This document shows, one piece after another, positions 1 through 64,000 of a stretch of DNA of 64,000 nt; within the stretch, counting starts at the first letter, position 1, and each line of letters begins with the position of its first letter. Source of the DNA: a phage. The stretch is taken from the sequence record PX994957.1. One strand, 5' to 3'. A model generated the notes under the pieces. It ran no database searches and had not been told where the DNA came from. It saw nothing but the letters and a program-made list of their open reading frames with translations. Position numbers and translations under genes: made by a program.

Positions 1-174
1 TTTAATCAACACCCCAATATTACTATTAACTACTGCGTTACCTAAATCTGGATGCACCTCACGAACTTCTGCAGCTGTAATGAAATCTTTCTTAGCAATA
101 GTAATTAAAATCGCAGCAGTTTTTTCATTCAGAACATCGTTAGAAGCTTTGATGATGTAAGTTACTTTAGACAT
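1..174 (-). CDS. motA: MotA middle-transcription activator, N-terminal 58 codons; gene runs off the window start
   Basis: ATG at 174, frame open to nt 1; translation MSKVTYIIKASNDVLNEKTAAILITIAKKDF matches T4 MotA N-terminus as recalled. Confidence 0.7.
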   Translation of the reverse strand, partial: MSKVTYIIKASNDVLNEKTAAILITIAKKDFITAAEVREVHPDLGNAVVNSNIGVLIK

Positions 175-216
175 TTTCTAATCTCCGTAATTCTGTATCA
201 GTAGTTGATAGTTGTA

Positions 217-246
217 TAGTACCACAGTATGCTTTGGTTGTAAACC
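217..246 (-). promoter_or_regulatory. T-even early promoter upstream of motA
   Basis: on minus strand GTTTAC (241-246), 18-nt spacer, TACTAT (217-222); A/T-rich tract 251-278; conserved leader shared with other copies. Confidence 0.55.
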
Positions 247-254
247 GTTTTGTG

Positions 255-298
255 AAAAAAAAAATTAAAATAAAAAAGGGAGAGCCTCGGCTCTCCCT
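255..298 (-). terminator. intrinsic terminator hairpin plus U-tract
   Basis: GC-rich palindrome 279-298 (GGGAGAG..CTCTCCC) followed on minus strand by long U run. Confidence 0.6.
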
Positions 299-302
299 AA
301 AA

Positions 303-452
303 TTACTGCATGACTGTGATAACTGTCATGATAACACGTTGAATTCCGAACGCAAGAAGACCTCCTGCTACGGCTGGAACAACACCTAAACCCGCCAGTA
401 AAATGCTACCGGATACTAATGCAGCGCTTGTAATACCTATGAATGGACTCAT
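303..452 (-). CDS. 49-aa hydrophobic membrane peptide
   Basis: ATG overlaps gene 52 stop (ATGA); SD GAGGAAA; MSPFIGITSAALVSGSILLAGLGVVPAVAGG; under 60 aa so absent from ORF track. Confidence 0.5.
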   Translation of the reverse strand: MSPFIGITSAALVSGSILLAGLGVVPAVAGGLLAFGIQRVIMTVITVMQ

Positions 453-1777
453 TTGATTTCCTCTAAATCTTTAGTGTATTCGGTAACTACATTAGTAGTT
501 TTCCAATATTCGTTTTCTTCTTTCTTAGCTTTAGCTTCTTCAGCAAGTTTCTTTGCTTCGTCGGAAGTCATATGAAAAATATTCATTCCAACTAGTTTAT
601 CAACATAAGAAGAATACATATCGATTTTCGAAAGTTCTTCGGTCAGTTCTTTGCGAGTTTTACCCTGCACAACGATTTCACCTGAAATTACTTTCTTAAT
701 GAAATGTGCCTTGGCAAAGGCTAAACGAAAAGCTGACTCAGTTTCTTTGATTTTGTTATCAATTCGTTTTTGGACATAAGTTTTACGAACTTCAACAAAG
801 TCTTTAATTAAATCAACTACGTTATCGTAAACTTGTAGTTTTCCTTTCTCATTAATAACCGTAATATTCTGAGAACGACGCTCAATCAACCCGAAGTCTT
901 TCATAATTTTTGCATGGCGTTCTTCTTCGTTATCGCTCAAAGAATATTCTTTACGGAATTTAACTTTGAATCCAAAACCATGCTCACCACAAGCATCATC
1001 CCATGTAATGAAGCCTTTATCTTCAAGTGGGTCTAAGATTTTACTCACATAAGTTTCACGATCATACTTATACGGAATCTCAGTGATATGCATTTGAGTT
1101 CGTGAAGTAAACTTATATGTTCCACGAATTTCATATTGGCCATCAATCTCAACGACTTCACCACGAAATTCTGGGAATTCTACCTTCGGTTTAGTTACTT
1201 TCTTTCCTTGAAGAGCTTGTAATACAGCTTTCTTAACAGAAGAAACACTATGAGGAAGAATGTAAGTTGCATAACCAGTTGCAATACCGGAAACACCATT
1301 AAGAAGAACAGTAGGAATAATAGGCAAATAGAAAGCAGGCGGAATGTGTTCTTTATCTTGATGTACCGGAGCATATTCAGTATCTTTATATACGTTATAG
1401 AAATTTTTACTTACACGAGCAAAAATATAACGACTTGCTGCTGCTTTTTGGACGGTACGAGAACCAAAGTTTCCTTGACCATCTAACAGAGGAAAATTAT
1501 TATTCCAAGTGTTAGCCATCAAAGCACCTGCGTCTTGCGCAGAGTTTTCACCATGATGATATCCAAGGTCCGCTACACCACCTGCAATAGAAGCGAGTTT
1601 GTGAAACTTATCTTTATTTCCTCGTGCCAAATCAAGAGCTCGAGCAATAACAAATCGTTGAACTGGCTTAAATCCGTCAATCATATTTGGAATGGCACGA
1701 TTTTCAACCGTGTACATAGCATAAGCCAATGCTTCATTATCAATGATACTTTTTAAATCGCGATTATTCAGTTGCAT
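449..1777 (-). CDS. 52: DNA topoisomerase II medium subunit gp52
   Basis: 442 aa, same length as T4 gp52; MQLNNRDLKS start; position downstream of ndd and upstream of motA. Confidence 0.93.
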   Translation of the reverse strand: MQLNNRDLKSIIDNEALAYAMYTVENRAIPNMIDGFKPVQRFVIARALDLARGNKDKFHKLASIAGGVADLGYHHGENSAQDAGALMANTWNNNFPLLDGQGNFGSRTVQKAAASRYIFARVSKNFYNVYKDTEYAPVHQDKEHIPPAFYLPIIPTVLLNGVSGIATGYATYILPHSVSSVKKAVLQALQGKKVTKPKVEFPEFRGEVVEIDGQYEIRGTYKFTSRTQMHITEIPYKYDRETYVSKILDPLEDKGFITWDDACGEHGFGFKVKFRKEYSLSDNEEERHAKIMKDFGLIERRSQNITVINEKGKLQVYDNVVDLIKDFVEVRKTYVQKRIDNKIKETESAFRLAFAKAHFIKKVISGEIVVQGKTRKELTEELSKIDMYSSYVDKLVGMNIFHMTSDEAKKLAEEAKAKKEENEYWKTTNVVTEYTKDLEEIK

Positions 1778-1781
1778 AAAT

Positions 1782-1928
1782 TTACCATACTAGTGAATGT
1801 AGTGCCATAATAACATCAGAAATGAAAAGCACGACTTGAATTAATCCGAACATTACTCCATAATATAGTGCTACTAATAAAGTAGCAAGGGCTAATGAAT
1901 AGCCCAAGATTTTCTTAATCATTTTCAT
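1782..1928 (-). CDS. 48-aa hydrophobic peptide
   Basis: ATG at 1928 overlapping upstream ORF end; MKMIKKILGYSLALATLLVALYYGVMFGLIQ; stop 4 nt before gene 52 ATG. Confidence 0.4.
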   Translation of the reverse strand: MKMIKKILGYSLALATLLVALYYGVMFGLIQVVLFISDVIMALHSLVW

Positions 1929-2067
1929 TTAATAGCCAAAACAATGATAAAATTGCTAATACGCCTTGAGCTGTTGCTTGTAAAAATACTGAAGTTTCTC
2001 CAGTTATTACTGTTCCGGCGAATAAAAAGGACCAGCAGAAAAAGGCTATACCATAAACAAATTTCAT
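1915..2067 (-). CDS. 50-aa membrane peptide, possible ac-like small protein
   Basis: ATG 2067 with SD GAGGAAAAT; MKFVYGIAFFCWSFLFAGTVITGETSVFLQ; T4 has small membrane ORFs ac/stp in this interval. Confidence 0.45.
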   Translation of the reverse strand: MKFVYGIAFFCWSFLFAGTVITGETSVFLQATAQGVLAILSLFWLLNEND

Positions 2068-2079
2068 ATTTTCCTCACT

Positions 2080-2095
2080 GGCGTCCGAAGACGCC
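2080..2095 (-). other. RNA stem-loop with UUCG tetraloop immediately 5' of an SD
   Basis: GGCGTC CGAA GACGCC perfect 6-bp stem; no U-tract, abuts SD of downstream ORF. Confidence 0.45.
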
Positions 2096-2154
2096 TTTAG
2101 TTTTAAAATTATTACGATAGAACTGCATCACATGTTCGTTATGGAAATTACTCA

Positions 2155-2613
2155 TTAATATGCCTGCAAAACGAATTTAAAGTTATCAGCCAACATACGG
2201 TTCATTTCTTCAAGTGTTTGATACTCAGAATGATGATTACGAGTAAACGCTAAAGCTAACTGTCCTTTTCCAAATCCCGTCGTCAGAGGTTTCATCTTAG
2301 AAGCAGGCAGATAAAACACTGTGTATGGAACATTGTTATTTGCAATAGTACGTGCAAGCTGAGACCGACGTTGACGAATATGACTTAGAACTGCACTGAA
2401 TCCTTGCTTAGAACGCTGATTACCTACATAAAATCGTGCTGACACACATGGATTACTAAATGGACGACCATCTAATTTACTTACTAAAAAGTAAAATCCA
2501 GGTTTAGATAAAATATCTTTATGCGGAGTTCCCAAAAACCACTCACCGCCCTTGATTGTACCAATAACAGTAGCACCTGCATCATTCAGATCAGTAACAG
2601 TCATATATTTCAT
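2155..2613 (-). CDS. ndd: Ndd nucleoid disruption protein
   Basis: 152 aa from ATG 2613 (SD GAGGAAATTAAT); T4 Ndd is 151 aa; position between denB and 52; track ORF N-terminal 16 codons are read-through. Confidence 0.75.
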
Positions 2614-2673
2614 ATTAATTTCCTCTAAATTATTTTCTACTCCAAGGCCGCATGAATACACACGGCCATTAAA

Positions 2674-2889
2674 TTAATCGTCGCAGTCGACGCTCAATTC
2701 CCAAAACTCTTCTACGGTATAAGTTTCAGTATCATTTTCAATACAGAAACGTTCATTACTGTTATTTGCTAAAGTAGCGTTAACTGTCGGTTTCTCGCTA
2801 GTGCTCTTAAGAGGTGAAATACGAATTAACTGATCACCGTTATCTAAACAGAAAATTTCACCAACTTTTACATCTTTAAAACTTTTCAT
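2674..2889 (-). CDS. hypothetical protein (ndd.x-type)
   Basis: 71 aa; ATG 2889 with SD GAGGTGA. Confidence 0.55.
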   Translation of the reverse strand: MKSFKDVKVGEIFCLDNGDQLIRISPLKSTSEKPTVNATLANNSNERFCIENDTETYTVEEFWELSVDCDD

Positions 2890-3004
2890 AATTCACCTCA
2901 AGGAGTATAAAATCCAAATGCAGTTGTTGACCATCCCATCCAATATGGAAAATTTGCACCAATGTAAAACATAAGAATATAAAACCAACCGCTCAACAAA
3001 TTCA

Positions 3005-3202
3005 TCATTTTACACCATTCCAAATTGTTTCAACTACTGATTTTAAACCATTTTGATAAATATCCATTCCGACTACTGCCATCAAATAGATTCCAACTAC
3101 AACTGAACCTAAGGCGAAAATCAGCATAAAAATAAATAAAGTCGGAAAAATATTATCGAAAAACCATTCAATAAATGTAAAAGCACCGCGTTTACGCTTC
3201 AT
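3005..3202 (-). CDS. 65-aa membrane protein
   Basis: ATG 3202 with SD GAGGAAAATA; hydrophobic core FIFMLIFALGSVVVGIYLMAVVG; track start is TTG read-through. Confidence 0.55.
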   Translation of the reverse strand: MKRKRGAFTFIEWFFDNIFPTLFIFMLIFALGSVVVGIYLMAVVGMDIYQNGLKSVVETIWNGVK

Positions 3203-3209
3203 ATTTTCC

Positions 3210-3323
3210 TCACATAAATCCAAAATAAGCGTTTAACATATCAATCATTAAAACGATTGGGAATATACTCAAAACTATTAGTATTATAACTACATTCCAT
3301 ATAGCTTTAACAATCTTTTTCAT
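3210..3323 (-). CDS. 37-aa hydrophobic peptide
   Basis: ATG 3323 after SD GGAGGAACA directly downstream of early promoter; MKKIVKAIWNVVIILIVLSIFPIVLMIDM. Confidence 0.45.
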   Translation of the reverse strand: MKKIVKAIWNVVIILIVLSIFPIVLMIDMLNAYFGFM

Positions 3324-3351
3324 TTTGTGTTCCTCCGTAGTTGATAGTTGT

Positions 3352-3382
3352 ATAGTACCACAGAGGAACAGTCTTGTAAACA
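3352..3382 (-). promoter_or_regulatory. T-even early promoter
   Basis: GTTTAC (3377-3382), 18-nt spacer, TACTAT (3352-3357); flanked by inverted repeat GTTCCTC/GAGGAAC. Confidence 0.55.
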
Positions 3383-3598
3383 ACTTTTTTAAAAATATTC
3401 GTAATAAATGTGAATACCAACTACTACCGCTGAAACCTGTGCAACCCACCACGCGCAAGCAATAAGTACAGAATTAAAAATTTTCATAATAACCTCATCA
3501 CAAAAGTAAATGTTAAACAAATTAATGGAATACTAATTAACCAAACAAAACACCACCATAATGAACTCATAGTTCAATCTCAACGATTTTCATTTTAC

Positions 3599-3805
3599 TC
3601 AATAATCCGCTAAAAGATCGACGATTGCATCACGAAGACACTTATTCGCAATACGTTTAAGAGCAATTTCAGTTTCTGGAGCATTTTGAATAATCATTGA
3701 ATTCAATTCAGCCTCAGCAAACTGAAGTTCTTTAACTAATTCAGCTTTATATTTTCCTTGCCCTTTCTTAGCTTTTGCTCGTTTTAATTCAGCTGTAGTA
3801 AACAT
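3599..3805 (-). CDS. hypothetical protein (denB-proximal)
   Basis: 68 aa from ATG 3805 with SD GGAGAATAAA; track start is TTG within promoter leader. Confidence 0.55.
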   Translation of the reverse strand: MFTTAELKRAKAKKGQGKYKAELVKELQFAEAELNSMIIQNAPETEIALKRIANKCLRDAIVDLLADY

Positions 3806-3839
3806 TTTATTCTCCAAATCCGTATCAGTTGATAGTTGT

Positions 3840-3869
3840 ATATTACCACAGTCCTTGTGGTATGTAAAC
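3840..3869 (-). promoter_or_regulatory. T-even early promoter
   Basis: GTTTAC (3864-3869), 18-nt spacer, TAATAT (3840-3845); spacer dyad CCACAGTCCTTGTGG. Confidence 0.5.
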
Positions 3870-3884
3870 CGTTTGTGAAAATTT

Positions 3885-4442
3885 TTAAATGGAAAGATAC
3901 CATCCGTTGTAGTTGCTTTTTCTTACAACCTTACGAAGGTCTTCTCTGTCACCGATGAACTTCGGAGTGTACTGGATGACACCTGGATGAATTTCTTTAG
4001 TGTTGAATATAATTATACAGTCAGCGACTTGATGATTTAGAATGGGCCCTAAATTTATTCCAGAACCATATGGATACTCTCCGCTGCATCCCGTTGTTAC
4101 CGAAATCCAACGCGAGTCAGTTTGATGTGTTTTGACTTCTACACGAAGCCCGCAATATTTTGGATGCGCTAAAACATCCCATGCATACGTGTACGGGTCA
4201 TTAACGTCCTCTTGGCCTTTGTTAACATACCCGCTTAGCCAATCTGCTACAAAAAACTCTGCGTACACCGCGATACGGCATCTTTCGATAACTTCTGCTT
4301 TATCCTGGTTCGGGTTTTGTTTTAAAGAGTATCTTGCTGTATCAGCAATTTTGACCTTCATTTCACTAGTCAAATCACTGTTCGATAGGGTAAATGTCGG
4401 AATCTGAAATAGTCTCTGTAAACCCGGATTCGTTTTCTGCAT
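3885..4442 (-). CDS. denB: DenB endonuclease IV
   Basis: 185 aa, equal to T4 DenB length; ATG 4442 with SD AAAGGAAAG; adjacent to rIIB side. Confidence 0.85.
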   Translation of the reverse strand: MQKTNPGLQRLFQIPTFTLSNSDLTSEMKVKIADTARYSLKQNPNQDKAEVIERCRIAVYAEFFVADWLSGYVNKGQEDVNDPYTYAWDVLAHPKYCGLRVEVKTHQTDSRWISVTTGCSGEYPYGSGINLGPILNHQVADCIIIFNTKEIHPGVIQYTPKFIGDREDLRKVVRKSNYNGWYLSI

Positions 4443-4704
4443 TTAGACTTTCCTTTTTACCGCTGAGATAAGCGTTATATACTTTAAGAGTGCCGTAATA
4501 AATTCGGTCATTTTCATCTAAAGACTCACGGTCAAGTTCATCGAGTTCCTTTTTATCCATGACTATAACATCATTGCAATAAAGAAACCCAAGTTTTTTG
4601 TGTCCAAACTCAAATTTATTACAGTACACAATATTAGCGTGATGATTACCATGTAGAGAAATTTCTTTTATGTCGGAATCACCGATATTCATACAATAAA
4701 TCAT
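4375..4704 (-). CDS. hypothetical protein; 3' end overlaps denB start by 68 nt
   Basis: 109 aa; ATG 4704 with SD AAGGTG. Confidence 0.5.
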   Translation of the reverse strand: MIYCMNIGDSDIKEISLHGNHHANIVYCNKFEFGHKKLGFLYCNDVIVMDKKELDELDRESLDENDRIYYGTLKVYNAYLSGKKESLNAENESGFTETISDSDIYPIEQ

Positions 4705-4721
4705 AATTCACCTTAAAACAA

Positions 4722-4737
4722 AAGGGCCGAAGCCCTT
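4722..4737 (-). terminator. UUCG-loop hairpin between genes
   Basis: AAGGGC CGAA GCCCTT; followed on minus strand by UUGUUUUAA then SD of next gene. Confidence 0.5.
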
Positions 4738-4740
4738 ATT

Positions 4741-4935
4741 TTATTTGAATTGTGCAATTCTTTTCTCTAGACACTCAGCATAAGATTTCATTGAGATGAA
4801 CTGTGAAAGCAGCAGTTCTTGCTCAACTGCACTAACCGTTAGAAACTTTGTGCTTTCTAAAAATTTGCTCAGTGCATTAATTTTGAGCATTAATTGATCG
4901 TATTCTTCTTTTACTCGTGCTTGATAACCTAACAT
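4741..4935 (-). CDS. hypothetical protein (rIIB.x-type)
   Basis: 64 aa; ATG 4935 with SD AAGGAAAAT. Confidence 0.55.
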   Translation of the reverse strand: MLGYQARVKEEYDQLMLKINALSKFLESTKFLTVSAVEQELLLSQFISMKSYAECLEKRIAQFK

Positions 4936-4949
4936 AATTTTCCTTAGTT

Positions 4950-4965
4950 AAGGGCCGAAGCCCTT
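4950..4965 (-). other. intercistronic UUCG-loop hairpin abutting rIIB stop
   Basis: AAGGGC CGAA GCCCTT overlapping rIIB stop codon, directly 5' of next SD. Confidence 0.5.
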
Positions 4966-5902
4966 ATTTAAATTGTTCAGTAACGTCTTCAATTACTTCG
5001 TATTGGCAGGTACGCATTTTAGCGTCGTTGTAATCAATCGGAATTGATACTACATCACGAGGATGAACTTTAACTTTTACAACTCGGCTGGTTGAACCAC
5101 CGAAGTGACGAATATAAGATTTAGAACACACATGCAGACCACGAGAACAAGTTTGTGTATCATCGTCATTCACACGAGTACGCGGCATTTTAACTACTTT
5201 ACCAGGACTGTTATCAAAGGTATTTGAGTGACAGTCAAAGTAATTGCTGCGAACTACTTTCCAAGCATAGAAGTAACCATCTTCTGTAATTTCAATATCG
5301 TTTGCTACCAAGAAATCAAAAAGTCGAGATACCGCTTTCTGGCTTGGGTTTTCCAGCAGATTTTCCAAGAACGGAAAATAAACTTCAAAGTTTTCGCCTT
5401 TTTCCATCGAATCAAGAATACGATCAACCAAACCAGACCGCAATTCAATATTTTGATAGAATAAGCTTCCACCTTCAATTCGAACATCGCCGGAAATATA
5501 TTTTTCAACAGCGCGACGAACATTAATTTTTTGTGCCGCTTCTTCCAGCTTATCCGCTACAAGCAGATTGAGAATTTCCTGGAAGTTTGAATGAGTATTA
5601 GGTGTTGCATTATAAGTTACACCATCGACAGTAATCGAAATGAATTTTTTAGATGCATTCCAAATAATGTCAGATTTAGTAACTGGAGCAATAACTGCAT
5701 CGCTATTAACTTTAACTGTAATATCACCGCTAATAGTAACTTTAGAGCGTTTAGCTTCTTCAGCATTTTTCAAAACACGACGGATTGTATCAACCGATAC
5801 ACCTTGCCAATCAGCCAATTCCTGCTGAGTATAATTACCGCTTGAATACAGTTTAACAATTTCAGCTTGTTCGTTTTTGGTCAGGCATTTAATATTGTAC
5901 AT
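4964..5902 (-). CDS. rIIB: RIIB
   Basis: 312 aa, equal to T4 rIIB; immediately downstream of rIIA. Confidence 0.9.
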   Translation of the reverse strand: MYNIKCLTKNEQAEIVKLYSSGNYTQQELADWQGVSVDTIRRVLKNAEEAKRSKVTISGDITVKVNSDAVIAPVTKSDIIWNASKKFISITVDGVTYNATPNTHSNFQEILNLLVADKLEEAAQKINVRRAVEKYISGDVRIEGGSLFYQNIELRSGLVDRILDSMEKGENFEVYFPFLENLLENPSQKAVSRLFDFLVANDIEITEDGYFYAWKVVRSNYFDCHSNTFDNSPGKVVKMPRTRVNDDDTQTCSRGLHVCSKSYIRHFGGSTSRVVKVKVHPRDVVSIPIDYNDAKMRTCQYEVIEDVTEQFK

Positions 5903-5913
5903 AATTTTCCTTA

Positions 5914-8091
5914 TTAGGCCGCAAGGGCCTTCATAGTTTTAGCGATTTGGGAAACTTCATCATCACTTAAAGAGTTGCGATATCCGATGAAGTCGGAAAC
6001 AATACGGAATTTCTTGGTAAACTCAGCAACCATTTTATCACTGTTTTTTGAAGCATTATTTGATAATACATCAAAAAGATTAGTTACTGTCCAGATATCA
6101 TGACCGATGGTATCTTTTCCACCATTAAAATATACACCGCGCAATGAACTAACTATATTAGCGAGTCGTGTATATTCTTCAGAAACTTCATCTGTACTGA
6201 AGTACTTCATCATAAAATCTAGCTCAGGATACTTGATAATTTTATCAATATATCGTTGAGCTGAACTTGAATAACCTACATACTTATCATAATCTACATC
6301 ATCAAAAGCATCTACATATAAATCACGCAAAGCTTCAAAAATACATTGGCACTGACCGAGTTCTTTTACCTTTTTCTGTAAAAGCGGACGAATAACATAA
6401 AATTCATTAATGCCAATAAGATTAGCCATACGAATCAAAATATTCATAGATGGATGACAAAGTGATGTAGTACCATCCATAGAGAAAATATCAGAACGAT
6501 GCATATACGCTACATAACCAGTAATTTCATCTGCTTCTGACGTAAGTGTAAATAGTTCCTCTTTTTCCCAGCGCCCATCTTTAATTTCAAATTTAAATGC
6601 TGTAGCAGCTTTAGGACGAGGAGCTTTACTTTTAACTACCTTTGGAATATAACTTTTAACCAAAGCTTCAATTTCTGACAAATAGTGAATGTTAACTTCA
6701 TCACTTTCAAACATCGCCATAATATCAGGGAGTAAATCAATCTGCGATTCTACTTCCGGATTAATAAACAGAAGACGCTCATTGTGATGAATATTCAAAG
6801 TGTTATTAAATTCACTATCATCTAACGCGTGTGCTAATCCACGGACAATATTAACACGATTTTTAATATTATCAATAACGATATTAATTTTTGTTGTATT
6901 AATACCAAACAGACGATAACTTGATGCAACGGCTGAAGTTTCATGACTTTGCTTAATGCGTTTCAGTCGAGGGTCAAGATTTACTTCATACACCACGCCT
7001 GCATTACATAACTTACTGTCAGGTTCAAACATGCTCTGCATCTTCTTATATGACAGATTTTTAGTCGTGAATTTGACTGAATTACTAATCATATAATCTC
7101 GAGCAGAATAGCCCATTTTCATTAACTCGCGATACGTATGGCGAGGAGATGTAGATTCTTTAAATCGTTTTACATCTTCATTAAATGCTTTCTCACTAAG
7201 CTCTTTAACTCGTTCAATAATATTTTTACGAGTACGATCATCCAATGAAAGAGCTTCACGTGATGGAGCAATATCAAGTGAACCCATTGGAAACTTAATG
7301 TAATTCACTTCATTGCGAATGCTTAGCCAGTTACGGTCTCTAATAACACCATCGATAGGATAAACAATACCGCCATAGATAGCATATAATCCACCACGAT
7401 CAGGCCAGTATCTTTCTGGATTTACACCGTAATAATCATCAAAATCCGGAAAATAATCAATTTCACGGTCAAGACCATTAATAATAGCCAAATCTTTGAA
7501 CGGTCGCATGATATAAGAAACTTCATAAGCAAAGTTTCTAAAGTCTTTTTCTTCAACTGGAACTACGATTTCAATACCAGTTTTATCATCTGGACCCATT
7601 TCTTTTACGAATGTAGGTTTAATCTGTGGGCCATCACCATCCATGTAAGCTACATAACCACGAATTTCACCTTTATGATACGAAGTAATACTAAACGTAT
7701 CAGTATAACTAAACGGAGATTTAGAACCTAAACCAAATCCGCCAATGAAATCGTTAGATTCAGCCTTAGATGAACTGAAGTATGAATTATACAAACCAGG
7801 AGAATTATCATCACCCTGAATATCAAAATCACTCATACCCGGACCAAAATCTCGGCAAACAAATCGTGGATCTAAACGTCCAGGAACTTGAATGATAAAT
7901 TTTTCAGGATTTCCATTGAGAGCATGGGCATCAATCATGTTGGTAATCAATTCACGAACAACTGCGCGAATCTTATTTGTATACAAATCAGATGATAAGA
8001 TTTTAAATACTTTAGGAGATGCTGTGATGCTAAATGCTTTTGATTTAGAACCATTACCAAGAATTGTTTCTTTTTCAGTGGTGATAATCAT
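5914..8091 (-). CDS. rIIA: RIIA (GHKL-ATPase-like membrane-associated protein)
   Basis: 725 aa, equal to T4 rIIA; ATG 8091 with SD GAGGAAATTA. Confidence 0.93.
5916..5930 (-). other. rIIA-rIIB intercistronic hairpin
   Basis: AGGCC gcaag GGCCT palindrome between rIIA stop and rIIB SD. Confidence 0.45.
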
Positions 8092-8101
8092 AATTTCCTC
8101 A

Positions 8102-8305
8102 TTAATTCATATTACGCTTAATAACTTCAGCAACTTCTAGTAGTTCGTCTTTAGTTGCGGTGTCGGATTGAATTTTATCTCTAATATCTTTAAAGCGGTT
8201 TTTAAATTCTTCGGCTTCTCCCATATCGAAAAAGCGTTGAATGATTCTATATTCTCGATGAACTGCTTTATCAAAAAGTTCTAAATTTACTTTATATGAT
8301 TTCAT
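8102..8305 (-). CDS. rIIA.1: RIIA.1-like small protein
   Basis: 67 aa; ATG 8305 with SD GAGGATA; between gene 39 and rIIA. Confidence 0.65.
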
Positions 8306-8330
8306 TCCAATATCCTCATTTGCCCAATTA

Positions 8331-8360
8331 ATTATACCACATCCTTGTGGTAAAGTAAAC
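8331..8360 (-). promoter_or_regulatory. T-even early promoter for rIIA.1-rIIA-rIIB
   Basis: GTTTAC (8355-8360), 18-nt spacer, TGgTATAAT extended -10 (8331-8339); spacer dyad CCACATCCTTGTGG. Confidence 0.6.
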
Positions 8361-10177
8361 TACTGGCTCATCCATTCTTTACGAAGGTCAGCATTATCTC
8401 CCATGAGCATTTCAAAAAGCTCTTTCCAGTTCTCAGGAAGTTTAACAACATCATATACTGGATTTTGAATCATCTCACGATATTCAGATTTTTCCAAAGA
8501 GCCAAGTCCCTTAATATAACGGATGCTATGTTTAGGTAGAGCATCTTTAGCACTCTCATATTCAGCGACTGTATAAAACCATTCTTGTTTTTTACCGACC
8601 TGAGCGATGATTACAGGAGTTTTGACAAAGCGAATTCGTCCTTGCTCAAACAATTCTGGCCAATTACTAAAAAATCCGAGCAGAGAAGGATAAATGCTTC
8701 CTAGACCATCATGGTCAGCATCGGTCATAATAGCAATATTATGATAATTCAAGTTTTCAGCTTTTTCACCAAGAACTAATCCAGTGATTGCGCAAATATC
8801 AAACAGTTCTTTGTTTTTAAGCATATCAGCATATGACATACCCCAACTGTTGAGAACTTTACCACGCAATGGATAACCACCGTGAAGTTCTTTATCACGA
8901 ACATCAATAAGATATCCGATAGCAGAATCACCCTCAGTCAAGAAAAGAGTAGTGTCAGCATCTTTACCACAAAGATTCGCTTTGATATGTTTATGAACCT
9001 TAGCTTTAGAAGCCTTTTTAGCTGCTTTAGTTTCTGCCGCTTTTTCTGCTGCCAATTTACGGGCCAAGGCAGCTTCAATAATTGGCATCAAAATAGCTTC
9101 ATTATTTAGAATAGCGCGTGAAATCTTTTTAGCATCAAGTTGAATATGACTACGAATTTCGCCAAATGGAGAAGTCAAACGCTCTTTAGTCTGAGAATCA
9201 AATCGCATGTTTTTCATATCACGAACAAACATAACGATAGTCAAACATTCTTTAACACGTGCTTTAGTCACATCAATTTTGAACTTACGTTTGATTTGTG
9301 GAATAAGGTCTTCACAAATATCATCCATAACACAGTCAATGTGATGGCCACCATTCTTAGTGTGAATGTTATTCACATAAGTTAATTGACGAAATCCATC
9401 CGGTGAACGACCAACAGCAATAGAACAATTTTCTTGTTCTTGAACAATAGCATGCTCATCATATTGGCGTGCATATTTCTTAAAATTACCCTGAACCTTT
9501 TTACCATTAAAGGTAAATTGAATATCAGGATAAACGACAGCAAGTGTCTGGAGACGATCCAGTGTAATGTCAAGATAAACCTGAGACAGCTCATTAGTTT
9601 CAAATGACATAAAATCAGGAATGAAAGTAACACGAGTTCCTTTCCATTTTCCAGGAATAGTTTCCCAGGATTTATTTTCCATACCATTTGAACAACGAAC
9701 TACAATATTATTTTGACCATCGCCAGTTTCACCGACAAACATCACAGAAAAAATGTTTGTCAAACTAGAACCAACACCATTCATACCACCGGTGACGCGT
9801 TCTTTATCATCACCGAAGTTACCACCTGCTTTTGGAATAGTCCAGGCAGCAACAGGACCAGGAATTTCTTCACCGGTAGGTGTTTTAACCATCGCTTGTG
9901 GAATACCGCGACCGTTATCTTCAACTGTTACCTGATTATTTTTAATGGTAACATTAATTTTATTCGCGAATTTAAACTTAGTACGAATACCTTCATCTAC
10001 TGAGTTATCGATAATTTCATCAATAAGCTTAACAAGACCAGGTACATACTGAACACTTTCCCATTTACCAAACAGAAAGCGCTCATGCATTTCATTAGCA
10101 GAAGAGCCAATATACATGCCGCTACGCTTTTTGATATGTTCAATATCGCTCAGAATTTTAATTTCATTCTTAATCAT
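8360..10177 (-). CDS. 39: DNA topoisomerase II large subunit gp39, unsplit (no gene 60)
   Basis: 605 aa from ATG 10177 (SD GAGGATAAGTG); MIKNEIKILSDIEHIKKRSGMYIG; GHKL ATPase and TOPRIM regions contiguous in one ORF. Confidence 0.92.
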   Translation of the reverse strand: MIKNEIKILSDIEHIKKRSGMYIGSSANEMHERFLFGKWESVQYVPGLVKLIDEIIDNSVDEGIRTKFKFANKINVTIKNNQVTVEDNGRGIPQAMVKTPTGEEIPGPVAAWTIPKAGGNFGDDKERVTGGMNGVGSSLTNIFSVMFVGETGDGQNNIVVRCSNGMENKSWETIPGKWKGTRVTFIPDFMSFETNELSQVYLDITLDRLQTLAVVYPDIQFTFNGKKVQGNFKKYARQYDEHAIVQEQENCSIAVGRSPDGFRQLTYVNNIHTKNGGHHIDCVMDDICEDLIPQIKRKFKIDVTKARVKECLTIVMFVRDMKNMRFDSQTKERLTSPFGEIRSHIQLDAKKISRAILNNEAILMPIIEAALARKLAAEKAAETKAAKKASKAKVHKHIKANLCGKDADTTLFLTEGDSAIGYLIDVRDKELHGGYPLRGKVLNSWGMSYADMLKNKELFDICAITGLVLGEKAENLNYHNIAIMTDADHDGLGSIYPSLLGFFSNWPELFEQGRIRFVKTPVIIAQVGKKQEWFYTVAEYESAKDALPKHSIRYIKGLGSLEKSEYREMIQNPVYDVVKLPENWKELFEMLMGDNADLRKEWMSQ

Positions 10178-10204
10178 CACTTATCCTCGTTTGGTTTCGG
10201 GAAT

Positions 10205-10232
10205 ATTATACTCCGGCAATCATAAAGCTAAA
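10205..10232 (-). promoter_or_regulatory. candidate MotA-dependent middle promoter for gene 39
   Basis: TATAAT at 10205-10210 with MotA-box-like TAGCTTTA 12 nt upstream (one mismatch to TGCTTtA). Confidence 0.4.
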
Positions 10233-10246
10233 GGCCCGAAGGCCTT
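10231..10246 (-). terminator. UUCG-loop hairpin after lipoprotein gene
   Basis: AAGGCC CGAA GGCCTT immediately after stop at 10247. Confidence 0.45.
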
Positions 10247-10507
10247 TTATTTAAAACGAATAGTTGAATCCTTAAAGAACAACCCAGAACATACTGTTCC
10301 TTCTACTTTCTGCCCAGTAGGTCCAATAGCACGAAATCCAGTATGTTGGAAATCATTTTCAGAGCAACCGAACCAATTATATCCAGTGATTTCAATATTC
10401 GTAAAACCACTCGATGATAAAATTTTAGTTGCATTATCAGCATCAGTACATCCTACTAAAGATACTGCTAATACTAATGCTGCAATAGAACGATTAATAT
10501 ATTTCAT
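10247..10507 (-). CDS. predicted lipoprotein (signal peptide + lipobox LVGC)
   Basis: 86 aa from ATG 10507; MKYINRSIAALVLAVSLVGCTD. Confidence 0.6.
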   Translation of the reverse strand: MKYINRSIAALVLAVSLVGCTDADNATKILSSSGFTNIEITGYNWFGCSENDFQHTGFRAIGPTGQKVEGTVCSGLFFKDSTIRFK

Positions 10508-10512
10508 AGTTT

Positions 10513-10887
10513 TCACTTAAATTTAATGGCTTGAAGGAGACTAATAATTCTCAAACGGCTTCTTTCATCTTTAACTGTAAAAGAAAGAGGGTCGCCAGAT
10601 TTCATAGTGATAGTGCATTCAAAATCAAAATCTTCAGGAACTTCTTCGAAGAAGTCAAATTCTTCATCATAAATTAGAACTTCACTCCGCAGACTGTGAA
10701 GAATTTTTCCAGCATTTCTGCTAGTTGCTGTACTAATCATTGTAACATTATGACCTTTCATATCTTCAACGATAAATTCGCTTGTAGATATTACGGCATT
10801 AATAGAACCATTCCTATTACTAGCAGAAAGTAGATATTTCTTTTCTTCACCTTCGCGAACACGATATTTCTTACCGATTTTAAACAT
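10513..10887 (-). CDS. hypothetical protein (39.x-type)
   Basis: 124 aa from ATG 10887 with SD AAGGGTGA; track start is GTG. Confidence 0.55.
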   Translation of the reverse strand: MFKIGKKYRVREGEEKKYLLSASNRNGSINAVISTSEFIVEDMKGHNVTMISTATSRNAGKILHSLRSEVLIYDEEFDFFEEVPEDFDFECTITMKSGDPLSFTVKDERSRLRIISLLQAIKFK

Positions 10888-10889
10888 AA

Positions 10890-11066
10890 TCACCCTTTAA
10901 GTAAATCGTAAAAACCGCCATTCACATGCTTAGGAGCAGAAGGCCGACGAGTAGACAAACGATGACATTTAGGGCAAACATCATTTTCTCGTTCAGAAAT
11001 CTTTTTAATTTTTTCATATTCATGCCCGCAATCTTCGGATTGGCATTTATAATCATACATTGGCAT
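10890..11066 (-). CDS. 58-aa zinc-ribbon protein (FmdB-like CxxC..CxxC)
   Basis: MPMYDYKCQSEDCGHEYE...CPKCHRL; ATG 11066 with SD AAGGAATAAT; absent from ORF track. Confidence 0.55.
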   Translation of the reverse strand: MPMYDYKCQSEDCGHEYEKIKKISERENDVCPKCHRLSTRRPSAPKHVNGGFYDLLKG

Positions 11067-11068
11067 AA

Positions 11069-11494
11069 TTATTCCTTAAAGTGTGCTTTCAACATCTGAT
11101 ACAAAGACCATGCCTGTTCATTATTTTCAATAGTAACTTTCATGACCGGGAATTCTGTGAAATCTTCTATTTGTTCTTGCTCTTTCTCTTCCTGCTCTTG
11201 CTCTTCAGCTGCCTGGTATGGATTTTCCACTTCATCAAAGAACACAGCTTCACTCGTTGAAAGCCAGATAAAATCTTCATCCAAAATATCTTTACCAGAA
11301 GATAACGCCAATTTTCCACTAGATGTCACAAGTTTAGTAGGACGACCAAGATAGTCAATATCTGTAACTCTAAAAGGTTCCATACCAAGACGTCGTGCAT
11401 AAATTCCGTTTTCAGTATGGTCCTTGATAAAATCTTCTTGAGCTTGTTTATTTTTAAATTGATACCATTTATTAACTTCAAATTTAATAGCCAT
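11069..11494 (-). CDS. goF: GoF-like protein
   Basis: 141 aa from ATG 11494 (SD GGAAGGAAAC), equal to T4 goF length as recalled; position between 39.x ORFs and cef. Confidence 0.6.
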
Positions 11495-11709
11495 TAATAA
11501 GTTTCCTTCCAATAAGTTGTACCATCTTCAGTAATTTCGCGAAACACACCATAAATTGGTTGTTTATCACCAACTTTTTCGTACACATAAACCGAAGTCA
11601 AGTGAGTAAACTTATTAGTATGTTCCTTTTGAACTACTACAAGATTTGGATCAAATAATACATCTTCAAATTCGTCATTAGTGCAATTCTGAACAATTTT
11701 ACGTTTCAT
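11494..11709 (-). CDS. cef: Cef-like protein
   Basis: 71 aa, equal to T4 cef length as recalled; stop overlaps goF start (ATGA). Confidence 0.55.
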
Positions 11710-11722
11710 TACAATTTCCTCA

Positions 11723-11992
11723 TTAATTGAACAGTGGAGCGATGCGTTTCAGAAGAGTAGCAGCACCTTTAGCGAATTTTACATCATGAAAAACAGTTTC
11801 TTCTTCCGTTACAACACGAGCTTTAATGTTTTCACAATCCCAATTTTTGCGAACAATCTTCAAAAGCTGCAGTAAATCTTTACATTCAGCAATATCGATA
11901 ACACATCCACGAGAATCTTCCATTATTGCACGATAACCGTAAGCCATACCATAATCGTTGAAAGATTGCTCGATGATAATTAAGTTTTCCAT
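11723..11992 (-). CDS. hypothetical protein
   Basis: 89 aa from ATG 11992 with SD GGAGAATAAA; track start is TTG in promoter leader. Confidence 0.55.
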   Translation of the reverse strand: MENLIIIEQSFNDYGMAYGYRAIMEDSRGCVIDIAECKDLLQLLKIVRKNWDCENIKARVVTEEETVFHDVKFAKGAATLLKRIAPLFN

Positions 11993-12034
11993 TTTATTCT
12001 CCAAGTTATTTTCTGTATCAGTAGTTGATATTGA

Positions 12035-12064
12035 TATAGTACCATAATCAACTACTGATGTATA
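12035..12064 (-). promoter_or_regulatory. early promoter variant inside a 12-bp inverted repeat
   Basis: TACTAT -10 (12035-12040) with weak -35 ATATACA; arms TCAGTAGTTGAT / ATCAACTACTGA flank the -10. Confidence 0.35.
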
Positions 12065-12088
12065 TAGTTTTATGAAAAAATTTAAACT

Positions 12089-12586
12089 TTATGCACAGCG
12101 AGCTTTGCTATAGTGTTTAATCCAGCTTTCAGGAATGACTTTGTATGTTCCTAAAAATACCGCGTTGTACAGCTTAACACCGTCTTCTACCCACTGATCG
12201 GTAATGTATGCGCACATAGCACGAGTACGGTGTTTTTGAACAACCCCTTCCTCATCTTCAGTAAATTCGAATTCATAAGGAGCAACGAACTTAATAGCCT
12301 GACCGAGTTTCCACTTAAAGTATACACCTACATGCGAAGTATCAATCGTTTCAATTCCTTTAGCAGGAACAGCTTTCAAAAACGCAGATTCAAGAAATTT
12401 CGCACGAACATAGCCAAACTGAGGTTTAGACTTTCCATCTTTAGGAATGATACGCACTTTTACTTCAGAATCTTCATCTTTAACGCCGTGTTTAAGCTGA
12501 ATGCTTACAATTTCGACCAATTTTCCTGCTGCTTTAGAACGGGATTTATCAGATACACGAGCAATTTCACCAATATTAATAATCAT
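12089..12586 (-). CDS. motB: MotB-like protein
   Basis: 165 aa (T4 MotB about 162 aa); position between cef and dexA; shares C-terminal DQW(V/I)EDGV motif with next ORF. Confidence 0.6.
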   Translation of the reverse strand: MIINIGEIARVSDKSRSKAAGKLVEIVSIQLKHGVKDEDSEVKVRIIPKDGKSKPQFGYVRAKFLESAFLKAVPAKGIETIDTSHVGVYFKWKLGQAIKFVAPYEFEFTEDEEGVVQKHRTRAMCAYITDQWVEDGVKLYNAVFLGTYKVIPESWIKHYSKARCA

Positions 12587-12630
12587 AGTTATCTCTCACT
12601 TGTTAAAAAGATTTTATACTCCACAGGACC

Positions 12631-12660
12631 ATTATACTCTGGTCCCAAGAGTTTGTAAAC
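12631..12660 (-). promoter_or_regulatory. T-even early promoter upstream of motB
   Basis: GTTTAC (12655-12660), 18-nt spacer, TATAAT (12631-12636); -10 bracketed by GGACC/GGTCC inverted repeat. Confidence 0.55.
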
Positions 12661-12662
12661 TA

Positions 12663-13202
12663 TTAATTCAAAATAGCTACCACTGCACTACGAGGTACTA
12701 CGCTAAAATCACCTGCATGAACAACGTTCAGAAGTTCAACACCATCTTCAATCCATTGGTCTGTTACCCAACCACAGACCGAAATAAATGGAGTCTTGAT
12801 AGCTACCGCACGAGTTAAAAGGTCAGTAGGATCGCATTCTTGAAAGAGGATGAACTCTGCTTCAAAGACTATAGTTTTAATTACTTCATCATTATCTAAG
12901 CGATGTGCTCGAATCACGTAAGCTTTATTTTTATCATACCAGTTACTTTTTGAAAAGCTTTTAACCACAAACTCACCTTCACCAAAAACACTAGTCAATG
13001 CTTTATAACCCAAATTTAGTTCAGTTGTTTTAATTTCAGTTTCAACTAGTTTGTAGGTTTTGCCGATTTCAATAGCGGTAGTCATAGTAGGTTCCTTAAT
13101 TTCCAGTGGTTTAACAGGGCATACATAAGTGCTTACAACATCAAAATCAATCAGTTTAGCTACCGGATTTGGTATGTATTCAGGATTATAATTAAATTTC
13201 AT
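12663..13202 (-). CDS. MotB paralog
   Basis: 179 aa; C-terminus VTDQWIEDGVELLNVVHAGDFSVVP parallels motB ITDQWVEDGVKLYNAVFLGTYKVIP. Confidence 0.55.
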   Translation of the reverse strand: MKFNYNPEYIPNPVAKLIDFDVVSTYVCPVKPLEIKEPTMTTAIEIGKTYKLVETEIKTTELNLGYKALTSVFGEGEFVVKSFSKSNWYDKNKAYVIRAHRLDNDEVIKTIVFEAEFILFQECDPTDLLTRAVAIKTPFISVCGWVTDQWIEDGVELLNVVHAGDFSVVPRSAVVAILN

Positions 13203-13204
13203 AA

Positions 13205-13705
13205 TTATCTCATTTCAATAAAATCTACAAGTTCAGCATGGGATTTACGGAACATTACTTGATGCCCACCAATAATAACTTGGTCATCTGGTACTTCGTA
13301 TACAGCAAGATAAAATCCTTTCGAAGATAATTCTTCACGCTCTTCTCGTGTGAACCATCTCATCATATCATATTCGCTAGCAAAAGCAAAATGATAAAGA
13401 GCTATAAACCATCCGGGAATATGATATTCTACTCCAACATAATCTTTCTTGAACTTAGTATTAATTACGATATTAGCATTTTTAACTAATAGTTTATCTT
13501 CGTGTGGTAAAGGAATTCTTTTATTATTATCGCTATGATGCATAAAATTAGGTCTGTCATAACCTACGTGTAATAGCCACTCTTCGCTCCATGAATCTAT
13601 TATACTCCTGTACGGCGTTATTTGAACACAAAGATTTCGACGTATTGTTATAGCATCTTCATAATCAAGAATACTAAACGATGATTCAACACGATAAATT
13701 TTCAT
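13205..13705 (-). CDS. hypothetical protein (motB.x-type)
   Basis: 166 aa from ATG 13705 with SD GAGGATAATAAA; track N-terminus is promoter read-through. Confidence 0.55.
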   Translation of the reverse strand: MKIYRVESSFSILDYEDAITIRRNLCVQITPYRSIIDSWSEEWLLHVGYDRPNFMHHSDNNKRIPLPHEDKLLVKNANIVINTKFKKDYVGVEYHIPGWFIALYHFAFASEYDMMRWFTREEREELSSKGFYLAVYEVPDDQVIIGGHQVMFRKSHAELVDFIEMR

Positions 13706-13732
13706 TTTATTATCCTCAGTAGCTATGGTGTT

Positions 13733-13762
13733 ATAATACCACAACTAACCGAGGAAGTAAAC
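13733..13762 (-). promoter_or_regulatory. T-even early promoter
   Basis: GTTTAC (13757-13762), 18-nt spacer, TATTAT (13733-13738). Confidence 0.5.
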
Positions 13763-13768
13763 AACTTT

Positions 13769-14452
13769 TTATCGTTTTGTTGGAAGAGATAGAGGATCGC
13801 ATTCTTCCTCTGATGGAGCGTCTTCAAGACCCATAGCATACCGCAAAGCATACTTCATCATCAGGATGTCTTTCGCACAGTCATGAATAGAATCATGTGC
13901 AACGAATCCATCTAAAGTTCCCTTTGGAAGAGGACAAGTGGTCATATCACGAACAAGTAGAAGTGCTTCAATTCTGGTACGAATATCACGCTGATTCCAG
14001 AATTTACACGGTTCTAACTTAAATGTATCAAGCTCATTCTCGGAAACGCCATTAAGACGTTGAATATCACGAATGAGATCGACTAAAATTGGAAAATCAA
14101 ACGACATTCCACGGCACCAACCCTGAGATTTCCAAGGATCGATATTATGCGCATTGATGTAATCATTGAATTTTGCAATACCATCAATAGTGCTTACATC
14201 TTCATCTGACGGTGCAATATTTTTTCGAGCTTCAGGGGATTGATTCTTCCACCATTCGATAGTGCTTTTAGTAAAAAGACGATGTCCTTTTTGGCTTTTT
14301 AAATCAAATTTGATTTTAATGCCACGTGAAACTAATTCATCGAATGTTTCAACGACTTCTGGATTAGGGTCAAAAGCAATTACAGCTAAATCAATAACAG
14401 CTGCCTTTTCGCCGCTTCCCATTGTTTCAAAATCTATAATAAAATCAAACAT
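13769..14452 (-). CDS. dexA: DexA exonuclease A (DEDDh 3'-5' exonuclease)
   Basis: 227 aa, equal to T4 DexA; FIIDFETMG and HDSIHD motifs; SD AAGGAAAAT. Confidence 0.88.
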   Translation of the reverse strand: MFDFIIDFETMGSGEKAAVIDLAVIAFDPNPEVVETFDELVSRGIKIKFDLKSQKGHRLFTKSTIEWWKNQSPEARKNIAPSDEDVSTIDGIAKFNDYINAHNIDPWKSQGWCRGMSFDFPILVDLIRDIQRLNGVSENELDTFKLEPCKFWNQRDIRTRIEALLLVRDMTTCPLPKGTLDGFVAHDSIHDCAKDILMMKYALRYAMGLEDAPSEEECDPLSLPTKR

Positions 14453-14694
14453 TAAATTTTCCTTGCTAAATCGCGAATTTGACCTACAGTATAGTCTTGA
14501 ATATAAACTTTATTAATAGGCTCATCAATAAATTTTGCAATAGATTCAATGTCTTTTTGTATCTCTTCAAGACTGTATACTATCTTTGAAGCTTTTTCGC
14601 GAATAGTAATATTTTCAGGACCCGGATTTTCTTCAATGACAGCTTTAACATTTGTCATAAGAGATTTAAACTGACACCAACTTAATTCAATCAT
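14452..14694 (-). CDS. hypothetical protein (dexA.1-type)
   Basis: 80 aa; ATG 14694. Confidence 0.5.
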   Translation of the reverse strand: MIELSWCQFKSLMTNVKAVIEENPGPENITIREKASKIVYSLEEIQKDIESIAKFIDEPINKVYIQDYTVGQIRDLARKI

Positions 14695-14932
14695 TAATAA
14701 TCGCCTTATAAAGATAGCTAATTTCGCCTAAAATATAATCATTGATTGTAACAGTTTTCACTTCACCACAAAAGAATTCTAACGCAATTAAATCTCGTTC
14801 AATTTCTTCTAATTGAAGCCTCAACTTACTAGATTCTATTTTTACAGTTTCACGATTTTTGCTATAAGCAATTTCATAAATTTCGCTTACTTTATCTTGA
14901 AGAAGATAAAACTGATCTTTAGTTATTTCCAC
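14687..14932 (-). CDS. hypothetical protein (dexA.2-type), GTG start
   Basis: 81 aa from GTG 14932 preceded by SD GAGGAAG; no in-frame ATG near 5' end. Confidence 0.45.
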   Translation of the reverse strand: MEITKDQFYLLQDKVSEIYEIAYSKNRETVKIESSKLRLQLEEIERDLIALEFFCGEVKTVTINDYILGEISYLYKAIIND

Positions 14933-15179
14933 GAATAGCTTCCTCAAATTTAATTAGTAATTTACAGACACTTTCATCTAGTGTAATTACCGTATCTGTA
15001 TTACTGTGATATGATTGTTTTTCAATTCGTTTAATTGCTAATATAGTATCACTTATAAGATAAAGCTTATGAAGGAGCTCAGCTCCTGTTACCATAACAT
15101 TAAGATTATCTTGCTTATTAGTATGCTTCCTTATACCATCTATTAGACGATTTAAATATTTTGAATTGATGTTAATCAT
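14919..15179 (-). CDS. hypothetical protein
   Basis: 86 aa; ATG 15179 with SD GAGGATAT overlapping dda stop. Confidence 0.5.
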   Translation of the reverse strand: MININSKYLNRLIDGIRKHTNKQDNLNVMVTGAELLHKLYLISDTILAIKRIEKQSYHSNTDTVITLDESVCKLLIKFEEAIRGNN

Positions 15180-15185
15180 ATATCC

Positions 15186-16505
15186 TCACACATAAAATAC
15201 GTCATAACGACCACGGGTAACACCAACATAAAGAAGCTGCTGAGCTAGTTCAGCATCTGCATAATGAATACAAGGCGTATAAATGAAAGCACGGTCTACA
15301 GACATACCCTGAGCTTTATGGAATGTTGATGCAGGAAGCGCTTTCACTTTACTAAACTGTGATTTAGCATCCCAAAAATCACTCCACGGAGCTTTTCCGC
15401 CTTTATTCCAATTTTTATAAGTTTCTGCCGTTTTACCTAAAAACAGGTTAAACTTATATAGCTCTTCATCAGATGAAATTATTTTAATCTTTTCACGATA
15501 ATATTCATCATCGCCGTAAGTTTCTACTGTTAAATCCCAATGACGAATTAAGTATTCTCCAGGAACACCACGAGCTTTAACAAACGTTGATGTATACTCT
15601 GCTTCTATAATACGAACTAATTGTCCATTATTAAAAATAATTTCTGATACAGGCTTTCCATCAATTTTATATGTTTTAATTAATGGTTCCTGCATTACAA
15701 TAATTTCACCGACAATAAAATCTTTATCAGTTTCAAAAATCTTTTTACGAATAATGCTATTTAACTTATCAACAGATTTATTCGTAAATGCCATTACGCG
15801 ATTTTCAAACAAATCATCTAAAGATTTGACGATTGAAAAATAATTTACCATAAAATCGCGTAAAGCGGTATCACCAGTAAATCCACGTACTCCATGCCCG
15901 TCAACAACTTTATCATAAATCCACTTACCGTTACGAACATCAGTAGCTACATCAATAATAGGAGCATTACTGCGTTTAACTTCAGTAAGTTCACATTGAT
16001 AAAAATCTTTGTGTGTAAAGAATGGACTGATATAAGCAGTATTTTCTCCTGGATCAACAGGTCTAATTTGCTTATTATCACCTATTCCAATTATTGTGCA
16101 CCACGGCGGAATAGTTGAAAGCAGAATTTTAAATAGCTTTCTATCATACATTGACACTTCGTCGCAGATTAATACCCTGCATTTAGCTAAATCTGGTACT
16201 TCCTTCTGTTCAAAAAGAACGTTTTCTTCATACGTAACTGGGTTAATTTTAAGAATACTGTGAATAGTACTCGCTTCTTTCCCCGACAGTTTTGAAAGAA
16301 TCTTTTTAGCTGCATGAGTAGGAGCTGCCAAAATGATACCAGTTTCACCCGTAGATATTAAAGCTTCAATGATGAACTTAGTAAGAGTAGTCTTACCAGT
16401 ACCAGCAGGTCCATTAATAGTTACATGATGTTTCTTTTCTTTAATAGCCCTCATAACGATGTTAAAGGCATTTTTCTGGCCTTCTGTCAAATCATCAAAT
16501 GTCAT
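15186..16505 (-). CDS. dda: Dda SF1 DNA helicase
   Basis: 439 aa, equal to T4 Dda; Walker A GPAGTGKTT; helicase motifs throughout. Confidence 0.93.
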   Translation of the reverse strand: MTFDDLTEGQKNAFNIVMRAIKEKKHHVTINGPAGTGKTTLTKFIIEALISTGETGIILAAPTHAAKKILSKLSGKEASTIHSILKINPVTYEENVLFEQKEVPDLAKCRVLICDEVSMYDRKLFKILLSTIPPWCTIIGIGDNKQIRPVDPGENTAYISPFFTHKDFYQCELTEVKRSNAPIIDVATDVRNGKWIYDKVVDGHGVRGFTGDTALRDFMVNYFSIVKSLDDLFENRVMAFTNKSVDKLNSIIRKKIFETDKDFIVGEIIVMQEPLIKTYKIDGKPVSEIIFNNGQLVRIIEAEYTSTFVKARGVPGEYLIRHWDLTVETYGDDEYYREKIKIISSDEELYKFNLFLGKTAETYKNWNKGGKAPWSDFWDAKSQFSKVKALPASTFHKAQGMSVDRAFIYTPCIHYADAELAQQLLYVGVTRGRYDVFYV

Positions 16506-16813
16506 CGGAAAGTCCCTGCAATTGGAATACTAACAATACGCCCAGTATCTAGAATTCGTTGATATAATCTTTGTGTATCTACATCAGGCTTAACATGTTT
16601 AACTTCTATTTTATTAAACCAAAACTTGCGTGGAGTCTCAACTAGTCTTGGAATTCCCATACCTAAAGCTAGTTTATATTGGTCTTTGAGAGTAGTAAAA
16701 ACTCTATCAGCAATCTCTCTTTCAAAAAATACAGCAGGACGATGTTCATCAAGTGGAACTGGCGCCGTAAATCCGTCTTTGTCTCGGTAAACTATCGCAT
16801 ATACATAAACCAT
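16502..16813 (-). CDS. hypothetical protein (dda.1-type)
   Basis: 103 aa; stop overlaps dda start. Confidence 0.55.
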   Translation of the reverse strand: MVYVYAIVYRDKDGFTAPVPLDEHRPAVFFEREIADRVFTTLKDQYKLALGMGIPRLVETPRKFWFNKIEVKHVKPDVDTQRLYQRILDTGRIVSIPIAGTFR

Positions 16814-16814
16814 A

Positions 16815-17561
16815 TTATCCTCGGATAAGTTTAAAAATTGAACAATTTAGTGGGTATCCTCTTTTCAGTTTAAGTTTATCAATAAAAGACAAGTTTTGAT
16901 ACCGCTCTACACCTTGAATAATTTTATCACACATATCATATTGCATTTCTGCTTCTGACAACTTTTTCACAATTTTCCAATCCGAGCCTTTAAGAAGAAC
17001 GTTCAGTTTAACAACTTCAGCGCCTTCTGCTATGCGAGAACCATCAATACGAGCTTTAAGTGCTATAATCCTTAGCTTAATGTCAGAGGTCTGTTTTGAT
17101 TTAGAAAGCTGAGAAATGTGTTCAATTCGATTTTCACGCTTTTTCTGTATAGCTTTAATTTGATTATAAGTCTTTTTGATTTTAGCCCATTTCTTTTCAT
17201 CTAAATTTAGTTTATGAACTTTTTTCGCAGATGAACGACCAATTCGCAAAGCAAATAAATCCCGTTTTTCAATCAACTCTTCTAAAGTATAATCAGAACG
17301 AAATGTATTATACTTTTTCTTTACTGCAATAACGTTCCCTTTAATGTATCCAATGTTATTATCAAAACGTTCTAATGATAATTTCTCTCCTTCAATACGA
17401 TTATCAAAAGGTTCTCCTGAATAGGCACAAACTTTTTGATCTAAAATGTTCTTAATGTAATTGAAGTCTAAGTTAAAATCTTTAGAACGTCTTTTTGCAG
17501 ATGCCTGAGTATGCTCTAAACGACGTTTAATTTTACGAATTTGGTTATTAGACAGTTTCAT
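16815..17561 (-). CDS. srd: Srd-like protein (sigma-mimic host-takeover factor)
   Basis: 248 aa basic protein between dda.1 and modA, the T4 srd position; assignment by position and size only. Confidence 0.5.
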   Translation of the reverse strand: MKLSNNQIRKIKRRLEHTQASAKRRSKDFNLDFNYIKNILDQKVCAYSGEPFDNRIEGEKLSLERFDNNIGYIKGNVIAVKKKYNTFRSDYTLEELIEKRDLFALRIGRSSAKKVHKLNLDEKKWAKIKKTYNQIKAIQKKRENRIEHISQLSKSKQTSDIKLRIIALKARIDGSRIAEGAEVVKLNVLLKGSDWKIVKKLSEAEMQYDMCDKIIQGVERYQNLSFIDKLKLKRGYPLNCSIFKLIRG

Positions 17562-17591
17562 ATTTTTCTCACGGACGGTTAACTTACTTAT

Positions 17592-17621
17592 ACTATATCA
17601 TTTTTACTTCAGCTTGTAAAC
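17592..17621 (-). promoter_or_regulatory. T-even early promoter upstream of srd
   Basis: GTTTAC (17616-17621), 18-nt spacer, TATAGT (17592-17597). Confidence 0.5.
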
Positions 17622-17677
17622 AACTTTATGTAAAATGCTTTAAAACTTTCGTGGTATAATGAATCTAAGTCCTTCCA

Positions 17678-18280
17678 TTATAGATTAAATCCTTCAAAAT
17701 CAAGAGTATAGATAGTGTATGTTGAATACTTTTTATACTCATATCTATCTGCAATTCTAAATACACTTCCAGCTGGTATCATTACTTCTTGTTCATCTGA
17801 AACTAATTCCATATTACGATAACGATGGCTATCCGGAAACTTAAAGTTTGGATTGTATTCTTTACAGCGTAGAGCTTTTATAGCATACTCCTGGAAATTG
17901 AATACCATAGGAGCTTTGAATTCAAAAATAACCTGTGTGTTATACTCTAAACCGGAAGCAAAATGTAGAGCTATATTTTTATCATATGAAGCTGATACTA
18001 CTTTATCAAATGTAATAATATCAATTCCTTGATTTAACACTTGCTTAGTCTCGACTGGAACACCTCTCCAAAGAGGTTTATCGTTTGGTTCCAAACGAGA
18101 TTTGATTATTTCATTTAACCAAGTATGGTCATCTGGTTTGTTGGTAATACAATGAATTAAAAGTTCAATTTCAGATAAATTAAACCCTTCAGAAAGTAAT
18201 TCTTCACGAATAGAAGCACGCACCGATGCATCCATTGATTTTATTTTAAAATCTTTTAGTTGCATTACTGAGTATTTCAT
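17678..18280 (-). CDS. modA: ModA ADP-ribosyltransferase
   Basis: 200 aa, equal to T4 ModA; ART-like R / S-x-S / E-x-E pattern (LWRGV, SAS, EQEVMIP). Confidence 0.75.
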   Translation of the reverse strand: MKYSVMQLKDFKIKSMDASVRASIREELLSEGFNLSEIELLIHCITNKPDDHTWLNEIIKSRLEPNDKPLWRGVPVETKQVLNQGIDIITFDKVVSASYDKNIALHFASGLEYNTQVIFEFKAPMVFNFQEYAIKALRCKEYNPNFKFPDSHRYRNMELVSDEQEVMIPAGSVFRIADRYEYKKYSTYTIYTLDFEGFNL

Positions 18281-18900
18281 TCAACTACCTCAATATCATA
18301 AACTTTAAATGTTCCAAATGAATCGTGTAATTTTTCTTTTGAAATAGAAGTTATTTTATACTTTCCAATTGGAATCATCCATTCTTGTTCACGCACAATC
18401 ATCATTAAGTTATCAGTTCTTTCTGAATCTAACCCGTCAGTATCTTCATACGTGTACTTAAACTCAGTATTAGGAGAAGAAAGTATAATATCGCTGATAT
18501 GGTCAGAATAATTAAAAGCTTTATCAGTTTTTAAGCGAAAAATTATTTCAGTGAAATATTCAGCATAAGAAAAAGAACACGCTGTATGCAAACTAGTAGT
18601 AAATGAATCTACCCTGTTCGTTGAAAACACTTCTCCAACTTGTAAATCTTTAATGAGTTCTTTTGTCGATTTTGATATACCACGATATAATTGATAAGGC
18701 GATTTAATTAAATGCTTTTTAATGATTTTATTCAACTGTCTGTGAAGAGCTTCATTCTTTTTGGCTTCCATACATTGCCAAAGAACAGACTGCTCAAAGT
18801 CAGTAAATTTTTCACAGACCTTTTTATACATATCATATTGAAAATCAACGCTTTCAGCTTTTATAGATAACTGTTCAACATCTGCAAGATTAATAATCAT
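18277..18900 (-). CDS. modB: ModB ADP-ribosyltransferase
   Basis: 207 aa, equal to T4 ModB; paralog of modA (LYRGIS, EQEWMIP). Confidence 0.75.
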   Translation of the reverse strand: MIINLADVEQLSIKAESVDFQYDMYKKVCEKFTDFEQSVLWQCMEAKKNEALHRQLNKIIKKHLIKSPYQLYRGISKSTKELIKDLQVGEVFSTNRVDSFTTSLHTACSFSYAEYFTEIIFRLKTDKAFNYSDHISDIILSSPNTEFKYTYEDTDGLDSERTDNLMMIVREQEWMIPIGKYKITSISKEKLHDSFGTFKVYDIEVVE

Positions 18901-18926
18901 GATAGCCTCCGTATACTTCAGAAGCT

Positions 18927-18956
18927 ATCATATCATCGTTAGAAAGGAAAGTAAAC
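18927..18956 (-). promoter_or_regulatory. T-even early promoter upstream of modB
   Basis: GTTTAC (18951-18956), 18-nt spacer, TATGAT (18927-18932). Confidence 0.5.
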
Positions 18957-18967
18957 AACTTTTTGAA

Positions 18968-19150
18968 TTATTTTGCCCAGGGAGCCCAAGGCGGAGGGTC
19001 AAGATGGTATGAAGCTAGTTCTTCTAGAAGAGCATCTGGAGCTTCAATTCCATAATTCTGTAATACTATACGGTATTCTTTCTTATAATCACTAGAATCA
19101 TTCTGGTTATTCGTAGAATGATTATCTTCTAACATCTCAAATAAATCCAT
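18968..19150 (-). CDS. hypothetical acidic protein
   Basis: 60 aa; ATG 19150 with SD AGGAATTAAT. Confidence 0.5.
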   Translation of the reverse strand: MDLFEMLEDNHSTNNQNDSSDYKKEYRIVLQNYGIEAPDALLEELASYHLDPPPWAPWAK

Positions 19151-19158
19151 ATTAATTC

Positions 19159-19629
19159 CTAGCGATAAAAACCAAATTGACGATTAGCTTCAACAATCTT
19201 TCTTTCTTCTTCAGACATTCTCCAGCGTAGTCCAACGTCAAAATGAGCCCAGACCATCTTAACAAATGCATTTATATCTTTAATATCTTCAATAATGAAT
19301 GTTTTACTTTTCGAAGGTTGACTCGCTAATTTAACTTTATCATCTTCAAACAGGTCAAAAAGACCATATTCATGAGCTCTTTTATAGCCTTTAATAGTTA
19401 AAGCTTCAGAAGAAGAAAACGGTGAATCAGTATTCTGCAAAATATCTTCAGTATGCTTTATAATTAGAATAACATTTTCTGGATATTTTCTTTCTTTTAT
19501 ATCTTTAATTAAAAAATCCGGATTTTCTGCTAAAGGAATAATTAACGAGCATTTTTTACCAAGAGTATTTACTGATTTACCTTCTTTAGACATAAATTCT
19601 ATTGAATAATGTTTTGCTACTTCAATCAT
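19159..19629 (-). CDS. hypothetical protein
   Basis: 156 aa; ATG 19629. Confidence 0.55.
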
Positions 19630-19786
19630 GTGATTTCCTTTTGCCTACTAATGGACCGTCGGGAATTTTGTTTTCCTGGATATATTTCTCATTTTCTTCC
19701 ATCATTTTACTACCGATTTTAAGAAGCAAATCCATTGCTTCATTTGCTTTAGCTTTAGCCTCTTCTAACGTCATATCTTTGTTCAT
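19622..19786 (-). CDS. 54-aa hypothetical protein
   Basis: ATG 19786 overlapping upstream stop (ATGA); [25 protein letters not shown]; absent from ORF track. Confidence 0.4.
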
Positions 19787-19986
19787 GATTTATCACCATA
19801 GATGTCTCTCATCAATTTAAGCGCTGAGCGTTCTAATTTCTTTTCTTTCTCAGCACTAATCATTGATTTCATCCATTCTTCCGATTCGTTCTGCATTTCT
19901 TTATTTGCTTGTTCAACCCAGCCATCATCAATATACATTGAGTTTGGTCGATTAAACCATTCAAATATTTTCTTTAGGACTTTCAT
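19783..19986 (-). CDS. hypothetical protein
   Basis: 67 aa; ATG 19986. Confidence 0.5.
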
Positions 19987-20455
19987 TCATTTTACCTAAA
20001 ACAATAGTAGGAGCATCGTCAAATTTATGAATTTTTAGCAAATTTGGAGTTAATTTATTCCATAAAGAAGTAATAAAATATGATAGCGCAATTTCTTCCG
20101 CAATTATGAATTTATTTCCCTTATCTCCCTTATCTATTTTCCAGTCATGTACTGAATCATATGAATAGAAGGACAGCGGTTTATTGTTATAAAATGCTTC
20201 ACCAACATCAATATAGTTAGATTTAGTAAATGCTTGAATTGACGTAAATGGAGAATTTTGTACAGTTTCAATAATTCCGATCTTTTTAAGTTTTATTTCA
20301 ACATCTTCTGGAACTGGCATTGAAATAAAATCTTCTACTAGATACATGCTATTGTCATATCTTTTGTCAATCATTACTGCTACAGTAATTGGAACATCCT
20401 TGACAAACGCCATACTAATACTATTAATAAACATTTCAAACAAAATTGCTTCCAT
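19961..20455 (-). CDS. hypothetical protein
   Basis: 164 aa from ATG 20455 with SD GAGGAAAATT; track start is TTG. Confidence 0.55.
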
Positions 20456-20463
20456 AATTTTCC

Positions 20464-20796
20464 TCAATCACAAGATGTAGATGAACAACTAGAATCACAA
20501 GAACTTCCGCATGAATCACTTGCCCATACGTGAACAGGAACATTTGTATCATATGAAGAATTAGAACTTTTAACTTCGTTAGAAGATGTAGGTACTGACC
20601 ATCGCCAAGGATTTTTATAATATTCTTGGGCTTCTTCATAAGTCATAGTAACTGCTTCTACTGTTCCATCTCCCATATAAACATACTCAACTACAGTTAA
20701 AGGAAGGTAGTCATTTGAAATAGGAACTACACCTTCCCCAGGAGTCGTAGAGAAAAAATCCGTAAAGAAACTTTTAAACCAATTAAAGATAAACAC
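20464..20796 (-). CDS. hypothetical protein with Cys/Ser-rich C-terminal tail
   Basis: 110 aa, GTG start after SD GAGAGGT; C-terminus [18 protein letters not shown]. Confidence 0.5.
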
Positions 20797-21002
20797 TACA
20801 AAAAACCTCTCTTGAATTCAACTTGCTTCTCGCCATAATCATATCGAATCTCTGCATTAAATTCGACAGAACCATCTGCGTACATCATAAATGAATGCAC
20901 AACAACTTCTGTGGACCATGGCTGCAGTTCATATTTCTTCATTACATGTCGTGAAATGATAATATCTAAATCTTCATTTGGTTTAATCCAACGATTTAAC
21001 AT
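20796..21002 (-). CDS. hypothetical protein (soc.x-type)
   Basis: 68 aa; ATG 21002 with SD GAGGAGAGCAC. Confidence 0.55.
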   Translation of the reverse strand: MLNRWIKPNEDLDIIISRHVMKKYELQPWSTEVVVHSFMMYADGSVEFNAEIRYDYGEKQVEFKRGFL

Positions 21003-21027
21003 AGTGCTCTCCTCTATAAGATAATTT

Positions 21028-21057
21028 TATTATACCATACTCATTTTGGAAAGTAAA
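21028..21057 (-). promoter_or_regulatory. T-even early promoter
   Basis: GTTTAC (21052-21057), 18-nt spacer, TATAAT (21028-21033). Confidence 0.5.
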
Positions 21058-21073
21058 CCGGTAAAATGAAAAA

Positions 21074-21091
21074 GGACTCCCTAGGGAGTCC
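21074..21091 (-). terminator. intrinsic terminator after soc
   Basis: perfect palindrome GGACTCCCTAGGGAGTCC followed on minus strand by CUUUUUCAUUUU. Confidence 0.6.
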
Positions 21092-21099
21092 TTGAATTA

Positions 21100-21336
21100 T
21101 TAACCACCTATTTCTGTAGGCGTAAACATTGCAGCATTCTTAGTTTTCCAAGTTGCTGCATCGGAAACTACATCAGAATAAGCTGCTTTTTCTGACGGAA
21201 AGATTTGATAATGAGAATCTGCAATACGGTGTTCATTTGAATATACATCAAATGCTACAGAAACTTCCATACCTTTAACTTCTTTGCCTTCACCTGCTGG
21301 ATGAGTAAAGGTCTTGATGTTAACGAAACCACCCAT
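21100..21336 (-). CDS. soc: Soc small outer capsid protein
   Basis: 78 aa; VNIKTF, SVAF, HYQIFPSEKAAYS resemble T4 Soc; late promoter motif upstream. Confidence 0.75.
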   Translation of the reverse strand: MGGFVNIKTFTHPAGEGKEVKGMEVSVAFDVYSNEHRIADSHYQIFPSEKAAYSDVVSDAATWKTKNAAMFTPTEIGG

Positions 21337-21367
21337 AATAAACTCCTTTATTGTTTAATTACAGGTG

Positions 21368-21375
21368 TATTTATA
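21368..21375 (-). promoter_or_regulatory. T4-type late promoter (TATAAATA) for soc
   Basis: exact TATAAATA on minus strand about 30 nt upstream of soc SD AAAGGAG. Confidence 0.55.
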
Positions 21376-21377
21376 AC

Positions 21378-21518
21378 TTACAATTTAGCGGCTTTCCAGA
21401 GTTGTTCAATAATCTCTTGGTCTATTTCTTTAGTTATTTCATTACGTAATAAAGCAGTAAGGGCTTTCGCCCTTTTCTTATTCAACTTTTTGAGTTGACG
21501 TTTATTTAAACAAGCCAT
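21378..21518 (-). CDS. possible 46-aa basic protein; may be non-coding
   Basis: ATG overlaps gp56 stop (TAATG) but no SD; contains GAAA-loop hairpin (21460-21475) and MotA-box-like TGCTTTA. Confidence 0.3.
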   Translation of the reverse strand: MACLNKRQLKKLNKKRAKALTALLRNEITKEIDQEIIEQLWKAAKL

Positions 21519-22036
21519 TAATAACCTCGGTCTTGACGTGCGAAATTTTCAGCATTTTTCAGGTAATAAAGTTTAAAGATTTCTTCTGCTGTAAGACCAA
21601 GACCTTGGAACATGTTCAGAACGAAATGGAGAATATCAATCATTTCAAACTTAATTTCCAGTTGGTCTTGTGGAGACAAATCAGTAATCAGAGTTTCACG
21701 GCGTTCACCATGCTGCGACTTCCAAGGCTTCCATACAGCAGATGCATCTTTTTCACCATTGCTCATACCACCAAGAGAAGTCAGAAGTTCACGGAATTCA
21801 TCATCAATATAATCTTTCTGATTACGCAACCAATCAACAACTTCACCGGCAGTAGCCAAGTCATCAGGATGACGATTATATTCAGGTTTATCTTTAGCTA
21901 AACGAATTTGCAGAGATTTCTGCATGTCAAGCATTACCTGCAGCGGGTCTTTTTCATCACCGAGAATATCCCAATATTCATTTTGAGCTTTATCAGCGCC
22001 TTCGATCAGTTGACTACATTCGTTGAAATGTGGCAT
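21518..22036 (-). CDS. 56: gp56 dCTPase/dUTPase (MazG-like)
   Basis: 172 aa (T4 gp56 171 aa); ATG 22036 with SD AAAGGAAAAAT. Confidence 0.88.
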   Translation of the reverse strand: MPHFNECSQLIEGADKAQNEYWDILGDEKDPLQVMLDMQKSLQIRLAKDKPEYNRHPDDLATAGEVVDWLRNQKDYIDDEFRELLTSLGGMSNGEKDASAVWKPWKSQHGERRETLITDLSPQDQLEIKFEMIDILHFVLNMFQGLGLTAEEIFKLYYLKNAENFARQDRGY

Positions 22037-22072
22037 GTTATTTTTCCTTTCAATTCATGGGTTAGTAGATTA

Positions 22073-22097
22073 ATTATACAATAAATATATAAAGCAA
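22073..22097 (-). promoter_or_regulatory. MotA-dependent middle promoter for gene 56
   Basis: MotA box TTGCTTTA (22090-22097), 11-nt spacer, TATAAT (22073-22078). Confidence 0.5.
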
Positions 22098-22109
22098 TAA
22101 GGAGGACAT

Positions 22110-22310
22110 ATGGTACAAAAATTAATGGCACTTGTTAATGCCATAAAAGGTAATAAAAAACGTATAGCTTTTACTATTTCTGCTATGGTAGGAATTTTAC
22201 TCTGGAACTTTATTCTATCACCTGTTGCAATTGCGCATGGTATTAATATTCCAGTAGTTACTCTTGATACATTTGTAGATTTAGCATTTGCTTTAGTTGG
22301 GTTAATTTAA
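22110..22310 (+). CDS. 66-aa hydrophobic protein on the opposite strand between 56 and 61
   Basis: strong SD AAGGAGG (22099-22105) then ATG 22110; MVQKLMALVNAIKGNKKRIAFTISAMVGILLWNFILSPVAIAHG; stop interleaved with gp61 stop. Confidence 0.45.
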   Translation: MVQKLMALVNAIKGNKKRIAFTISAMVGILLWNFILSPVAIAHGINIPVVTLDTFVDLAFALVGLI

Positions 22311-23335
22311 ATCTTAGCATATTTAGATAGCCGCATTTTAGCCATCAACCCCTGGGCAATATTATTTTTCATATATTCCATAATTTGTTCAGGGGTTGCA
22401 CCTTCCTTTCTAATCATATCATTAACATCTTTTGATTTCCAGGGAGATTTATCCCAAAACATAACCCTTTCTCCTGCATCAACTAATTTAGTCATTCGCT
22501 TAATAGTGTCAGGATGACGAGGTTCATTATCTAAGACCCACACACGCCTATCTTTAAATGGAACAACTTCTAGGTCTAATTGACCACCCGTAATAGCTAT
22601 ACCATTTTCAATAAAAAGTGAATCTATAGGTCCTTCTAGAACATATACATCGCCATCTTTAACTCGTTCAACACCGTAAATTTTTGTTGCCTCAGGATAA
22701 GCTTTAATGGTGATATATTTTTGAGGAGCATCTTTCTTTAATGCACGTCCTTGAAAAGACTCAGCTTTTCCATTAGCATTATAAATTGGAATAACAAGAC
22801 GAGGCTCAGAAATTTCCTTTTTGTATGTTCCCGGTGCTATGCTATTAACTAATTTAGGCCATTCGGTTGTAAACCAAAGATATTTCCATTTATCCTTTGG
22901 AATACAACGAGCTTTTACATATTTTATAATTGGATGGTCTTCCGCCAGTTTATCTAATCTAACACACGACGGAAGAGATTTAATTATTTTCTTCTCAGGT
23001 TGTTTAGGAAGTTCTTTAGGTTTTTCTACTGGACGACTTTTACCTTTTTCTTTTCTTATTTCAAAGATATACTCACGATATAAATCGGGTTCAAACTCCT
23101 TTAAATATATTCCGATTGGTGCATGATAGTTACAGTTATAACAATGAATATTTCCTTCATTATTATCACCATAATACCATCCACGAGCTTTATTCTGATC
23201 GGTTTTTGAATCTCCACAAACAGGGCATCTAAACCGCAATTTAAAAGTTGAACTATTATTTACTTGTGTGAATTTAGGTAAATGAGCTAATGCACGATAC
23301 GCAAACTCATTATCAATCCAAGGTATTGATGACAT
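22307..23335 (-). CDS. 61: gp61 DNA primase
   Basis: 342 aa, equal to T4 gp61; N-terminal zinc ribbon CPVCGD...CYNC; TOPRIM-like VLEGPIDSL / VLDNEPRHPD. Confidence 0.9.
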   Translation of the reverse strand: MSSIPWIDNEFAYRALAHLPKFTQVNNSSTFKLRFRCPVCGDSKTDQNKARGWYYGDNNEGNIHCYNCNYHAPIGIYLKEFEPDLYREYIFEIRKEKGKSRPVEKPKELPKQPEKKIIKSLPSCVRLDKLAEDHPIIKYVKARCIPKDKWKYLWFTTEWPKLVNSIAPGTYKKEISEPRLVIPIYNANGKAESFQGRALKKDAPQKYITIKAYPEATKIYGVERVKDGDVYVLEGPIDSLFIENGIAITGGQLDLEVVPFKDRRVWVLDNEPRHPDTIKRMTKLVDAGERVMFWDKSPWKSKDVNDMIRKEGATPEQIMEYMKNNIAQGLMAKMRLSKYAKI

Positions 23336-23337
23336 TT

Positions 23338-23502
23338 TTACTCTTCTTTTTCTTTAGATTCCTCTTTCTTCTTTTTAGGAATCTGTTCAGGACCTTTATT
23401 TACTACAGCGCCCGACGTTGTTCCAGTAGAGATATTTTCAGGATTACCACCTGAATCTCCAGCGACCATATCTTCTTTGATAAATTCTTTATATGTTTTC
23501 AT
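23338..23502 (-). CDS. 54-aa Lys/Glu-rich protein
   Basis: ATG 23502 inside repeat copy A (TAATATG junction); MKTYKEFIKEDMVAGDSGGNPEN; absent from ORF track. Confidence 0.45.
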   Translation of the reverse strand: MKTYKEFIKEDMVAGDSGGNPENISTGTTSGAVVNKGPEQIPKKKKEESKEKEE

Positions 23503-23546
23503 ATTAACCTCTATTCATAAAAGCATTAAAAATTTGGTCATCAATA
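23500..23546. repeat. 47-bp direct repeat, copy A
   Basis: catattaacctctattcataaaagcattaaaaatttggtcatcaatag; 2 mismatches to copy B. Confidence 0.8.
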
Positions 23547-23860
23547 GATGGAATAGCAACCTTTTCGGCATCATTTAGCAAATCATTAATTTCATCAGAT
23601 AGCATAACACATGTGCCTTTATTTCCTGTAATTGTTACTGCGCAATTACGAACGTTTTCTTTATCAAATTTTAGGTTAATATTTTCGTAGTGAAAATCCT
23701 TTAATGCCGAATATATCTTTAAAATGAAATTGTCTTTTACTACAATAAACCCAACCTCACTATTAAAACGTGGTTCATGGAAACTGTAATAAACCTTTTC
23801 ATCTATAAAATCGTATGAAATTTTTTCCATTTTTAAATATGAAAATTCAGAACTATACAT
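23504..23860 (-). CDS. hypothetical protein (61.x-type) bracketed by 47-bp direct repeats
   Basis: 118 aa; ATG 23860 with SD AAAGGTTAAT; C-terminus SIDDQIFNAFMNRG shared with next gene. Confidence 0.6.
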   Translation of the reverse strand: MYSSEFSYLKMEKISYDFIDEKVYYSFHEPRFNSEVGFIVVKDNFILKIYSALKDFHYENINLKFDKENVRNCAVTITGNKGTCVMLSDEINDLLNDAEKVAIPSIDDQIFNAFMNRG

Positions 23861-23904
23861 ATTAACCTTTATTCATAAAAGCATTAAAAATTTGATCATC
23901 AATA
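23858..23904. repeat. 47-bp direct repeat, copy B
   Basis: catattaacctttattcataaaagcattaaaaatttgatcatcaatag; 358 bp from copy A. Confidence 0.8.
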
Positions 23905-24494
23905 GAAACATTTACTTTAGACTGTTTTTCTGATGGTAATTCATATCCACATATTACAATTTTGTGATCAATATCAAAATACACAGAAGCAATATGATTA
24001 ATGATGTTTTCAGTAAAGTCTAAATCAACATCAATATCTTTTTGACCACAGCCCAAAGGATAAATAATGCGAGTAATTCGATTATCTTTAACAAATATTC
24101 CACCGACATACTCTGTGCTGCGTTTAAAGTTTACACGTTTCCTAAATGAAAAATATTCAGGTTCTTTATGAGCCCGACTCATAGGACACAATGAGTAGCT
24201 AGAATAAGAGATGTCAAATCCTACACCTTCAATATGAGCCAACGCGTCATGATTAAACCAATTATAATCATATGCCAAATCCATTATATTGTAATATGTG
24301 AAAGGCACCGGATTAACATCATGTGTTGTACCTTTAAAATCTGCCCAGGCAACGATTTCGTTATCTTTAACAATTACAAAAATTGTGTCAATAAGATATC
24401 CACGGTTATTTTCATCAGGCGTTATATTATAACATTGTGCATCAGGAAATTTACCGTATTTAAACGGTGGATTTTTGTGCATATAATAAATCAT
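23862..24494 (-). CDS. hypothetical protein (61.2-type)
   Basis: 210 aa from ATG 24494 with SD AGGTGAATAAT; C-terminus SIDDQIFNAFMNKG. Confidence 0.6.
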   Translation of the reverse strand: MIYYMHKNPPFKYGKFPDAQCYNITPDENNRGYLIDTIFVIVKDNEIVAWADFKGTTHDVNPVPFTYYNIMDLAYDYNWFNHDALAHIEGVGFDISYSSYSLCPMSRAHKEPEYFSFRKRVNFKRSTEYVGGIFVKDNRITRIIYPLGCGQKDIDVDLDFTENIINHIASVYFDIDHKIVICGYELPSEKQSKVNVSIDDQIFNAFMNKG

Positions 24495-24495
24495 A

Positions 24496-24789
24496 TTATT
24501 CACCTGTGATTTCGGTTACGATATTTTTGTTATTAAAGTTTTTATCGCAATACAGAACATAATTATACTGCATTACACCACCAAACTTAAGTTGTTTTTG
24601 CACTTCAGCTTTCATTTTAGGACGATCGCGCTCAACAATATTCATAATATCCGCTTCAATTTGAGTTTCAACTTCAGTCTGATCTGCAGTCATAGACCAT
24701 TCACACAAGTCTTTATCATATCCTGCCATAGCAGGCTGAGCAGCACAAGAAGCCAAAGTAAAAATTGTAGCAAAAATAAATTTTTTCAT
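24496..24789 (-). CDS. sp: Sp (spackle) periplasmic protein
   Basis: 97 aa, equal to T4 Sp; signal peptide MKKFIFATIFTLASCAAQPAMA; SD GAGGAGATTATC. Confidence 0.7.
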   Translation of the reverse strand: MKKFIFATIFTLASCAAQPAMAGYDKDLCEWSMTADQTEVETQIEADIMNIVERDRPKMKAEVQKQLKFGGVMQYNYVLYCDKNFNNKNIVTEITGE

Positions 24790-24817
24790 GATAATCTCCT
24801 CAGTAGTTTATGTTTAT

Positions 24818-24847
24818 ATAATATCTCAATTTCCAACAAAAGTAAAC
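24818..24847 (-). promoter_or_regulatory. candidate early promoter upstream of sp
   Basis: GTTTAC (24842-24847) with A/T-rich -10 region 17-18 nt downstream. Confidence 0.4.
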
Positions 24848-24849
24848 AG

Positions 24850-25107
24850 CTATTTTAAAACTTCTGCATAATCACATGTTACAAACTGTTTCTCTAGCTT
24901 AACGATCTTACGAAAGTATCTTTTGCATTGACGAATCTGCCGTTTCGTAGGACGTACAGCAAACTTAATAAATTCCACTCGACCAAATGGAGGGCTTTCT
25001 TCTGCCGGAATATCTAACACCAATTCCCACGTATCCGCAATAAGTGCTTTGAATTGAGTATTTTTCCTGACGTTATACGGAGTAGGTTTAAATAAAACAA
25101 TATGCAT
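24850..25107 (-). CDS. hypothetical basic protein at the T4 61.4 position
   Basis: 85 aa; ATG 25107 with SD GAGGATAATATG; between sp and dmd. Confidence 0.55.
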   Translation of the reverse strand: MHIVLFKPTPYNVRKNTQFKALIADTWELVLDIPAEESPPFGRVEFIKFAVRPTKRQIRQCKRYFRKIVKLEKQFVTCDYAEVLK

Positions 25108-25108
25108 A

Positions 25109-25291
25109 TTATCCTCGGCAATCTACTTCACATACTTTCTTGTCATCAATGAAAGCTTTAACTAATGCTTTATTAACTTCAGCATATTGAGTAGTAGCCC
25201 ATTGAACGTCATCTTTCATCATTGTGGTTTCTTTAGTAAACATGCTTTCATTCTTAAACCACCCCATAAAAACTACCTTTACCAATTCCAT
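25109..25291 (-). CDS. dmd: Dmd antitoxin (inhibitor of host RnlA/LsoA toxins)
   Basis: 60 aa, equal to T4 Dmd; MELVKVVFMGWFKNESMF; adjacent to gene 41. Confidence 0.75.
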   Translation of the reverse strand: MELVKVVFMGWFKNESMFTKETTMMKDDVQWATTQYAEVNKALVKAFIDDKKVCEVDCRG

Positions 25292-25320
25292 AACAATCTC
25301 CTCATTTAACCAACAAGACT

Positions 25321-25350
25321 ACTATACCATAGTCTTGTCAGTTTGTAAAC
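25321..25350 (-). promoter_or_regulatory. T-even early promoter upstream of dmd
   Basis: GTTTAC (25345-25350), 18-nt spacer, TATAGT (25321-25326); dyad CAAGACTA / TAGTCTTG around -10. Confidence 0.5.
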
Positions 25351-26777
25351 TAAAATTTTAATTCATTTGCCAAAGCATCTAACTGAGCTCGAGTGGATTC
25401 ATTTCTTTGATAGCGATTCTGTTCAGCCTGAATCTGTTGTGAACCTGCTACTTCACTCACTTCAGTTGGAGTAGAATCTTGTTCAATTTCTACCCATTTT
25501 TGATTTCCTTTTTGAACACCCATCAAAAACTTATTCCACTTATTCTTATCACCATATCGTGATTTGATTTGCTTAATAAGTTGTTGTTCAGCAGCTGCTA
25601 GCTCCTCGGTTTCAATGACCGCAAGCATAAAATCAGCTGTTGCTGGAAGACCAGCAGATTCTGCAATATCGCTCATGTTAACATCGGAAGAGTCCCAAGC
25701 TTGTTTACCGACCTGTGCTGCAGTCCAAAGAACAGTTTCGGTTTCAACAGCCAGAGCACGCAATTCCTCTGCGATAGCTTTAACAGTTGTGTAACTATTT
25801 TCTGAATAAACTCTAATGCGGCAAGATTTACAAATACCTAGATAGTCGACAATAATGATTGTTGGAACAAAATTCTTCTTGAGCTTCAATTCATTCAAGA
25901 GAGACCTGAATGTGTTAGCATCTGCCCCACCAGTGGGATACTGTTTAACGATTAAACGACCAAGAGTAGATTTCTCACGCCATTTTTCCATTTTTCCTTT
26001 ATACTCAGCGTAAGAAATATGCCCATCATCAATGTCATCAAGAGAAACATCAAGCATATTAGCATCAATACGCTTAGCACAGACTTCTTCTGCCATTTCC
26101 ATGGAAATGTAAAGAACATTATGTCCGAGCTGCAAATAATCTGCTGCCAATGAACAAAGTCCTAATGATTTACCAACGTTAACGCCAGCCATTAAAACGT
26201 TCAGTGTCCCAGTCTCAGCTCCGCCTTTAGTAATTTTGTTTAGAATTCTGAGTTTAAATGGAACCTTACGAGCTTTATTCATATAAGATAGCCAACGTGC
26301 TTCGTAGTCATCCATCCAATCATGACCAACGTAACTATCAAATGAAATTGATAATGCTTGGCGCATGATGTCAGGAATAGCACCAACGTCCGGCATTTTC
26401 TTATTTCGTTTTTCCGGAGGAAGCTCAGCATTAGTTTGAATTTCGATTATTTTAGACGTAGCATTAAACATCGCCCTTTGCTGAACATATTTTTCTGTTT
26501 CTTTTACTAACCAGCTGTGGTCTTCCGGAGAATCAGCTAGTTTTGAAATAAGTGTTTTTACACCAGAATATTCTGTTTCAGTAAATGAACTATTTTCTAA
26601 TGCAACATTTAACGCATTAATAGATGGAACGCTATGGTACTCGTTAACATGAGATTTAATTAATTTGAACGTATTTTTAGCTGGACCACTTTCAAAATAT
26701 TCTGAATCCATATATGGCCAAACTTTTGAAAAATAAGCTTGATCAAATATGAGATGAGAAAGAATAATTTCTACCAC
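25350..26777 (-). CDS. 41: gp41 replicative DNA helicase (DnaB-like)
   Basis: 475 aa, equal to T4 gp41; Walker A GVNVGKS; GTG start behind SD AAGGAG. Confidence 0.93.
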   Translation of the reverse strand: MVEIILSHLIFDQAYFSKVWPYMDSEYFESGPAKNTFKLIKSHVNEYHSVPSINALNVALENSSFTETEYSGVKTLISKLADSPEDHSWLVKETEKYVQQRAMFNATSKIIEIQTNAELPPEKRNKKMPDVGAIPDIMRQALSISFDSYVGHDWMDDYEARWLSYMNKARKVPFKLRILNKITKGGAETGTLNVLMAGVNVGKSLGLCSLAADYLQLGHNVLYISMEMAEEVCAKRIDANMLDVSLDDIDDGHISYAEYKGKMEKWREKSTLGRLIVKQYPTGGADANTFRSLLNELKLKKNFVPTIIIVDYLGICKSCRIRVYSENSYTTVKAIAEELRALAVETETVLWTAAQVGKQAWDSSDVNMSDIAESAGLPATADFMLAVIETEELAAAEQQLIKQIKSRYGDKNKWNKFLMGVQKGNQKWVEIEQDSTPTEVSEVAGSQQIQAEQNRYQRNESTRAQLDALANELKF

Positions 26778-26786
26778 ACTTACTCC

Positions 26787-27131
26787 TTAAAAGAATTTAA
26801 ACTTTTTCTTTGACCTTTTATTAAATGCATCTTGTAGTTGCATTGTAATACATTTTTCTACATGAGGAGCTAACTCAGCTTTTCTTTTTTGGTCAAGAAC
26901 AGCAAAGTCCATTACGACTTTTCCATCAACCCAATCTAATTTTGTCACATACACAATATGTGTAGAACCATCTTCTAGTTTAATGACAATCTCCTGGATA
27001 ACATTTTCCATGGCAGATTTAATTATCTTAAGAGATTCATTAAAAAGACGTTCTTTTCTTTCTTCTTCCCCCTCCGAAGAGGGGGATTCATCGATAATTT
27101 CTAGATCTAAATCTAAATCATCTTTATTCAT
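26787..27131 (-). CDS. 40: gp40 head-vertex assembly chaperone
   Basis: 114 aa from ATG 27131 with SD GGAAGAA (track GTG start gives 120 aa); position between uvsX and 41. Confidence 0.65.
   Translation of the reverse strand: MNKDDLDLDLEIIDESPSSEGEEERKERLFNESLKIIKSAMENVIQEIVIKLEDGSTHIVYVTKLDWVDGKVVMDFAVLDQKRKAELAPHVEKCITMQLQDAFNKRSKKKFKFF
27068..27085 (-). other. GC-rich UUCG-loop hairpin inside the gp40 coding sequence
   Basis: CCCCCTC CGAA GAGGGGG perfect 7-bp G/C stem in an otherwise AT-rich region; encodes SPSSEGEE. Confidence 0.6.
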
Positions 27132-28305
27132 TAAATTCTTCCATATCACTTAACTGCTCGAGGTCAGTTTCTAAATCAGCTGCTGATTTACTTTTACTTT
27201 CTGGAGATTTAAATTTTTCAACCTTTGAGTTAATCAATTCATCAACTTCAGCTTCAACAATTTCATTACTATCAATAGCACCTAACTGATAAGCACGTTT
27301 AATAGCATCTCGGAATGGTTGATGCTTAAATAAAGGACCCCAGAATGTAGTGCAGTTGGTATCTTTTGCACGCCAAGATTTTTCTTCGCGAATCATCTCG
27401 CCGGTTTCTTCGTCAAGAAATTCACGAGCATACCAACCATTCTTAGGTTTTACTACAAATCCTAATTCTAGAGCCATATCTAACAATCCAGAATAAGGAT
27501 CGATACCACCGTCAAATTTAACATCAATAAAGAATTTACTTTTTTCTTTAACGGTACGAGATTTTTCTACATTTAGAACAAATTGATACCCCTGAAGATC
27601 AGAACCATCTTTAATCTGACGCTTACCGATAATGAATACAGTATCAGCCGAATACATTACGCCTGTACCACCTGTCATCACGGTTTTACTAAACATTTCA
27701 ATTGTTTCAATTGTATGGTTAACCGCAACACATGGAATATTTTTAATGCTAAAATAAGGAGTAACAATACGAAATAATGACTTCAGTGATTTAGCACGAG
27801 TCATATCTGCCACAGATTTTTCATTCAAGGCGTCTTCCGTTTCTTTCTTAGAAGCCATATTACCGATTGAGTCGATGAATACAATAACCTTTTCACCACG
27901 CTCAATAGCTTCAAGTTGATTCACCATATCAATTTTCAGCTGTTCAACTGACTGAATTGGCGTATGAATTACTCGTTCCGGGTCAACTCCCATGGATCGC
28001 AAATAAGCTGGAGTAATACCAAATTCGCTATCATAGAATAGACAAACCGCGTCAGGATATTTGTTCAAATATGCCGCAACCATAGTCAAAGACATATTTG
28101 ATTTAAAGTGTTTAGAAGGCCCTGCGAAAATAGTTAAACCAGACTGCATACCGCCATCAATCGCACCAGAAATAGCAATATTCAGCATTGGAATTTTTGT
28201 ACGGATTACATCCTTTTCATTAAAGAATTTAGATGTAGTCAGTTCAGCAGTCATTTTAGAAGTGGAAGCTTTAATCAAACGGGATTTTAAATCTGCAATA
28301 GACAT
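27124..28305 (-). CDS. uvsX: UvsX recombinase (RecA-like)
   Basis: 393 aa (T4 UvsX about 391 aa); Walker A GPSKHFKS; RecA-fold region. Confidence 0.92.
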   Translation of the reverse strand: MSIADLKSRLIKASTSKMTAELTTSKFFNEKDVIRTKIPMLNIAISGAIDGGMQSGLTIFAGPSKHFKSNMSLTMVAAYLNKYPDAVCLFYDSEFGITPAYLRSMGVDPERVIHTPIQSVEQLKIDMVNQLEAIERGEKVIVFIDSIGNMASKKETEDALNEKSVADMTRAKSLKSLFRIVTPYFSIKNIPCVAVNHTIETIEMFSKTVMTGGTGVMYSADTVFIIGKRQIKDGSDLQGYQFVLNVEKSRTVKEKSKFFIDVKFDGGIDPYSGLLDMALELGFVVKPKNGWYAREFLDEETGEMIREEKSWRAKDTNCTTFWGPLFKHQPFRDAIKRAYQLGAIDSNEIVEAEVDELINSKVEKFKSPESKSKSAADLETDLEQLSDMEEFNE

Positions 28306-28384
28306 TCATTTTTTTTCCATAGGCATCATTATATTTTCCTCACTGGTTAAAGATAGAGTAATTATAACACAATAAATTTAGGCA

Positions 28385-29227
28385 TTAATCAACTGCTATT
28401 GGATGAATAGCATTAAACTTATGAAATGCTTCTGATTTTTCTTTACGTGAAACGCACATGCGAAGAACCTTTAATGGCTCGTCTTCTTCACCCAACGATT
28501 TTCGTTTTTCAATATTCGACGTTTTCCAACGAGCTTGCTCTGGAAACTCTCTATTGATTTGCTCAAGCGCTCTATTATGTTTAGAATTACTACGAATTGA
28601 ACTGCACCCGCCAGGAGCTTGTGCTTTTCCAGATACAACCAGATATTTGAACAAGGCCAAATGCGGATAACCTTGATTAATTAAATTGAGAAATGCATAC
28701 ATATCTTCGCACAAATCAATTTTTCCATACCCAATTTGTTCTGTCGTAAGTTTTCCAAGGTCATACCATGTATTCGTGAATCCATATGAATTTTCACGAT
28801 AATTACCCCAAGATGAAGTAATTTTAAAAATAGGTAGACGAGCATGACCATGATAATACCCGCAATCCATGGCATCTTCGACGTATTGAATCAATTCATA
28901 GAACTGTTCATGAGTCAATTGATTAACTTTATCCACACAACGACGGTCATCTCTTTTTCGCATTGAACTCATACGAATAGTAGTATCATCGTCAATCATC
29001 CAGATTCGTTGACCTGCATACATATCAGTAATTGCTTTACGAGTACCGGCAATTCCGTTTACATCATCAGGAATAGTTATAATTTTAGCTCTAGACCCAT
29101 AGGCATCATAATAAGCTTTTTCTTCATGTTCACGCACTACAATATGGGGTTCATAATCAGTCGGAAACATATCAAGGGCAGAAACTGCCCCGACACGCTG
29201 ATAACTTGGAATTACGAATTGAATCAT
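28385..29227 (-). CDS. GT-A-like glycosyltransferase at the beta-gt position; candidate beta-alpha glucosyltransferase
   Basis: 280 aa from ATG 29227 (ATGA overlap with gene 42 stop); DxD-like MIDDDTTI; too short for T4 beta-gt (351 aa, GT-B). Confidence 0.6.
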   Translation of the reverse strand: MIQFVIPSYQRVGAVSALDMFPTDYEPHIVVREHEEKAYYDAYGSRAKIITIPDDVNGIAGTRKAITDMYAGQRIWMIDDDTTIRMSSMRKRDDRRCVDKVNQLTHEQFYELIQYVEDAMDCGYYHGHARLPIFKITSSWGNYRENSYGFTNTWYDLGKLTTEQIGYGKIDLCEDMYAFLNLINQGYPHLALFKYLVVSGKAQAPGGCSSIRSNSKHNRALEQINREFPEQARWKTSNIEKRKSLGEEDEPLKVLRMCVSRKEKSEAFHKFNAIHPIAVD

Positions 29228-29964
29228 TTCCACTCACCTTTATAGTCTTTTTTCACAATATGAGTTTCGCCAGTATTCCACCAATGATCAACCAAGTAAA
29301 AATGACGAGAATATACATGAAGACTTCCGACATTCCATATAATAGAACCTGCTTTATACTGACGAGTTGAATCGCCGGCATTCAAATCAGATACTAATTT
29401 ATCTAATACGTATTTTTGCCATGCATAATCATTACGGAATCCGAAGACTACGTCATTTGAGCGCATGCTTACTACTGCATTGACTTTCTTATCACGAATC
29501 AGGTACTGTACTGTATTAGTACACATGAAATCTGACATGCCATCTTTATTGTAGTCAAATTGCATGGATGGACGAGTATAAATCATGATACCACGTCGAG
29601 AATCAGGATTTTGACCAAGTTCAGCTAAACACATATCATACTGAGCATAGTTATCTTCTGACCAAATAGCCCAACCATAATTCGAGTTAATTTCGCCTTT
29701 AGAAGATGCTACCTGCTGCCAAATCTTTGGTGTTTCACCTGGAATATCTTTAACAAACAAGCTCTTAGATTTATACCATTCAAGTTCGCGCTGAATGTAT
29801 TCATCATTAAGAGCGCCAAAAATAAACGGTTCATCTGCTACAAATGATGCGCCAATAATTTCAATAGTTTTAACACCAGTTTTATCAACTACGAAATCTT
29901 TTTCCTTTAATGCAGTTCCCAAATAAAAACGGATTTCTTCAACTGTCATAGAGTCATTAATCAT
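29224..29964 (-). CDS. 42: gp42 dCMP hydroxymethylase
   Basis: 246 aa, equal to T4 gp42; thymidylate-synthase-like fold. Confidence 0.92.
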   Translation of the reverse strand: MINDSMTVEEIRFYLGTALKEKDFVVDKTGVKTIEIIGASFVADEPFIFGALNDEYIQRELEWYKSKSLFVKDIPGETPKIWQQVASSKGEINSNYGWAIWSEDNYAQYDMCLAELGQNPDSRRGIMIYTRPSMQFDYNKDGMSDFMCTNTVQYLIRDKKVNAVVSMRSNDVVFGFRNDYAWQKYVLDKLVSDLNAGDSTRQYKAGSIIWNVGSLHVYSRHFYLVDHWWNTGETHIVKKDYKGEWK

Positions 29965-29971
29965 TTAAACC

Positions 29972-30121
29972 TCAATTGATGCATTCATATTTAAATTGTA
30001 ACAGTAATAAACCCCACCCTATGATAAGAGTTGGAATCATAGCAGGAACTGTTACGCTATAGTATATACTTATTATAACCATCAAGATTAAAAGCAACAC
30101 TGTTATAATTTTGCTTTTCAT
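29972..30121 (-). CDS. 49-aa membrane peptide
   Basis: ATG overlaps imm stop (ATGA), SD AGAAGGA; MKSKIITVLLLILMVIISIYYSVTVPAMIPTLIIGWGLLLL; absent from ORF track. Confidence 0.4.
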   Translation of the reverse strand: MKSKIITVLLLILMVIISIYYSVTVPAMIPTLIIGWGLLLLQFKYECIN

Positions 30122-30369
30122 TCCTTCTCTCTGATGATAATTACTTGATTTGGTTGTGCGGATTTTTTAGTTTCACCCGCAATTGACCAAATAAATGTAA
30201 TAAACCAACCAATAATTGACCAGTTAAACAGTAAAGATGTGAAAAAGATTCCTACTGTTGATTTTGACCCACGCATCAAGGCGATGAACCATGGAAGCAT
30301 GTATATAATAATAGCCAACACACCTGAAACTAAAACCATAAAAATTGAACCTGCTACTAAAGTTTCCAT
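30118..30369 (-). CDS. imm: Imm superinfection immunity membrane protein
   Basis: 83 aa, equal to T4 Imm; two hydrophobic helices; between 42 and 43. Confidence 0.82.
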   Translation of the reverse strand: METLVAGSIFMVLVSGVLAIIIYMLPWFIALMRGSKSTVGIFFTSLLFNWSIIGWFITFIWSIAGETKKSAQPNQVIIIREKE

Positions 30370-30376
30370 GCTTTCC

Positions 30377-30757
30377 TCACTTAGTCAAATTTTTTACACA
30401 TGAATTATAAGAATTCACTACATACTCCATCGGAGCATTTTTACCAGTACGCCATTGGTAATTATTAGCCCAATTAGCCCAAAGTTCGGCGCAGTAGTTT
30501 TCAATTTTTTCTTCGCGTGTAATTACATCTGAATTACGATATGCTTGAGCAGATTCATCTGGACGAATAGCTTCGTCAAAATTTGCCTGCATTTGTTCTA
30601 CTGTTTGCTTTGGAGCTTCTTTATAACACTTGACATTAGGATTATAAAACTTGCTTGAACAGTTTACAATTTTTCCTACATCAGACTGATTTACTACCGG
30701 TCCTTGAGCCACACAACCAGTAAGACCTAATGCAATAACCAAAATAGCGATTTTCAT
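30377..30757 (-). CDS. lipoprotein (imm.1-type)
   Basis: 126 aa; signal peptide + lipobox MKIAILVIALGLTGC; SD GAGGAAATTATT. Confidence 0.6.
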   Translation of the reverse strand: MKIAILVIALGLTGCVAQGPVVNQSDVGKIVNCSSKFYNPNVKCYKEAPKQTVEQMQANFDEAIRPDESAQAYRNSDVITREEKIENYCAELWANWANNYQWRTGKNAPMEYVVNSYNSCVKNLTK

Positions 30758-30767
30758 AATAATTTCC

Positions 30768-31004
30768 TCAAATGCAAGTAGTAATTACTCCAGTAGTGCT
30801 TATGCAGGTATTACCAATTTGCACACCTAAAGATCCATTTGTATTCACATGAAGATTATCATCAATTTTAACTGATATTTTACCATTAGTGTGAATAACG
30901 GTGCTAGATTCAATCACAGGTTGAGTATCATTTTCAACACTAACAAATGGAACTGCTGCTAATGCAACTAAACAAACTGCTAAGCATCCCATAACAATTT
31001 TCAT
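30768..31004 (-). CDS. small exported protein with signal peptide
   Basis: 78 aa from ATG 31004 with SD GGAGAATAAA; MKIVMGCLAVCLVALAAVPFVS. Confidence 0.5.
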   Translation of the reverse strand: MKIVMGCLAVCLVALAAVPFVSVENDTQPVIESSTVIHTNGKISVKIDDNLHVNTNGSLGVQIGNTCISTTGVITTCI

Positions 31005-31041
31005 TTTATTCTCCAAATCCGTATCAGTAGTTGATAGTTGT

Positions 31042-31071
31042 ATAGTACCATGGAAGAACATTCTTGTAAAC
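31042..31071 (-). promoter_or_regulatory. T-even early promoter
   Basis: GTTTAC (31066-31071), 18-nt spacer, TACTAT (31042-31047); conserved leader. Confidence 0.55.
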
Positions 31072-31158
31072 AGTTTTGTGAAAATTTTTTAGGGAATTTT
31101 AAATGTCCAGAATCATCTGTTTTTCATAAGTATAGATTTATATTACTTGTATGAAAAA

Positions 31159-31174
31159 GGGACCCGGAGGTCCC
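31159..31174 (-). terminator. intrinsic terminator after gene 43
   Basis: GGGACC CGGA GGTCCC hairpin followed on minus strand by UUUUUCAUAC. Confidence 0.6.
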
Positions 31175-31187
31175 TAGATTTATTCTA

Positions 31188-33884
31188 TCAGCCAAACAGG
31201 AAGTCTAACGAAGCTTTTTCTTCATAGTCCATACCAGCCGATTCACACATGCCCGCAAGCGGTTTAACAAACGATTTTTGGAACAAAGTTGAGTAGTCAA
31301 TCCAAAACAGTACGTCAGAACGAATTTCTTTTGGAAGTTCTGTACCCGACGGCCAAGCAATGCATTTGTCACCAAATGGATTTCCTTCACGCAATGGAAG
31401 AACCATTACTTTATTTCCATCCAAAATTGGAGCTACACCTAAACCGCTAACAGCTCGACGATAAGTTAGCACACCACGAATATGGAACGGACATTTAAAT
31501 CCTGGCCAACCTTTATCATCATATTTCGCTATATCGTTCGCAGTTTTTACTTCAGCAATAACTTTATAATCAAGTTGACGATATTCTTTCTCAAAGTTCT
31601 TGTAGTATTCTTGGACAGACTCTTCACCTTCTTGAAGAATACGACGAATACTTTCTTCGAGAGCTTCTTGGACCGCTTTAGGCGTTGAACTCTGCTGAGT
31701 TTCCATACCCATGATTTTTAGATGTGGTTCAGCAAAACGCTTATCTTCCATATCATAAACGTTCAGAGCATAACGCTTTTTCGCTTTCCAAAATCCACCA
31801 ACACCCTTTGAACCAAGCGGAGGGCAAGAAATAGCTTCACGGTCCATATGCATCAGATGCTCGCGGTTATTCATATAATCACATAACTCACGATATGCAA
31901 CATCAATCATAGGTTCCATCTTTTTCTTACCAAACTGATTCATGAATTCAACTAAATCATTTTGTTCTTTAAAGCGGTCAAGACCTACTTTTTCAATTAC
32001 TTTATCTACACAAACATATACCGAATCAGTATCACCTGCTGCGATGAAATCTTCACCATTAGTTCCACATACTTTATTCAGATATTCATTAATTTTGCGA
32101 GCAATCCACTGAATACCGACTTGACCGAAAATTGTGATAGCAGTAGCATTTCGCAAATCATAGTAACGGAAATGAATATTACCAAGAGCACCATAAAGAC
32201 TGTTAATAAGAATTTTACGGTTCAGCTGATTTGTGTTAGCAAGTGTAGCTGCTTTTTCACATTCTTCGATCAGACTATTAAGAACAGATTCGGTGTAATT
32301 CGATAATTCGTTTAAGAAATCATCACTGAACTTAACATATCGTTCAACTTCTGGTTTAGTTGAGCAAGACCCTGCGCCTTTCATAATAATCTTTTTAATA
32401 GCTTCGGCATTCATTTCTTCCGCGAACATTTTCTTTTTCCAATCTTTACGCTGGAAAAATACTTTAGCGATTTCCTTTGGAATGATACCTTCTTGGTGCT
32501 TATCATACATCCATCCATTCGGAGAGCAAGAATATTCATCACTTGGCTTAGGAGCTGTTCCTGCGATATATTCATGAATTGGATGAACTTTAAACTGCCC
32601 ACGAATAGTCTCAGGACTAATGTTAACCTGACGAATAATGCTAGGATACAGAGACGTCAAGTCAAAACTCATAATGTATCGACGAGCAATCGGTTTAGGT
32701 TCAAACACAAATGCACCTGGAAAACTCTGTTTAACGTGCGAACCTTGTTGAGGAATAACCTTATGTTCACCTTTCAGTGAGTTAAAAATAATAGCATCCC
32801 AAGTTTTAATAGGACTCATTACACCAGAAAAAGGCATTTTAGCGTAATAAGACATACTTAAAACTAGATCGATAAACCCACGAATTTTATCAATTGCTTG
32901 AACTGATTCTACGTCAATGATGTTATAACTAATGTATCTCTGATGATTAGTCTCACGAAGTTTATTAATAGGACCATCATACGGTAATTTACCTTTTTTG
33001 GTTTCATGCTGAGCAACTGATTCCAAAGAGAATGACGGCAAATTAGTAAATGCGAATTTCTTATACAAATCTAAATAATCAAGAATAGATACGCCATCAA
33101 TAGAATAAATTTCTTTGCTACCGTACACATTTTGAATTAGTTTAGATTTTACTCGACCGATTGGAGAGAAGCGTTTCATACTACGTTCACCGAGAACCAT
33201 TTTAACGCGATTCATGATATACGGAACGTCAAATCCCTCAATATTCCAACCAGTAAAAATAGCAGGTCGTTTCTGTTCCCAAAGATTGATATATTCCATG
33301 AGCATATCACGCTCATTATCAAATGACATATAAATTACTCGGTCAAGAATTTCTTGAGGAACTTCATCACCACCTTCGCAGTCGAGCTTAGCAGCTAACT
33401 TTGCATCCCATTTTGATACTGAACCGTACATTGAATTCAAAAGGTCGAAAACATAAAAACGATCGTCAATTGAATCATAATGAGTGATAGCATCAATTTC
33501 ATATTCAGCTTTCATTGGATCAGGAAATTTATCACCAGTAACCTCAATGTCACAGTTAGCTACACGAACAAATTTTCGGTCATAAACAATTTCTGAACCA
33601 TACGTATCACTGATATAAGCGAGTTTAAAATCGTTCATACCAAGAGCTTCGAGACCGATGTCTTCCATTCGCTTCATCCAATCTCGAGCATCTTTCATTG
33701 ATGGAAATTTTTGAGGAGCGCAATTTTTACCATAGATGTCTTTGTATTTTGACTCTTCCTTACAATGTCTAAACATAGTTGGAAGATATTCTACTTCACG
33801 AGTACGTTCCTTTCCATTTTCATCAATATAACGTTCAACAATGTTATTTCCGACTGTTTCGATAGAGATATAAAATTCTTTCAT
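31188..33884 (-). CDS. 43: gp43 DNA polymerase (family B)
   Basis: 898 aa, equal to T4 gp43; exo and pol motifs (FDIE, SLYPSII, YGDTDS); N- and C-termini as recalled for T4. Confidence 0.96.
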   Translation of the reverse strand: MKEFYISIETVGNNIVERYIDENGKERTREVEYLPTMFRHCKEESKYKDIYGKNCAPQKFPSMKDARDWMKRMEDIGLEALGMNDFKLAYISDTYGSEIVYDRKFVRVANCDIEVTGDKFPDPMKAEYEIDAITHYDSIDDRFYVFDLLNSMYGSVSKWDAKLAAKLDCEGGDEVPQEILDRVIYMSFDNERDMLMEYINLWEQKRPAIFTGWNIEGFDVPYIMNRVKMVLGERSMKRFSPIGRVKSKLIQNVYGSKEIYSIDGVSILDYLDLYKKFAFTNLPSFSLESVAQHETKKGKLPYDGPINKLRETNHQRYISYNIIDVESVQAIDKIRGFIDLVLSMSYYAKMPFSGVMSPIKTWDAIIFNSLKGEHKVIPQQGSHVKQSFPGAFVFEPKPIARRYIMSFDLTSLYPSIIRQVNISPETIRGQFKVHPIHEYIAGTAPKPSDEYSCSPNGWMYDKHQEGIIPKEIAKVFFQRKDWKKKMFAEEMNAEAIKKIIMKGAGSCSTKPEVERYVKFSDDFLNELSNYTESVLNSLIEECEKAATLANTNQLNRKILINSLYGALGNIHFRYYDLRNATAITIFGQVGIQWIARKINEYLNKVCGTNGEDFIAAGDTDSVYVCVDKVIEKVGLDRFKEQNDLVEFMNQFGKKKMEPMIDVAYRELCDYMNNREHLMHMDREAISCPPLGSKGVGGFWKAKKRYALNVYDMEDKRFAEPHLKIMGMETQQSSTPKAVQEALEESIRRILQEGEESVQEYYKNFEKEYRQLDYKVIAEVKTANDIAKYDDKGWPGFKCPFHIRGVLTYRRAVSGLGVAPILDGNKVMVLPLREGNPFGDKCIAWPSGTELPKEIRSDVLFWIDYSTLFQKSFVKPLAGMCESAGMDYEEKASLDFLFG

Positions 33885-33890
33885 AGATAT

Positions 33891-33925
33891 TCCTTAGTTT
33901 ATAGCCCGAGTTATTAGGCTCTTGA
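33891..33925 (-). promoter_or_regulatory. gene 43 translational operator hairpin plus SD
   Basis: minus-strand GAGCCUAAUAACUCGGGCU hairpin directly 5' of SD AAGGAAUAUCUAUG, matching the gp43 autoregulatory operator as recalled. Confidence 0.55.
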
Positions 33926-33942
33926 TATATTATACTCCAAAT

Positions 33943-33960
33943 AAGGGGCCGAAGCCCCTT
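33943..33960 (-). terminator. UUCG-loop hairpin
   Basis: AAGGGGC CGAA GCCCCTT immediately after stop at 33963. Confidence 0.5.
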
Positions 33961-33962
33961 GC

Positions 33963-34184
33963 TTAAATTAATACCAGTTGTCGGTGAAAAATTGTCAATC
34001 CATCTGCATTAATTGACTTAACGACTGCTGTAAAATGTTTTTGTTCTGGATGAACTAGTTTTTGAAATTCTACTTGAAATTTTAGTTGGAGGTTTTCTGG
34101 TAAATCAAAAAGCGTTTCTGTCGCAGAAAGATTATATTTTTCTTTAAGAGACGTCATGTATTCTTGTGGAGTTATAGCAGTCAT
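33963..34184 (-). CDS. hypothetical protein between regA and 43
   Basis: 73 aa from ATG 34184 (TAATATG junction with regA stop). Confidence 0.45.
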   Translation of the reverse strand: MTAITPQEYMTSLKEKYNLSATETLFDLPENLQLKFQVEFQKLVHPEQKHFTAVVKSINADGLTIFHRQLVLI

Positions 34185-34185
34185 A

Positions 34186-34554
34186 TTAATTACCAATCGT
34201 ATATTTAGGAACGAGTTTCCATTCATGTTTTTGTTTAAAAGAAATAACTCGGAAGTTATTAGTTAAATCTTTCATAAAAGTTCTTTGACCAGGGACGATT
34301 TCAATCAGTCCCCAATCTTCTAACAGCCATGCAATCGAATCACGACGAACTTCATCTTCTTCTGTCATTTCAACTTGACGGCCATCCATACGAAGCATTT
34401 CTTTAAAATGAACGATATAGTATAGTCCTTTTTTCTGAAGAATATGACAGGACTGATACAGAACTTTATCTTTATTATTAGCAATTCCCATACGAGTCAA
34501 AGTTTCTTTTACTTTCAGAAAATCTTCAGGTTTTTTAAGAGTAATTTCAATCAT
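34186..34554 (-). CDS. regA: RegA translational repressor
   Basis: 122 aa, equal to T4 RegA; between 62 and 43. Confidence 0.88.
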   Translation of the reverse strand: MIEITLKKPEDFLKVKETLTRMGIANNKDKVLYQSCHILQKKGLYYIVHFKEMLRMDGRQVEMTEEDEVRRDSIAWLLEDWGLIEIVPGQRTFMKDLTNNFRVISFKQKHEWKLVPKYTIGN

Positions 34555-34555
34555 T

Positions 34556-35119
34556 TTACCATTCCAATGCTAGTTTTTTGAGTTGTTTCTGTTCTTTTAC
34601 GTTCTTAGTCACTTCTTTCAAAAAATCATCCGTGACTAAACCTTTTAGTTCTTTTAATACTAAAGGAAGTTTTCCATTTTTAGTAAGAATTGATTTATAG
34701 TTAATTGCATCATTTGTATTAACTTGATAACGCTTAGCAAGTAACTTAATAATCAATACTTCGGTGGAATCTTCAACTAGTTTTGCCCATTTACCATATC
34801 TTTTACCACGAGGAACTGCAGCCATTAGATAATTAAAATGGGCTTCATCACTTAAGCCTGATCCAATTAAATTCATAGCATATACAGCTGGCATGCACTC
34901 TGGAAATTGTGATAATGCATTTTCAACCATGAATTTTGAATAATCTTTTTGAGCAATAGAGCATTTAGTTTTATTATTAATAGCTCCAATTATTTCAAAA
35001 AACTCATTTTCAGCTTTTTCTTTAAAAGTATCAGCAGAAGATTGGACAGCTGTCCAATCTTTAGAATACCAAGCAACTTGATGCTCGTTTAATTGAATAT
35101 CATCTTCAAATAAGCTCAT
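34556..35119 (-). CDS. 62: gp62 clamp-loader subunit
   Basis: 187 aa from ATG 35119, equal to T4 gp62; track start is GTG. Confidence 0.85.
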
Positions 35120-35120
35120 A

Positions 35121-36080
35121 TCACTTCCACTGCATTTCACATGCTAATTGAATGAAAAGATAAGCTAAATGCAATTCAGTATTAGCTGCAATACCATGAT
35201 ACTGATTATTTTCGCCGACAATTTCGTACATACGAATAATACTCTGTGGAGTTACACGTGAATAGATTTCTTCGGCAAGTTTACCCACGAACCACGAATA
35301 ATCGGCTGCATATTTTGGTGCTAAAGCTCTGAGTTGTTTAACATCTTTATTTTTGAGAGACTCAAGAACATCATCAATAGCACCACGATCGTTAGTAACC
35401 AGTGATAAAATACCAGCATCCAAAACACCTTTAGATGAATAACTATCGAGCTCGCCAATAGTTTTACGAAAATCAGGAAAATTCTTTTTAACCAAAGCTG
35501 CTACAACTTTCATATCAGCTATAGCAATTCCTTCATGCTTGCAGATTTCAGTCAATCGACGAATCATCTGCTTCATCATTTCAATTTTATCTTCATCGGT
35601 CGGTTGACCGAACGTAATAACTCGGCAGCGTGACTGAAGTGGTTTAATAATACCATCAATATTGTTAGCAGTAATAATAATACTACAGTTTGAACTATAA
35701 GCTTCCATAAAGGAACGAAGATGTCGCTGAGACTCTGCTAGCCCTGAACGGTCAAATTCATCAATAACGATTACTTTTTGACGACCATCAAATGAAGCTG
35801 CGCTGGCAAAATTAGTCAAAGGACCGCGAACGAAATCAATTTTACAATCTGACCCATTCACAAACATCATATCAGCATTTACATCATGACACAATGCTTT
35901 TGCTACAGTTGTTTTACCTGTTCCTGGAGAAGGAGAATGAAGAATAATATGTGGAATCTTACCTTTACTTGTAATAGATTTAAAGGTTTCTTTATCAAAG
36001 GCGGGAAGAATACATTCATCGATAGTAGATGGACGATATTTCTGTTCAAGAATGTGTTCTTTTTCATTTACGGTAATCAT
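35121..36080 (-). CDS. 44: gp44 clamp-loader ATPase (AAA+)
   Basis: 319 aa from ATG 36080 (SD GAGGAAATT), equal to T4 gp44; Walker [10 protein letters not shown]. Confidence 0.9.
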
Positions 36081-36115
36081 AATTTCCTCATTCAAGTTTT
36101 AGTGTAAATTATAAA

Positions 36116-36127
36116 GGGCCGAAGCCC
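36116..36127 (-). other. UUCG-loop hairpin between 45 and 44
   Basis: GGGC CGAA GCCC after gp45 stop. Confidence 0.45.
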
Positions 36128-36131
36128 TCTA

Positions 36132-36818
36132 TTAAAAATCGTGGGTAGAATCAGCTTCAAGAGCTACTACATAATTCGCGTGTTCACCTTCAAATTTAGC
36201 AGCACCTTGTTTACCTTTTGCCCAGAGCAGAAGTTTATAATTTCCTGGTTGCATTTTCATATTTGCCATATTGATAATGAAATTAAATGTATTTTCACCA
36301 TCATAATCACCAAGAGTCAAAGAATATTTAACACGGGTCAGAGCAGAATCTTCTACTTTATTAAAACCGTTAATTACGATTTTACCTTCTTTTACCGTGA
36401 TAGCAATTGTATCAATTTGCAGACCACGAGATACACGCAACAGTTGTTGAAGGTCTTCAGCTTTAATTTCAGTAACAACAGATGCTACCGGGAATGGAAT
36501 TGGTTTATTAGGAGCAACTACTGTACTCGGATCGGCTGCTGGCCAAAAAATTGTTGAACGAGCATCAGCAATTTTAATATTTCCATCTTCTGACTGGGAA
36601 ATTTCTGCATCATCATTAACTAGAGACAGAATACCGAGAAAACCGTTCAAATCGTAAATTGCTACATCAAAATCAATAACGTCAGAAATATTTGCTTCCG
36701 CATAAGTTGTACCATTAACTGCTCGAGTCATAATAAATTGACCGGATTTAAGCATAATACCAGAGTTAATAGTAGCGAAATTTTTCAGCAGAGCAGTAGT
36801 ATCTTTAGACAGTTTCAT
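36132..36818 (-). CDS. 45: gp45 sliding clamp
   Basis: 228 aa, equal to T4 gp45; SD AAGGAAATTAC. Confidence 0.9.
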   Translation of the reverse strand: MKLSKDTTALLKNFATINSGIMLKSGQFIMTRAVNGTTYAEANISDVIDFDVAIYDLNGFLGILSLVNDDAEISQSEDGNIKIADARSTIFWPAADPSTVVAPNKPIPFPVASVVTEIKAEDLQQLLRVSRGLQIDTIAITVKEGKIVINGFNKVEDSALTRVKYSLTLGDYDGENTFNFIINMANMKMQPGNYKLLLWAKGKQGAAKFEGEHANYVVALEADSTHDF

Positions 36819-36849
36819 GTAATTTCCTTCAATTCAAATGAGATTTAAT

Positions 36850-36873
36850 TTTATAATTAATTTAATAAAGCAA
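36850..36873 (-). promoter_or_regulatory. MotA-dependent middle promoter for gene 45
   Basis: MotA box TTGCTTTA (36866-36873) with A/T-rich -10 (TATAAA/TAAAAT) 10-12 nt downstream. Confidence 0.5.
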
Positions 36874-37263
36874 TTAACGATTAAAATCAGCCGCAATTGT
36901 TTCAGCAACAATTTGAGCAGCAACAATTAGACGTTCATCTGCATTACCGCAATAATCATCTTCAAGACGTTCACCGCATGAAGTCATAATAAATTTAGCA
37001 CCGGCGTTTAGGGATTCTGTAGTATGTTTGCGCATTAGTTCAATCCATTTATTACTTACTTCACGATCGATAGCTTCATAATACGCATGACGAGCAGGTG
37101 CAGATTTAATTTTGTTCTGAATAACTTCCATTGCGTTATCAGAAAGAGACAAAACCCATGCTCGACGAATTTTATTTTGGTTTTGTGGATTTGATTCAGA
37201 ACGCACGTGTTTTGGCTGAATATCTTTTACATCAACAGTATAATTCACAGTAATTTTAGTCAT
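36874..37263 (-). CDS. rpbA: RpbA RNA-polymerase-binding protein
   Basis: 129 aa, equal to T4 RpbA; between 46 and 45. Confidence 0.75.
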
Positions 37264-37272
37264 AATACACCT

Positions 37273-37461
37273 TTAGTCATAATAATCAGTAACAGTCCAA
37301 GCTTCATTTCTATTGGACATTATTTTTGTATATTCTGCTTTAAATGCATTCCTAAGCATAGATTCAGTAACTATATGCTCTTCATTAGAAAAATTATTTC
37401 TCAGAATATATCGTTTTATTTCAGGAATAGTTAATAGATGTTGTCCAGTTGAATATTCCAT
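37273..37461 (-). CDS. hypothetical protein (45.2-type)
   Basis: 62 aa; ATG 37461 with SD GGAGGAAAAAC. Confidence 0.55.
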   Translation of the reverse strand: MEYSTGQHLLTIPEIKRYILRNNFSNEEHIVTESMLRNAFKAEYTKIMSNRNEAWTVTDYYD

Positions 37462-37478
37462 GTTTTTCCTCCACAGAG

Positions 37479-37502
37479 ATTATACTCTAATAAATTAAAG
37501 CA
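37479..37502 (-). promoter_or_regulatory. MotA-dependent middle promoter
   Basis: MotA box aTGCTTTA, 11-nt spacer, TATAAT (37479-37484); inside inverted repeat GAGATTAT / ATAATCTC. Confidence 0.5.
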
Positions 37503-37516
37503 TAATCTCTTATAAA

Positions 37517-39199
37517 TTAAACCATTACAGTAAATCGACCAACTTTCTTCATTTGAAGGTGCTGACCATATGCTTGTGGGTCATGGTCTCTATGCGAAAT
37601 AACAAAAACATTAGTATTTTTTAAACTATCTAAAATAGTTGAAATAGCTTTTACACCTTCAACATCGGTCGCTGAATCAAAAACTTCATCAAGAATTAGT
37701 GTGTTTATTTTAACACCTGAAACTTTTTCAGCAATATCACGCCAAGTAAATAAAAGAGCAATATCAATTCGTGCTTTTTCACCTTGACTGAATGAAGCAT
37801 AACTAAAATCTTCACGACCACGGGATTTAATTGTCTCATTAAATTCTTCATCTAATGTAAACACATAATCCGCTTCCATTATTTTAAGATAATGGTTAAT
37901 CTGCTTATTAAATAATGGAATGTACTTTTTAATAATAGCACCTTTAATACCAGAATCTTTGAGCATATCAGTCAAAATTCCTCGGTGGTATTTTTCCATT
38001 ACTAAATTAGTTTTTGTCTTAACAATTTTATCAAGTTCTTCTTGAAGCAATGCTATTTCATCAGCATGGTCAATAAACTCAGAAGATGCTTTTTCTATAG
38101 CCGCTTTAACTTTTTTAGCTTTATCTACCGTCGTGATTAGAGATTGCTTTTTATTGCGAATATCATTTGCCAACGACTGCTGGGTTTTAATATTATCTCG
38201 GTATTCATCAACAAGAACTTTTAAATTATCACGGTGTGTTGAAAGCTGTTCAAATGAATGCGTACATTCAGAAACTTTATCTTTAATTTTAGAAACAACT
38301 TTATCACCGGAACTTAATTGTGACAAACAGGTTGGACATAATCCACCTTCGTGATACATATTAATGACTTTATTATACGAGTCAATTTTTGATTTAATTA
38401 AAACTGCTTCTTGACCGATTTTATTAAATGCATCAGTCGGGTCTTCATCCAAAACAATATTAACTAATCTTTCATTAGCTTCTTCTATTTCCGATTTTAG
38501 CGTTCTAGCTTCTTTTGCCAAATCATCATACATATTCTGCAGACGAGTAAGGTTGTCACCAGACAATTTTTTCTGGCGTTCAACATTATCATTATATATT
38601 TTAATTTGTTGGATAATACTATCTTTTTTAACATCAAGCACTTGGTTTTGTGAATTTAATTCACGTATTAGTGCTTTATTAAGCTTATCCATTTCAGCTA
38701 ATGTTCCTACCTCAAGCAGGTCTTCCACAAGCTTTCTTCGTGCAGGGGTCGACAAACCCATGAAAGGGGTATACCCTGCTGTACCAAGGACAACAATCTG
38801 CTTGAAACTGGCATATGACATTCCGATAAGCTGTTCAAATTCTGCTTGGAAATCTTTACTGCTGGCAGATTCATTAAGACGTGTACCGTTAACGGTGATT
38901 TCGAAAACGTTTGGTTTTTGTCCTCTTTTGATATAGTACTTTTTCTCATCATATTCCATCCACAGTTCAACTAAAAGTTCTTTCTTATTTGTGCTGTTTA
39001 TTAATTGACCTTTCTTTACATCACGAAATGGCTTACCAAAAAGCCCAAATGTGATGGCTTCTAGCATAGTAGACTTACCGCCGCCATTTCGTCCAGTAAT
39101 AAGAGTTTTTTGAACCTTATCTAATTGAATGTCAATAGGATTTCCACCTACTGACATTATATTTTGATACCTAACTCGGTTTAGTTTAAAATTCTTCAC
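37517..39199 (-). CDS. 46: gp46 recombination nuclease subunit (SbcC/Rad50-like ATPase)
   Basis: 560 aa, equal to T4 gp46; Walker A GRNGGGKST; coiled-coil middle; GTG start behind SD AAAGGAA. Confidence 0.9.
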   Translation of the reverse strand: MKNFKLNRVRYQNIMSVGGNPIDIQLDKVQKTLITGRNGGGKSTMLEAITFGLFGKPFRDVKKGQLINSTNKKELLVELWMEYDEKKYYIKRGQKPNVFEITVNGTRLNESASSKDFQAEFEQLIGMSYASFKQIVVLGTAGYTPFMGLSTPARRKLVEDLLEVGTLAEMDKLNKALIRELNSQNQVLDVKKDSIIQQIKIYNDNVERQKKLSGDNLTRLQNMYDDLAKEARTLKSEIEEANERLVNIVLDEDPTDAFNKIGQEAVLIKSKIDSYNKVINMYHEGGLCPTCLSQLSSGDKVVSKIKDKVSECTHSFEQLSTHRDNLKVLVDEYRDNIKTQQSLANDIRNKKQSLITTVDKAKKVKAAIEKASSEFIDHADEIALLQEELDKIVKTKTNLVMEKYHRGILTDMLKDSGIKGAIIKKYIPLFNKQINHYLKIMEADYVFTLDEEFNETIKSRGREDFSYASFSQGEKARIDIALLFTWRDIAEKVSGVKINTLILDEVFDSATDVEGVKAISTILDSLKNTNVFVISHRDHDPQAYGQHLQMKKVGRFTVMV

Positions 39200-39459
39200 A
39201 AAAGATTCCTTTTAATGTATCTTTTAGACCATTCTATCATATCATCATAATCTAAAAAGTATTCATCAAATTCAGCCATGCAAACAACACCTTGTGCTGT
39301 TTTTGATGTAATATAAATTATTCCAACATATCTAGAATCTTCTTCGGTATAATCAATATTTGCTATGAATTCATCATTAATGTCAAATGTCGAAAACTTC
39401 ACAATATGCATCCTTAATACAAGATACAGCCATATCTCGTAATGATTTAGGTGTGTCAT
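39196..39459 (-). CDS. hypothetical protein (46.1-type)
   Basis: 87 aa; overlaps upstream ORF by 77 nt in another frame; start uncertain. Confidence 0.4.
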   Translation of the reverse strand: MTHLNHYEIWLYLVLRMHIVKFSTFDINDEFIANIDYTEEDSRYVGIIYITSKTAQGVVCMAEFDEYFLDYDDMIEWSKRYIKRNLL

Positions 39460-39646
39460 TATCTAAAATGTTGAAGTTAAAAGATACAGCCCAGTCAGTG
39501 CAGACCGTAACCTTTTTAATACAATTATCTTCAACCTCTAGCGGTTCAAACCAATATTCAATAATTTCTTTATGACCAATATCATCTTTTACTTCGCATT
39601 CAAAATGCTGACTCATCATAACATTTTTAAATTCATCAAAAGTCAT
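39383..39646 (-). CDS. hypothetical protein (46.2-type)
   Basis: 87 aa; ATG 39646 overlaps gp47 stop (ATGA). Confidence 0.5.
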   Translation of the reverse strand: MTFDEFKNVMMSQHFECEVKDDIGHKEIIEYWFEPLEVEDNCIKKVTVCTDWAVSFNFNILDNDTPKSLRDMAVSCIKDAYCEVFDI

Positions 39647-40662
39647 TGTGTTGCCTCTACATATAACTGATTTGCATATTGAATAAGTGCTTCACGGTCA
39701 GAATCAGTGATGTCTGGAATTGCATTAATGTATTCTTCCATCAACGTCTGAAGAGATTGAACTTCAACTTCTTCACTGTCATCTGACTCGACAAAGTTAT
39801 CAATCTTTGACACAACTCGTAATGAATGCACAACTTTTTCTAGTTCAGATTCGAACTTCGTTAGATTTTTGTCTACTTCAGTTACTATAACACGTACTGA
39901 TAGATTTGTAAAATCTTTATAGTCAATTTTTCCTTTAAATGGATAATGAATTCTACGATGCCAGGTAGTATTGTTTGGAATAAATTCCATTCGTTCTGTT
40001 TCTGTATCAAACATCCAGAACCCACGAGGGTCATTCTCGTCACCTGCAGTTAGTGTCCATGGTGTCCCAATATATCTAACGTTAGCAGCCTCAGAGATAG
40101 TATGGAAGTGACCAGACCACACTTCTTTATAAGTCTTAAGGAAATCAGGTTCAAGACCATGAGATTTCATTCCTTTATAAAAATAAAATCCATTCAGTTC
40201 CCAGTGACCAACACAAAAAGAAGCAGATGAAGTTTTGATGTGTTCAAGAATTTCACCAGTATTTTCTTCACACATCCAAGGAATTAAATCAATTAAACAT
40301 CCGTCAAAATCTACTGTAGTAGGCTTATCATATACTTTAACATTAGGATATTTAGCCAAAAGCTCAGTAGAAGCATTTGGATGCATTACATTTTTGTAGT
40401 GAAGATCGTGATTTCCTACAATAGTATGTAGGGTAATACCAGCATCATCAAGCATTTGAACTATTTCACGAGCAAATTCCATAGTTTTATGCGTGATCGC
40501 TTTTCGCACATCAAAAATATCACCGTATTGAATCCATACCGTAATTCCATTTTTCTTAGAATATTCTATCGCTTGCTTAATTCCATCAATTTGAATACCG
40601 CGAATCCACTCATCATCAGCTTTAACGCCTAAATGCCAATCACCTAAATTTAAAATTTTCAT
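39643..40662 (-). CDS. 47: gp47 recombination nuclease subunit (SbcD/Mre11-like)
   Basis: 339 aa, equal to T4 gp47; phosphoesterase motifs DWH, GDIFD, GNHD. Confidence 0.9.
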   Translation of the reverse strand: MKILNLGDWHLGVKADDEWIRGIQIDGIKQAIEYSKKNGITVWIQYGDIFDVRKAITHKTMEFAREIVQMLDDAGITLHTIVGNHDLHYKNVMHPNASTELLAKYPNVKVYDKPTTVDFDGCLIDLIPWMCEENTGEILEHIKTSSASFCVGHWELNGFYFYKGMKSHGLEPDFLKTYKEVWSGHFHTISEAANVRYIGTPWTLTAGDENDPRGFWMFDTETERMEFIPNNTTWHRRIHYPFKGKIDYKDFTNLSVRVIVTEVDKNLTKFESELEKVVHSLRVVSKIDNFVESDDSEEVEVQSLQTLMEEYINAIPDITDSDREALIQYANQLYVEATQ

Positions 40663-40799
40663 ATATCAAGAACCGTCGTTGAAATGCAAAATAAAATTAT
40701 TGAAATAAACCCATCTGGTGTGCTAAAGAACCCAATCCAACATGCTCTAGTGAATAGATAAAATGCGAGAAAAAGTATCACATATCCAAGAAATATCAT
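40660..40799 (-). CDS. 46-aa hydrophobic peptide (47.1-type)
   Basis: stop overlaps gp47 ATG (ATGA); MIFLGYVILFLAFYLFTRACWIGFFSTPDGFISIILF; absent from ORF track. Confidence 0.4.
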
Positions 40800-40822
40800 T
40801 ATATCAAACTCTGTATAAAGCT

Positions 40823-40840
40823 AAAGGGCCGAAGCCCTTT
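40823..40840 (-). terminator. UUCG-loop hairpin after a-gt
   Basis: AAAGGGC CGAA GCCCTTT overlapping a-gt stop, followed by U/A-rich tract. Confidence 0.5.
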
Positions 40841-42041
40841 ATTTTGTAATAATGTCAAACTGTTCTTTAAAGCAGAAGCTTGAATCTTGATGCTGATACA
40901 AAAATTCATAAGCTTTTTCGCGTTCGCGGTCATAAAGAGTTCGGTCAGATGACAGTTCTTTAATACGTTCAAATGTTGATTCCATGTCATTTTCATCAAA
41001 CCAAATGATACCGCTATCATGCGAGGTCAAAGGAGTATTATCAACACGGAATTTTAAATTTTCGCCAGTAGATTTCCAAAATACCGGAATTGTTCCACAT
41101 GCACCAAGCTCGAGATGAGTATATTCTAAAGAACGTTGTAGATATTTTTTGTCCAACTTACTCAGCTGATAACCAAATCCGGATTTACTCATACGTTCAA
41201 GCATTTCGCTATTTACATAACGGTCAAGAATTTGCGTTGGCAAATTAGGAGCAATTTTAATTTGGTCTACTTGATGAAGACGATAATACTCGTATGGAAT
41301 TCCTTTTTCTTTAATAGGAATGAACGCTGGAGAACGTTCCAGACCTTCCATAATAGTACTTAGTCCTGCAGGTTTAAGATGTTTTTCATGAAAATCAAAC
41401 ATCTGATAAAAACCTTTCCATGTAGTCGTACGACCAATCCAACGGTTAACATTCATGTTAATTTCAGAAACATCTTTCCAGTAGGTTGATCGAACCTTCG
41501 CAATATCCATAGGAGGCTGAAAGTTATATACTGTCGGTGCTTCTTCAATATCATCAAACAGAGAAACAGTTTCTGGATACCATTCTTTCATCAGAACTTT
41601 ATTAAAATCACCATTATCAGAATGGCTAAAAATAACATCAGCTCGACGAACAGTTTCTTCTAATCCCAAATTTCGGCGCAAAGAAAGAGAAGAATGGTCA
41701 TGTTGATAAACTACAACACGAACCGAAGGTTTAATGTTATCAATAATTTTTTTATAGTTATTAATAGTGTCTTCTTCAACTGAAGTAGCAGGAACTGAAT
41801 TGATAATTAGAATATCACAATCATTTACCAGCTTAAGTGTTTTATCATATTCTTTTGCCAATAAAACCGGAATTGAAAATGATTTATAATCATGCGCGCA
41901 ATTACGAGTAAATGATTTATCTTTAGCATAAACCAAAGTCACTTCATGACCATTTTTAATAAACCAATCACGTTGCTCGAGTGAGAATTTTGTTACACCA
42001 CAACCTTCAAGACCTCGAGCCATAAAAATACATACTTTCAT
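40839..42041 (-). CDS. a-gt: alpha-glucosyltransferase
   Basis: 400 aa, equal to T4 a-gt; N-terminus ICIFMARGLEGCGVTKFSLEQRDWFIKNGHEV as recalled. Confidence 0.92.
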   Translation of the reverse strand: MKVCIFMARGLEGCGVTKFSLEQRDWFIKNGHEVTLVYAKDKSFTRNCAHDYKSFSIPVLLAKEYDKTLKLVNDCDILIINSVPATSVEEDTINNYKKIIDNIKPSVRVVVYQHDHSSLSLRRNLGLEETVRRADVIFSHSDNGDFNKVLMKEWYPETVSLFDDIEEAPTVYNFQPPMDIAKVRSTYWKDVSEINMNVNRWIGRTTTWKGFYQMFDFHEKHLKPAGLSTIMEGLERSPAFIPIKEKGIPYEYYRLHQVDQIKIAPNLPTQILDRYVNSEMLERMSKSGFGYQLSKLDKKYLQRSLEYTHLELGACGTIPVFWKSTGENLKFRVDNTPLTSHDSGIIWFDENDMESTFERIKELSSDRTLYDREREKAYEFLYQHQDSSFCFKEQFDIITK

Positions 42042-42065
42042 TTAATATCCTCTTTGTTTTGGTTT

Positions 42066-42090
42066 ATTTTACCAAAAATTTATAAAGCAA
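42066..42090 (-). promoter_or_regulatory. MotA-dependent middle promoter for a-gt
   Basis: MotA box TTGCTTTA (42083-42090), 11-nt spacer, TAAAAT (42066-42071). Confidence 0.5.
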
Positions 42091-42094
42091 TATA

Positions 42095-42109
42095 GGAGCC
42101 GAAGCTCCT
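42095..42109 (-). other. UUCG-loop hairpin
   Basis: GGAGC CGAA GCTCC directly upstream of the MotA box. Confidence 0.45.
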
Positions 42110-42284
42110 ATCCACATAATACGCCATACAGAGGCTCGTTAGAACTTTTAAATTTTATGCGCTTATATTTTATAGTTCCTTCTGCTTTAGCTTTATCATG
42201 AGACTCTTTAAAGCGTCTCATCATTTCCTCTTTAGAGGAACGAACTTTATTATAATCTATTTCAGAAGTCTGGGTGTTCATCTT

Positions 42285-42488
42285 TCATAACTGCCACCAT
42301 TTTTTAACTTGATAAGAATCAACCCACACTTTCATATTAGGGTCTGCTCTTACAATAGGAGGATTAACTTCTTTAATTGAACTATCATGGTATTCTTTTT
42401 CAGAAATTTTCACACAAAGATGACCATTCAAAGATTCAGTAAATCCTGCATTAATTTTAAGACGCTTGAATTTTACATGCGTAAGCAT
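42285..42488 (-). CDS. hypothetical protein
   Basis: 67 aa from ATG 42488; overlaps upstream ORF by 32 nt. Confidence 0.45.
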   Translation of the reverse strand: MLTHVKFKRLKINAGFTESLNGHLCVKISEKEYHDSSIKEVNPPIVRADPNMKVWVDSYQVKKWWQL

Positions 42489-42774
42489 CAATCATATCCT
42501 CAATCTGTGATCTAGTAGTCTTCCAAAGAATACTAATAAGTTCATCGTTATATGGCTGTTTTAGAATATCCCGACTTTTCTTGATAGCATATTCGTATTG
42601 AGCAAAATTATTGTTTTCAGCTGCGATCTGAGCGTGCTTATAAAGACGATTCAGTTCGCGTTTGTTTTTAGACAATAACTTATTTGCTTTTCTTTCTGCT
42701 TCAAGACGGTTCTTTTCTTCAATAGAAGAAATAAGCTTTTCCACTTCATCATTAATTTCGGGTTTATCAGTCAT
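42457..42774 (-). CDS. hypothetical coiled-coil protein
   Basis: 105 aa; ATG 42774. Confidence 0.55.
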   Translation of the reverse strand: MTDKPEINDEVEKLISSIEEKNRLEAERKANKLLSKNKRELNRLYKHAQIAAENNNFAQYEYAIKKSRDILKQPYNDELISILWKTTRSQIEDMIDAYACKIQAS

Positions 42775-42775
42775 A

Positions 42776-42994
42776 TTATTTCTCTAATATAAAATAAAAA
42801 TCATCATCTGTTAAATGATACCGATAGTTTAATTCTACACCATTAGATTTAAAAGCGGTATCATACGGATTTTCTGGATCAATATCAATGTCAAGAGCTA
42901 AAACTTCCCTGAGATACATTTTAAGTAAATAGGGAATAGCTTCAACTTCAGGTATTTCTTCCAAGAATCCGGAGAGGTTAATTGTTAGCCTCAT
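42776..42994 (-). CDS. hypothetical protein
   Basis: 72 aa; ATG 42994. Confidence 0.5.
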
Positions 42995-43535
42995 ATAAAA
43001 AATCCAAACTAGGAGAATCGTCTACAACACTTTTCTTTTCAGCCCCCGGTGTTCTATAGGTTGATTCTTCGTAATGCGTCATTTTATCATAGATGTCTTG
43101 AATAAAAGTTTCATCTACTAACGCAACCATATCGTCGTCACGGCTGTCATAGACATTGTGAACGAAGTAACTATATTTCTTTGCAACTTCCTTACGTTCT
43201 TTTTTAATACGTTGGACGAATGCATTAAAACAAGCTTGAGTTATATATGCATGTGGGTTTTTATATTTCGTTTCATCAAAATTATGAAGCCCCTTAATAG
43301 AAGCTTCTATACCATCTGCAATCATTTCTTGTTTCCAAGACTGGGTGTATCCTGAAAAGTTGAAACGTTTAGATAAGCCTTCTGCAATAAGCATAATGGC
43401 TAATCCGATAGTATCATTCTGACGAACTACTTTATTTGGGTCTTTATTATTTGCTAATTCTGTTTTCCAATCAATAATAGCTTGTAAAAGCTCTTTATTG
43501 TTTACGTAATTATATTTAGGCTTAGTTTCTGACAT
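42978..43535 (-). CDS. 55: gp55 late sigma factor
   Basis: 185 aa from ATG 43535 (SD AAGAGGTG), equal to T4 gp55; [20 protein letters not shown]. Confidence 0.9.
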
Positions 43536-43613
43536 TTTCACCTCTTAGCTCAATTCATAGATCTATTATATCATAATATTTGAAGATCTATCTTAAAGCA
43601 TAGAGGATATCAG

Positions 43614-43883
43614 TTATCTAAGTAAACAGTATGCTTGGAATACTTTCTCCATCATCTTTTTAAATTCATGAATATCTATATAATGACTAGTTAGATCAGC
43701 ATGATATAAAAAGTCTAAAAACTTTTCATGTGTACTAACATATTCACTTTCATTTAATTCAGAAACATGACTTTCCCAATATCCAACACCAGTCTTATTT
43801 GGGAAAAATGAAATTTTCATGTATTGGTCAACATAGAAAATGCCATAATTTTCAATAGTAATAGAAATATTAATAAATTTCAT
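43614..43883 (-). CDS. hypothetical protein (55.x-type)
   Basis: 89 aa; ATG 43883. Confidence 0.5.
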   Translation of the reverse strand: MKFINISITIENYGIFYVDQYMKISFFPNKTGVGYWESHVSELNESEYVSTHEKFLDFLYHADLTSHYIDIHEFKKMMEKVFQAYCLLR

Positions 43884-44095
43884 ACATTCATCAGCTTAGC
43901 CGCTCCAAGAGCTGCATCTAGTGAATCAAATTGGTCAACGTATTCAATCAATTCGCCGTAATTAGCGTATAACCACCATTGGCTAAATTCATACTCAAGG
44001 ATGAATCCATTTCCTTCAATTTGAGTTAAACCATTGCCGTTTGTATTTACTTCATATCCGGCAAGACGCAAATCGTTAATAAAAGCTTCGTTCAT
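43880..44095 (-). CDS. hypothetical protein (55.x-type)
   Basis: 71 aa; ATG 44095. Confidence 0.5.
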   Translation of the reverse strand: MNEAFINDLRLAGYEVNTNGNGLTQIEGNGFILEYEFSQWWLYANYGELIEYVDQFDSLDAALGAAKLMNV

Positions 44096-44097
44096 AA

Positions 44098-44424
44098 TTA
44101 TACCTTAGTAATTTTCAGGTCTGCAAATTTTTTCTTGCGTTGATTTTTCATGCGACGAATAGTTTTATCGGAAATTTCATGCTTTTGATAAGCTTTAGAT
44201 TCTACACCAAAAGCTTTAACATCAAATTCTGACAAGATATATTGAACCAACAATTCACGGACAGTATTGCGTCCAATTTTCTGATCATTCTGTTTCATCG
44301 TCTGATGAAGTTCTTTTTCCCATTTATCCAAAATTTGAGGAGTTACAATATCGCCTTTTTCTAGCAAAGAAACTACTTTATCATATGCGTAAGAATTGAT
44401 GGCGTTTTTAATTTGAATAGTCAT
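44098..44424 (-). CDS. hypothetical basic protein (55.x-type)
   Basis: 108 aa; ATG 44424 with SD GAGGATAATG. Confidence 0.55.
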   Translation of the reverse strand: MTIQIKNAINSYAYDKVVSLLEKGDIVTPQILDKWEKELHQTMKQNDQKIGRNTVRELLVQYILSEFDVKAFGVESKAYQKHEISDKTIRRMKNQRKKKFADLKITKV

Positions 44425-44464
44425 ACATTATCCTCAATTGCGTTAAAATTTTATTATCCAAAAA

Positions 44465-44480
44465 AAGGGCCGAAGCCCTT
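44465..44480 (-). terminator. intrinsic terminator
   Basis: AAGGGC CGAA GCCCTT followed on minus strand by UUUUUUGGAUAAUAAAAUUUU. Confidence 0.6.
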
Positions 44481-44679
44481 AGCTAAACTGTTTGGCACCC
44501 TTCCAGCCTTCGTACATCATTGCGACTGACAATGACAAAGCTCCTTCGCATGCTGCATACTTATTATTCCAGAACCAATTTAGAAAAACTTCATCCTCAA
44601 TACCATTGTGTTTCATGTTCTGGAAAAATTTGGCGCGTTCTTCACGAAGCTTTTGCGATAACATAGATTCAGGATTCAT
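44479..44679 (-). CDS. hypothetical protein
   Basis: 66 aa; ATG 44679 (TAAATG junction). Confidence 0.5.
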   Translation of the reverse strand: MNPESMLSQKLREERAKFFQNMKHNGIEDEVFLNWFWNNKYAACEGALSLSVAMMYEGWKGAKQFS

Positions 44680-44811
44680 TTAAATTTTCCAGTTACCGTT
44701 TTCATCAATAAATTTAATCCAGTCATTTACTGACCACTTAGTTGTATCGCCTTTTGGAGTAACATTTAAAGTATATAGCCCTTGCTTAAAAAGCATTCGT
44801 TTGATATTCAT
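44680..44811 (-). CDS. 43-aa hypothetical protein
   Basis: ATG 44811 with SD GAGGAAAAT; MNIKRMLFKQGLYTLNVTPKGDTTKW; absent from ORF track. Confidence 0.45.
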   Translation of the reverse strand: MNIKRMLFKQGLYTLNVTPKGDTTKWSVNDWIKFIDENGNWKI

Positions 44812-44818
44812 ATTTTCC

Positions 44819-45112
44819 TCAGCTGTAACGATAGCACTCGTTTGATTTACGCTTAGCAACTAGTTGAGAAGTATTATAATCAAAATCATCGTCAATGTAA
44901 ACTGATTTTTTCAACTTTCTTACTTCACCACGCAGTTGACGATTCAATTCATTCTTAACCTCTGAATCAACACCTCGCATACGTCGCCATTTATCTGAAC
45001 GAAAAATGTTTTCAACCATATCTTTATGACTTACCCCATCAGGAGCTTTACGCTTTCCGAAATAGTCATAATCACGAACTTTCAAGTCTTTACGACGATA
45101 CGTTTTACCCAT
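44819..45112 (-). CDS. hypothetical basic protein
   Basis: 97 aa from ATG 45112; track start is read-through across the upstream small gene. Confidence 0.5.
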   Translation of the reverse strand: MGKTYRRKDLKVRDYDYFGKRKAPDGVSHKDMVENIFRSDKWRRMRGVDSEVKNELNRQLRGEVRKLKKSVYIDDDFDYNTSQLVAKRKSNECYRYS

Positions 45113-45281
45113 GGAGTTTAATTTCCTTAGCAACTGAACTAAATACAGCACGATCACAAATCATACGTTTGTTCCATTTAATCACAGTATAATGAACATC
45201 TAAATCATCGACTGCTGTAACAATAACGATATGTCCGTTAGCACGATAGTACTGGTCAATTTTAATCTCTTTATCAACCAT
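45105..45281 (-). CDS. 58-aa hypothetical protein
   Basis: ATG 45281 with SD GAGGAATTGAT just downstream of early promoter; absent from ORF track. Confidence 0.5.
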   Translation of the reverse strand: MVDKEIKIDQYYRANGHIVIVTAVDDLDVHYTVIKWNKRMICDRAVFSSVAKEIKLHG

Positions 45282-45311
45282 ATCAATTCCTCAAAGGTAA
45301 TTCATATGTTA

Positions 45312-45341
45312 ATAATACCACGGTTTGAACTTCTTGTAAAC
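45312..45341 (-). promoter_or_regulatory. T-even early promoter
   Basis: GTTTAC (45336-45341), 18-nt spacer, TATTAT (45312-45317). Confidence 0.5.
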
Positions 45342-45422
45342 AACTTTGTGAAAATTATTTTAGGGAATGATAAGAAGTGAACGATAGCTTAGAATGGTAA
45401 TATACAGAATGTGAGAAAGAAA

Positions 45423-45435
45423 GGCCCAGAGGGCC
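45423..45435 (-). terminator. hairpin terminator after nrdH
   Basis: GGCCC aga GGGCC followed on minus strand by UUUCUUUCUC. Confidence 0.5.
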
Positions 45436-45439
45436 CGTC

Positions 45440-45763
45440 TTAGTCTTCTATGATATCTCTATCATATCCAAGTGAAATGAGAGTTTCTTTGAAGTGTTTA
45501 ATGTTCTTTTGTCTAGAATCATTAATGAAAATGACTGGATAACGAATGTTAAGAGATGTGAATCCGGCGCGTTTGGCAAGAGATACAATCAGTGGACGAT
45601 CATACTCAATCTTACCATTATTTGTAAGAACTTTATAGAAAGTAAAAGGAGCACTGAGCTCCTTTAGAAGTTTTGTAACTGATTGACATCCAGGACAACG
45701 ACCTACTTCATCTGGAATTCCATAGACTTCAATCTTATTCTTTAAGTTCGAGTTTTGTTCCAC
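45440..45763 (-). CDS. nrdH: NrdH-like glutaredoxin
   Basis: CPGC redox motif after a KIEVYG beta-strand; no in-frame ATG, probable GTG start at 45763 behind SD AAGGAA; start uncertain. Confidence 0.6.
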   Translation of the reverse strand: MEQNSNLKNKIEVYGIPDEVGRCPGCQSVTKLLKELSAPFTFYKVLTNNGKIEYDRPLIVSLAKRAGFTSLNIRYPVIFINDSRQKNIKHFKETLISLGYDRDIIED

Positions 45764-46046
45764 GAGAAATAATTCCTTGGTAAGCCCAATAAGGAGGATT
45801 AACAGAATCCTCACCAGAGTTTTCTTCAGGAAAATAAACCTGGATAACGAAGCCGGATTCATCAAAGGTGAAATAAGTAGTAGGCAGTTCACCTAACAAA
45901 TCGGCACGAGCGTTGATTTCTTCGAGGTCTTGTTCACGTCCAGCCCAGAAGCTTGGGTTCAGACTACATTCATAGAAATAATAGTCATTACCGAACATAT
46001 CAAAACCATTCCAACTCTCTACTACATACCGCTCAAAACTAATCAT
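45735..46046 (-). CDS. hypothetical protein (55.x-type)
   Basis: 103 aa; ATG 46046 with SD AAGGCTTAATT. Confidence 0.5.
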   Translation of the reverse strand: MISFERYVVESWNGFDMFGNDYYFYECSLNPSFWAGREQDLEEINARADLLGELPTTYFTFDESGFVIQVYFPEENSGEDSVNPPYWAYQGIISRGTKLELKE

Positions 46047-46048
46047 AA

Positions 46049-46264
46049 TTAAGCCTTTTTATCAAGAACAGCATTCAGCTTGTTAGTAATTTTATCCAGA
46101 CGCTCATTGAACTCACTAGAAGATAAGCCTTTTTCTGGAGAAATTAAGCTAATCACGAAAAATACAACAATAAAAGGAATAAGGAAAATAGCTCCAACTG
46201 CCATAAACAGAAAGAATGTTACAGTTGTAAGAAAATCAGCTAAACCTTTACGAAATTTATACAT
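46049..46264 (-). CDS. small membrane protein
   Basis: 71 aa; hydrophobic stretch TVTFFLFMAVGAIFLIPFIVVFFVISLI. Confidence 0.5.
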   Translation of the reverse strand: MYKFRKGLADFLTTVTFFLFMAVGAIFLIPFIVVFFVISLISPEKGLSSSEFNERLDKITNKLNAVLDKKA

Positions 46265-46379
46265 ATTTTATCCTTAATTAATTAACCAAGCATTGATAAG
46301 CACTAAACTATATTGGGAATAAAATTCTGGACCAAAATGAAAAATCATATCATTTATAGTATCCATAATGTAATTCAAT

Positions 46380-46850
46380 TTAATCATGTTTCCACACCCC
46401 ATCGGTATTTGACCAAAGTCGCTGATTATCTGATCCTCGCCACAGCTTTTTGGTCGGAAGATTTTTCTCATACTTCCCATCAATAATAACATCAACATAT
46501 TTAAGCATTTCTAGTTGTTTAATATCTTCAAACTTATATCCTGTCCACAACCAAATGCTTTTACTGGGATAAAGATTTTTTACTGTTTGAACAATGCAAT
46601 GAATCACGTCTCTGTTATCAGGATAAAGAGGGTCTCCTCCAGTTATAGTTAATCCTTCTATATAATCATTATTCAAACATTCAATTAATTGTTCCAGTGT
46701 TTCACCAGTGAATGGAACGCCATTTCTAGCATTCCATGTTGATTTATTATAACACCCTTCGCATTTATGCAAACAACCTGTAACGAAAAGAACGACCCTG
46801 CAACCAGGGCCATTAACAAAATCGCAAGGATAAAATCTATCATAATTCAT
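46380..46850 (-). CDS. nrdG: NrdG anaerobic ribonucleotide reductase activase (radical SAM)
   Basis: 156 aa, equal to T4 NrdG; Cys cluster CLHKCEGC; ATG overlaps nrdD stop. Confidence 0.88.
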   Translation of the reverse strand: MNYDRFYPCDFVNGPGCRVVLFVTGCLHKCEGCYNKSTWNARNGVPFTGETLEQLIECLNNDYIEGLTITGGDPLYPDNRDVIHCIVQTVKNLYPSKSIWLWTGYKFEDIKQLEMLKYVDVIIDGKYEKNLPTKKLWRGSDNQRLWSNTDGVWKHD

Positions 46851-48664
46851 TGGTGTTTAACCCTATGCATGATTTCTTTATTTTTACCGAGATTAAATCC
46901 GCGTTCGTTCGGATTTCCCAAATAACCACATGTTCTTCTTATGGTATTCATCTTTTTAGGATCAGTTTCTCCACAAATAGAACAAACAAATCCGTTTTCA
47001 GTAGGAGTCATTTCATGGGTACTTCCACACGTAAAACATTTATCTACCGGCATATTAACACCAAAATAATCTAAATGTTGTGCGGCATAATCCCATACAG
47101 CCTCAAGACCTTTTAAGTTATTTTTCATATCAGGAAGTTCAACATAAGAAATGTGACCACCTGTCGCAATGAAATGATATGGCGCTTCACGAGAAATCTT
47201 TTCAAACGGAGTAACATTTTCTTCTACTGAAACGTGGAAACTGTTAGTGTACCAGCCTTTATCAGTAACATCCTTTACACTTCCATATTTTTCTGTATCA
47301 AGTTTACAGAAGCGATAGCAAAGGTTTTCAGCAGGAGTAGAATACAAACTAAAAGCAAACCCAGTTCTTTCAGTCCACTGTTTAAGATGAGCATTCATTT
47401 TAGTTAAAATTTCTTGTCCAATATCACGACCGATAAGAATATTCAATTCGTGAATACCAATGTATCCTAAAGACACTGAACTTCTACCGTTTTTAAATAA
47501 CTCAATTATATCGTCATCGGGTTTAAGACGAACCCCGAATGCACCTTCTTGGTAAAGAATAGGAGCAACAGTAGCTTTAATTCCTTTTAAGGAACTAATT
47601 CTACACATCAAAGCTTCAAAACATAAATCCATTCGTTCATTGAACAATTCGATAAATTTCTGTTCATTGAACTGTGTTCCAATATAAGAATCTAACGCGA
47701 TGCGAGGAAGATTCAGTGTTACAACACCAAGATTATTACGTCCATCAAGAATTTCATTACCAGTCGAATCTTTCCATACGCTCAAGAAACTACGGCAACC
47801 CATTGGAGAAACAGGAACAGATGAACCAGTGATAGCTTTATTGTTCTTAGCTGAAATAATATCAGGATACATCCTTTTGCTTGCACACTCTAAAGCAAGC
47901 TGCTTAATATCATAGTTCGGATCATCTTTATAAAGATTAACACCTTCTTCAACGAACATAACAAGCTTAGGGAAAATAGGAGTTATCCCATCACGACCAA
48001 GACCTTTAATACGATTTTTCAGAATTGCTTTCTGAATCATTCGTTCAGTCCAGTCAGTTCCCGTACCAAATGTAATTGTTACAAAAGGTGTTTGTCCGTT
48101 TGAACTAAAGAGAGTATTTACTTCATATTCATAAGCTTGGAATGCATCGTATACGTCTTTTTCTGTTTTAGATTGGGCATAATTTAACGCATCAGCGATT
48201 TGCCATTTTTCTGCATCCTCAATATGTTTTGCATAGGTGCGTTTAACATAAGGAGAAAGTACTTTATCTACATTAGCAAAAGTCGTTCCGCCGTATTGAT
48301 GGGAAGCAACCTGTGCAGTAATTTGTGCCATAATTGCAGTAGCAACACCGATTGATTTAGGAGTTTCAATCTGTGCATTACCAAGCTTAAATCCGTTCTC
48401 AAGCATTCCTTTTAAATCTACTAAACAACAATTAGTAAATGGAAGAGCAGGGGAATAATCAATATCATGGAAATGGATAATTCCGCTTTCATGCGCTTTC
48501 ATAATAAAAGACGGGACCATATTTTTGGCAATGTGTTTAGACACAATACCAGCCATAAGGTCCCGTTGAGTTGGAAAAACACGAGAATCTTTATTAGCAT
48601 TCTCGTTTAAAAGGTCTTTATTAGTTTTATGAATCAATCCTTCAATTTCTTTTTCAATTGTCAT
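46847..48664 (-). CDS. nrdD: NrdD anaerobic ribonucleotide reductase, uninterrupted
   Basis: 605 aa single ORF; C-terminal zinc site CFTCGS...CSICG and glycyl-radical region RTCGYLG. Confidence 0.92.
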   Translation of the reverse strand: MTIEKEIEGLIHKTNKDLLNENANKDSRVFPTQRDLMAGIVSKHIAKNMVPSFIMKAHESGIIHFHDIDYSPALPFTNCCLVDLKGMLENGFKLGNAQIETPKSIGVATAIMAQITAQVASHQYGGTTFANVDKVLSPYVKRTYAKHIEDAEKWQIADALNYAQSKTEKDVYDAFQAYEYEVNTLFSSNGQTPFVTITFGTGTDWTERMIQKAILKNRIKGLGRDGITPIFPKLVMFVEEGVNLYKDDPNYDIKQLALECASKRMYPDIISAKNNKAITGSSVPVSPMGCRSFLSVWKDSTGNEILDGRNNLGVVTLNLPRIALDSYIGTQFNEQKFIELFNERMDLCFEALMCRISSLKGIKATVAPILYQEGAFGVRLKPDDDIIELFKNGRSSVSLGYIGIHELNILIGRDIGQEILTKMNAHLKQWTERTGFAFSLYSTPAENLCYRFCKLDTEKYGSVKDVTDKGWYTNSFHVSVEENVTPFEKISREAPYHFIATGGHISYVELPDMKNNLKGLEAVWDYAAQHLDYFGVNMPVDKCFTCGSTHEMTPTENGFVCSICGETDPKKMNTIRRTCGYLGNPNERGFNLGKNKEIMHRVKHQ

Positions 48665-49134
48665 TTTAAACTCTTTCTAAGCTGCTTCTTAAATGAAGCT
48701 ATTAATTGTGTTTTAGTGTCAGATTCATTATATTCAAATCCTCTTTGAAGCATCTCAGCCATCATTTCCTCTTTTCCTAAACGAGAAAATTCCTTTGATT
48801 TATCTCCAACAAAGTTAGGGTGAATATTATTTTGGGTGTAATCGGATTTTAAATAAGTAAGTAAATTTTCTAACCATTCAAGATAATCAACACCTTGCCC
48901 CTTTAAGCCAGAACGATTAAATTTATGCTTCATTTGACCTTCTGCGGCATTGCAGAGATTACAAAGCAATCCACGTACCTTTCCTGCTTTTGGCCCATTT
49001 AATTCATGGTCATGATCAAGATGATTAGCTTGAACATCAGGATTTAGTTCTCGTTGGCAAATTAAGCATTTACCGTTTTGTGCATCATAAAATTTCTGTT
49101 TTTCTTCTTTATATAATTTGCCAGTCAATAACAT
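48661..49134 (-). CDS. 49: gp49 endonuclease VII (Holliday junction resolvase)
   Basis: 157 aa, equal to T4 endo VII; zinc-binding CLIC...CNLCN. Confidence 0.9.
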   Translation of the reverse strand: MLLTGKLYKEEKQKFYDAQNGKCLICQRELNPDVQANHLDHDHELNGPKAGKVRGLLCNLCNAAEGQMKHKFNRSGLKGQGVDYLEWLENLLTYLKSDYTQNNIHPNFVGDKSKEFSRLGKEEMMAEMLQRGFEYNESDTKTQLIASFKKQLRKSLK

Positions 49135-49140
49135 AATAAA

Positions 49141-49163
49141 CCCTTACCTTAAATAGATAAGGG
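49141..49163 (-). promoter_or_regulatory. stem-loop sequestering the gene 49 SD
   Basis: CCCTTA / TAAGGG arms with the SD AAGGTAAGG in the loop and 3' arm; T4 gene 49 is recalled to be regulated by such a hairpin. Confidence 0.45.
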
Positions 49164-49175
49164 TATTTATTATTT

Positions 49176-49661
49176 TCAAGTATTGTAAAACATTTGATTC
49201 AATCGCTTATATTGCCGAATCTTTTGGTCAGAAAAAGAAATTTGGGTTTCAAGCCATTCAATATATTCTGCCGCAGCTTGCATCAAATTTCCTTCATAGC
49301 CATCGTTATTTTCTTGTGCAGCTAATTTAGCTAATGCGTATGAAATACGTTCACCTTGAAAATCAGCTTTAGGCTTCTGAACAACTTGATTAGTTCTCTC
49401 TACAACTTCTTCAATTTCGCCATTTTCTACTGATTCAGTATTCCACAAGCACCAATACGTAATTGGCTTATCGTAGATGTTAATAATCTTTCCATCAGAA
49501 AGTTCAATTTCAATAATTCCAGTATCAGGTTCTATATCATCTTCACATTCTTTTGCAAGTTCACGAACTTTAAAGACAGTACCTGCACTAAGTTCCGGCC
49601 AGTAATTACACAGCCCTGTATCAGCACGATTAATTCTAAACCACTTATCTACTGTAATCAT
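49176..49661 (-). CDS. pin: Pin (inhibitor of host Lon protease)
   Basis: 161 aa from ATG 49661 (SD GGAGATGGGAC), equal to T4 Pin; track start is TTG. Confidence 0.7.
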   Translation of the reverse strand: MITVDKWFRINRADTGLCNYWPELSAGTVFKVRELAKECEDDIEPDTGIIEIELSDGKIINIYDKPITYWCLWNTESVENGEIEEVVERTNQVVQKPKADFQGERISYALAKLAAQENNDGYEGNLMQAAAEYIEWLETQISFSDQKIRQYKRLNQMFYNT

Positions 49662-49701
49662 GTCCCATCTCCATATCAATTAAGTCATTTATCGTTGGTT
49701 C

Positions 49702-49731
49702 ATTATATACTGTTTCTTCATCAGTGTAAAC
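49702..49731 (-). promoter_or_regulatory. T-even early promoter upstream of pin
   Basis: GTTTAC (49726-49731), 18-nt spacer, TATAAT (49702-49707). Confidence 0.55.
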
Positions 49732-49783
49732 CGGTTCTTCCGGCTCTGGCTCTACAGTTTCCCATCTAGCCGCCCACCAAGGT

Positions 49784-49993
49784 TTAACCCCGAAGCTTAT
49801 TAAGTTCTTCATCATCAATCCAGGATTCTAGTCCTGATGGCAGGTCACATTCAATTTCCCAAAGAAGTTCTTCAATTTTCTGAAGACGATCTAGTTCTTC
49901 AGCAGGAATAGTAACCATTGACGGAGCTCTTGCTACATTAATATCGTAAATCATATTTACCCCAGTTTGACCATACAATCGCCGTATTTCCAC
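49784..49993 (-). CDS. hypothetical protein (49.x-type)
   Basis: 69 aa ORF from track. Confidence 0.5.
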   Translation of the reverse strand: MEIRRLYGQTGVNMIYDINVARAPSMVTIPAEELDRLQKIEELLWEIECDLPSGLESWIDDEELNKLRG

Positions 49994-50172
49994 TTAGAAA
50001 TAGACTTTTCACCATTAGAATAATAAACTTCAAGTTTAGCACGATTATTTTTAATTTGAATAACCTTTGCTGTCATCAAAGTTCCATACCCATAATAAAC
50101 TGCAACTTCATCACCTACATATACCGCGCTTCCGCGGTAATCGTGAATATAGTCAGTTCCTTCGAGCATCAT
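49957..50172 (-). CDS. hypothetical protein (49.x-type)
   Basis: 71 aa ORF from track. Confidence 0.5.
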   Translation of the reverse strand: MMLEGTDYIHDYRGSAVYVGDEVAVYYGYGTLMTAKVIQIKNNRAKLEVYYSNGEKSISKWKYGDCMVKLG

Positions 50173-50432
50173 TTAAAATATTCTCGCAGTTGGTCAAATC
50201 CACCAATATGACTTCCATCAGGAGCAAATACTTGTGGCATTGTCAAACCAATTTGAGTATCACGGCCTAGTTTAGTCAGAAGCTCAGCGATTTTTTCATC
50301 ATCAAAAACACCTTTTTCCGGCATAATGTTGATAAATTCAAACGGCTGTTTCTTCACGGTCAAAAGACGTTTTGCATTATCGCAATACACACATTTATGG
50401 ATGTTGCTATCATAACCATATACTTTAAACAT
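50169..50432 (-). CDS. nrdC: NrdC thioredoxin/glutaredoxin
   Basis: 87 aa, equal to T4 NrdC; active site CVYC; SD AAGGAATAAT. Confidence 0.88.
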   Translation of the reverse strand: MFKVYGYDSNIHKCVYCDNAKRLLTVKKQPFEFINIMPEKGVFDDEKIAELLTKLGRDTQIGLTMPQVFAPDGSHIGGFDQLREYFK

Positions 50433-50433
50433 A

Positions 50434-50676
50434 TTATTCCTTAATTCCTAGTACTTGTTTAAAAGTCTCGTCGTAATCAAGACTTTGGCCCGTTTGTTCT
50501 TTATGTTTGTATATAATATCACTTACTTCTGATAGCATATTTTTGTATGAACGAGTTACAGCAGATTTAAGCACGCTGTATCTATCAGGAAATTTACCAT
50601 GTTCATTATAATAAGCTATTGCTAATTCACGGACTGCCTTTTCAGCAGTCTCCATATATTCTTTACGCTTGGTCAT
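50434..50676 (-). CDS. hypothetical protein (nrdC.1-type)
   Basis: 80 aa; ATG 50676. Confidence 0.5.
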
Positions 50677-50678
50677 TT

Positions 50679-51068
50679 TTAATCCAAAATATTATTAGGC
50701 ATTGGTTGAACACTCACAAGTTCTTTAAAGAACTCAGTAGAGTCAGGCAATTTAACCATTTCCGGAGCATGCTTATTAAATTTATGTTTACAATGACGGC
50801 ATTTATATTCAAGCTCTGGTTTACGCCAGTTAATCAATTGAACTTGTTCAGTACCGCATTCAGGGCAATTAGGAACGTTTTTAGAAGCTCTTTCACGTCG
50901 TTCAACCATAGCCATAATAGCATCCCATGCTGGAGGTTTAAAATCTAAATCGTCGCAGCCGTGAATCTTTCCACGCATTTCCAGATCGTCTTCTTCACCA
51001 GCCATAATAATTTTAATTAGACTAGAATTACTTGAAGCTGCAATGTCTTCTAATAGACGCTTTTTCAT
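50679..51068 (-). CDS. zinc-finger protein
   Basis: 129 aa; CPECG...CRHCKH. Confidence 0.5.
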
Positions 51069-51991
51069 TTCAATACCTCAATAGCATTACGTAAACCATT
51101 TGCTTTGGCGGTTAAAGCCTTAAGAACTTTAGTATGCTCTTCAATTTGTTTTTCAACTTCAGTCAAACGGACATTGAGATATTCACGTTCTTCTTTCATA
51201 GTATCATTTCCATGATTGGGTTTTGGTATAGGTTTAAATTCACTAGGGTCCTTTAATTTAATAACAAATTTAGTTTCAAACAGTGAAAGACCATAATTCG
51301 TATTATCATCAAAGGATTTGACTACATCCATATCAGATAATAACACGCGCAAATTATAAGCCAAAGAACTAATAGTTTCATTGTGTTTATTAGCTTCGCG
51401 TGGTTTCATATACGGAAGATTTTTATATATCTCATGCGGAGCGCAAACGATAATTGACAATTCAAATTGTCCATTCTGGGACGATGGAATGAATTTAGCC
51501 GTAACCCAGTCTTTTACATTCACATTAATAGTACGGTTATCACCATGACAAAACAGTCTACGAGAATGCTTAAAAAGCATATTCACGTTATTATTGAATT
51601 CGTGTGAAAATTCACTAGCAAATTTTTCTTTACTATCTTTAGAAAACCATTCTTCTAAATAAGTTCTTTTCACGTCGTTAATAATATTAAATGTAACAAC
51701 ACTAGCATTTGATACATTAGTCTTAATGTAGCTTGGATACATAAATTTTTTAACATTATTAACAGCTATCACAGAAGATAGTAATCGGGAACGTTTGAAC
51801 CACTCGAGCAAAGAACCAAGAGAATGTGAATACGCATTTTGTGTATCTTTACAAATATGGTTTTCCCATCCAATATAGTCTAAAAAATCACGAAGAATAT
51901 TATTGATTACTGCTCTGTGTCCGATTTGATAATTACGGTGTTTAGTAATAAGACTGTCAAAATAATCAATATAATGTTTACGAGTTTTCAT
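51065..51991 (-). CDS. hypothetical protein with C-terminal coiled coil (array member 1)
   Basis: 308 aa; MKTRKHYIDYF start; tail [42 protein letters not shown]. Confidence 0.6.
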   Translation of the reverse strand: MKTRKHYIDYFDSLITKHRNYQIGHRAVINNILRDFLDYIGWENHICKDTQNAYSHSLGSLLEWFKRSRLLSSVIAVNNVKKFMYPSYIKTNVSNASVVTFNIINDVKRTYLEEWFSKDSKEKFASEFSHEFNNNVNMLFKHSRRLFCHGDNRTINVNVKDWVTAKFIPSSQNGQFELSIIVCAPHEIYKNLPYMKPREANKHNETISSLAYNLRVLLSDMDVVKSFDDNTNYGLSLFETKFVIKLKDPSEFKPIPKPNHGNDTMKEEREYLNVRLTEVEKQIEEHTKVLKALTAKANGLRNAIEVLK

Positions 51992-52013
51992 GTTCTTCTC
52001 ACTTGGTTAATGA

Positions 52014-52043
52014 TTTATACTCCGAGCCATCCTTGGCTTTAAA
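52014..52043 (-). promoter_or_regulatory. early promoter variant
   Basis: TTTAAA -35 (52038-52043), 18-nt spacer with AGCCATCCTTGGCT dyad, TATAAA -10 (52014-52019). Confidence 0.4.
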
Positions 52044-53045
52044 TTACTTAATTAACTGTAAAGCTTGTTCAAGACGATCAAGACGATTAACAGATTCTTC
52101 CCAAATCCTTTTAGCCTGCTCATATTCTTTCTGCGCTTTATTAGAAATTTCTAGAACTTCTTTATAAGCTTTTTCTAGTGCAATAACTTCTGGACGAATT
52201 TCTACCGGTTCAGGTGAATCATCAAGATTATCCATTAGTTCCTCAAGGGTAGTTTCTTCTTTAGGAGTATTCACAATTTCATCACATTTTTGTTGATAAA
52301 TTTCTTTATCAGTAGGTGAGTACGCGCACTTTACTTCACGAAGACTAATTACAATTTTATATCCTTCCCAACCGCATATATTCTTAAAAGGATAAGTATG
52401 AATATTTTCTACTGTTTCCATACAATCCAAAGCCGTCTCTAATTGATGAGTTATAGTGCTAGCAATTGAGAAAAATTTATTAATATTCTTTTGGTTAGCT
52501 TCTGGTGTAAAAAATTCGTAATTCACAAAAATAGCTACTTTGTTTTTATCAAGCTCATATTCTTTTACGATAATCATATCAGAAGCCAAAGGATGAATTT
52601 GACGATAATCGCCATAACATAATTTAGAAGCTGATTTTAGAATTTGTCCTTTAAAAAGTCTGAAATTACTAATCCAACGACGAGTAAAAATATTCTTAGG
52701 GTCTTCTTTGATATTAAGATGATAAGAATTAACATCACCGAACCAATTGTATCCTATTACACCTTTAGTTTGTTTAATTTCTTTCCCAAATTTACTAAGA
52801 ATATCTCTGTTGACTAAGTATGAAAGAAGACGAGACCCTTTAAAGATTATCTTAATATCATCTTTATCTACACGGCTAGAAATTTCACGAACTTCATGAA
52901 TAAATTTACTGGAAGAAACAATACTTGCATCAATACTGCTGAGCCATTGATTGATAATAGAAAGAACAACGTTCTGACTAGACATGGGTTTAACTTTATC
53001 ATCAATAACACTATTGAATGATTTGATATATTCGTTACGAGTCAT
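52044..53045 (-). CDS. hypothetical protein with C-terminal coiled coil (array member 2)
   Basis: 333 aa from ATG 53045 with SD GAGGAGATTATT (track start lies inside the promoter -10); tail KEYEQAKRIWEESVNRLDRLEQALQLIK. Confidence 0.6.
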   Translation of the reverse strand: MTRNEYIKSFNSVIDDKVKPMSSQNVVLSIINQWLSSIDASIVSSSKFIHEVREISSRVDKDDIKIIFKGSRLLSYLVNRDILSKFGKEIKQTKGVIGYNWFGDVNSYHLNIKEDPKNIFTRRWISNFRLFKGQILKSASKLCYGDYRQIHPLASDMIIVKEYELDKNKVAIFVNYEFFTPEANQKNINKFFSIASTITHQLETALDCMETVENIHTYPFKNICGWEGYKIVISLREVKCAYSPTDKEIYQQKCDEIVNTPKEETTLEELMDNLDDSPEPVEIRPEVIALEKAYKEVLEISNKAQKEYEQAKRIWEESVNRLDRLEQALQLIK

Positions 53046-53073
53046 AATAATCTCCTCAGTAGAAAGTAAGAAC

Positions 53074-53103
53074 ATTATACCACATCCTTGTGGTAAAGTA
53101 AAC
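53074..53103 (-). promoter_or_regulatory. T-even early promoter
   Basis: GTTTAC (53098-53103), 18-nt spacer, TATAAT (53074-53079); same spacer dyad as the rIIA.1 promoter. Confidence 0.55.
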
Positions 53104-54128
53104 TAGTTCAGTGCATTTAATGCATTGTTCAGTTTAGAACGTTGCTTCGTGAGATTTTTGACTTTTTCTTGTGCTTTTTCTAGCATCTTTTCAGCTTCTA
53201 ACACTTCATTGGTCGCTTTAACGAGTTCATCATCTACTGCCTTGATAGACTTCTCAATCGCATCCGCGTGCCATTTTTCAACAGGTTTAAGACTCGGATT
53301 TTCAATAGGAAGAAAATTCACTTTATTGAATTTCCATGCATCTTTATTACCTGAACTATACATCCAAAATTTAGGATCGTTTGATGAGTAATTGGATAAA
53401 TTTAAATTTAAGTTATCTTGCACTTCCTGCTTCTTCTCTTGCGTGACTTCGTCCTTTCTCAAAAAATCATATTTAAATGAAACAATCATATCAAGTTCAT
53501 ATGTTGTTGTGTCTAATTTAAATCGTTCGAAATGCTGTGAAATCTTAGATTGAACAGCAGCAACAACATCCATATACTTAAATGCTTCTGTCAGCTGTGA
53601 TTTAAGGCATTCACAAATTGAAAGAGAATTTTTTGTATTAGGTTTAAAGCTAATTCGTGCAGTTCTATTATTTTCTTTTAACGGTCTTACTTCCATCTGA
53701 AGAGTATAACCATCAAATTTCAGGTTCTTTAAGTTAATGTCAGAACCTTTTAATCGACTAGCCGTCGACAAAATTTGCTTTAATTGTTTACGGAATAGAG
53801 CAATAAATCTCCATTCAAGACGGTAATGATTTGGATTAAAAAATCCTGTTGATAAATCAACCTTACTCTGACCAACGCCTTGAACAAATAGAGGATTTTT
53901 ATAATCAATAGTTTTACAGAAATCGGTGAGCTGTTCGCGAGCAGTCATTTGCGTAATATATCCAGCTTTATCAAAATGTCGCAGCCATTCACTGCTATTC
54001 ATATACTTAAAGTGAATGGAACTATTAACTCTATCAGGGTCTAAATTATTTTGGCACAAAAATGTCATAACATCACGAGTATAGCTGGCATTACGAACCA
54101 TATCTTCAATTTGAGAACGAGTTTTCAT
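53103..54128 (-). CDS. hypothetical protein with C-terminal coiled coil (array member 3)
   Basis: 341 aa; MKTRSQIEDMV start; tail LEAEKMLEKAQEKVKNLTKQRSKLNNALNALN. Confidence 0.6.
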   Translation of the reverse strand: MKTRSQIEDMVRNASYTRDVMTFLCQNNLDPDRVNSSIHFKYMNSSEWLRHFDKAGYITQMTAREQLTDFCKTIDYKNPLFVQGVGQSKVDLSTGFFNPNHYRLEWRFIALFRKQLKQILSTASRLKGSDINLKNLKFDGYTLQMEVRPLKENNRTARISFKPNTKNSLSICECLKSQLTEAFKYMDVVAAVQSKISQHFERFKLDTTTYELDMIVSFKYDFLRKDEVTQEKKQEVQDNLNLNLSNYSSNDPKFWMYSSGNKDAWKFNKVNFLPIENPSLKPVEKWHADAIEKSIKAVDDELVKATNEVLEAEKMLEKAQEKVKNLTKQRSKLNNALNALN

Positions 54129-54136
54129 GGTGTTCC

Positions 54137-55024
54137 TTAAGATTTAAGTAAATCAACAATTTTAATTAATTTTTCACGTTCAGATTTAGCTTTACTACTC
54201 AATCCAGATAGTCTGAATATTTCATCATCATATTGTTGAATAGAAATATTTAGCTCTTCAATTTGCTTATTAAAATAATCAATTTGTTCAGAATGTTTTT
54301 CGTTACTACGAACTGGTACAGGTTTTGTAGGTAATTTAGATGAACTGGATTCATCCGGGCGATAAATTAAAATACAACTTGAACCAATTGGACATTTTGC
54401 ACCAGACACATATTCTAATGTTCCGGCTTCTTTTAAAACTTCAAAAGCTAAACAGAGATGATGCCCCATATTAACATAATCTGTAGAGCGAGCTCTGACG
54501 TAATAATCATCTCCACGAGTGCTAAATTTAAAGCATTTAAGGTCTTCTGTATTATTTGTCTTAAAAATCATTTGTTTATCTAGACCTTTAGCTAATCGAG
54601 CGCCTAATGCTAATAATCGTCGTTGATTTTCCCACAAATCCTCAATCATTTGATCGAATGATAATTTTGGCATTAGTCGACCATAAAGGTCATATCCTTT
54701 ATTATAATTGCGAAGAATTTCACTTGCATTAATACGAGACAATGCTCCAATTTTATTAAGGGCTTTCATAATGCGATTAGATAAATCCATTCCAGACTCG
54801 TGTGTTCGCTGCAAATGTTTTTCTAATCCAAATCCAATATCAACTTTAAATTTATCTAAAATTTCAGCATGAACATCTTTGTCAATAACATTCAAATTCA
54901 GAGTTAGATTAAATCTATGAAAAAATTTATCTGGCTCTCCACGACGAAGTACAGTCCATTCATTCATTTTTTTATTAACTAAAGATTTAATTACTGCATT
55001 GACATTATTAATTACTACTGACAT
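54137..55024 (-). CDS. hypothetical protein with C-terminal coiled coil (array member 4)
   Basis: 295 aa from ATG 55024 with SD GTGAGGAAAATATG; tail QIEELNISIQQYDDEIFRLSGLSSKAKSEREKLIKIVDLLKS. Confidence 0.55.
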   Translation of the reverse strand: MSVVINNVNAVIKSLVNKKMNEWTVLRRGEPDKFFHRFNLTLNLNVIDKDVHAEILDKFKVDIGFGLEKHLQRTHESGMDLSNRIMKALNKIGALSRINASEILRNYNKGYDLYGRLMPKLSFDQMIEDLWENQRRLLALGARLAKGLDKQMIFKTNNTEDLKCFKFSTRGDDYYVRARSTDYVNMGHHLCLAFEVLKEAGTLEYVSGAKCPIGSSCILIYRPDESSSSKLPTKPVPVRSNEKHSEQIDYFNKQIEELNISIQQYDDEIFRLSGLSSKAKSEREKLIKIVDLLKS

Positions 55025-55031
55025 ATTTTCC

Positions 55032-55439
55032 TCACTCAATTTCAATTTTACTAAATACGCAGAATATGATGGAAAAGACTATATAAGCACCGCATACAGA
55101 TTGAACTAATACCATTCCAAAGAACCAAACAATATTATCAAACAATGTCTGTTTTACGTCGAAAGGACGTAAACTTACAGTAATATTATCACCTTTTTCT
55201 ATTGAAGAATACATCTCTGGTGAAATATATTCGCTAAATCTATAACCGTCATTTAGTTCATATACAGCAATAAACGATAAACTAGACCCCTTTCCTTGAG
55301 TTCCTGTAAAGGTATTAACTACAGTAACATCATAATCTTTATAATGCATATAATCATTAATTGCGTAATAACCATATGCAATTACTATACATAAACAACA
55401 TATCAATAAATTCAATCTTTTAATTATCAACCGTTTCAT
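55032..55439 (-). CDS. membrane protein (two predicted TM segments)
   Basis: 135 aa; N-terminal LLICCLCIVIAYGYYAI and C-terminal FFGMVLVQSVCGAYIVFSIIFCVF hydrophobic stretches. Confidence 0.55.
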   Translation of the reverse strand: MKRLIIKRLNLLICCLCIVIAYGYYAINDYMHYKDYDVTVVNTFTGTQGKGSSLSFIAVYELNDGYRFSEYISPEMYSSIEKGDNITVSLRPFDVKQTLFDNIVWFFGMVLVQSVCGAYIVFSIIFCVFSKIEIE

Positions 55440-55468
55440 AATAATCTCAATTAAAAGGGCTTAGAACC

Positions 55469-55498
55469 ATTATACCATCCTTGGTATAAAGCGGTTAT
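55469..55498 (-). promoter_or_regulatory. candidate extended -10 promoter
   Basis: TGgTATAAT on minus strand (55469-55477) but no recognisable -35. Confidence 0.3.
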
Positions 55499-56022
55499 GC
55501 GAGTACCGTCTTTAACCGTTCTTCAAACTTCCGAAGAGTATTTTGGCGTTCAGCTCTTTGCTTTTTGTAAGTTTCAATACGCTCTGAAATGAGAGTGTAT
55601 CGTTCATTTACTGATTTTTTCATAAAATCAGGAATTTCACGAGAAGCTTTAATCTCGTCAAATTTATCAATAACAGCTTGCTCTTCAGCAATTAAGTTAT
55701 CATACATCAAAATATCTTTCTTGATGAACTCAATATCTTCTTGAGTTACACGAGATAATTTAGATGCTTTATCCTTTTTGTACTGTTCGTTAGTATCACG
55801 AGACCAGTGTAATGTACGATTTTTATTCGTGTTCTTGTAAATTTCTACAATACCAATCTCATCGATAATAACGATCCAATTCCAACGGGATTTGTAAATT
55901 TGCCCTCCATCAACCGTGATTTCACCACCGATTGAGACATCATTAAAGAACTTGCTTTGAGCTTCAGATTTAAATTTACCATCATTGTAGTTTACCAAGT
56001 TGAAAATATCTTTAGCATTCAT
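55495..56022 (-). CDS. hypothetical protein with C-terminal coiled coil
   Basis: 175 aa from ATG 56022 with SD GGAGGAACAGAAA; track N-terminus is promoter read-through. Confidence 0.55.
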   Translation of the reverse strand: MNAKDIFNLVNYNDGKFKSEAQSKFFNDVSIGGEITVDGGQIYKSRWNWIVIIDEIGIVEIYKNTNKNRTLHWSRDTNEQYKKDKASKLSRVTQEDIEFIKKDILMYDNLIAEEQAVIDKFDEIKASREIPDFMKKSVNERYTLISERIETYKKQRAERQNTLRKFEERLKTVLA

Positions 56023-56050
56023 TTTCTGTTCCTCCGTAGTTGATAGTTGC

Positions 56051-56080
56051 ATAGTACCACAGAGGAACGGTCTTGTAAAC
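56051..56080 (-). promoter_or_regulatory. T-even early promoter
   Basis: GTTTAC (56075-56080), 18-nt spacer, TACTAT (56051-56056); GTTCCTC / GAGGAAC inverted repeat. Confidence 0.55.
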
Positions 56081-56082
56081 AA

Positions 56083-56397
56083 CTAAAAGAAACTTCTTTC
56101 ACAATTTTTTCCACTGAACCAAGCGCTCACTGCTTTCTTAGTCTCAGGAGCAGTGTTATCCATAAACCATTCAAAGGCAGCCTTTTTATGATTCTGGAGG
56201 GCTTCTCGGGCTTTAATCTGCTCACGGTCTATTAACACTAACATATGAGCCTTTCTTGTCACCAAAGGCTTCTTATGATTTTTTGAATACTCCCAATCAT
56301 TTGTCCAACGCATTGTCGTTGCGAACTGAAATACTGCTTCTTTAATTTTAGTTTCGTAAATTTCACGAGCCTTTGAGTATAACATCATTACCTCCAT
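56083..56397 (-). CDS. hypothetical protein
   Basis: 104 aa; start may be the ATG 9-12 nt downstream, just after SD GGAGGT. Confidence 0.5.
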   Translation of the reverse strand: MEVMMLYSKAREIYETKIKEAVFQFATTMRWTNDWEYSKNHKKPLVTRKAHMLVLIDREQIKAREALQNHKKAAFEWFMDNTAPETKKAVSAWFSGKNCERSFF

Positions 56398-56487
56398 TTA
56401 CCAGTTTAATTCTAGTCATCTTTTTGATGGCAGTCCATATAATCTATTTCTGAACTGCCTTTTTGTCTTAGAAGGCCTCTTATGAAT

Positions 56488-57456
56488 TTATTTCAGAAGA
56501 GTAACCTCAGCGATTTCTTGCCAACCGTTTTTGTCGGTCATAATAAAGTCAGCAAGATAAAGTGCAGTACGCAGTGAAACATTGCGTAAACGGTTAACAT
56601 TGACTTTCATCCATGATAATGCTTTATAAGTTTCTTCATCAGAAAGACCGCGCTTTTGCATCATGTCGGTTGAAAGAATAACATCTTCAACCCTGACCAT
56701 AATTTCTTCATTAGTGTGAACACCCAAATCTAAATAAACTGAGCGGGACACTAATGCTTGTAAATGTGGAGCAAGTTTAGTACCACGGTCTAATTCGCGG
56801 TCAATGTCAACGTTTGTGATAAAAACAATCGTTCCTTTAAATTCAAACTCACGCTCAATGCCTTTTTCTTCTAAGTAAGAAGATGCAGTGCTCCAGCAGA
56901 CTTTACGGGTCTCTCCAGTGTCCAGAGCAGCTTTCAGAAGATTAAGAATGTCCATATCAGAGAAAACATCCACATCATCAATCAAAAGGACAGAATTCTC
57001 TTCACGATTATTCCAAAGTTGTTCATAAAGACCGATACCGGAGATTTTACCGTTAATGCTTTTATATTCAATGTATCCATTATCATTTGCTTTATTCAAA
57101 GCTTTATCTAAAGAATACGTTTTACCAATACCCGCCGCACCAGAGATAATTAATGAACGAATGTTTCCGTTAATAATACCATTCGTCATCATTCCCATAA
57201 CATTAAATCTTTTATTAATGCGGGTTTTCATATCTTCATATGATTCTTTAACTTCTTCAACTTTTACACCATCATATGAAATGTCTGATTTATAAACCCA
57301 AACACCGCGACGTTTACCGTCAATTTCAACAAAAACTTTACCATCTCCTTGTGCATCTACCGGAGCATTATCTGGGAACCATTCGCCTAAGAGCTCAAAA
57401 GTTCCAGAGATTTCTTTACCGAAGTAGATACCCTTATTGATAGTTACAGTTTTCAT
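56488..57456 (-). CDS. P-loop NTPase (AAA-like ATPase)
   Basis: 322 aa from ATG 57456 with SD GGAGAATAAA; Walker A GAAGIGKT, Walker B VLLIDDVD; track N-terminus is promoter read-through. Confidence 0.65.
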   Translation of the reverse strand: MKTVTINKGIYFGKEISGTFELLGEWFPDNAPVDAQGDGKVFVEIDGKRRGVWVYKSDISYDGVKVEEVKESYEDMKTRINKRFNVMGMMTNGIINGNIRSLIISGAAGIGKTYSLDKALNKANDNGYIEYKSINGKISGIGLYEQLWNNREENSVLLIDDVDVFSDMDILNLLKAALDTGETRKVCWSTASSYLEEKGIEREFEFKGTIVFITNVDIDRELDRGTKLAPHLQALVSRSVYLDLGVHTNEEIMVRVEDVILSTDMMQKRGLSDEETYKALSWMKVNVNRLRNVSLRTALYLADFIMTDKNGWQEIAEVTLLK

Positions 57457-57490
57457 TTTATTCTCCAAATCCGTATCAGTTGATAGTTGT

Positions 57491-57520
57491 ATAGTACCAT
57501 AAAGCTTTATGCTTGTAAAC
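57491..57520 (-). promoter_or_regulatory. T-even early promoter upstream of the ATPase gene
   Basis: GTTTAC (57515-57520), 18-nt spacer containing palindrome ATAAAGCTTTAT, TACTAT (57491-57496). Confidence 0.55.
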
Positions 57521-57552
57521 AATTTTGTGAAAAAATTTTTGAAATAAAAAAA

Positions 57553-57570
57553 GGGAGCCCGAAGGCTCCC
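57553..57570 (-). terminator. intrinsic terminator after the NTase-like gene
   Basis: GGGAGCC CGAA GGCTCCC followed on minus strand by UUUUUUUAUUUC. Confidence 0.65.
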
Positions 57571-57572
57571 TA

Positions 57573-58586
57573 TCATTTATAATAACTTCGGTGGTTTTCA
57601 AGATAAACCTTCTCAAGGAAGTCATCCCAGAAACCCATGTCTACTTTTTGCTGCATACCGTTCTTAGAAGCTTCAGTAGATGCTGCTTCTACTTGATCGA
57701 CCACATCTTCCAAAAACTCTTGAACTGTTTTAAATGGATGTTTACCCAACTTCACGTCGAGAATAAATGGAGCATCTTGAAGTGGATAAACCAAGTCACC
57801 AGTTTTGTAAATTTCCAATAGTTGAAGTCCACCACGGCAAGCATGGCTCAGAGCTTTCCAGTCAATGCCCTCATTCGCTTCAGCCTTACGAGCACGTTCG
57901 CCGTATTCAGCATCTAATTTGTTAAGTGACTGCTTAAGCTCAATAAGAGAAAGTGTTGTCTGATATTTACGACCCAACACAGTGTAAAACGTTTGTGGAC
58001 CTGTTTTCTCATGATTATGGAATACCCATTCACAGAACTCGTTTTCAGGGAGTCTGTGTTTGATATCTTCTATCTTAGTACGACGAAGTCTATCAGGGAT
58101 TCCTTCTTGATAGTCGACCCACTGGTCAGGGATTTGATTAACTACTTTCAATACATCACGTAATGCGGCCAAACGAGAACCCTTGACACCGTATTTAGAA
58201 GCTTGCTTGCGGACATATCCTAAATAGGATTTCATGTTAGTTGTATAAAACCGTGAACGATTGTCTTGGATAAATTTCCATACATCAGGCAAATCAGATT
58301 TAACCACTAGTTCAGGCGGAGTGTGAAGCATATCCAATGCTACAGTTTCACCATCTGCTGCTAATTTAAAGAAATACTTAAGACTGTATAGTTCATGGTC
58401 AATATCATCTTTAGTGTTTTTAGATGATGTGTTGTTAGTGTTTTTACTCATATGCTCTTTAACATTTCCGATAAGAATATCGCGAGCACGAGGAACAAAG
58501 ATTTCTTTAAAATCTACATCAGATTCTGGAGTAGAAGTTCCATAAAGATGACTACCAAAATAGCTTTTCATTACTGTTTTCATCAT
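57573..58586 (-). CDS. nucleotidyltransferase-fold protein
   Basis: 337 aa; N-terminal FGSHLYGTSTPESDVDF fits Pol-beta NTase GS-x10-DxD signature with a later candidate catalytic Asp (VALDMLH). Confidence 0.55.
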   Translation of the reverse strand: MMKTVMKSYFGSHLYGTSTPESDVDFKEIFVPRARDILIGNVKEHMSKNTNNTSSKNTKDDIDHELYSLKYFFKLAADGETVALDMLHTPPELVVKSDLPDVWKFIQDNRSRFYTTNMKSYLGYVRKQASKYGVKGSRLAALRDVLKVVNQIPDQWVDYQEGIPDRLRRTKIEDIKHRLPENEFCEWVFHNHEKTGPQTFYTVLGRKYQTTLSLIELKQSLNKLDAEYGERARKAEANEGIDWKALSHACRGGLQLLEIYKTGDLVYPLQDAPFILDVKLGKHPFKTVQEFLEDVVDQVEAASTEASKNGMQQKVDMGFWDDFLEKVYLENHRSYYK

Positions 58587-59044
58587 TCAGCCTTATATTC
58601 AATAACAGGACATACTTTAGCTTTACGAGCTTTTAAAAATTCAACGATAATCGATTTCTTGGATTGAATAGGAGGTAAACCTTTATTTTTCCTATCAATA
58701 TTTTCTACGTGTAAAGCATAATCCTTTTTCCATTTATAATCTTTATATTTTTCACGCAAATGTGCAGGAATAACAAATGAACCGATAATAAGTAAAACAA
58801 CCAAAAGCGCAAGTATAAATGCCGATGGAAGAAGAGCCCATAAACTACCGAAAATAAGCCAACGTTGTAGGCTTTCTGCACAAATAATTGTTAACCCTAC
58901 GAGTATAGCACACCCAAAAATAGAAACGAAAAATGTAGGTATGGCAATAGACCAAAAATATGCGCATAGTGTCTTAGGTCGTTGCCATTCATCGTTAAAC
59001 AATTTGAATAATTTATAGTGCCAAGAGTTTTCATTAATAATCAT
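58583..59044 (-). CDS. membrane protein
   Basis: 153 aa; hydrophobic segments SIAIPTFFVSIFGCAILVGLTIICA and GSLWALLPSAFILALLVVLLIIGSFVI. Confidence 0.55.
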   Translation of the reverse strand: MIINENSWHYKLFKLFNDEWQRPKTLCAYFWSIAIPTFFVSIFGCAILVGLTIICAESLQRWLIFGSLWALLPSAFILALLVVLLIIGSFVIPAHLREKYKDYKWKKDYALHVENIDRKNKGLPPIQSKKSIIVEFLKARKAKVCPVIEYKAE

Positions 59045-59046
59045 AA

Positions 59047-59568
59047 TTATCCTTTCATTGAAGGCGTAACGGTTGTTAAATACTTAATCATAGCTTCAGC
59101 TTCTGATTTTGATAGTGAAATTTCTTCACCGTTTTGGCGAATAGAAACAAAATCTGGATGACGATCACCACCAGCTTTTAAAACACACATATAAGTATCA
59201 GCTTCGCCTTCAATATTTGAAATGATTGAAGCAGTTCCACACGAATGTGGTTTTTGATAAATCAATACAGCTTTTCTTCCACCATTTGACTGTTCATAGG
59301 CTTTTAATACATCAAACAAATCAGTTCTTTTATCAATAGCTAAAATGTTATTTTCATCTTCAATGTTAAATCCTTCGGATACTTCATAAAGCGTTACCCA
59401 TAAATCACCAATGTCAATAACAGCATTTACTTTTCCACGACTTTCAAGAGTATGACAAATTTTCTTGATTTCGTCATAACTCATTTTAATAATATCATCT
59501 CCTTGACTAAGGAAGATGTCATTTTTAAATTCAACACGAATTAAACCGCTTCCACTTGAAATAAACAT
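59047..59568 (-). CDS. hypothetical protein (paralog pair member)
   Basis: 173 aa; C-terminal FVSIRQNGEEISLSKSEAEAMIKYLTTVTPSM parallels next ORF. Confidence 0.55.
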   Translation of the reverse strand: MFISSGSGLIRVEFKNDIFLSQGDDIIKMSYDEIKKICHTLESRGKVNAVIDIGDLWVTLYEVSEGFNIEDENNILAIDKRTDLFDVLKAYEQSNGGRKAVLIYQKPHSCGTASIISNIEGEADTYMCVLKAGGDRHPDFVSIRQNGEEISLSKSEAEAMIKYLTTVTPSMKG

Positions 59569-59574
59569 ATTTCC

Positions 59575-60129
59575 TCACTTTGAAATCATAGTTGGAATAA
59601 CAGAATCAAGATAAGTCTTTAGTGCAATAGCTTCGTCTTTGGTAAATGTGACAATATGTGATCGAAAATCGTCAATTTGACGAATAGATACTATATCTCC
59701 CTCTTCATAGCATTTTGAAACATTTAAAATAGTTTCATCATTCTGATTACAGGAGTTAGTAATAATAGCATTACATTTTTTAAACCATTTTAAATTATGT
59801 TTTCTTTTAGTAGAATCATAAAAATATTTAATGTTAGTTATAAAATTATCCCAATTATTAATTGATAAGCACATTGACTCGCTTTTAATATTAAATCCTG
59901 GACATGAAGAATAAAAATGAATTTTATGCTCATCATTAATGCTTACAATTTTATCAGTGTAAGCATATTCAATTTGGGTTAAACGAACAATTTCACTAGG
60001 CGTAAAATATAACATATCGTCTTCTTGTGTCAAACGATACATATTATTTACTTTTTCTATAGCCAATTCACCAAAAAGTGAACTAACTTCTAATACTAAT
60101 CGTTTCATATTAATCCTTTTTAATGGCAT
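59575..60129 (-). CDS. hypothetical protein (paralog pair member)
   Basis: 184 aa; C-terminal IVSIRQIDDFRSHIVTFTKDEAIALKTYLDSVIPTM. Confidence 0.55.
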   Translation of the reverse strand: MPLKRINMKRLVLEVSSLFGELAIEKVNNMYRLTQEDDMLYFTPSEIVRLTQIEYAYTDKIVSINDEHKIHFYSSCPGFNIKSESMCLSINNWDNFITNIKYFYDSTKRKHNLKWFKKCNAIITNSCNQNDETILNVSKCYEEGDIVSIRQIDDFRSHIVTFTKDEAIALKTYLDSVIPTMISK

Positions 60130-60376
60130 GAATTTGTTCTAAAATTTTAGAGTATTCCTTTATATCAGATTTACGTACAATCGATACACTATAAGGCATA
60201 CTATCGGTGTCTTTTATAAAGCGTTCCAAATGACACTCTAACAAAATTTCTGGATTATAAATCGTGTACATCAAATTACCTGTTGCTCCACGATATTGAC
60301 AGATTTCTACTGATTGAGCATCATTCCACAATTTTGTTAAGACCAAATCACCTACTTCTAATTTAGGAAAGCCCAT
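60110..60376 (-). CDS. hypothetical protein
   Basis: 88 aa from ATG 60376 (TAACATG junction, SD GGTGA). Confidence 0.5.
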   Translation of the reverse strand: MGFPKLEVGDLVLTKLWNDAQSVEICQYRGATGNLMYTIYNPEILLECHLERFIKDTDSMPYSVSIVRKSDIKEYSKILEQIHAIKKD

Positions 60377-60377
60377 G

Positions 60378-60563
60378 TTATTCACCAATTAAAGTTTCAA
60401 TATAAGAATCAAGATTTACTTTAGCTTCTTCCATAAGAGTTTTGTATTTAATCTTGATAGCATGTCCGGAGAAAGCTGATTCATCAATAACTGTTGCTGT
60501 ATGAACAGCTTTGCTATATGTTTCAATTAATTCTCTTAATTTAAAAGCCTGCTCACTCGTCAT
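60378..60563 (-). CDS. hypothetical protein
   Basis: 61 aa; ATG 60563 with SD AAAGGAGT. Confidence 0.5.
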   Translation of the reverse strand: MTSEQAFKLRELIETYSKAVHTATVIDESAFSGHAIKIKYKTLMEEAKVNLDSYIETLIGE

Positions 60564-60667
60564 TACATACTCCTTTGAATCATATCAATAATATTGTTCA
60601 CCAGATTATAGGTAAACAAAGGATAATTATATTGAATCATCACATACACGACAAACAAAATTTTCAT
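60563..60667 (-). CDS. 34-aa hydrophobic peptide
   Basis: ATG 60667 with strong SD GAGGAGAAGAGA directly downstream of early promoter; absent from ORF track. Confidence 0.4.
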   Translation of the reverse strand: MKILFVVYVMIQYNYPLFTYNLVNNIIDMIQRSM

Positions 60668-60695
60668 TCTCTTCTCCTCAGCAGTTGACAAGATT

Positions 60696-60725
60696 ACTAT
60701 ACCATAACCTTGCCAACTTGTAAAC
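60696..60725 (-). promoter_or_regulatory. T-even early promoter
   Basis: GTTTAC (60720-60725), 18-nt spacer, TATAGT (60696-60701). Confidence 0.5.
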
Positions 60726-60727
60726 CA

Positions 60728-60901
60728 TTAAATGGCGTTTTCAATAAAATTCTGAAGCTTTGTGTGAGCATCAACCATGATTTTCATTTCTTCTTTGGCG
60801 AAAGCTGTACCTCTTTCCCGAGAAGAACATTCATAGTCAGAAACTGCATTAGCATATTCTTCGATTAGTTTCATTAAAAACATCTGTTTTTCAGTTTTCA
60901 T
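60728..60901 (-). CDS. 57-aa hypothetical protein
   Basis: ATG 60901 with SD AGGTGGAATA; MKTEKQMFLMKLIEEYANAVSDYECSS; absent from ORF track. Confidence 0.45.
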   Translation of the reverse strand: MKTEKQMFLMKLIEEYANAVSDYECSSRERGTAFAKEEMKIMVDAHTKLQNFIENAI

Positions 60902-61085
60902 TATTCCACCTAATCATTTCAAGATATTGAACTAACTTAGCTTTAGATTTATCCAAATCCTTTTTAGCTGCTTCTATACCGTCGTATGAATATCCTTCAC
61001 AATGCTCAACTGCTAATTGATATGAATCTATTTCAATATCACGTGCTAATTTAATGATTTTTTCAAACTGTTCGCGTGTTAGCAT
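60891..61085 (-). CDS. hypothetical protein
   Basis: 64 aa; ATG 61085. Confidence 0.5.
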   Translation of the reverse strand: MLTREQFEKIIKLARDIEIDSYQLAVEHCEGYSYDGIEAAKKDLDKSKAKLVQYLEMIRWNNEN

Positions 61086-61087
61086 AC

Positions 61088-61291
61088 TTACACTCTCGTA
61101 TTATGATCGATAATTTCATCAAGAAACATATCTAACGCTTCTATAGCATTATCCACTTTAGTTTCAAAGTCTTTAATGCCTTTATTCGAAATACCCGATG
61201 AATACCAAGCAAAGTCAATCAGCTCTTCATCTGCTTTACGAATTGAAGCCACTAATTCCTTGATTTTATCTGCTTGCTCTATACTAATCAT
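61088..61291 (-). CDS. hypothetical protein
   Basis: 67 aa from ATG 61291 (TAATG junction, SD GGTGGAATA); track start is GTG. Confidence 0.5.
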   Translation of the reverse strand: MISIEQADKIKELVASIRKADEELIDFAWYSSGISNKGIKDFETKVDNAIEALDMFLDEIIDHNTRV

Positions 61292-61479
61292 TATTCCACC
61301 ACATATGACAGAGAGAATATTGCACACGCCATGTGAGTTGCAACTTCATCACACATATTATAACGTTTCTTAAGAAATTCTACAAGTTCTTCACTAGTAA
61401 CTTCATCCATGTCGACGAAAAAATCACCATTAATGATGACGTAGATATTTCCTTCTTGATTGAGTGCTTCAATTTTCAT
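61291..61479 (-). CDS. hypothetical protein
   Basis: 62 aa from ATG 61479 with SD GAGGAGAATATC. Confidence 0.5.
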
Positions 61480-61507
61480 GATATTCTCCTCTTTATCTGA
61501 TAGTTGT

Positions 61508-61537
61508 ATAGTATCACAGCTCAAACGGAAAGTAAAC
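61508..61537 (-). promoter_or_regulatory. T-even early promoter
   Basis: GTTTAC (61532-61537), 18-nt spacer, TACTAT (61508-61513). Confidence 0.5.
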
Positions 61538-61553
61538 CGGTAAAATGAAAAAA

Positions 61554-61569
61554 GTCTCCCGAAGGAGAC
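61554..61569 (-). terminator. intrinsic terminator after rI.-1
   Basis: GTCTCC CGAA GGAGAC followed on minus strand by UUUUUUCAUUUUA. Confidence 0.6.
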
Positions 61570-61574
61570 TAATG

Positions 61575-61961
61575 TTATTCGAGGGAAAGAAGATACTTAC
61601 TCTGGTAAAACATTCCAGTAATATCATCTATCGTGCTTTGAATGGCTGGAGGCATTTCTTTATAAATGCTGTTAGATTGGTCTAGTATGCGATCAATCAT
61701 TTTAATTGTGTCGGTAGGAAGTTTACTGGCATCTGGAATTGAAGGCGTGTATTTTCTACCAGAATACCCCAAATATTGCTCACCAAATTTATCAATCAAA
61801 TCTGGCAACTCGGAGAAAATAAAATCGTATGCTTTGTGTCTAGCATAACTTTTAGTTTCAAAATGCGCAGAATGAAAATAAGCTTGTGCAGCCATTAATA
61901 AACCTAAGTATTCATCTGCCTTTGAAGGTTTTCCACTTTGTGAAAAGTCGCTGAATTTCAT
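61575..61961 (-). CDS. rI.-1: rI.-1-like protein
   Basis: 128 aa, same length as T4 rI.-1 as recalled; immediately downstream of rI. Confidence 0.6.
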
Positions 61962-62251
61962 TCAGTCTCCAATTTAATGTTCATAATTCTAGCGTATGAT
62001 TGTGCCATCTCCGCGCCTCGTTCTATACATTCAAAATCAGAAGAGCACGGGTCATTTTTATAGGTCGTTCTCATAAAACTATAGAACTGTTCAGATGATT
62101 CTACGCTTTTATTTTCAAAAAGCATATAAACATGTCTAATACCAGATTCCATAAATTTATCAAAATGAGGATCGACATTCGCTTCAATTGGTGGAGATAA
62201 AGCAAATGACAATCCTAGCATGGCAAAAAGTGCCGTTGCTTTTAAGGCCAT
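61958..62251 (-). CDS. rI: RI lysis-inhibition regulator
   Basis: 97 aa, equal to T4 RI; N-terminal signal-anchor MALKATALFAMLGLSFALSP; SD GGAGG. Confidence 0.8.
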   Translation of the reverse strand: MALKATALFAMLGLSFALSPPIEANVDPHFDKFMESGIRHVYMLFENKSVESSEQFYSFMRTTYKNDPCSSDFECIERGAEMAQSYARIMNIKLETE

Positions 62252-62263
62252 AAAGGCCTCCTA

Positions 62264-62476
62264 TCATTTTTGTCCTGTATTTACTTTATGCCGATGCACG
62301 GCCTTAACTTTATCAAGGTATTTTTCAAAATTTCGCAATCTAGTATAGTCTGCCGGAGATTGGTTGAGTGATACTTCTCGACGCAAAGCTGAAATGATAT
62401 TTCCAACTTCCCTACGAATTTCATCTAATTGAAGCACAGTAAGATTGCGAAGTTGCTTTTCAGTTAATTGTAGCAT
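62264..62476 (-). CDS. hypothetical protein (rI.1-type)
   Basis: 70 aa; ATG 62476; late promoter motif upstream. Confidence 0.5.
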
Positions 62477-62501
62477 ATATACCCCTTTAGTTAGATAAAC
62501 C

Positions 62502-62509
62502 TATTTATA
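62502..62509 (-). promoter_or_regulatory. T4-type late promoter (TATAAATA)
   Basis: exact TATAAATA on minus strand about 27 nt upstream of the rI.1 ATG. Confidence 0.45.
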
Positions 62510-62518
62510 ACTTTTGCA

Positions 62519-63100
62519 CTAACCGAGCTTTTTAGTTAATTCATTCCAATGTTTTCTACACAAAGAAACATAAATTTCATCACCAATACAGATTTGATTA
62601 CCTTCTTTAACTGGTGTTCCATCTTCCATTAATCGAGCTGTCATAATCGCTTTTTTGCCGCAATGACAAACTGCCTTTAGTTCAATAAGTTTATCTGCAA
62701 TCGCTAAAAGTTCTTTAGAACCTTCAAACAATTTTCCAGCGAAATCAGTCCTTAATCCATAAGCCATAACAGGAACATTATATGTATCAACAATTCGGCT
62801 CAATTGATGCACTTGTTCAGTTTTTAAAAACTGAGCTTCATCTACAAATACACAATGAATATCTTTTTGTGCTTCAGCCCATTTATAGAACTCGAAAATA
62901 TCCATATCATCTGTAATAATATTCGCTTCCTGTTTAATTCCAATGCGAGAAACAACTTCACAGACAGAATCGCGAGTATCAATAGCCGGCTTAAGAACTA
63001 ATACACTCATTCCACGTTCTTTATAATTATGTGCAGCAGTCAAAAGAGAAGCAGATTTTCCAGCATTCATTGCTGCATAAGTAAAAATTAAACTCGCCAT
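62519..63100 (-). CDS. tk: thymidine kinase
   Basis: 193 aa, equal to T4 Tk; P-loop NAGKSAS; C-terminal zinc-binding cysteines. Confidence 0.92.
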   Translation of the reverse strand: MASLIFTYAAMNAGKSASLLTAAHNYKERGMSVLVLKPAIDTRDSVCEVVSRIGIKQEANIITDDMDIFEFYKWAEAQKDIHCVFVDEAQFLKTEQVHQLSRIVDTYNVPVMAYGLRTDFAGKLFEGSKELLAIADKLIELKAVCHCGKKAIMTARLMEDGTPVKEGNQICIGDEIYVSLCRKHWNELTKKLG

Positions 63101-63109
63101 ATCACCTTC

Positions 63110-63295
63110 TTAAAGCGTATTCACATAAGCTATTAATTCATTTTCTTTCTTATCAAACCGATCAGCAAATTCTTCCTGCTGTTCAGGAGATAGCGGGCCG
63201 TATTCATCATAAAAGGTGTTTGCTTCTGTATGCTCATCTAGAAGTTCATGGATAAGCTCAAACAATTTATCTTTTTGTTCTTTACTCAGACTCAT
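63110..63295 (-). CDS. hypothetical acidic protein (tk.1-type)
   Basis: 61 aa; ATG 63295. Confidence 0.5.
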   Translation of the reverse strand: MSLSKEQKDKLFELIHELLDEHTEANTFYDEYGPLSPEQQEEFADRFDKKENELIAYVNTL

Positions 63296-63465
63296 ATATT
63301 AATTTCCAGGAGTTTTAAAATAATTCGCTTTTGCTTAAATATTTCCATAGTTAAATGACTAGTATCTTTTTGACCGATTCCAATGGCAAAACCTTTATTA
63401 ACAGCGAGTTCAATTAAATTATCAAGCTCACGTAACACTTCGTATTGTAACTCAAAACTATTCAT
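63292..63465 (-). CDS. 57-aa hypothetical protein
   Basis: ATG 63465 with SD AAGAAGGTAAACC; stop overlaps tk.1-type ATG (ATGA); absent from ORF track. Confidence 0.45.
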   Translation of the reverse strand: MNSFELQYEVLRELDNLIELAVNKGFAIGIGQKDTSHLTMEIFKQKRIILKLLEINI

Positions 63466-63668
63466 TTTGGTTTACCTTCTTTAACGAAATCAGGATAAGG
63501 ATAAAATCCTGAATAAAATCCTTCACCTTTATGATTGATGCATCCTTTATTAGAACAATAGCACCAATAATCGAAATCACAAGCCATTTCATCATTACAT
63601 AAAGCAAAAACAACCGGCCACTTACACTTTTCACAGTGGGCATTTTTAAGAATACTAGTTTGGCTCAT
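63462..63668 (-). CDS. Cys-rich small protein (probable zinc-binding)
   Basis: 68 aa from ATG 63668 with SD AAAGGTTACA; CEKCKW...CNDEMACDFDYWCYCSNKGC. Confidence 0.5.
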   Translation of the reverse strand: MSQTSILKNAHCEKCKWPVVFALCNDEMACDFDYWCYCSNKGCINHKGEGFYSGFYPYPDFVKEGKPK

Positions 63669-63877
63669 AACCATGTAACCTTTAAGCAATATTCTTCTAC
63701 ATGTTGTTTACGACCTTTCTTATCAATAAAGGTATATTCAACGAATGTTCCAATGTAGTCTTTATCTACATCATGTGGACTATTAATTGGACATTTAGTA
63801 CGGCAAATGCGTTCCCATTGACGAATAATTTCTGCTTTGTTTTTAGGATCAAACGGATGCGGGTAATGCACTTTCAT
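63665..63877 (-). CDS. hypothetical protein (tk.x-type)
   Basis: 70 aa; ATG 63877 with SD GGTGGATT. Confidence 0.5.
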   Translation of the reverse strand: MKVHYPHPFDPKNKAEIIRQWERICRTKCPINSPHDVDKDYIGTFVEYTFIDKKGRKQHVEEYCLKVTWL

Positions 63878-64000
63878 AATCCACCACTATTAAATCAATA
63901 TCAGGAGTAAACATGTCAATTAATTTAGAAACCTTATCCCAATCGCCGCCAGCGATACCACAACCTATGCGTGGAATGTAAATTACTGGTTTGAACAAAA
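63848..64000 (-). CDS. C-terminal fragment of an ORF entering from beyond the window end
   Basis: open frame to nt 64000, stop at 63848; ...FKPVIYIPRIGCGIAGGDWDKVSKLIDMFTPDIDLIVVDYESALPASV. Confidence 0.4.

Follow-up and report, generated by a model that had tools for sequence, protein, structure and literature searches.

Two adjacent mobD.1-family paralogues in the nrdC.11-rI segment of a Tequatrovirus genome: probable old divergence and a predicted Pur-alpha-like layout

The mobD.1 gene of phage T4 lies in the nrdC-rI region, which is known to be hyperplastic in T4-like phages. The Pfam label of the mobD.1 family, 'putative transcription factor', is a prediction. In T4 and RB5 the gene order is mobD.1, mobD (an HNH endonuclease gene) and nrdC.11, and in Mosigvirus (phage moha) and Dhakavirus (JS10) a single mobD.1 gene is followed by a membrane-protein gene and then by nrdC.11. 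A two-copy arrangement is found in RB32 and RB14, in which a second family member (RB32ORF097c and RB14ORF98, respectively) is followed by RB32ORF096c (GenBank note: 'replaces mobD'). RB14ORF98 is already described in GenBank as 'similar to mobD.1'. The pair and its family likeness are already known from GenBank (RB32ORF097c) and Pfam, and occur in hundreds of sequenced phages. Among the papers searched, mobD.1 was found in one only, as a label of an insertion site on a map, with no expression or phenotype data, and searches on y05I gave irrelevant matches only. As for the fold discussed below, PC4-like domains are divided into type I (two repeats in one chain) and type II (a dimer of single repeats), and Pur-alpha has both types, with dimerisation mediated by repeat III (PMC7549692). 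The T5 ssDNA-binding protein and AcrIIA22 are phage precedents for PC4-like proteins (PMC8545432).

The DNA analysed here (hereafter, the window) is a stretch of 64,000 nucleotides of a Tequatrovirus (T4-like) genome, sequence record PX994957.1. A sequence-only reading of the window had described two adjacent ORFs of 173 and 184 aa at 59047-60129 as diverged paralogues that share a C-terminal motif and a GFNI(E/K) motif, and had explained them as a local duplication in the nrdC-rI variable region. Both ORFs, named A (173 aa) and B (184 aa as the longest ORF) in this work, are present on the minus strand, both contain the two motifs (Table 1), and the pair lies in the plastic segment between nrdC.11 and rI, that is, between the rI/mobD.x genes and nrdC.11. 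The genes are closely packed and are read on the minus strand in the order Tudor, B, A, membrane protein and nrdC.11; the ATG of the membrane-protein gene is located 2 nt past the TAA of A. Over 58500-60500 the nearest records were phages wV7 and O157 typing phage 7 (DNA identity, 97.6%), and at least 80% of this 2-kb query, which holds A and B, was covered in 360 of the 506 phage records with a match. The GC content was 26.7% for B, 32.2% for A and 34.3% for the whole window.

Table 1. Positions of the A and B genes, their domains and motifs, and neighbouring genes (window coordinates, unless a related locus is named)
Feature	Position	Strand	Basis or remark
nrdC.10	56488-57576	region read on minus strand	comparison with RB14 and T4
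nrdC.11	57573-58586	region read on minus strand	comparison with RB14 and T4
Membrane protein, 153 aa (RB32ORF096c, phrog_944)	58583..59044	(-)	downstream neighbour of A
Membrane-protein homologs in related loci	L004 3087-3539; L005 3050-3523; L006 2921-3400; L007 2716-3144		
Gene A, 173 aa	59047..59568	(-)	ORF; PF24449 and PF24448; phrog_1502
A N-domain, residues 1-98	59275-59568	(-)	
A C-domain, residues 99-173	59050-59274	(-)	
A C-terminal motif, FVSIRQ...EAEAMIKYLTTVTPSM (also given as FVSIRQ...SKSEAEAMIKYLTTVTPSM)	59056..59151	(-)	
A GFNIE motif	59359..59373	(-)	turn in second beta4-alpha repeat
Gene B, 184 aa as longest ORF	59575..60129	(-)	ORF; Pfam matches
B Pfam C-domain	59587-59796	(-)	
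B C-terminal motif, IVSIRQ...EAIALKTYLDSVIPTM (also given as IVSIRQ...TKDEAIALKTYLDSVIPTM)	59587..59694	(-)	
B Pfam N-domain	59809-60099	(-)	
B GFNIK motif	59884..59898	(-)	sequence and A/B alignment
Phage_tudor protein, 92 aa	60110..60388	(-)	Pfam PF24144, E=5e-39; upstream neighbour of B
rI.-1	61575-61961	region read on minus strand	comparison with RB14 and T4
rI	61958-62251	region read on minus strand	comparison with RB14 and T4

The protein encoded by B aligned with T4 MobD.1 (Y05I_BPT4) over its whole length with ~97% identity (tblastn to a T4 record), is of the same length class and is encoded at the same position upstream of nrdC.11; on this sequence evidence, B is the ortholog of T4 mobD.1 (UniProt Y05I). 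The A protein has the same two domains as T4 MobD.1, yet is only ~27% identical to it. By the same kind of comparison A is the ortholog of RB32ORF097c and RB14ORF98, the second copy of the mobD.1 family; it was 96% identical to RB14 ORF98, and phages wV7 and teqhad encode proteins with exactly its sequence (100% identity). The arrangement in RB32 and RB14 is that of the window, except that the mobD.1 gene beside A in RB14 is truncated and lacks the C-domain, whereas B of the window is intact. T4 has no counterpart of A, and the mobD HNH endonuclease fills its slot; on presence and absence in T4-like relatives, which the sequence-only reading had proposed to compare, A is absent from T4 and RB5, and Mosigvirus and Dhakavirus have a single copy of mobD.1. 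From the gene order of moha and JS10, A lies exactly between mobD.1 and the gene that follows it in the single-copy genera.

With tblastn, A was found in 489 phage records (of which 434 reached at least 80% identity; matches below 30% identity are cross-matches to mobD.1 orthologs) and essentially only in Tequatrovirus-type genomes. The B family was found in 730 phage records; 413 of these had at least 80% identity and 314 had less than 60%, the latter including Mosigvirus and Dhakavirus. In some Tequatroviruses (e.g., SHBML-50-1) the gene in the B slot beside A is only 48% identical to B of the window, which is the identity level of the Mosigvirus homologs. Word-index homolog searches and a profile search gave close relatives only. 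When 1.84 billion representative proteins were searched exhaustively with a HMMER profile, only 23 clusters were obtained, of which 5 were full length, and nothing closer to A was found outside the family; one match, a repeat protein of 1354 aa (P0059), was rejected as a low-complexity false positive. NCBIfam gave no match, and weak Pfam matches to ART (E=0.047) and DUF7189 were discarded because they fell under their thresholds. Judged from these searches, the mobD.1 (Y05I) family is small and restricted to T4-like phages (Straboviridae).

The pairwise alignment that had been proposed as a check on the paralogy was significant: in BLASTP, A and B were 26% identical over 175 columns from end to end (46 bits, E=2e-11). 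When B was shuffled 1,000 times, the mean score was 5.7 bits and the maximum 27.7 bits, against 45.8 bits observed. Both proteins matched T4_y05I_N (PF24449; A, E=1e-33, 116.2 bits; B, E=3.5e-43, 146.7 bits; gathering score, 24.9 bits) and T4_y05I_C (PF24448; A, E=3e-23, 82.2 bits; B, E=1e-21, 77.0 bits; gathering score, 27 bits) above the gathering scores, and both matched phrog_1502. That the common motifs are a chance likeness of unrelated small AT-rich ORFs might be argued from the low identity and from the isolated C-domains of A and B, which gave no pairwise BLASTP match with each other; however, the full-length score lies far over all 1,000 shuffles and A and B have their two Pfam matches and their PHROG match in common (E<1e-20), so that chance similarity is ruled out and has a practically negligible probability. 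Thus, the alignment and domain matches show that A and B are true paralogues with an identical two-domain architecture, and the earlier description of them as diverged paralogues is borne out. In the family alignment, G66, N68, I69 and E72 (numbering of A) of the GFNIE region are invariant or nearly so. No part of the family is more conserved than the C-terminal motif, which stand-alone proteins of 69-87 aa also have; in A it spans the C-domain helix and the final two strands of that domain. Pairwise dN/dS values among orthologs were 0.09-0.22 for A and 0.12-0.30 for B, which indicates purifying selection on both genes.

The start of B is probably the ATG at 60108, giving a protein of 177 aa rather than the 184 aa of the longest ORF, because an AAGGA Shine-Dalgarno sequence is located 8 nt upstream (the start junction reads AAGGATTAATATG), because the TAA of the upstream Tudor-domain gene ends one base before this ATG and so abuts the probable start, and because the shorter form is annotated in RB5, HMD-9 and KIT06. 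No Shine-Dalgarno sequence was found in the DNA upstream of the ATG at 60129, the start of the longest ORF. The TGA of B overlaps the GAGGAAA Shine-Dalgarno sequence of A. From 58.5 to 61.5 kb, neither a T4 late promoter (TATAAATA) nor a MotA-box pattern was found on the coding strand. A terminator-like hairpin is located at 61553-61570, after rI.-1. Sigma-70-like sites were found at 60724-60696 and, inside B, at 60033-60006; note that the simple scan gave no enrichment of such sites (24 sites vs. 20.2 expected from shuffles). The site inside B (60006-60033 on the minus strand; TTGACA, 16 nt and TATATT, with TG; 11 of 12 consensus matches) falls on the codons for the conserved LTQEDDMLYF motif; it may serve A and the genes beyond it as an internal promoter, or may simply result from the codons. 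From the known layout of the T4 region, we infer that the A/B region is transcribed early.

Several observations were made on the neighbouring genes. The genes for the 92-aa Phage_tudor protein and a 61-aa DUF7438 protein sit between mobD.2 and mobD.1, and both are absent from T4. Upstream of the A/B pair there is a second tandem array of paralogues (window 60378-61327, minus strand; related loci L008-L010); in the related contigs, mobD.4, mobD.3, mobD.2a and the 61-aa ORF all matched Pfam DUF7438 (4 of 4), and the 61-aa ORF (60378-60563), the sole ORF of the array scanned in the window itself, matched it as well. Several RefSeq product names seem to be errors passed on from record to record: 'molybdopterin-guanine dinucleotide biosynthesis protein MobD' on mobD.1 and mobD.4, 'helicase loader' on the 61-aa DUF7438 ORF, and 'thioredoxin' on nrdC.11, which encodes a predicted nucleotidyltransferase (Pfam RlaP). 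In Mosigvirus, Dhakavirus, Moonvirus and Tegunavirus, the gene that comes immediately after the y05I_C-domain gene (or genes) encodes a homolog of the membrane protein (29-50% identity). The membrane-protein gene is lost together with A wherever mobD is present, and its pairing with y05I_C-domain genes is conserved.

The structure prediction that had likewise been proposed was performed with AF2, from shallow alignments (28 sequences for full-length A and 13 for the C-domain, including the stand-alone proteins). The model of A (mean pLDDT, 75; N-domain, 80-90; pTM, 0.52) has a beta4-alpha, beta4-alpha topology in residues 1-95 and a beta5-alpha topology in residues 100-167, and a separate model of the C-domain had a pLDDT of 83.6. 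In profile comparison with hhalign, repeat 1 aligned in register with the C-domain (E=6e-4); the alignment of repeat 1 with repeat 2 was weak (E=0.09). Since the predicted domain has two beta-beta-beta-beta-alpha repeats, the topology that defines the PC4-like/PUR/Whirly group, the N-domain is predicted to be a PC4-like fold of type I, with its two repeats in a single chain, and the C-domain is predicted to be a single half-repeat of the same kind. An N-domain of two repeats with a C-domain half-repeat gives the layout of Pur-alpha (repeats I-II and repeat III), and this predicted plan fits the Pfam label of the family. At the sequence level, no Pfam match to PUR, PC4 or Whirly was obtained at E<=1, the best match among PDB sequences had E=0.33 (these were chance matches only, none of them related), and in BFVD significant E-values were obtained only for members of the mobD.1 family.

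The two domains also behave as modules in related phages. The stand-alone proteins of 69-87 aa contain nothing but the C-domain, and their N-termini fall right on the domain boundary, so that the C-domain is an autonomous module. In Moonvirus and Tegunavirus such proteins are encoded in the same slot, directly upstream of the membrane-protein homolog (29-31% identity). Citrobacter phage Moon has two of them in tandem (gp107 and gp106, 78 and 76 aa; L006 2465-2921), both of which pass the Pfam threshold; this is a second, independent case of paired mobD.1-family members. In a hybrid protein (P0011; L008 2501-3040) the N-domain of B is fused to the C-domain of A just before DTYMC, and on six contigs its gene alone represents the family in the interval from the Tudor gene to that of the membrane protein. 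In phage TadeuszReichstein (P0012, bas43_0212) the start of a mobD.5-like ORF is fused to A at the same point before DTYMC. These two fusions suggest repeated deletions, possibly at short microhomology of the GATGAA type. In a T2 record (LC348380; L003 2489-4030) B, A and the membrane-protein gene are each frameshifted, which means either that the three have decayed jointly or that the sequence is poor in this stretch. From the losses, truncations, fusions and frameshifts in relatives, A and B are accessory genes that are dispensable under some conditions.

The remaining part of the sequence-only reading, the local duplication, stood only in part. A and B are adjacent, on the same strand and significantly similar over their full length, as expected of tandem duplicates, but they are not each other's closest relatives and their DNA similarity is confined to in-register patches of 23 nt and 16 nt under the two protein motifs. 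In neighbour-joining (NJ) trees of the full length, the N-domain and the C-domain (200 bootstraps each), A was sister to B in 0-2% of the replicates, whereas B grouped with the single-copy Mosigvirus orthologs in 85% (full length), 58% (N-domain) and 91% (C-domain). A recent tandem duplication is excluded by these trees and by the absent DNA similarity. The C-domain of A was 34% identical to that of B, against 29-44% to stand-alone C-domain proteins of other T4-like genera, and in a C-domain tree to which the stand-alone proteins were added as a root the base was unresolved and the order of events was not fixed. The divergence differs along the protein: A of the window and a T2-like allele (P0009) were 41% identical in the N-domain and 81% in the C-domain, and B and the Mosigvirus proteins were 39% and 65% identical, respectively. 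An old duplication within T4-like phages is plausible and is the most economical reading of the sequence data, because no relative of A was found outside the family among the 1.84 billion representative proteins and A was found essentially only in Tequatrovirus-type genomes; the slot that A occupies, next to mobD.1, likewise speaks for an origin inside T4-like phages. The duplication may have happened at the locus itself; alternatively, recombination with a relative not yet sampled may have brought A in. T4 and RB5 would later have lost A and the membrane-protein gene, and the mobD homing endonuclease now occupies the site. Alternatively, mobD.1 may have been duplicated in tandem in place within the Tequatrovirus lineage, with very fast divergence of A afterwards. 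The adjacency, common strand and common architecture of the two genes, the position of A, flanked by mobD.1 and by the membrane-protein gene, which genera with a single copy have directly after mobD.1, and the finding of A essentially only in Tequatrovirus-type genomes with no outside donor among the 1.84 billion representatives would all agree with such an event, and long-branch attraction could hide a grouping of A with B by drawing the long branch of A off B. We nevertheless regard it as unlikely, since the bootstrap values given above separate A from B and join B to Mosigvirus, since the C-domain of A is as distant from that of B as from the stand-alone proteins of other genera, and since the DNA similarity is gone.

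Taken together, we consider it fairly probable that A and B are anciently diverged tandem members of the mobD.1 family with a Pur-alpha-like predicted fold and C-domain dimers, and that they arose by an old duplication. From the fold matches of the C-domain and the existence of stand-alone C-domain proteins, a C-domain would pair with a second C-domain to form a PC4-like unit of type II, giving homodimers and possibly A:B heterodimers, and the N-domains would engage a ligand early in infection. This ligand could be ssDNA or RNA, as in other PC4-like proteins, or could instead be a host or phage protein, given the acidic character of the family. A more specific proposal is that the mobD.1 family is a viral counterpart of Pur-alpha with three PC4-like repeats that dimerises through its C-terminal half-repeat, as homodimers or mixed A:B dimers, and binds, unwinds or mimics single-stranded nucleic acid early in infection, maybe together with the membrane protein; we hold this proposal to be rather doubtful. 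If it were true, the fast-diverging N-domains of the paralogues would represent two target specificities.

The charge of the proteins bears on these proposals. The calculated pI was 4.9 for A, 6.4 for B, 4.2-4.6 for the Mosigvirus and Dhakavirus members and 4.3-5.3 for most stand-alone proteins, and A and B have net charges of -8 and -1, with values of -10 to -20 in the members from Mosigvirus and Dhakavirus. The invariant residues in the family alignment include the acidic clusters QEDD and NIExE, not the basic and aromatic residues that nucleic-acid binding would lead one to expect. The acidic pI and the conserved acidic motifs argue against a classical basic nucleic-acid-binding surface and leave room for a protein-binding or mimic role. 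The proteins may thus have a PC4/Whirly-like shape without nucleic-acid binding and act as acidic decoys, DNA mimics or SsgA/SsgB-like recruiters, whose target could be the adjacent membrane protein or some other protein of phage or host. A role that does not involve nucleic acids has a precedent in the SsgA proteins, which have the Whirly fold. Besides the negative charge and the conserved acidic clusters, the linkage to the membrane-protein gene in five genera and the frameshifts in B, A and the membrane-protein gene of the T2 record agree with this explanation. On the other hand, the majority of solved relatives with the PC4/Whirly fold are ssDNA- or RNA-binding proteins, B has almost no net charge and a stand-alone C-domain member is basic (pI 9.2), so that we consider it possible, though less than probable. 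An obligate heterodimer of A and B, formed through their two different C-domains, would be consistent with the apparent translational coupling of the tandem (the stop codon of B overlapping the Shine-Dalgarno sequence of A), with the two different tandem C-domain proteins of Moon, and with the heterodimerisation of Pur-alpha and Pur-beta through repeat III that has been proposed (PMC7549692). However, T4, RB5, Mosigvirus and Dhakavirus have a B-type gene alone, RB14 keeps A although its B has no C-domain, and one hybrid gene stands for both on some contigs. Because each paralogue thus occurs without an intact partner (T4 and RB14), an A:B heterodimer cannot be obligatory, and this explanation was judged very unlikely.

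For the biology of T4-like phages little is changed, since A and B are an ordinary accessory gene pair of a region long known to vary. The new elements are a hypothesis on structure, in which three PC4-like repeats are laid out as in Pur-alpha and the C-terminal half-repeat is a possible dimerisation module, and an evolutionary picture: an old divergence, domains that are swapped and fused between paralogues, loss of the pair when the mobD endonuclease is present, and a conserved linkage to the membrane-protein gene. Thus, in T4-like phages mobD.1 and its paralogue are candidates, open to testing, for proteins that bind nucleic acids or act as decoys. Regarding known proteins of the predicted fold, the T5 PC4-like protein (PDB 4BG7) and AcrIIA22 were absent among the matches listed. 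The single-repeat dimers of the PC4/Sub1 type resemble the mobD.1 family at the fold level only. The Whirly, MRP1-MRP2 and SsgA-SsgB proteins form tetramers (heterotetramers for MRP1/MRP2) and are without a third half-repeat. Pur-alpha, a eukaryotic ssDNA/RNA-binding protein with three PUR repeats, was matched at 5-14% sequence identity, with no Pfam PUR match; the phage proteins differ from it in being acidic and in having a C-domain with five predicted strands.
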